20,000 bases of DNA from the IMG/VR virus record IMGVR_UViG_3300032270_000355; one strand, written 5' to 3'. Positions 1 to 20,000 of this stretch are shown in pieces. The position numbers and the translations under genes are program-made. Below the pieces are notes generated by a model. That model saw only the letters and a list, made by a program, of their open reading frames with translations, made no database searches and was not told the origin of the DNA. Position 1 is the stretch's first letter. The number at the start of each line of letters is the position of its first letter. This stretch comes from an uncultured virus (IMG/VR IMGVR_UViG_3300032270_000355). Taxonomy: Duplodnaviria; Heunggongvirae; Uroviricota; Caudoviricetes.

Positions 1-38
1 GCACTGAGAGCAACCTGCGAATAATCAATTAATATCAT
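1..38 (-). CDS. rnh: 5' end of probable T4-like RNase H / 5'-3' exonuclease (partial, runs off window)
   Basis: ATG at 36-38 overlaps the upstream TGA (ATGA) and reads MILIDYSQVALS, the N-terminus typical of T4-like RNase H. Only 12 codons are visible. Confidence 0.6.
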   Translation of the reverse strand, partial: MILIDYSQVALS

Positions 39-763
39 TTAGTTTTCTCTGCTTTGGGTTTGGCTTTGCTTGTATGCAGCCCAACATCTTTTCGGTCAAC
101 GTATTTACCACCACCATTTGGATCAACATGCCATTCTTTGTCGTCAATCCTAGTCAGAAAAATAGCATTACAATATCTTCCATGGCCAGAATATTTCTCT
201 TTTATTTCTGAAGTTAGTTTCTTTACTTCATGATATGTATTAGAACATATAATAAGAGTCCTATTATGTTTGGTTTCAACAGTTGCTTTTTTAACATTAT
301 CGATACAGCTAAGAACAATTTCGCCACCTTCCCATTGTTTTGGTTCGGTGTGAAAATAATTTAAGATTGTAAAGAATGATGCGTCGATATGAGCAGCATA
401 ATAATCAGCATGTTCATAGTAAGAAAGCAGATGTGATCTATGATTACAATAAAATAACATTTTATACAACTGATTGTGATTCATCAATCCATCCCAAAAC
501 TCATGAGTTTCTAGTTGAGTGACTGCAGAACTAATTAAAGCTGAGTGACGCCAATTTATAAAAACATTTTCTAGGAAGATTCCAGATTTCTTTGCAGCAG
601 AACCATATTCATTCTCTGCACTATTGATATCACCTTCACCCAATAGTACCTGTGGTTTAGTCAACCACTTTAACTCCATCATGATGTTTTTTATCTGTTC
701 TTCAGTATAAAAATTATCAATAACTACAGCATTGATACCCTCATCAATATAATTAAAGTCCAT
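35..763 (-). CDS. 2OG-Fe(II) oxygenase superfamily protein
   Basis: Contains VIDNFY, the HxD motif (AHIDAS), WEGGEI, a distal His (TYHEV) and GRY. Start moved to ATG 763, which forms a TAATG overlap with the upstream stop. Confidence 0.85.
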   Translation of the reverse strand: MDFNYIDEGINAVVIDNFYTEEQIKNIMMELKWLTKPQVLLGEGDINSAENEYGSAAKKSGIFLENVFINWRHSALISSAVTQLETHEFWDGLMNHNQLYKMLFYCNHRSHLLSYYEHADYYAAHIDASFFTILNYFHTEPKQWEGGEIVLSCIDNVKKATVETKHNRTLIICSNTYHEVKKLTSEIKEKYSGHGRYCNAIFLTRIDDKEWHVDPNGGGKYVDRKDVGLHTSKAKPKAEKTK

Positions 764-1866
764 TAAAATGCTCCAAGAAGAATACACTCTTCATTAATCC
801 GACCATTTGGTACAGTCGGTTTTGTTGTTATTGTTTTCAATGCACCATTCAATGCACGCTTGCCCATCGCAAGTCCCTTAAAGAATTCCTCTGGCTTACG
901 TAACATAAGTGTCTTGGAATTCTTGACATCAAAGCCAAGAATTGTAGTACCTTTAACAGAAAGTGTTCCACCCTCTGCTTTGTATACAGTAACCTTACGA
1001 TACTTAGTATTATACACCCAAAGTTCATTTGAGGCAAGTATATCTTCTGGCTTGCAAGACTTGAGTTTTAGTTCAACAAACTCACGCATGAATTTCATAC
1101 GTGCCACAACCTTGGATGGTGGTGGTGCTTTGCGTTTACGTGGAGACCTATTCGCTTTAGCAGTCTGAACCTGTTGTTGGCAGTCAGCTATAATGCCACG
1201 CAAAAACTCAGCATACTTCTTCAATTCTTTTTTCGTTAAGAATGAATATCCTTCAACAAGTTGATCGTCTTCTCCTGCAATTGCGTCTTCGATTTCTTGA
1301 AGTTGTGGTACATAGAATTCTCCAATTCGTTTTGCAACTGGTGCTGATACTTCATTTGAAAGTAGATAATTCTTTGCCGAGAACTGCGTTGTCTTCGTCG
1401 TGATAAAGTCATCTATTGCTCCATCGAATTCTGCTGCATGTTTACGTGCTAATTCTTCCATTCGTTCTTGTATAGAAACGACTGGAGTTGAAACAACTTC
1501 TGCTTTTTTAACTTCTTTGATTAGTTTGTACTTGCGAACCAATTCTGATGCTGTGTCAGAAATAAAATTCTGGTGCTTTTCGCTAAGTGGTTGACCACGT
1601 GATGCAAGACGACAGACCACTCCAAGAGATCTGACTTCAAAATCAGTGGCACGATTGATTGCAATGACTTCAGCTTTTTGTCCAGCCTTGGCAAAGTATT
1701 CAAGTGCACTCTTACGACGTTTCTTCTCGTCAAAGTTTACATTGTACCAGCTAAGTGCATGGTTAAGATCTGAATTATAATTTTCTTCTGTGAGCACTGG
1801 CTCATCAACGATCTTGTTGAGGATCGCATTGTTCTTCGCTCTTCGTTTTGCGGCATTTGCATTCAT
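763..1866 (-). CDS. Hypothetical T4-like phage protein (367 aa, basic C-terminal domain)
   Basis: Long ORF with GGAGG SD and its own consensus promoter. From memory, it resembles the uncharacterised gene found upstream of rnh in aquatic T4-like phages. Confidence 0.75.
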   Translation of the reverse strand: MNANAAKRRAKNNAILNKIVDEPVLTEENYNSDLNHALSWYNVNFDEKKRRKSALEYFAKAGQKAEVIAINRATDFEVRSLGVVCRLASRGQPLSEKHQNFISDTASELVRKYKLIKEVKKAEVVSTPVVSIQERMEELARKHAAEFDGAIDDFITTKTTQFSAKNYLLSNEVSAPVAKRIGEFYVPQLQEIEDAIAGEDDQLVEGYSFLTKKELKKYAEFLRGIIADCQQQVQTAKANRSPRKRKAPPPSKVVARMKFMREFVELKLKSCKPEDILASNELWVYNTKYRKVTVYKAEGGTLSVKGTTILGFDVKNSKTLMLRKPEEFFKGLAMGKRALNGALKTITTKPTVPNGRINEECILLGAF

Positions 1867-1894
1867 AGGTTTGGAACCTCCATAATAAGTATTT

Positions 1895-1923
1895 ATTATA
1901 CCTCAAAGCACGATTAGTGTCAA
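1895..1923 (-). promoter_or_regulatory. Perfect sigma70-type (early) promoter TTGACA-N17-TATAAT, overlapped by a late-like AATAAATA (1890-1897)
   Basis: Minus strand reads TTGACA ctaatcgtgctttgagg TATAAT aaatac, upstream of the GGAGG SD and ATG 1866. Confidence 0.9.
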
Positions 1924-1925
1924 AC

Positions 1926-1952
1926 AATAACCCTCAAAAATGTAGGGTTATT
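1926..1952. repeat. Perfect inverted repeat AATAACCCT-N9-AGGGTTATT (operator or weak terminator)
   Basis: Arms at 1926-1934 and 1944-1952, 2 bp upstream of the -35 box. Confidence 0.7.
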
Positions 1953-2139
1953 TCTTAAACGAAACCCCAGTTGATCCACCCACTACTCCAGCTAGGATTA
2001 GGGATGCAAGCCACGTATCGAATCCCATTGGAATGTTGAGAATCGGGAACAATGTGTTCAGTGACCAGATTGTTGCAAGTGGTGCAAGAATAATAAGAAC
2101 GAGAACGACACCAAGCCACACAAAAATACTAGATTTCAT
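1948..2139 (-). CDS. Small two-TM membrane protein (63 aa)
   Basis: Two hydrophobic stretches; start overlaps the upstream stop. Confidence 0.75.
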   Translation of the reverse strand: MKSSIFVWLGVVLVLIILAPLATIWSLNTLFPILNIPMGFDTWLASLILAGVVGGSTGVSFKK

Positions 2140-2444
2140 AATGTAAACTCCACTTTAGTTACTGAATCCCAGCGGAAAGATCTCCACTCAGACTTTTCTG
2201 TATCGAAGACTGCCACTGCGGATCCATTAGTCTTGCGACCTGCAGTGCTGACTTCGGATGTTGGTTTCTTGTCTGCTGGAATGTTTCCTTCGACAAGGGT
2301 GCAACGCATTGCTCTTTCGGTACCATCTTTTTTGGTAAAAGTAACGCACAGATCTTTGATGTGTTCATCGTGGAGAACTCCAATTGTCCATGTTTTAAAT
2401 TCTTCAAACTCTTTTTCATTCTTGAATACTGTTTGGAATGCCAT
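2136..2444 (-). CDS. WYL_2/DUF2693-like SH3-fold phage protein
   Basis: Motif FTKKDGTERxMRCTL...VFDTEKSEWRSFRWDSV. Confidence 0.75.
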   Translation of the reverse strand: MAFQTVFKNEKEFEEFKTWTIGVLHDEHIKDLCVTFTKKDGTERAMRCTLVEGNIPADKKPTSEVSTAGRKTNGSAVAVFDTEKSEWRSFRWDSVTKVEFTL

Positions 2445-2661
2445 TGTCTAATCTCACTTTCATTTCATTAATAATTGGTCCAAAGAACTCAACGAATTCT
2501 TTAGTCTCAAAGAAAGATGTATGACCACTATTGCATAGTTCTTTCCCTGTATCGCTCATAAGTTTCTGACGAATAGTAAATTCAATCAAATCATATGCAT
2601 GACTCTTGATCTTAACTGTTCGTGTTAAACCTTCTCGATGAATCTCATACTCCAAGTCCAT
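2416..2661 (-). CDS. Hypothetical protein (81 aa)
   Basis: Fills the gene row and overlaps both neighbours; no recognised motif. Confidence 0.65.
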   Translation of the reverse strand: MDLEYEIHREGLTRTVKIKSHAYDLIEFTIRQKLMSDTGKELCNSGHTSFFETKEFVEFFGPIINEMKVRLDNGIPNSIQE

Positions 2662-2788
2662 GGTCTGCCTTTCTGTGCTTTGGTTGTCGAATGTACTGAA
2701 CCTTACTCTCTACTACACGCATGCGGTATTTTGGAGTGCGCAAATCTTTTGCTACAAGATTTCTAGGTTTCAATGGTTTATTATACAC
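2645..2788 (-). CDS. ArfA-like small basic peptide (47 aa; not in ORF track)
   Basis: GTG start with SD AGAGGA; translates as MYNKPLKPRNLVAKDLRTPKYRMRVVESKVQYIRQPKHRKADHGLGV and fills the gap between neighbours. Confidence 0.7.
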   Translation of the reverse strand: MYNKPLKPRNLVAKDLRTPKYRMRVVESKVQYIRQPKHRKADHGLGV

Positions 2789-2797
2789 GATATCCTC

Positions 2798-3025
2798 TTA
2801 CAAAGCAAATTTCTTTAATAGTTCCTTGGCACCAGATGTGTCACGTACTTCGTTATCCAGTTCTGCCATGATGATCAGACGTTGCAACAACTCGGCTTCT
2901 TTCTGTAGATTCTCATCTAAAGAATTGTACCACTCAAAGTAGTCTTCCTCTGAGTCAAGATTCCACATGATGTTCAACATACGCTTCTGACGCTTACTTA
3001 CGCCATGGATTGTAACTTCGCTCAT
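2798..3025 (-). CDS. Hypothetical acidic protein (75 aa)
   Basis: ATGA-coupled to the upstream MazG-like gene. Confidence 0.7.
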   Translation of the reverse strand: MSEVTIHGVSKRQKRMLNIMWNLDSEEDYFEWYNSLDENLQKEAELLQRLIIMAELDNEVRDTSGAKELLKKFAL

Positions 3026-3324
3026 ACAGTTTCCTTAAAAATACCAGACCATGTCATCAGTTTATTCAACTTCTCATTCTTTGCAGTCATTACTGCAGAC
3101 TCACTAACAATTCCATTTTCGATCAGTAGATCAATCATACACATTAGATCACCGATTTCTTCTTCAAGATGTTCTCGGTTGGTTTGCCCATTGTGTTCGT
3201 CATCCATACCGAACCGAAATACCTTACTGATAGCCTGAGTTACCTCAGCACATTCTTCTTGCGTAATCAACAGAATCTCACTATCGATTGCATTCTTTTG
3301 TTTCATCATTGCAAATTTATTCAC
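3022..3324 (-). CDS. MazG-like nucleotide pyrophosphohydrolase
   Basis: EECAEV and LEEEIGDL acidic helical motifs of the all-alpha NTP-PPase fold. Confidence 0.8.
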   Translation of the reverse strand: MNKFAMMKQKNAIDSEILLITQEECAEVTQAISKVFRFGMDDEHNGQTNREHLEEEIGDLMCMIDLLIENGIVSESAVMTAKNEKLNKLMTWSGIFKETV

Positions 3325-3548
3325 TCATTATCTCCATAATATCCATAATCTTCATCTGTTCCAAACCCTGCTGATGCCAATCCAGATTCATGGTCACCAT
3401 CCATAGATTCGTCAACATCGAATCCTTCTTCAAATGCCTGAATGGCATCGTACACCATTTCCAATGGGATCTTTAGTAGCCCAGCGATTGAGATGGGTTT
3501 CATCCCTTCTTCATAAAGATCAACAATTTCTAATTGCAAGTCACTCAT
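3321..3548 (-). CDS. Highly acidic hypothetical protein (75 aa) with an HTH-like N-terminus
   Basis: 20 D/E versus 2 K; C-terminus DESMDGDHESGLASAGFGTDEDYG; TAATG coupling to the upstream gene. Confidence 0.75.
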   Translation of the reverse strand: MSDLQLEIVDLYEEGMKPISIAGLLKIPLEMVYDAIQAFEEGFDVDESMDGDHESGLASAGFGTDEDYGYYGDNE

Positions 3549-3721
3549 TACATTTCTCCATATGCTACTGCATCTTCATCATAAGAAAATGCCTCAAACT
3601 GTCGCATGTTGTGTTCAGCCATCATTCGATCCATGTAGGATTCATAATCAGCCTCAACAACAGCGTTTCTTTCTTGCTCTGCAAGATCATTCAACTCATC
3701 ATTCAATTCATTTATAGTCAT
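3548..3721 (-). CDS. Acidic early peptide (57 aa; not in ORF track)
   Basis: SD TAAGGA; MTINELNDELNDLAEQERNAVVEADYESYMDRMMAEHNMRQFEAFSYDEDAVAYGEM; first gene after the promoter at 3752-3780. Confidence 0.75.
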   Translation of the reverse strand: MTINELNDELNDLAEQERNAVVEADYESYMDRMMAEHNMRQFEAFSYDEDAVAYGEM

Positions 3722-3751
3722 CACAATTCCTTAATCAACCCTAACACAGTT

Positions 3752-3780
3752 ATTATGCTCTAAAGTCAAATAAAAGTCAA
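3752..3780 (-). promoter_or_regulatory. Sigma70-type early promoter TTGACT-N17-CATAAT
   Basis: Minus strand reads TTGACT tttatttgactttagag CATAAT, about 30 nt upstream of ATG 3721. Confidence 0.8.
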
Positions 3781-3796
3781 TACATTTTTGGAGGAC

Positions 3797-3831
3797 AAAA
3801 AACCCCTGTGGTATCAACAACTTACAGGGGT
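3797..3831 (-). terminator. Rho-independent terminator with an IHF-consensus loop
   Basis: Minus strand reads ACCCCTGT-aagttgttgatacc-ACAGGGGT followed by TTTTT, downstream of the BPL_N-like gene. Confidence 0.7.
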
Positions 3832-3868
3832 CTAAAACCTTACAGGTAGAAGGGTTATTTTCTAATCA

Positions 3869-4519
3869 CTATTTCTCTGTAAGTTCGTTCACAAAGTCTA
3901 GTAGTAGTTCATGATGTTTTCCACCATGGTAGTGTTTATTTATGTAATGCCATGGTTTCTCGTACCAATAAAGTGGTGCTTCTGGATGGCAACCAATGAT
4001 ACCGATTCTACCTTGGATGATTGCCATCGGATCACCATTGCTATATCTTGCAATTGTTTTAAATTTAGTTTCATCGCCAATTAGTGCACAACCATCATAG
4101 AAGTACATTTCTTCTTTTTGGTCTTTCCATGTGACTGAAGCTACTGTTCCGTAGCTTCTTTTTACATCTGCATTTGGTTGCTTTATATATTGAACAGGGT
4201 TGACATCATCAAGTATATCGAAATAACGCTCTCCAGCCCAATAAGCACCCATGCAGATGCCAAGATAGTGACCACCACATTCCAAGAATCTGGCGATTCG
4301 ATTCGCTCTTGTTCGAGTGAAGAAATTAGGATAAGAGTCGCTATCCCCAATCCCGCCAGGAAAAGCAATAACATCAAGATGCTCAAAGAAATTATCATCA
4401 TCAAGTTCCTTCTCAGTAAATATTCTTATCTGATACTCAGATGATAACGCATGCACCATTGCATATGCACAATCCTCAGAACATTCTGGATGGCGCATAA
4501 ACAATGCGAGGTGTTTCAT
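3869..4519 (-). CDS. BPL_N-like class I glutamine-amidotransferase-fold protein
   Basis: FPGG, nucleophile elbow YLGICMGAY and HPE (Cys-His-Glu triad). Confidence 0.8.
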   Translation of the reverse strand: MKHLALFMRHPECSEDCAYAMVHALSSEYQIRIFTEKELDDDNFFEHLDVIAFPGGIGDSDSYPNFFTRTRANRIARFLECGGHYLGICMGAYWAGERYFDILDDVNPVQYIKQPNADVKRSYGTVASVTWKDQKEEMYFYDGCALIGDETKFKTIARYSNGDPMAIIQGRIGIIGCHPEAPLYWYEKPWHYINKHYHGGKHHELLLDFVNELTEK

Positions 4520-4746
4520 ACTACCATGGATATCGCACTAGCAGCAGAAACAATGTAACGAAGTGCTTGCTCATCAGTTGATAATTCTTGGGCTGCTTTT
4601 ACTTCAGCTACCTGTTGAACAAGGAATTGAAATTCTTCTAGTGTCAATTCTTGTGATTCATATTGCTGGCGTAATACTAAAAGTTCATTCGCCAATACAG
4701 CTGCTGGACCACCAAGTCCAGCTACTTCTCTTAGTTGTTCTAACAT
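4516..4746 (-). CDS. Hypothetical helical protein (76 aa)
   Basis: ATG 4746 lies 1 nt after the lipoprotein stop; ATGA-coupled to the downstream gene. Confidence 0.65.
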   Translation of the reverse strand: MLEQLREVAGLGGPAAVLANELLVLRQQYESQELTLEEFQFLVQQVAEVKAAQELSTDEQALRYIVSAASAISMVV

Positions 4747-4747
4747 A

Positions 4748-5098
4748 TCATCTGCCTTTCCATGCGTCAACGATGACGTCTATTCTTGTTTTATTAATTT
4801 TAAGAATTGATTCACAGAACAATTTTTTATCAGATGCCTTGGCTTTACTAATGGCTTCTTGCAGCTGAGCAATAGAAGTAGCCTGAGGATCTTTTCTCAA
4901 CTCGCTATACACTTTAAGATGTTGAAGTTTAGTTTCAGCATCAACCCAGTTCTTATCATCACAATTTAACTTCTCAATTGAAATCTTTGTAGAAACAAGA
5001 TTGTCAAACATAACTGCATCATGTGGCTTTGGCCATAGTGCTAATATTGAGCAACCATTTAAACACAGAACCAGTGATAGTAGTATAATTCTTTTCAT
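4748..5098 (-). CDS. Predicted lipoprotein (116 aa)
   Basis: MKR plus hydrophobic core plus lipobox LNGC; two further Cys in the mature part. Confidence 0.75.
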   Translation of the reverse strand: MKRIILLSLVLCLNGCSILALWPKPHDAVMFDNLVSTKISIEKLNCDDKNWVDAETKLQHLKVYSELRKDPQATSIAQLQEAISKAKASDKKLFCESILKINKTRIDVIVDAWKGR

Positions 5099-5406
5099 AC
5101 GCTAAATGAACTTCCGCAACCACAGGTGGATTTTGCATTAGGGTTAGAGATGACGAACTGCGAACCCTTTAGTTTGTCACTAGTAAAATCAATAGTAGCA
5201 TTGTCAAAGTAAGTCATACTTAAAGCATCAACTAAAAGTTTATCAATGACAAAGTCATCTTCTTCCTTGGTTTCTTCGATAGTAAAACCGTAGTTAAAAC
5301 CAGAGCAACCACCACCAGAGATAAATGCTCTTACGTATTTTCCATTAGGCTCATCCATAAGGATTTCATCGAGTTGTTTCTTTGCGGATTCTGTTATATT
5401 AATCAT
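5095..5406 (-). CDS. A-type Fe-S cluster carrier (ErpA/IscA, HesB family)
   Basis: GGGCSGFNYGF and NPNAKSTCGCGSSFSV. Start set to ATG 5406 (ATGA overlap with the iscU stop). The sequence looks closer to ErpA, but this is unresolved. Confidence 0.92.
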   Translation of the reverse strand: MINITESAKKQLDEILMDEPNGKYVRAFISGGGCSGFNYGFTIEETKEEDDFVIDKLLVDALSMTYFDNATIDFTSDKLKGSQFVISNPNAKSTCGCGSSFSV

Positions 5407-5789
5407 GAGCATGCACACTTTAGTTGATAGTCGTGGATAGCTGCTTTAATTGCATCTTCTGCAAGTATAGAGCAGTGAATTTTAACTGGAGGTAATGCTA
5501 GTTCTTGGGCGATTTCAGAGTTTTTGAGTTTAACAGCATCATCAATATGCATACCCTTAACCCATTCTGTAACCAACGACGAACTGGCGATTGCTGAACC
5601 ACAGCCATATGTCTTGAACTTAGCATCTCTAATAATACCATCTTCATCTACCTTAATTTGTAGTTTCATCACATCACCACATGCTGGTGCACCGACCATG
5701 CCAGTACCAACAGTTGGGTCGTCTTTATCTAAAGAACCCACATTACGTGGATTTTCATAGTGATCAATAACTTTATCCGAGTAAGCCAT
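5403..5789 (-). CDS. iscU: Fe-S cluster assembly scaffold IscU
   Basis: MAYSDKVIDHYENPRNVG, APACGDVMKLQI, TYGCGSAIASSS and LPPVKIHC: all cluster ligands and the HscA-binding motif are present. Confidence 0.97.
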   Translation of the reverse strand: MAYSDKVIDHYENPRNVGSLDKDDPTVGTGMVGAPACGDVMKLQIKVDEDGIIRDAKFKTYGCGSAIASSSLVTEWVKGMHIDDAVKLKNSEIAQELALPPVKIHCSILAEDAIKAAIHDYQLKCACS

Positions 5790-6605
5790 TTAATCACCAC
5801 TCCCACCACACTTGGCACGTTTTGCTTTAGTTAAATCACCATAACTAACTGGCCATTCAGTTCCAGGTGCTAGTTCTTTTGCGCCAGCAGGGAATGAATA
5901 AGCAACATTGGCTTCTGATTGAATTTGTGCAACTGGCTTACGGAAAGCAGTTAGATCATTACCCAAATTAGGATAAGGTGCTACATGCGGGAATTGCCAA
6001 CCAGCAACTTCACCTGTTTGATTATTGATAACAATTTTGTAAAAACTATGCGGAACAATAACACCACTGCCGATTTTCTTGTTTTGTTCATTGTAGATAC
6101 CTCCAACGAATATTGTATACGACTGATTGCGTTGAACAGTCCAACCACGAACTGCAGTTTCTAACAATTTCCAGATACCACGATTAAGAGAACCTGCCTG
6201 TGGGCTCATGTTAGTCATAAGGAATGACTCATATTCTACCTGTTGATCCCAAGATAAGTCACCATCAGGACTCATGTGTCCTTTGTCGTAACCTGTACCA
6301 GCGTAGTCATCTGGTCTTGGACCATTCTGAATAGATTGATCAGCAGTAAATGCGTTAGTACGAGCAACACAACCCAAAGCATTTTGAGGTAGTAGTGTAT
6401 AAGTTACATAGCGTGGGAGTTTTGCAGGTGCATCATAGCCAACGAGATATGCCTGACGGCAGATTGGTTGAACTGCTGGATTTGCAACTGGCCAGCCATA
6501 AGGACTATGAGTGGCACAGTTAGCAACTGGCTCTGGTGGTCGTTGAGTCCACGCATATGCATTAAGACTTAGAACACAGAGTGCTATTAGTAAGAGTTTT
6601 TTCAT
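5790..6605 (-). CDS. Exported DNA/RNA non-specific endonuclease (NucA/EndoG family)
   Basis: Signal peptide ending AYA; DKGH active-site motif; FLMTNMSPQ..LNRGIWKLLE and VPHSFYK. Confidence 0.92.
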   Translation of the reverse strand: MKKLLLIALCVLSLNAYAWTQRPPEPVANCATHSPYGWPVANPAVQPICRQAYLVGYDAPAKLPRYVTYTLLPQNALGCVARTNAFTADQSIQNGPRPDDYAGTGYDKGHMSPDGDLSWDQQVEYESFLMTNMSPQAGSLNRGIWKLLETAVRGWTVQRNQSYTIFVGGIYNEQNKKIGSGVIVPHSFYKIVINNQTGEVAGWQFPHVAPYPNLGNDLTAFRKPVAQIQSEANVAYSFPAGAKELAPGTEWPVSYGDLTKAKRAKCGGSGD

Positions 6606-6617
6606 TTAACTTCCAAT

Positions 6618-6642
6618 TATTTAAGGATTCACCTCTATTTAG
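6618..6642 (-). promoter_or_regulatory. Candidate T4-type late promoter(s): CTAAATA (6636-6642) and TTAAATA (6618-6624)
   Basis: Two TAAATA cores in and next to the short gap before the nuclease gene; short motif in AT-rich DNA. Confidence 0.4.
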
Positions 6643-7198
6643 CCAGTGGGTTGTCTAATGCACGTTGAATTTTGCGATCTACTTCGTTGTTTAGAGCCTT
6701 GGTTGCATTAGCCATGTCACGTTCTAGTGTTTTGGCAGTATTTTCAGCTTCTTTACGAACCTGACGAACCTCATCTCTGGCTTCCTTAACTGCTTGGTCA
6801 GTCTCTCTTGATGTTTGTTTAGCACTACGCTCGACATTCTCAACAACACCTTCTAAACGACGAATATCGTTCTTTAGGTCACCTTTAATATCTCGAGTAT
6901 AATCGCTAGTTTTCTGAGTATTCTCTTCAATAACAGCGAGTTTTTTATACACCTCTGTTAAATCTGGAGAAATATATTCAGCGATCTTTTTCTTCATGCT
7001 TTGATAGTCTTTGTAAACTTCAAACGTACCATACAAGCCACCAAGAATAGATGATACTAGAGTAAAGGCAATCATTAGTTTTGCTGGCGTGAACTCATAT
7101 CCACCAATTGCTATGACTGTATCTTTACTTGCGTATTTCTTTGCTGCTGCTTCTAACTCATCAACTTTTTTATCTAAGTTTTTATTTTCTTCTGTCAT
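6635..7198 (-). CDS. Single-TM coiled-coil membrane protein (187 aa)
   Basis: TM LMIAFTLVSSILGGLYGTF, long heptad region, ends RALDNPLAK. Confidence 0.8.
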   Translation of the reverse strand: MTEENKNLDKKVDELEAAAKKYASKDTVIAIGGYEFTPAKLMIAFTLVSSILGGLYGTFEVYKDYQSMKKKIAEYISPDLTEVYKKLAVIEENTQKTSDYTRDIKGDLKNDIRRLEGVVENVERSAKQTSRETDQAVKEARDEVRQVRKEAENTAKTLERDMANATKALNNEVDRKIQRALDNPLAK

Positions 7199-7203
7199 TT
7201 TCT

Positions 7204-7974
7204 TTATCTTCCTATGTATTGTTTAGGTTGGGCTTCCATTCTTCTTTGCTTTTCAGTCTTAGGAAACCATTCAGTTCCCAAGTGTGGATATTTTTCTATC
7301 CTGTCTTGTACAACAAACCACATTATAATCATGGTAAGGGCAACTATACCCATAAACATACTAAACCATTTGAAAAATGTTTTTATAATTTTAACTAATT
7401 TAGCATGTTCTCTATCATGTTCCATTTGTATCTGAATATTACGCTTGAGTGCTTCGGACTGTCTTGCATTTATTATCTTAGACTGCTTCAGCACTTCTGT
7501 CCACAGCGCACCCAACTCAGGTGGGCTTTGATATATCATTACCTCACGTAACTCAACTTCCATCTGTTCGAGTTTCTTTTGCATCAACACTCTTTGTAGA
7601 GCACGTTTTCCTACAGAAGCGTCACCTGTATATAATTCATATGAACGCTTTTCTTCTGCCTCAAATACTGCTATACACTTTGCTTGATTATCAAAGAAAG
7701 CACCAAGATGTTGGCCAAGTTCGAAATAAATGTCACCAGTGTCTTTCTTGTTTAACTCTTTTATTCTTGCCTTTTCTTCATTAAACTGTTTGACTGCTTC
7801 AGGTGGAGGTTTCTTTCCTTTCGCAGCATAAGCCCCATTGAACTGCTCATCCAGATCTTTGAGCACATCCTTTATATCTCCAGCTGCACCTTTGATATCT
7901 TTATATAATTTACACCCAGCCTTGATCGCAGAAACTGCTCCATTAGCCAGTGCAAAGAGTGTTAAAGGATCCAT
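7204..7974 (-). CDS. 'MDP' family helical protein with a C-terminal TM (256 aa)
   Basis: N-terminal amphipathic helix MDPLTLFALANGAVSAIK, coiled region, TM near residues 200-222. Confidence 0.8.
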   Translation of the reverse strand: MDPLTLFALANGAVSAIKAGCKLYKDIKGAAGDIKDVLKDLDEQFNGAYAAKGKKPPPEAVKQFNEEKARIKELNKKDTGDIYFELGQHLGAFFDNQAKCIAVFEAEEKRSYELYTGDASVGKRALQRVLMQKKLEQMEVELREVMIYQSPPELGALWTEVLKQSKIINARQSEALKRNIQIQMEHDREHAKLVKIIKTFFKWFSMFMGIVALTMIIMWFVVQDRIEKYPHLGTEWFPKTEKQRRMEAQPKQYIGR

Positions 7975-8115
7975 TTATTTCCTTTTTCTCCACTCTAAAC
8001 AAACTACACGACGTTCATAAACATCACCAGTCCATGTCCATCGCACACATTCCCATTCTGGCCATTTTCTAACAGGTTCTTGCGTAAGTGCTAACGCTAA
8101 GATCCATTCATACAT
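7975..8115 (-). CDS. Trp/Cys-rich small protein (46 aa; not in ORF track)
   Basis: MYEWILALALTQEPVRKWPEWECVRWTWTGDVYERRVVCLEWRKRK; its stop abuts the next ATG. Confidence 0.7.
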   Translation of the reverse strand: MYEWILALALTQEPVRKWPEWECVRWTWTGDVYERRVVCLEWRKRK

Positions 8116-8120
8116 CTCTT

Positions 8121-8234
8121 CTATTTCCTATCTTTAAGCCAGTCTTTAAACATTACACTAAAAACCATTAATAGAGGTATCGTAGATAAAAGGAATATTA
8201 GATCACTCATTGTAATAATTATATTGAAGTGCAT
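8121..8234 (-). CDS. Small single-TM peptide (37 aa; not in ORF track)
   Basis: SD AAGGA; MHFNIIITMSDLIFLLSTIPLLMVFSVMFKDWLKDRK; alternative start at 8210. Confidence 0.55.
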   Translation of the reverse strand: MHFNIIITMSDLIFLLSTIPLLMVFSVMFKDWLKDRK

Positions 8235-8243
8235 AGTGTTCCT

Positions 8244-8858
8244 TTAATTTTTAGCATAATCTTCACGTTCTTTCTTTTCACGTGCTTCACGTTCTTTTTG
8301 TTGCTGGCGTAGAACTAGATTTCTTTGTGCTACCTTTTGTTCATAAATTCGTTTCTCTTCTACTTGAGCATAAATACCAACACCGCCCATAATAAATGCA
8401 AATACAATAGCAGATACTGCTAGAAAATACATTCCAAAAATAAACATATCAGCCATTTTCTTTTTATGTGCTAATTGACGTTTTTCTTCTTCAAATTCAG
8501 CTTCTGCACGTTCCTTAAAAAGTCTAGTGCGTTCCTTGATCATCTGTTCCCAAATTTCAGGCTTACCCAATTGCCATAAAATCATGTCTTTAAGATCTCG
8601 CTCTGCTTGCCTTAAAGCATCACTATGCATAGCAATTTGTAGGGCTTCATGACCCAACTCTGCGTCTGTTTTTCCTAATCGACTTGCCTTTGCCTTTACC
8701 TTTATTCGTTCACGGTGAATAGCATCTGATGATTCAAAGAATTTACTAAACTGTCCAGCAAGACTGTTTATGTCCTTACCTAAAGCAATGGCTTGTTTTA
8801 TATGGCCAACAGCAGATTGAGCAGCAGCAAAAGCCAATCCAATAGTTATGGGATCCAT
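8244..8858 (-). CDS. 'MDP' family helical protein with a TM and charged tail (204 aa)
   Basis: MDPITIGLAFAAAQSAVGHIKQAI; TM near residues 139-163; TAATG-coupled to the 777-aa gene. Confidence 0.8.
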   Translation of the reverse strand: MDPITIGLAFAAAQSAVGHIKQAIALGKDINSLAGQFSKFFESSDAIHRERIKVKAKASRLGKTDAELGHEALQIAMHSDALRQAERDLKDMILWQLGKPEIWEQMIKERTRLFKERAEAEFEEEKRQLAHKKKMADMFIFGMYFLAVSAIVFAFIMGGVGIYAQVEEKRIYEQKVAQRNLVLRQQQKEREAREKKEREDYAKN

Positions 8859-11191
8859 TATCTACCCTCATATTGTTTTTCCACCATTTCATTGTGAAGT
8901 TTATCAGTACCACCAAACATTCTTAAGGCACTGCGATTATCAATCGTTCTCTGATTATTGTAAACTGTGAAAGGTTTATAACCAGCAACATCTGGTAACA
9001 TTGCTTTACCATATGCGTCAAATCCAGGAGTGAAACCCATTGCTTGGATAACTACATTTTGCATCTGTTTTTGAGACTCTAAGTTAGCAAGCTGACCCAT
9101 CTCATTGGCAACATTCTTACCTCTTTCTACAGCCTCTGCTCTGGCAGCAGCTTGTCTTCTTTCATTTATTGCTTGTCTTGCAGTTGGTGCTGCTGGTTTA
9201 TCAGATGACGCTTGAGCAGTATTAGTATTCGGTGGCGGAGAACTGCCTCCAGAGCCTTTCGGAGAATCATCTTTTTTATCCTCTTGTTTATTACCACCAC
9301 CCTTTGGTTCATTTTGAGCCATTTGTTGCTGTGGAGCAGGTGGAGGTGGTGCTAACTGAACTGCTGCAGCAGGTGCACCAGCAGAGTTTGTACTTGGAGG
9401 TGGAGCAGCAATTGCTTTGTCTACATTACTATCACCTGTTTTTGAAACTCCGACAGAAACTGCGCCATCGGAACCAACTGTAGCTGAAACAGTTGTTGTA
9501 GAAACAGGTTGATTGGCAGGATCATTTCGTGCCACTGTACCTGCTGTAGCTACTATTGATGCTGTACCTTGTTGTTCAAGAAGCATCTTAGTTGCATAAG
9601 CAGTTGAATAATTTGGGCATGTTCTATCATATAATCCATCTAATGAGCATTGTTGTGCTTTATATGCTGCAGCATACCCAGAACATGTTGTAGAGTAAAG
9701 AGAATTAGCAGTACATTGTTGGTTATGATAAGCTGACGCATAACCTGTACAAGTAGTTGCATATAAAGGATTTATGGAACACTGTTGGTCATGGTATGCT
9801 GTCTGATAACCATTACAAGTTACATCATATAATGGATTCAATGAACACTGTTGATTTTTATAGGCTGTAGCATAACCAGAACAACGAGTGCTATACAGTG
9901 AATCCATAGAACATTGTTGATCCAAATACGCTTGTTCATATCCAGAACAAGTGGTACTGTATAGTGGATTGATTGAGCATTGATATGTCAAGTAAGCCGA
10001 AGCATAACCTGGACATGCTGGATCAGACAATGGACTTGCCGAACATTGCTGAGAAAATACTGCCTGTGCATAACCTGGACATGCAGAATTAAACATTGGA
10101 TTGATTGCACACTGTTGAGTTTGATACGCTTGTTGGTATCCAGGACATGACTGTGATGACAGTGGATCAACTACACATGGATCTGGTGTATACTGCCATC
10201 TGCTCCAGCTACTGTATAGTGCTGTAGTTCCAACTTCTCGTGTTGATAAAGAGAAGTTACCCATTGTTGATAATAATTTCTGAGTTGGAAATACATAACT
10301 GTAACTAGGAGTACCGCTAGTATTTGCTCCATGATTATGTGTCGCAGAATAAAGAGATGTCCCAGCACTTGATGTTACATTAACATCAACTGCCATTGAA
10401 GATGATGACCATCCAGTACAAAATATTAAAAATGCACTTGAACACCAGTCACCACCAACATAGTAGTGGTATCCATACTCGAATCCATTAATATTAACAC
10501 CAGCACCAGAAAGGTTTAGTGCTTGGTTGATTGCATATGACTGAGCATAGATTGTCTGACTTGTCAGAACTTGATTAAAGTTTGCACAACTTGGAGAAAA
10601 CAGTGGGTTTGCCGTGCATGGATCAACTGTATAGTTTAGAGAAAGATTTACATCTTTCACTTGTGGTCCATACAATCCTGCCCACCAACGAGCATCTTTA
10701 CCAGTGAAAGAAATGCTTAGATTACCAACATCAGCTAGACCATATTGCTGATTAAAGTTTTGTGATCCAGAAACAGTTCTCCAACCATCTTGAACCTGAT
10801 TCATCGCATAATTGTATTGCTCAAGAGTCGAACCAGTTGGGGATGTTAATTTGATGGTAGAAGAGAGTGTTCCACCAGTGCTGCCATTGTTCAGATATTG
10901 CCATGAGTAGTTATACCCACCAATCTGAACACCAGAGCCAGACAATGCTTGATTAATAGCAAATGTCTGTGCCACAGTTGCTTGGTTATATCCAAACATG
11001 ATTGTGTTTGTTGATGGATTATACGCAGGGACATTACCACCAGAAAATCCACCACCAGTGGATGTGGATGGAACTACACCAGTCCAATTATTGGTTATTA
11101 GGTTTGGTGTTGTCTGAACAGTTTGTGCGATGGCTGAGCAAGATAAAAATCCTGCTAGCAAAATAGCAGCAAGGACAGAAACCAACTTCAT
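8858..11191 (-). CDS. Large exported Cys-repeat protein (777 aa)
   Basis: Signal peptide, two related S/T/G/N/Y-rich domains, nine tandem 22-aa Cys repeats, a Pro/Ala/Gly-rich linker and a C-terminal domain. Confidence 0.88.
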   Translation of the reverse strand: MKLVSVLAAILLAGFLSCSAIAQTVQTTPNLITNNWTGVVPSTSTGGGFSGGNVPAYNPSTNTIMFGYNQATVAQTFAINQALSGSGVQIGGYNYSWQYLNNGSTGGTLSSTIKLTSPTGSTLEQYNYAMNQVQDGWRTVSGSQNFNQQYGLADVGNLSISFTGKDARWWAGLYGPQVKDVNLSLNYTVDPCTANPLFSPSCANFNQVLTSQTIYAQSYAINQALNLSGAGVNINGFEYGYHYYVGGDWCSSAFLIFCTGWSSSSMAVDVNVTSSAGTSLYSATHNHGANTSGTPSYSYVFPTQKLLSTMGNFSLSTREVGTTALYSSWSRWQYTPDPCVVDPLSSQSCPGYQQAYQTQQCAINPMFNSACPGYAQAVFSQQCSASPLSDPACPGYASAYLTYQCSINPLYSTTCSGYEQAYLDQQCSMDSLYSTRCSGYATAYKNQQCSLNPLYDVTCNGYQTAYHDQQCSINPLYATTCTGYASAYHNQQCTANSLYSTTCSGYAAAYKAQQCSLDGLYDRTCPNYSTAYATKMLLEQQGTASIVATAGTVARNDPANQPVSTTTVSATVGSDGAVSVGVSKTGDSNVDKAIAAPPPSTNSAGAPAAAVQLAPPPPAPQQQMAQNEPKGGGNKQEDKKDDSPKGSGGSSPPPNTNTAQASSDKPAAPTARQAINERRQAAARAEAVERGKNVANEMGQLANLESQKQMQNVVIQAMGFTPGFDAYGKAMLPDVAGYKPFTVYNNQRTIDNRSALRMFGGTDKLHNEMVEKQYEGR
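9590..10183 (-). repeat. Nine tandem 66-bp (22-aa) coding repeats, consensus QQCSxNPLYSTTCxGYxxAYxx
   Basis: Runs from DPCVVDPLSSQSCPGY to QQCSLDGLYDRTCPNYSTAYAT; 9 x 66 = 594 bp with no indels; C-x9-C spacing is invariant. Confidence 0.92.
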
Positions 11192-11194
11192 TGG

Positions 11195-11668
11195 TTATTC
11201 CTTGCTCTTAACTTTCTGTGGTTGGCGATCTGGTGATGCAACCCAAATTTCTTTGGCAGACTCACCGATTTTACCATCGACTGGACAAGGTGTACCAGCA
11301 TTCATCATTGCTGAGAATACTCTTTCATCTTGACACATAATGGAAACCGCAGCAACTTTCATACCCATATCGTAAATACCACGAGCGAGTTTTAATCGTT
11401 CGCAATTTTTATCGACCATAGTAGAACCAAAGCTGATACCTAGGATTTGAGTTTGTGCTGCGCCAGATACACCTACTGCGCAAACATCGGAGTTGATAAC
11501 TGTAATTGCTGGAGCAACAGCAGTTGGGGGTGGGGACTTAACTGTAGTTGTGCTAGTAGAGTTAGAGTCTGTGGTGCTTCTTGAAGTCGAGTCAGTAACG
11601 ATGGGATCTGCCATCGCAGTAGATGTAGCCATAACAAAAAGCACCGCTGTAGCGATCTTTTTGTACAT
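11195..11668 (-). CDS. Exported four-Cys protein (157 aa)
   Basis: Signal peptide ending AMA, S/T-rich linker, PPPTAVAP, then DVC..KNC..IMCQD..AGTPCP. Confidence 0.85.
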   Translation of the reverse strand: MYKKIATAVLFVMATSTAMADPIVTDSTSRSTTDSNSTSTTTVKSPPPTAVAPAITVINSDVCAVGVSGAAQTQILGISFGSTMVDKNCERLKLARGIYDMGMKVAAVSIMCQDERVFSAMMNAGTPCPVDGKIGESAKEIWVASPDRQPQKVKSKE

Positions 11669-11683
11669 TTGAATTACCTTTTT

Positions 11684-12229
11684 TTATAGTGTTATTGGAA
11701 TCCATAACCAAACTGCTTGTGACATAATAAAGGCTCCAAGTGCTCCGACTACAACACTGGCTTTAAACATATTTTGATTAACTGCTAGAATACTAGCTGT
11801 CAATAAAACAATTGCTATTTGTAATAAACTGCCTGCGTAAGTATAAAAAGGACTACGCTGTTTAGCTACCGCTCGTTCAGCTTCTAATCCTCTCGCCTTC
11901 GCCATCAATTCAACTTTACCCTCTCCAGTTTTTGGATCGGATTCATATCTGTCAATCTTACTTTTTAATGCTTCTGTTTTTTTCTTGTCATTAGAACGAA
12001 CGGCATCGTCATATGCCATTTCTGCTAGTGTTTGTTTAATAGACTTTGCCTGAAAAAATGCCCACGTATTGTTTGCTTCAATCGTATTATTTAATATTTT
12101 ACTGGAATTTGAACCACCAACTAATGTGTTTATGGCTAGTAATGCTGCAAGTATACAGATTACCATCCCTGCTTTGTCTTTTATCTGCGCTTCTCTTTCA
12201 GAACGAGATAGTTGTTTTACTTCTGCCAT
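11684..12229 (-). CDS. DUF4337-like membrane protein
   Basis: N-terminal TM, ANNTWAFFQAKSIKQ motif, two C-terminal TMs (LLQIAIVL). Confidence 0.7.
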   Translation of the reverse strand: MAEVKQLSRSEREAQIKDKAGMVICILAALLAINTLVGGSNSSKILNNTIEANNTWAFFQAKSIKQTLAEMAYDDAVRSNDKKKTEALKSKIDRYESDPKTGEGKVELMAKARGLEAERAVAKQRSPFYTYAGSLLQIAIVLLTASILAVNQNMFKASVVVGALGAFIMSQAVWLWIPITL

Positions 12230-12259
12230 CGAAATATTCCTATTGTAGTTATTATAAAA

Positions 12260-13426
12260 TTATTTAGGAATGGTCGGATTACCGACTGAAGGTTGCAAAT
12301 CTTCCACTTCTTTTTCTATAGTTTTTGCTCGTTCTTCTTCAGTCGTAGGAGTAATCCTTCTTCCTGCAGAATCATACTCAATAGTCTTAACTGAAACTCC
12401 TGGAGCAGTATCTCTGTTCGGTTTCAGAAATTCCCTTACGCTTGTCATAAAGTGATTCGCTTTAGGAGTCACGTAGGTATTCGGGAGAGTATTAAATAAC
12501 TCTGGCTCCCAATCTTTCGTATGAGTCTGTTCTGTTACAGCAAGATCTTCTTCTGTTATAGTATCGGTTTGAATAGGTGTAACTTTATCTTCAGACTCGA
12601 TATTATCTTCTATATTTAAAATATGATCTTTTGGTGGTTCTTCAGCAGGTAAAGTTCCAGCATCAATTATTTCTTTTTTATTACTGCGTGAAAGATTCCA
12701 ATTTGCTGCTATCAATAATAGTACAGCCAGTGGATCAAACACTACTACGATAAGCATTGTAACGAAACGAACAGCTTTTTCTAATATGTCTGTTTCTGGA
12801 TTATCACCATACAATACTGCAGCAATATATTTTATTGGACCGACTTCGGCTTCGACTTTACGGACTTCGCTGGCGATCGGGGCACGTTCTTCGTTGTACT
12901 TGGCGATCTTGGTTTGCGCTGCACCGATTTCGGTAAGGATTCTGGCTCTGTCTTTTTGCTGTCCTCTACGGATGGAGATGGAACGATCGGCTCCACTGGC
13001 TTCGGTTGTTCTGCTGAGGGTTTGATCCACTTGAGCATCGAGTTGAGTAAGTTCTTTACGGCTTGCATTGATATTCTCCTTTTCGGTTTTTATCTTTTCA
13101 TCTATGAGAGCTAACTTTGATTGAACATCACCTGTTGGTATTGCTTGATCTAAGTGGGCTTTTGATAAGAAACCAAAGATACCCATAGAAGTTAACAACA
13201 TCAAAATTACTAATGATACTGTGAAATATGACTTCATAAGTTTTGGAATTTCTTTCCAGTTCCTATAAAGCCATGATGCAACTACAAGTTTTGCTGCTTC
13301 TAACAGAGAACCCATAATGGCAATCGGTATCACTGCTGCAGCAAAAATTGCGCAAAGTCCAGCAATGGCGTACCATGCTGCAACAGCTGAAAGGGATAAT
13401 GCTACTGCGAATAGTAGATATGTCAT
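12260..13426 (-). CDS. Multi-TM coiled-coil membrane protein (388 aa)
   Basis: Three N-terminal TMs, TSMGIFGFLSKAH, coiled coil, EVGPIKYIA, TM with VFDPLAVLLLIAA, low-complexity acidic tail. Confidence 0.85.
   Translation of the reverse strand: MTYLLFAVALSLSAVAAWYAIAGLCAIFAAAVIPIAIMGSLLEAAKLVVASWLYRNWKEIPKLMKSYFTVSLVILMLLTSMGIFGFLSKAHLDQAIPTGDVQSKLALIDEKIKTEKENINASRKELTQLDAQVDQTLSRTTEASGADRSISIRRGQQKDRARILTEIGAAQTKIAKYNEERAPIASEVRKVEAEVGPIKYIAAVLYGDNPETDILEKAVRFVTMLIVVVFDPLAVLLLIAANWNLSRSNKKEIIDAGTLPAEEPPKDHILNIEDNIESEDKVTPIQTDTITEEDLAVTEQTHTKDWEPELFNTLPNTYVTPKANHFMTSVREFLKPNRDTAPGVSVKTIEYDSAGRRITPTTEEERAKTIEKEVEDLQPSVGNPTIPK
12261..12267 (-). promoter_or_regulatory. Candidate late promoter CTAAATA
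   Basis: Overlaps the stop of the 388-aa gene, about 30 nt upstream of ATG 12229. Confidence 0.35.
12832..13068 (-). CDS. Putative nested (+1 frame) gene encoding a 78-aa Pro/Ser/Lys-rich protein
   Basis: AAGGAG-N7-ATG, and the ORF coincides with a local GC spike of about 55%. Confidence 0.6.
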   Translation of the reverse strand: MQAVKNLLNSMLKWIKPSAEQPKPVEPIVPSPSVEDSKKTEPESLPKSVQRKPRSPSTTKNVPRSPAKSVKSKPKSVQ

Positions 13427-13845
13427 AGTTTATTTTTTATATGAGATCCATGCACTCGAACAGATATCTGTCCATTATAGTATGCATCGGACTCTAGTAC
13501 TTTCCTTGCAAATTGCTCTCGTGCCTCGATATAAGAGCACTCAGCTTTTGATTGACAAAAGAATAAAATCTCTCGAGTAAAAGATTCTTTACCCAGAGAC
13601 TGTATATCTTTATTTAGTTCTTCGCTGGAACCATAATAATCTAACCAATCAGAATCTATCTTAGATTTGATTTTCTTTCGTTTCTTAGTCCCATTTTTTA
13701 ATGTGACCATTTTGTAGGATGTTTTAGAAAACTTTGATAGTTTCTTCCCTACATACATACGACTGTTGGCTTTGTTCGTAATTAAATAAACAAAGCCAAC
13801 ACATTCGGGTAATTCTTCAACAATGATATTTTGATATGTCCACAT
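13423..13845 (-). CDS. GIY-YIG family nuclease (140 aa)
   Basis: GFVYLITN...MYVGKK, YYGSS, a conserved Glu helix (YIEAREQF) and YYN. Confidence 0.8.
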   Translation of the reverse strand: MWTYQNIIVEELPECVGFVYLITNKANSRMYVGKKLSKFSKTSYKMVTLKNGTKKRKKIKSKIDSDWLDYYGSSEELNKDIQSLGKESFTREILFFCQSKAECSYIEAREQFARKVLESDAYYNGQISVRVHGSHIKNKL

Positions 13846-13851
13846 AAGACA

Positions 13852-13859
13852 TATTTATT
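13852..13859 (-). promoter_or_regulatory. Candidate T4-type late promoter AATAAATA
   Basis: 7/8 match to TATAAATA, 6 nt upstream of the GIY-YIG ATG. Confidence 0.5.
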
Positions 13860-14004
13860 CATCCTCGTCTAACCCTTCTTCTTCATAAATGTCAGAACCA
13901 CATAGTGGGCAATGAACGATATCTTCAAAATTAAAGTCATCACCCTTTACTGTTATCTTTCCTTCTGCATCACAATGATTGCAATTAAATTGTTTTACTA
14001 TCAT
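13855..14004 (-). CDS. Zn-ribbon peptide with acidic tail (49 aa; not in ORF track)
   Basis: MIVKQFNCNHCDAEGKITVKGDDFNFEDIVHCPLCGSDIYEEEGLDEDE; ATGA-coupled to nrdB. Confidence 0.8.
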   Translation of the reverse strand: MIVKQFNCNHCDAEGKITVKGDDFNFEDIVHCPLCGSDIYEEEGLDEDE

Positions 14005-14993
14005 GCTGCTTTCCCCCATACATCATTCCAAGAACCAGAGAGTGCACCTTTAGCATAGTCAGTCACTCGGTTTTCAAAGAAGTTACCATGAACTGGTGCA
14101 TTGATCATCTCCTCAACCCATGGTAATGGGTTGCGCTTGACTTTGTAAATGCCTTTCATGCCGAGACTAATCAATCTACGATCAGCGATATAACGAATAT
14201 ATTGTTTGACATCAGCTGCAGAAAGTTCACGCATATCACCATTGGCATAACAGAGATCGATGAATTTATCTTCAAGTTCAACCATCTTCTCAGCGATGGT
14301 ATAAATCTTTCCTTTAAGTTCGTCATTCCAGATTTCATTATTTTCTTTAATGAATTCTTTGAATAGACGAATCATATTCTCGGAGTGCATCGTTTCATCA
14401 ACGATAGACCAAGTAACGATTTGTCCCATTCCCTTCATCATACCATGACGAGGAAAGTTAAGAAGCATGATGAATGAAGAGAACAACTGCATCCCTTCAG
14501 TGAAAGCACTGAACACGGCAATGTGGGTTGCAGTTGAAGAAAGTGTTCCATTCTTGGAACTTAATTCTGTAACGTAATCATGCTTGTCACGCATCTCTTT
14601 ATATTCAAGAAATTCATTGTAAGTGGATTCAGGCATGCCAAGAGTTTCAATAAGATGTGAGTAAGCAGCAATGTGAAGTGCTTCACGTGCAGCAAACCCC
14701 ATAAGCATCATACGAATCTCAGGCTGAGGGAAGTAAGGTAGATAATTGTTAACATAGCCACCAGCCACGTCGATATCACCCTGTGTAAAGAATCGAAAGA
14801 TATTTGTGAGGAACTTCTTTTCTTCATTAGTTAGTTTTTTCTTCCAATCTTTAACGTCTTCAGCCATTGGAACTTCTGTATGAAGCCAATGACTTTGTTC
14901 ATGTTTTAACCATGCGTCATAAGCCCATGGATAATTAAATGGTTTGAAGTATGTTCGTTGATCTGTTAGATTTGATTTTGTTTTTGCTATCAT
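14001..14993 (-). CDS. nrdB: Ribonucleotide reductase class Ia beta subunit
   Basis: FFTQGDIDV, REALHIAAY (radical Tyr), TEGMQLFSSF, VDETMH and NFFENRVTDY. Confidence 0.97.
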   Translation of the reverse strand: MIAKTKSNLTDQRTYFKPFNYPWAYDAWLKHEQSHWLHTEVPMAEDVKDWKKKLTNEEKKFLTNIFRFFTQGDIDVAGGYVNNYLPYFPQPEIRMMLMGFAAREALHIAAYSHLIETLGMPESTYNEFLEYKEMRDKHDYVTELSSKNGTLSSTATHIAVFSAFTEGMQLFSSFIMLLNFPRHGMMKGMGQIVTWSIVDETMHSENMIRLFKEFIKENNEIWNDELKGKIYTIAEKMVELEDKFIDLCYANGDMRELSAADVKQYIRYIADRRLISLGMKGIYKVKRNPLPWVEEMINAPVHGNFFENRVTDYAKGALSGSWNDVWGKAA

Positions 14994-15529
14994 TCTTTTA
15001 CCCTAAATTTATATGCTATGCTTATTCTTTGATTTGTACAATATACTGATGGATCAAATGCCATGTGAGATAACTTTGAGTTAAATATAACTGCAGAGTT
15101 TGATCTCGGAAATACTGATAACATCACTCTGTTTGGATCTTCTGGTGATAAGAAGATTAAATGCCCACCATATTCTGGTTTCCAATTAGCCTGAAAGAAA
15201 TATACTATACTCCCACAGATTCCAGGTTCATCTGGTGGAACATCTGTATGTATATGTCCTGCCATTCCATGTGATTGTCCATTTGCGTAGAGACGCATTG
15301 TCTCTACTTTTGCATTTAGATAATCTTCTGTTCTGAATTTAAACAACTCTTTAATATATTCAGCTTCCATCAAGTTTTTATACCAGAATTGTCTTACCTT
15401 ATTACCTTCAAGTAAGTTATTGTTGGGACTGGCACCAAAAACCCACTCATGATTTAATAGTTCTTTGTCAACATTATCATATTCTTCTTTCGAAAAGAAA
15501 GAGTCCCACTGATTAATACCTTCTAACAT
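14990..15529 (-). CDS. 2OG-Fe(II) oxygenase inserted between nrdA and nrdB
   Basis: HTD motif, WKPEYGGHL, LSHMA and RISIAYK. Start set to ATG 15529 (SD GAGG). Confidence 0.88.
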   Translation of the reverse strand: MLEGINQWDSFFSKEEYDNVDKELLNHEWVFGASPNNNLLEGNKVRQFWYKNLMEAEYIKELFKFRTEDYLNAKVETMRLYANGQSHGMAGHIHTDVPPDEPGICGSIVYFFQANWKPEYGGHLIFLSPEDPNRVMLSVFPRSNSAVIFNSKLSHMAFDPSVYCTNQRISIAYKFRVKE

Positions 15530-15531
15530 TA

Positions 15532-17325
15532 TCAACCCTCACATGCCAAACAATCATTACCTTCTGTTAGTGCATGAAGATCAATCTCTTTGATAACCTC
15601 ACGTTCGATACGCTTGGATACTTTATCTGCTTTGGCGATTTTATCACTGCGACAGTAGTACATAGTCTTTAATCCTTGCTTCCATGCTTGGAAATGTACA
15701 GCATGGATATATTTGATATGACTATCTGGTCTGAAGAATACATTCAACGATTGTGCTTGGTCAATATATTCTTGTCTGTCGGACGCATGTTGAACGACCC
15801 AACGCTGGTCGATTTCCATAGAAGTCTTGAAAACATCTTTTGTCCAGTCTTCCATCCAATCGAGGTGCTGAACTGAACCATCATTCGCAATGATACTAGA
15901 CCATACTTCGTCTGCCCAACCTTCTTTATGATTTTTTGATTCATTCTGAATAACCACATCAAGGTAACGATTCTTGTTTAAGTGAGAACCTGAGAGAGTA
16001 TCTTGTCGATACGCATTGGCACGATAAGGTTCAATGCTAGGACTAGTATTGCCCATAAGAATGGAAGAAGAAGCATTGGGAGCAATAGCCATAAGATGAC
16101 TAAACCTATATCCAGTGCCCACACAATCTGGTGCTTCTCCACGCTCTTTACCCAATTCAATATTCGCTGCATTTAATTTCTCCCTAATAGTTTTGAAAAT
16201 CTGTTTGTTTCTACCAACAGACATCGGAGATTCCCATGGCAAATTATTCTTTTGAAGATAAGCATGCCAACCTAATGCACCAATACCAATGCTGCGTTCA
16301 CGCTGTGCAGAATACTTAGCACGTTTAATAGAAGATGGTGCATGGTCAATAAAATATTGAAGAACATTATCAAGCATCTCAGCTACATCTTTTAGGAATA
16401 AAGGATGATCTTTCCATTCATCATAGTATTCCAAATTCAATGATGACAAACAACAAACAGCTGTTCGCTTCTCATTAGTTGGAAGAATGATTTCCGAGCA
16501 GAGATTAGACTGGTTGATTTTTAATCCAAGATCCTTCAAGTGTTGAGGCATCTTACGATTCGATTCATCAATGAAGTGTAGATATGGTTCACCAGTCATC
16601 ATACGCATTTCAAGAATGCGTTGCCAGAGTTCTTTTGCAGAAACTGTTTCACGCACTTCATTAGAAGCTGGATCAACCAATTTCCAAGAATCATCAAAAT
16701 CAGAATCAAGCATTGACTTTTCAACGATTTCCATAAATGCATCTGGGATATTAATCCCATGGTGCATATTTAGAGTACGCATGTTTTGGTCGCCTGTTGG
16801 TTTACGCATCTCTAAAAAGTTGATGATGTCTGGATGGTCAATAGACAAGTAAGCAGCATAACTGCCACGACGGGTGCGACCCTGACGGTATGCCAAACTA
16901 GATGCGTCATACATTTTGAGGTGAGGCATAACTCCAGTACTTTTATCGTCAGCCGAACGAATACCAAAGCCAATCCCAACACCACCGCCCAACATACTAA
17001 GCCAATTTGTTTCAGATAGATTATCAACTAGACCCTCCGCTGTATCTTCAATATAATTAAGGAAACATGATATAGGCAGACCACGCTTGCTGCGACCAAA
17101 AGAAAGAATGGGAGTAGAATAAGAGAGCCAATGATTGCTACTGTAGTCGTATAATCTTTGCGCATGTTCTTCATTGCTCCCAAATGTTTTACTGACAAAG
17201 GCAAATCTCTCTTGTGGACTTACCTCATCATCCTTCATGTAACTTTCTTTTAATCTAATTCTACCTAACTCGTCAAACAAACTATCTCGGTTGTAGTCAA
17301 CCTTTATGCCATGCACAATTTCCAT
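15532..17325 (-). CDS. nrdA: Ribonucleotide reductase class I alpha subunit (short, no ATP cone)
   Basis: PISCF, GGGVG, RRGSYAAY, NQSNLCSEI, VCCLSS, AIAPNASSS, KTMYY and C-terminal CLACEG. Confidence 0.97.
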   Translation of the reverse strand: MEIVHGIKVDYNRDSLFDELGRIRLKESYMKDDEVSPQERFAFVSKTFGSNEEHAQRLYDYSSNHWLSYSTPILSFGRSKRGLPISCFLNYIEDTAEGLVDNLSETNWLSMLGGGVGIGFGIRSADDKSTGVMPHLKMYDASSLAYRQGRTRRGSYAAYLSIDHPDIINFLEMRKPTGDQNMRTLNMHHGINIPDAFMEIVEKSMLDSDFDDSWKLVDPASNEVRETVSAKELWQRILEMRMMTGEPYLHFIDESNRKMPQHLKDLGLKINQSNLCSEIILPTNEKRTAVCCLSSLNLEYYDEWKDHPLFLKDVAEMLDNVLQYFIDHAPSSIKRAKYSAQRERSIGIGALGWHAYLQKNNLPWESPMSVGRNKQIFKTIREKLNAANIELGKERGEAPDCVGTGYRFSHLMAIAPNASSSILMGNTSPSIEPYRANAYRQDTLSGSHLNKNRYLDVVIQNESKNHKEGWADEVWSSIIANDGSVQHLDWMEDWTKDVFKTSMEIDQRWVVQHASDRQEYIDQAQSLNVFFRPDSHIKYIHAVHFQAWKQGLKTMYYCRSDKIAKADKVSKRIEREVIKEIDLHALTEGNDCLACEG

Positions 17326-17343
17326 ATCTTGCCCTGTTATTCT

Positions 17344-18012
17344 TTATAGTTTTACTAATTCATTTGCTAGAGGAAATACCTCAGCAATAACCTTTGCGCA
17401 CTCACGTGCGACTTCTTGGTGTTCTTTTTGTGTACCATTTGCAGATCGGAGTTCGATAAAATGAATCCAGCTACGCAACGTACCATTCATGTACAAACGA
17501 GAAACAGTAAGTCCTTCTGGCAATACTGCTCTTGCTTGTTCTTTGGCAATACCATTGGTAATTGCCCAGTCATAAGCATTTCTTGCTTCTTCAATAACTC
17601 GCTTCTGTCTTTCTTCCCACCATGCAGCCAATGCTAGATTATTATTCTCAACGCTATTTTGACGATTCTTCGTATCTTGGAGTCGGGCTTCTCTGAGAAC
17701 GAAAGATAAGTCTTTGGTTGGATCTGCATATCGTTGGCTAAATTCTTGGAAAGAGAAAGATCGATGACGTAGCATTTGTCTTGCTATGTCACGAGTAGTT
17801 TCAATTTCTAAACATGCACTAACCATCTCTAGTGGTGACCAGTGTTGATGTTTAATTAAATACTTAATTAACTTCTCTGATGTCTCTGTGTTGAATTGGT
17901 TACTTGGATTGCTCACACGTGCACAGAACGCAACCAACTCCTGTACATCTACTAAACCCTCATCATACATCTCTCGAGAAGGTTTACTATAACTAATCAT
18001 TCTAACATTCAT
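17344..18012 (-). CDS. thyX: Flavin-dependent thymidylate synthase
   Basis: HWSPLE, RHRSFSFQEFSQRY, EQARAVLP and TQKEH. Start at ATG 18012 (ATGA overlap with the primase stop). Confidence 0.97.
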   Translation of the reverse strand: MNVRMISYSKPSREMYDEGLVDVQELVAFCARVSNPSNQFNTETSEKLIKYLIKHQHWSPLEMVSACLEIETTRDIARQMLRHRSFSFQEFSQRYADPTKDLSFVLREARLQDTKNRQNSVENNNLALAAWWEERQKRVIEEARNAYDWAITNGIAKEQARAVLPEGLTVSRLYMNGTLRSWIHFIELRSANGTQKEHQEVARECAKVIAEVFPLANELVKL

Positions 18013-19040
18013 ATTTTTTTCCATGTACTAAATTTAAGACTCGCTTCAATACCTGTGAAGGTATTTGTATTTATCGTCTCCAAAATCTCATCTATGGTCA
18101 TTCCGCTATGTAAAAATATATCATTTATATCTTTTTGTTGGATATGTTCTGGAAACATACAAACAGAATAACCTGCCTTTATATTTTTGTCAAGAAGTTT
18201 CACAATCTCTTTGCTTCTTGGCTCATTATCCATTATTAAAGTTGCGTTAGTAAGTAACTGCCTAATAGTAGGGGTATCAAAACTGCTTCCTGACACAGCC
18301 ACACAATTCGGTATGAAAAGCGAGTCAATTGGTCCTTCGACCACGTAAATGCGTTTGCTATAATCCAAGCGATCGAGTCCATAAATTTTCTCCTGTGTTT
18401 CATCAACCTTAATGGTATAATACTTAGGTTCTTCTTTACCGTATGCTCTGCCTTGAAAAGCAAAACACTTACCTGCTGGTGTAAAGAAAGGAATGATCAT
18501 ACGAGGATGTTCATCCTTAATTGGCTCTTGGAATTTAGCAGTCACTGAGTTAGTGAATGCTTTAAACTTCGGAGCAAAATATAGTAGACTCCAGTTTTCA
18601 CGTGGAATCTTTCGTTCGATAACATACTTAACTGCTGGGTGTGTCAGTGGTAGTTTATCAATTCTTGAGAGAGATGATAAGATATCATCTTCGAGTAAAT
18701 CTTCTGTGGGAGTTTCTAGAGTGACACTGGTATCAGCAATGTCTTTGTGATCATTGTATCTTGTTGCGCCACCTTTGTAGCGTTCAAGAACATATTCATC
18801 ATATAACTTAGTATCGACATACTTGATTAAGTTACCGAGATTGGTACTGTAACCACAGTTGTGACATTTTACGAAAAGATCTGCTTTGGCACGAAAGATG
18901 TAACCACGTGCTTTTAGTTTGTTAGTTGAACTATCTCCACACACTGGACATGAAAAGTTCCAGAGATAGTCTTTCTTCTTTGTGAAGTTCCTTAGACGAC
19001 TGCCAAGGATTTGTGCATATTTGTTATCGATGTATAGCAT
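18009..19040 (-). CDS. T4 gp61-like DNA primase
   Basis: Zn finger CPVCGDS...CHNCG, FQGR, TOPRIM motif VVEGPIDSLF, DNEPR and KDIND. Confidence 0.95.
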   Translation of the reverse strand: MLYIDNKYAQILGSRLRNFTKKKDYLWNFSCPVCGDSSTNKLKARGYIFRAKADLFVKCHNCGYSTNLGNLIKYVDTKLYDEYVLERYKGGATRYNDHKDIADTSVTLETPTEDLLEDDILSSLSRIDKLPLTHPAVKYVIERKIPRENWSLLYFAPKFKAFTNSVTAKFQEPIKDEHPRMIIPFFTPAGKCFAFQGRAYGKEEPKYYTIKVDETQEKIYGLDRLDYSKRIYVVEGPIDSLFIPNCVAVSGSSFDTPTIRQLLTNATLIMDNEPRSKEIVKLLDKNIKAGYSVCMFPEHIQQKDINDIFLHSGMTIDEILETINTNTFTGIEASLKFSTWKKI

Positions 19041-19048
19041 ATAGAGTA

Positions 19049-19077
19049 ATTATACTCCACATGCCTTTGCAAAGCAA
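19049..19077 (-). promoter_or_regulatory. Promoter TTGCTT-N17-TATAAT for the primase-thyX-nrd unit
   Basis: Minus strand reads TTGCTT tgcaaaggcatgtggag TATAAT tactctat ATG. Confidence 0.75.
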
Positions 19078-19080
19078 ACT

Positions 19081-19410
19081 TTATTTAAAAAACTTTGCTA
19101 TTAATTCAGTATGACCAATAATATAACCAATTGCAATTGCGCCACCAACAATCATCCATTTCCAGCGTTCAAGAAGATCAACACGATCTTTAATTGCATC
19201 AATTTTCTTTGACATTGCAACATGCTGTTCTTCATCACTTTCAGCAAGAGCATCAATCTTACGATCGATGTGATCCGTGATCTCTCGATTACCAGTAGTA
19301 ATGCGTGAGTGCAGTTCTTTGATGTCTTGCTTTACGGCAGCTACATCTTCTTTTATGCCTTCTACTTGTGCTTCCAATTTGGCTATTCTTTCCTGTGGTA
19401 GATTTTCCAT
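19081..19410 (-). CDS. Coiled-coil protein with a C-terminal TM (XhlA/holin-like, lysis-linked)
   Basis: Start set to ATG 19410, immediately after the o-spanin stop; ends LERWKWMIVGGAIAIGYII. Confidence 0.65.
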   Translation of the reverse strand: MENLPQERIAKLEAQVEGIKEDVAAVKQDIKELHSRITTGNREITDHIDRKIDALAESDEEQHVAMSKKIDAIKDRVDLLERWKWMIVGGAIAIGYIIGHTELIAKFFK

Positions 19411-19411
19411 G

Positions 19412-19672
19412 TTATTTGACACTCTCGAATATTTGTTTTTGTGTTTTATACCATTCAATCCAAGTGTCTACTTTAATCTGACATTCTTGATATTGACCGT
19501 AATTTTTGGAAACAACAGAAACCACTTCGCTTAGTTTCGTTGTTGGCTCGAGTAACATCAAATCTGGACAAGCAACCTTTAGTTCTTCAGGAACATCAGG
19601 AAAACTTCTCTGTACTGGTGTCGCTAAACACCCAGTTAATAATAATACAGGAACAATCAATAAAAGTTTCAT
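19412..19672 (-). CDS. Putative o-spanin (Rz1-like lipoprotein)
   Basis: Lipobox LTGC; Pro-rich mature region (FPDVPEELKVACPDL); overlaps the i-spanin stop. Confidence 0.75.
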   Translation of the reverse strand: MKLLLIVPVLLLTGCLATPVQRSFPDVPEELKVACPDLMLLEPTTKLSEVVSVVSKNYGQYQECQIKVDTWIEWYKTQKQIFESVK

Positions 19673-20000
19673 TTCACTTTCCTCTTTGCAGCTTCATTGA
19701 GGATATTAATAACTTCAGTGTCAACAGTACATTGTGAGTCAATGCGCTTCTCAACTTCTTTAATTCGTTCTTGTATTACTACTTGCGTTTCTTTCACTAT
19801 CTTAACTTTATCTACGTATACTTTTTGTATTTGAATATTGGTCTTCTTAGATTCGGCTTCAGAAGCAGCAACTTTAGTCTCTAACTCAGATACTTTATTT
19901 CTCCATGAGATTTCAGTGGCGTAACTTCCATAAAAATAAACTCCACCAACCATAAGAATAGTTCCAACAATTCTAGTAATTCCAGAATACGGAATTAGTG
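19669..20000 (-). CDS. Putative i-spanin (Rz-like), 5' end outside the window
   Basis: Frame is open to the window edge (LIPYSGITRIVGTILMVGGVYFYG), giving a TM followed by a coiled coil and a C-terminal Cys. Confidence 0.7.
   Translation of the reverse strand, partial: LIPYSGITRIVGTILMVGGVYFYGSYATEISWRNKVSELETKVAASEAESKKTNIQIQKVYVDKVKIVKETQVVIQERIKEVEKRIDSQCTVDTEVINILNEAAKRKVK

Follow-up and report, generated by a model that had tools for sequence, protein, structure and literature searches.

A probable overprinted gene in the +1 frame of a membrane-protein gene of uncultured T4-like phages

Two overlapping frames at one locus

The 20,000-nucleotide stretch of DNA analyzed here, referred to throughout as the window, comes from an uncultured virus of the class Caudoviricetes (IMG/VR record IMGVR_UViG_3300032270_000355). 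On its minus strand lies a gene for a 388-amino-acid (aa) membrane protein, the host gene or carrier, inside which a shorter open reading frame (ORF) runs in the +1 frame. The features are listed below, with ratios giving observed over expected host synonymous diversity.

12260..13426, minus strand: host gene, 388 aa, membrane protein of a large phage family that has no family name
13076..13081, minus strand: Shine-Dalgarno (SD) sequence AAGGAG over host K116-E117, with a 7-nt spacer to the internal ATG
13066..13068, minus strand: internal ATG start of the embedded ORF, over host N120-A121 (AAT GCA)
12832..13068, minus strand: embedded 78-codon ORF, lying +1 relative to the host gene and closed by a TAA stop
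13024..13065, minus strand: residues 2 to 15 of the product (predicted amphipathic helix), under the strongest host synonymous constraint (0.61/0.47)
12835..12930, minus strand: residues 47 to 78, a basic Ser/Pro/Lys/Arg tail of net charge +10, in a second constraint zone (host codons 157 to 196, ratios of 0.48 to 0.76)
12841..13020, minus strand: C-rich patch in host third-position composition, 55% GC
12914-13114, antisense to the host gene: longest listed ORF of the in-register antisense frame, 66 aa, TTG start

The host protein begins with three hydrophobic helices, continues with a long helical hairpin (residues 98 to 194) and a fourth hydrophobic helix (212 to 256 in the structural model), and ends in an acidic, disordered, cytoplasmic C-terminal tail of net charge −12. 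Its hydrophobic spans are 1 to 51 (two helices in the model), 66 to 90, and 217 to 246; the hairpin sits between the last two, and the overlapped region corresponds to this modeled hairpin (H98-139/H143-194, block pLDDT of 91 to 98). At least 8,000 relatives of the protein were scored, and each source name shown was “hypothetical protein.” The family extends to jumbo phages, and the host gene of the nearest relative record is 99% identical. Searches against Pfam, PHROG, and NCBIfam returned nothing above cut-off for the host protein; the Pfam matches were sub-threshold, namely, Tetraspanin (E value of 4e-4, below cut-off) and DUF2157 (E value of 0.054). A DUF4407 assignment was rejected, as it is an automatic Atlas cluster label only, with no Pfam DUF4407 match. 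A profile search of PDB sequences found generic coiled coils only (E ≥ 0.03), and Foldseek of the host model against the PDB found nothing at an E value of ≤0.001. The gene lies among nucleotide-metabolism genes, with nrdB, a zinc-ribbon ORF, a GIY-YIG gene, and DUF4337 as its neighbors. In full-text literature searches, studies of overlapping genes or of spanins in general came up, and none of them described this embedded ORF or assigned a function to the carrier family.

The sequence-only reading of this DNA had pointed to a 78-codon +1-frame ORF wholly inside 12260-13426 and preceded by a very strong SD, and both its frame and its coordinates are correct. The first base of the ORF is the second base of host codon 120, and its TAA stop spans host codons I198 and K199 (ATA-AAA). 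AAGGAG occurs once in the window on both strands taken together, where 8.9 ± 3.1 occurrences are expected, and it was present at least once in all 200 shuffles of the window.

The ORF overlaps a stretch of unusual composition. The 180 nucleotides at 12841-13020 contain 99 G+C (55%), as had been counted by hand, and a scan of 180-nt windows across the 20 kb ranks this as the highest (median GC of 0.38, 99.9th percentile of 0.54), between flanks of 36 to 38% GC within the host gene. The rise consists of cytosine at host third positions: at 4-fold sites, C makes up 0.46 in host codons 138 to 197 versus 0.09 to 0.10 outside. These cytosines fall on second codon positions of the +1 frame, where they specify Ser, Pro, Thr, and Ala. 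The part of the host gene under the N terminus of the ORF is T-rich at third positions (T of 0.56), not C/G-rich. The 180-nt patch also carries four GATC sites.

One account of such a patch is recent recombination, which the sequence-only reading offered as an alternative, or gene conversion, for example, co-conversion by the neighboring GIY-YIG endonuclease-like gene, with low diversity reflecting a recent sweep. The patch does differ in composition from its surroundings, and a SegE-like GIY-YIG gene directly abuts the host gene. That gene, however, is fixed in 80/80 loci (77 to 99% identity), unlike a sporadic mobile element; the patch recurs without exception throughout a deep clade in which the synonymous sites of the flanks are saturated, and the +1 peptides across the clade differ at many positions, with 54 to 94% identity to the product of the window. 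We therefore consider a recombined patch scarcely credible.

Conservation of the frame and its start signals

Comparison with relatives demonstrates that the frame and its start signals are conserved, that host codons are constrained, and that these features decay together in lineages that lose the frame. We compared 54 unique coding sequences (53 of 80 loci plus the window) and a widened sample of 267 unique regions among at least 577 relatives in IMG/VR. The internal ATG and an ORF of 71 to 92 codons are kept in 54/54 unique coding sequences. Across the region, 66 unique relatives reach ≥75% host identity, and all of them keep the +1 frame open (≥70 codons) with the SD and ATG, and in the tree the window's clade is open in 62/62 members.

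We define a stop-making codon as a host-synonymous codon that creates a +1-frame stop. None was found at 485 opportunities in host codons 121 to 190, versus 1071/2585 elsewhere in the gene. All 21 stop-making uses inside codons 121 to 197 are at codon 191 or 195, where the shorter forms of 71 and 75 aa naturally end. At sites where a stop is at risk, safe T- and G-ending codons (CTT, GTT, GTG, and ATT) are used freely, so the avoidance of stops is not only an effect of GC content. When host amino acids were held and codons were redrawn from each gene's usage outside the region (12 sequences), the +1 frame was open in 0.0003 to 0.012 of 3,000 resamplings.

Silent host choices beneath the start signals are similarly fixed. 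Among 64 clade members, the SD codon K116 is AAG in 63, whereas K111 varies (36 AAA and 28 AAG); the ATG codon N120 is AAT in 62, with one GAT that also makes an ATG and one GAC that does not, whereas the neighboring N118 varies freely (41 AAT and 23 AAC).

Runs of at least 75 codons were found in the +1 frame of 63/64 clade members and in the +2 frame of 0/64; the three antisense frames gave 53, 28, and 0. A true antisense gene, either the 79-aa ORF at 12786-13025 on the plus strand or the in-register antisense frame, could thus be considered, especially as both are long ORFs of the window and host third-position C supplies first-position G to the in-register frame. These frames are nevertheless broken in 11/64 and 36/64 clade members versus 1/64 for +1. 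Constraint extends over host codons 117 to 134, which the 79-aa antisense ORF does not reach, and is absent from codons 197 to 214, which that ORF does cover. The in-register frame starts only with TTG, and its openness is explained by the lack of TTA and CTA, codons that an open +1 frame rules out in any case. An antisense gene is highly improbable.

Host synonymous diversity (observed/expected) is 0.64 over codons 117 to 197 versus 1.12, 1.04, and 1.24 in other parts of the gene; a Mann-Whitney test gives P = 6e-9 with all 54 sequences and P = 1.4e-10 after thinning to 17. Both edges are sharp, with ratios of 0.92 for codons 107 to 116 and 0.61 for 117 to 126 on the left and of 0.76 for 187 to 196 and 1.04 for 197 to 206 on the right. 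Constraint is strongest at codons 117 to 126 (0.61) and 127 to 136 (0.47), and codons 147 to 156 show none (1.15). Homologs of the host gene thus keep the internal SD and ATG, lack +1-frame stops, and vary less at synonymous sites across precisely the span of the ORF, the pattern that the sequence-only reading had said to look for. Its view of the GC spike as the signature expected of dual coding is half right: the strongest constraint lies in the T-rich N-terminal part, and the preference for C-ending codons extends to sites with no stop to avoid.

Low synonymous variation alone cannot separate coding from noncoding overlap. It would also result if the gene contained a structured RNA element or some unannotated regulatory site, acting as RNA or as DNA, with the open frame incidental; the four GATC sites could be read in the same way. 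The 281-nt region, however, folds no better than shuffled sequence (z = +0.79; 158/200 shuffles fold at least as well), it has no Rfam family at an E value of ≤1, and scans for promoters (7 versus 6.8 expected) and terminators (2 versus 1.1) are at chance level. Such an element would leave unexplained both the absence of stops in a single frame and the coupled ATG and SD, and we regard it as very unlikely.

A more distant clade allows retention to be compared with loss. Over 72 codons, 24/41 of its genes have no stop-making codon, where 1.2 would be expected from each gene's usage, and the counts are bimodal, with 0 in 24 genes, 1 in 5, 2 in 2, and 3 to 5 in 10. The synonymous dip appears in the open group only (0.72 to 0.86 versus 0.98 to 1.08 in the closed group). 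An SD and ATG at the homologous site are present in 13/26 open genes and 0/15 closed genes, so loss of the start signals goes with loss of the frame; phylogenetically independent pairs over 132 tree rows gave 5.8 concordant and 0 opposite cases (median P = 0.03). The frame is lost in 15/41 members of this clade, the usual start is missing from the sister lineage, and the +1 frame is absent from Pelagibacter phage Mosig and outer clades. The embedded ORF is therefore dispensable, and its distribution is narrower than that of the host gene.

The main rival to an overprinted gene is the local bias toward C-ending codons. Under this account there is no second gene: a constraint on host codons or mRNA, such as one on mRNA stability, on the speed of translation, or on pausing once the third membrane helix has emerged, favors C- and T-ending codons over ∼80 codons, A-ending stop-makers are removed incidentally, AAGGAG is an SD-like pause site, and the ATG is an accident of Asn-Ala. 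Indeed, C-ending codons are favored inside the ORF at sites without stop risk, and A-ending Ile, Leu, and Val codons occupy 1/187 cells at such sites; because they are avoided even where no stop threatens, a local preference for C-ending codons does exist. With local codon usage in place of usage outside the region, an open +1 frame is unsurprising (0.45 to 1.0 of resamplings), and the in-register antisense frame, also open in 53/64 members, is what would be expected if TTA, CTA, and TCA were just rare. Protein-level tests fit this account as well. An OLGenie-like dNN/dNS ratio for the +1 frame was 0.56, between control regions of 0.42 and 0.80, and so yields no frame-specific protein signal; the control regions share the bias of this measure and of dSN/dSS (+1 and +2 frames), which therefore does not discriminate. 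When a BLOSUM test asked whether the host-silent changes that are tolerated count as conservative in the +1 frame, the result was P = 0.011, and one control region gave P = 0.017.

Several observations nonetheless count against a constraint on host codons alone. Synonymous constraint is strongest (codons 117 to 136) at T-rich, not C-rich, third positions. Silent choices that are neutral to the frame but alter the +1 residue are also fixed: L126 is CTT and never CTC (57/57 Leu), R123 is CGT in 63/64, and A121 is GCA in 62/64 clade members. Relatives with the same host fold manage without a C-rich patch (GC3 of 0.08 to 0.27), which makes the patch dispensable for the host protein. Finally, the number of stop-making codons is bimodal (0 or 3 to 5) rather than graded, and the SD and ATG decay jointly with the frame. 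On balance, we judge this explanation unlikely, though it deserves to be taken seriously.

A probable second gene and its predicted product

Because the start signals are kept and stop codons are missing in all close relatives, the ORF at 12832-13068 is most likely a real second gene: the sequence evidence suggests that it is probably protein coding, overprinted in +1 on the hairpin-encoding part of the host gene. The core claim of the sequence-only reading thus gains support from the frame, the SD-ATG pair, and the synonymous evidence.

The predicted 78-aa product has three parts: its amphipathic helix (residues 2 to 15) is joined by a Pro/Glu/Ser linker to a Ser/Pro/Lys tail of charge +10. 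In an AlphaFold2 model, it is helical at residues 2 to 15 and otherwise without structure (mean pLDDT of 65). The hydrophobic moment of the helix is 0.66 (top 0.04% of permutations), and net charge runs from +3 (residues 1 to 16) through −3 (17 to 46) to +10 (47 to 78), with a pI of 10.3. Model and charge profile agree with the organization first read from the translation, an amphipathic N-terminal helix, a P/E-rich middle, and a K/P/S/R tail. The product has no Cys, no hydrophobic segment (maximum 19-residue hydropathy of 0.06), and no signal peptide, and no conserved Cys column appears among 29 aligned products.

Database searches place the product nowhere outside this arrangement. It had no match in Pfam or PHROGs, and a word-based search of 5.8 billion predicted proteins returned no free-standing homolog. 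Seven hits came from a profile search against 1.8 billion representatives, and each was either this embedded frame again or a frame-switch chimera; the best result of a language-model (Atlas) search, 0.79 (recognition 1400), was below the lead threshold.

If the gene is real, ribosomes would start at the internal AAGGAG-N7-ATG on the host gene's own mRNA and make a 78-aa cytoplasmic protein without a signal peptide, in which the helix is followed by an acidic linker of Pro, Glu, and Ser and the chain ends in a strongly basic tail of Ser, Pro, Lys, and Arg. The N-terminal helix may hold the product at the inner membrane face, and the basic tail may bind a polyanion, whether nucleic acid, anionic lipid, or the acidic cytoplasmic tail of the host protein (net −12), so that the product would act jointly with its carrier. 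By its composition, it could be the membrane-associated, nucleic-acid-binding partner of the host protein that was first proposed.

The phylogenetic pattern suggests that the gene predates the divergence of the window's clade and the distant clade and was repeatedly lost in the latter; in the window's clade, the middle and tail would have been remodeled into Pro/Ser-rich disordered sequence through C-ending host codons. As a fuller scenario, which we put forward tentatively and consider rather doubtful as a whole, this would be an old, still-evolving overprinted gene, common to many uncultured T4-like phages and often lost, that in one clade was reshaped by host-silent C-ending codons into a disordered, histone-tail-like polycation working with its carrier, for example, by docking on the carrier's acidic tail or by attacking the envelope in a disruptin-like manner at lysis.

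Embedded ORFs are thrown out by gene callers, which leads to a systematic underestimate of the proteins that large environmental phages encode. The carrier gene family is among the larger uncharacterized phage membrane-protein families, and a real product would be a first functional foothold on it, as well as an indication that overprinting makes new proteins in large double-stranded DNA (dsDNA) phage genomes with little compression pressure. The locus offers several host-silent handles for clean genetics (the ATG, the SD, and +1 stops), and hundreds of natural sequences are at hand, frame-losing lineages among them. Were the polycation-remodeling reading true, this would be an unusually well-sampled system for the birth, remodeling, and loss of de novo genes in dsDNA phages.

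Comparison with known systems

Histones H1 and H2B carry SPKK-type basic tails. The tail of the product likewise abounds in Ser, Pro, Lys, and Arg and contains the strings RSPS, RSPAK, and SKPK, but it has no exact S/T-P-K/R-K/R repeat, and its DNA binding is putative.

The lambda Rz/Rz1 pair, an embedded two-component spanin (PMC6139136), had been named as a parallel, and the likeness holds for architecture only. Both systems have a small +1-frame gene wholly inside the gene of a phage inner-membrane protein, with the overlap in the part encoding periplasmic coiled coils and a proline-rich product that has its own start; embedded genes of this kind are routinely overlooked by gene callers (PMC6139136). 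Unlike Rz1, the 78-aa product has no Cys, lipobox, or hydrophobic signal and therefore cannot be an outer-membrane lipoprotein; without Cys and a signal peptide, it is excluded as an o-spanin. The carrier, for its part, has four hydrophobic helices where Rz has one N-terminal transmembrane domain (TMD), and its locus among nucleotide-metabolism genes has no adjacent holin or endolysin. We likewise rejected the carrier as an Rz-like i-spanin on account of its helices and of neighbors that are not a lysis cassette.

Disruptins, which disrupt the outer membrane and complement a spanin defect in an Rz/Rz1 assay, offer a second comparison. The disruptin gp28 of phage phiKT is <80 aa long, has a charge of +7, and is predicted to be mostly helical (bioRxiv 10.1101/515445). 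The product is likewise small and cationic (+10 versus +7), with an amphipathic helix and no membrane-targeting signal; at 78 aa and net +10, without a hydrophobic segment, it falls within the cut-off, an arbitrary one, for disruptin candidates (<80 aa, net charge of ≥+4; bioRxiv 10.1101/515445). It differs from the mostly helical gp28 in being helical only at residues 2 to 15 and disordered in the remainder. The embedded gene also does not lie beside lysis genes, and disruptin-like activity is here only hypothetical.

The remaining comparison is with overprinted genes of other viruses, such as E within D of phiX174. Here, the carrier is a T4-like dsDNA myovirus of ∼160 to 175 kb, for which compression is a weak motive, and translation of the ORF is a prediction. 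In other respects, the locus resembles the class of overprinted (de novo) viral genes described in PMC8227390: the ORF is nested within an older gene but read in a different frame, it has a narrower distribution than that gene, its putative product is disordered and compositionally biased, and the host frame shows reduced synonymous change.

Setting of the embedded frame

The window covers part of a T4-like phage genome given over to nucleotide metabolism (nrdA, nrdB, thyX, NifU, a nuclease and 2OG oxygenases), in which the gene for a 388-aa membrane protein, here called the carrier or host gene, contains a 78-codon ORF in its +1 frame. The features at and around this locus are as follows.

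13855-14019, minus strand: zinc-ribbon ORF, 54 aa (CxxC...CxxC), overlapping the end of nrdB by 19 nt
13423-13845, minus strand: SegE-like GIY-YIG protein, 140 aa, catalytic domain alone (Pfam PF19835, E 9e-31)
12260-13426, minus strand: carrier gene, 388 aa
13081-13076, minus strand: Shine-Dalgarno (SD) sequence AAGGAG, spaced 7 nt from the embedded ATG
12832-13068, minus strand: embedded ORF, 78 codons, beginning at position 2 of host codon 120
12786-13025 and 12914-13114, plus strand: long antisense ORFs over the same stretch
11684-12229, minus strand: DUF4337 membrane protein (E 8e-32)
11195-11668, minus strand: 157-aa protein with a signal-peptide-like N-terminus

The GIY-YIG gene, whose stop overlaps the carrier start (ATGA), lies immediately upstream of the carrier in all 80 related loci, with 77-99% identity, and thus behaves, across these loci, as a fixed gene rather than a sporadic homing endonuclease. 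The zinc-ribbon ORF is kept in 79 of the 80. The downstream side is variable, since within flanks of at most 2 kb the DUF4337 gene is found in just 20 of 80 loci and the 157-aa gene in 27.

The strong start signal that the sequence-only reading had placed ahead of the embedded ORF holds up: AAGGAG occurs once in the 20-kb window, counting both strands, where shuffles predict 8.9 ± 3.1 copies. The hexamer is thus strongly depleted window-wide, and its sole copy precedes the embedded ORF; many other genes in the window have weaker SD-like strings (AAGGAA, TGGAG) upstream of their starts. Eleven codons further upstream the +1 frame has another ATG (13099-13101, minus strand; host D109-E110), from which many relatives have an 89-aa form beginning MRKLKPKRR. 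This form ends in the window after three codons, at TAA (13090-13092, minus strand), and is closed by stops in other lineages too, so the conserved core starts at the ATG behind the SD.

The GC content claimed for 12841-13020 was likewise reproduced (99/180, 55%) and is the highest of any 180-nt stretch in the window. The excess is cytosine in host third positions: C at 4-fold sites reaches 0.46 in host codons 138-197 versus 0.09-0.10 outside, with G steady at 0.06. The patch also has four GATC sites (12875, 12905, 12985 and 13024) versus about 0.7 expected from composition, which derive from repeated xxG-ATC-Gxx and GAT-Cxx codon pairs; window-wide, the 79 GATC sites are close to expectation.

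Start signals and open frame among relatives

A protein-seeded scan of IMG/VR returned 577 relatives, of which 80 loci were used; after exclusion of 3 truncated genes and 24 apparent duplicates (judged by ORF length and score), the unique coding sequences, window included, numbered 54, with overall identity down to 57%. Every one of them has the ATG, AAGGA[G/A] and a +1 frame open for 71-92 codons, and in each the patch GC is 0.48-0.57 versus a whole-gene GC of 0.36-0.42. The suggestion that the GC spike might be a recombined patch was rejected, as the patch is clade-wide and diverged and the adjoining GIY-YIG gene is fixed.

Three more scans, one seeded with a conserved host motif and two with divergent members of the clade, brought the pool to 267 unique 360-nt regions. 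Host identity was scored over the 80 residues preceding the motif; all 66 regions scoring 75% or more retain both SD and ATG and a +1 frame open for at least 70 codons, bearing out the prediction that close homologs would keep them. In a FastTree phylogeny of 132 rows, the frame is open in 62/62 members of the window's clade. The 64 unique regions from the clade are close to uniform at three host codons, K116 (AAG in 63), N120 (AAT in 62) and A121 (GCA in 62), whereas K111 (AAA 36, AAG 28) and N118 (AAT 41, AAC 23) close by are variable. In 13 members a TAA stands immediately ahead of the embedded ATG (I119 = ATA). Relatives L011 and L022 (after host residue 142), and also L156 and L200, carry a low-complexity insertion of 12-14 codons where the host hairpin turns. 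It is Asn/Thr/Ser/Gly-rich as read by the host and Pro/Thr/Val-rich as read in the +1 frame, and both proteins gain length from it, the +1 product reaching 92 aa or more.

A more distant clade of 41 genes, whose host identity in the region is 45-61%, includes both states, 26 open genes and 15 closed, and serves as a natural control. Twenty-four of its genes lack any codon making a +1 stop across 72 codons, versus 1.2 expected from each gene's usage outside the region. The distribution is bimodal, with 0 such codons in 24 genes, 1 in 5, 2 in 2 and 3-5 in 10, the last being about the neutral expectation. Of the 26 open genes, 13 have an SD-like sequence with ATG at the homologous site; none of the 15 closed genes does. 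Across the 132 tree rows, 78 are open with SD and ATG, 14 open without, 1 closed with and 39 closed without; in phylogenetically independent pairs, frame and start signals shift in the same direction 5.8 times and in opposite directions 0 times (median p 0.03). A sister lineage of the window's clade has about 68 open codons from a different ATG with an earlier frame end; SD with ATG is missing from it, as is the C-rich patch (its GC3 is about 0.3). Pelagibacter phage Mosig has neither embedded frame nor patch. On these comparisons, the embedded frame therefore predates the window's clade, is dispensable and, where lost, disappears as a whole.

Synonymous constraint and its competing explanations

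With the host protein sequence unchanged and its synonymous codons resampled from the rest of the same gene (3,000 trials), the +1 frame stayed open in 0.0003-0.012 of trials (12 sequences). Codons that, with the base after them, create a +1 stop number 0 of 485 in host codons 121-190 versus 1,071 of 2,585 elsewhere in the same genes, and the 21 uses within 121-197 all fall at codons 191 and 195, the ends of shorter natural forms of the ORF. At risk sites, the host codons where synonymous choice can make such a stop, safe T- and G-ending codons (CTT, GTT, GTG, ATT) are common and A-ending ones alone are absent.

Suppressed synonymous variation, the other signature expected of dual coding, was also found. 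Over host codons 117-197, synonymous codon differences between pairs of sequences, scaled for each amino acid, stand at 0.64 of the expected level, versus 1.12, 1.04 and 1.24 in outside segments (Mann-Whitney p = 6e-9 for 54 sequences and 1.4e-10 for 17 thinned to <88% flank identity). Both edges are sharp, from 0.92 (codons 107-116) to 0.61 (117-126) and from 0.76 (187-196) to 1.04 (197-206). Two constrained blocks match the product's helix plus early linker and its basic tail; between them, host codons 147-156, where two lineages carry the 12-14-codon insertion, are unconstrained (1.15). In the distant clade, the open genes dip to 0.72-0.86 across the ORF's N-terminal half, and the closed genes show no dip (0.98-1.08).

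The serious rival is a local codon preference at the level of the host gene, with no second gene. A-ending Ile, Leu and Val codons are rare in the ORF even at non-risk sites (1/187), resampling from local codon usage makes an open frame expected, and two frame-specific tests for protein signal did not discriminate the ORF from controls. Against this, the most constrained block, at the N-terminus, has T-rich third positions (T 0.56), so the constraint is not just that of a C-rich patch. Host-silent, frame-keeping changes that would alter the +1 residue are missing (e.g., CTC at L126 and CGC at R123), the loss pattern is bimodal, start signals decay together with the frame, and relatives with the same hairpin fold have a GC3 of 0.08-0.27. 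RNA structure was rejected as an explanation (z = +0.79, no Rfam match). The antisense ORFs were rejected as real genes, being interrupted in 11/64 and 36/64 members, and for the 79-aa one the constraint runs past its end and stops short of its start; the in-register antisense frame stays open for >100 codons in most of the clade, apparently as a side effect of missing TTA, CTA and TCA codons.

Taken as comparative sequence evidence, these analyses demonstrate that an internal translation-start signal is conserved and that the frame is subject to stop avoidance and synonymous constraint. We consider it likely that the embedded ORF is a real overprinted gene, with translation predicted; full-text literature searches found no earlier report of it.

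Carrier, product and known systems

The carrier has hydrophobic spans at 1-51, 66-90 and 217-246. Its AF2 model (51 diverse relatives as input, mean pLDDT 74.5) has helices at 2-27, 29-55 and 62-95, a hairpin (98-139/143-194, pLDDT 91-98), a helix at 212-256 and a disordered tail that is acidic (net -12). Because basic residues follow helices 2 and 4, the hairpin probably lies on the periplasmic side and the acidic tail in the cytoplasm. The family has at least 8,000 scored relatives, every source name among the matches listed being "hypothetical protein," and includes members in Mosig, in jumbo phages of Xanthomonas, Stenotrophomonas, Ralstonia and Salicola, and in Flavobacterium and Microcystis phages. 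Pfam, PHROG and NCBIfam assigned no family, PDB sequence-profile and model searches gave no convincing structural neighbour, and full-text searches found no report of function; "DUF4407," an automatic cluster label, is a lead only. In Mosig (L081, 3262-3906), the homologue, which lacks the embedded ORF, lies immediately 3' of a "putative glucosaminidase," which hints at an envelope or lysis context.

The product has the organisation first read from it, an amphipathic N-terminal helix and a basic tail. AF2 (29 aligned products) gives a single helix at residues 2-15 (first-block pLDDT 83) and no other structure. This helix is strongly amphipathic, but its periodicity is probably inherited in part from the heptads of the overlapped coiled coil, so we give it no weight as separate evidence. 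Net charge runs +3, -3, +10 along the chain (pI 10.3); sequence and hydropathy reveal no Cys and no hydrophobic segment. Columns invariant across the 29 products are M1, V4, S44, K47, K52, S55, K60, S65, K71, S72, K73 and K75. No free-standing homologue turned up in the protein collections searched. Two database proteins, P0123 and P0126, cross between frames (host to +1, and +1 to host), presumably reflecting frameshifted contigs, whether sequencing errors or natural variants.

Initiation inside the carrier mRNA would yield a cytoplasmic, mostly disordered polycation, whose helix could lie on the inner membrane surface while its tail binds a polyanion. The carrier's acidic cytoplasmic tail is the obvious candidate partner and nucleic acid an alternative one; we hold any specific function with low confidence.

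The suggested resemblance to Rz/Rz1 stands in part. As in lambda (PMC6139136), a +1 gene with a Pro-rich product lies inside the coiled-coil part of a membrane-protein gene, but the defining o-spanin and i-spanin features tested are absent from product and carrier, so they are not a spanin pair. Besides the two candidate partners above, a third possibility is that the product acts like a disruptin at lysis, because it falls within the size and charge cut-off of the phiKT gp28 preprint (bioRxiv 10.1101/515445), although the helical character described there for gp28 is not matched. The embedded ORF fits the general class of overprinted viral genes.
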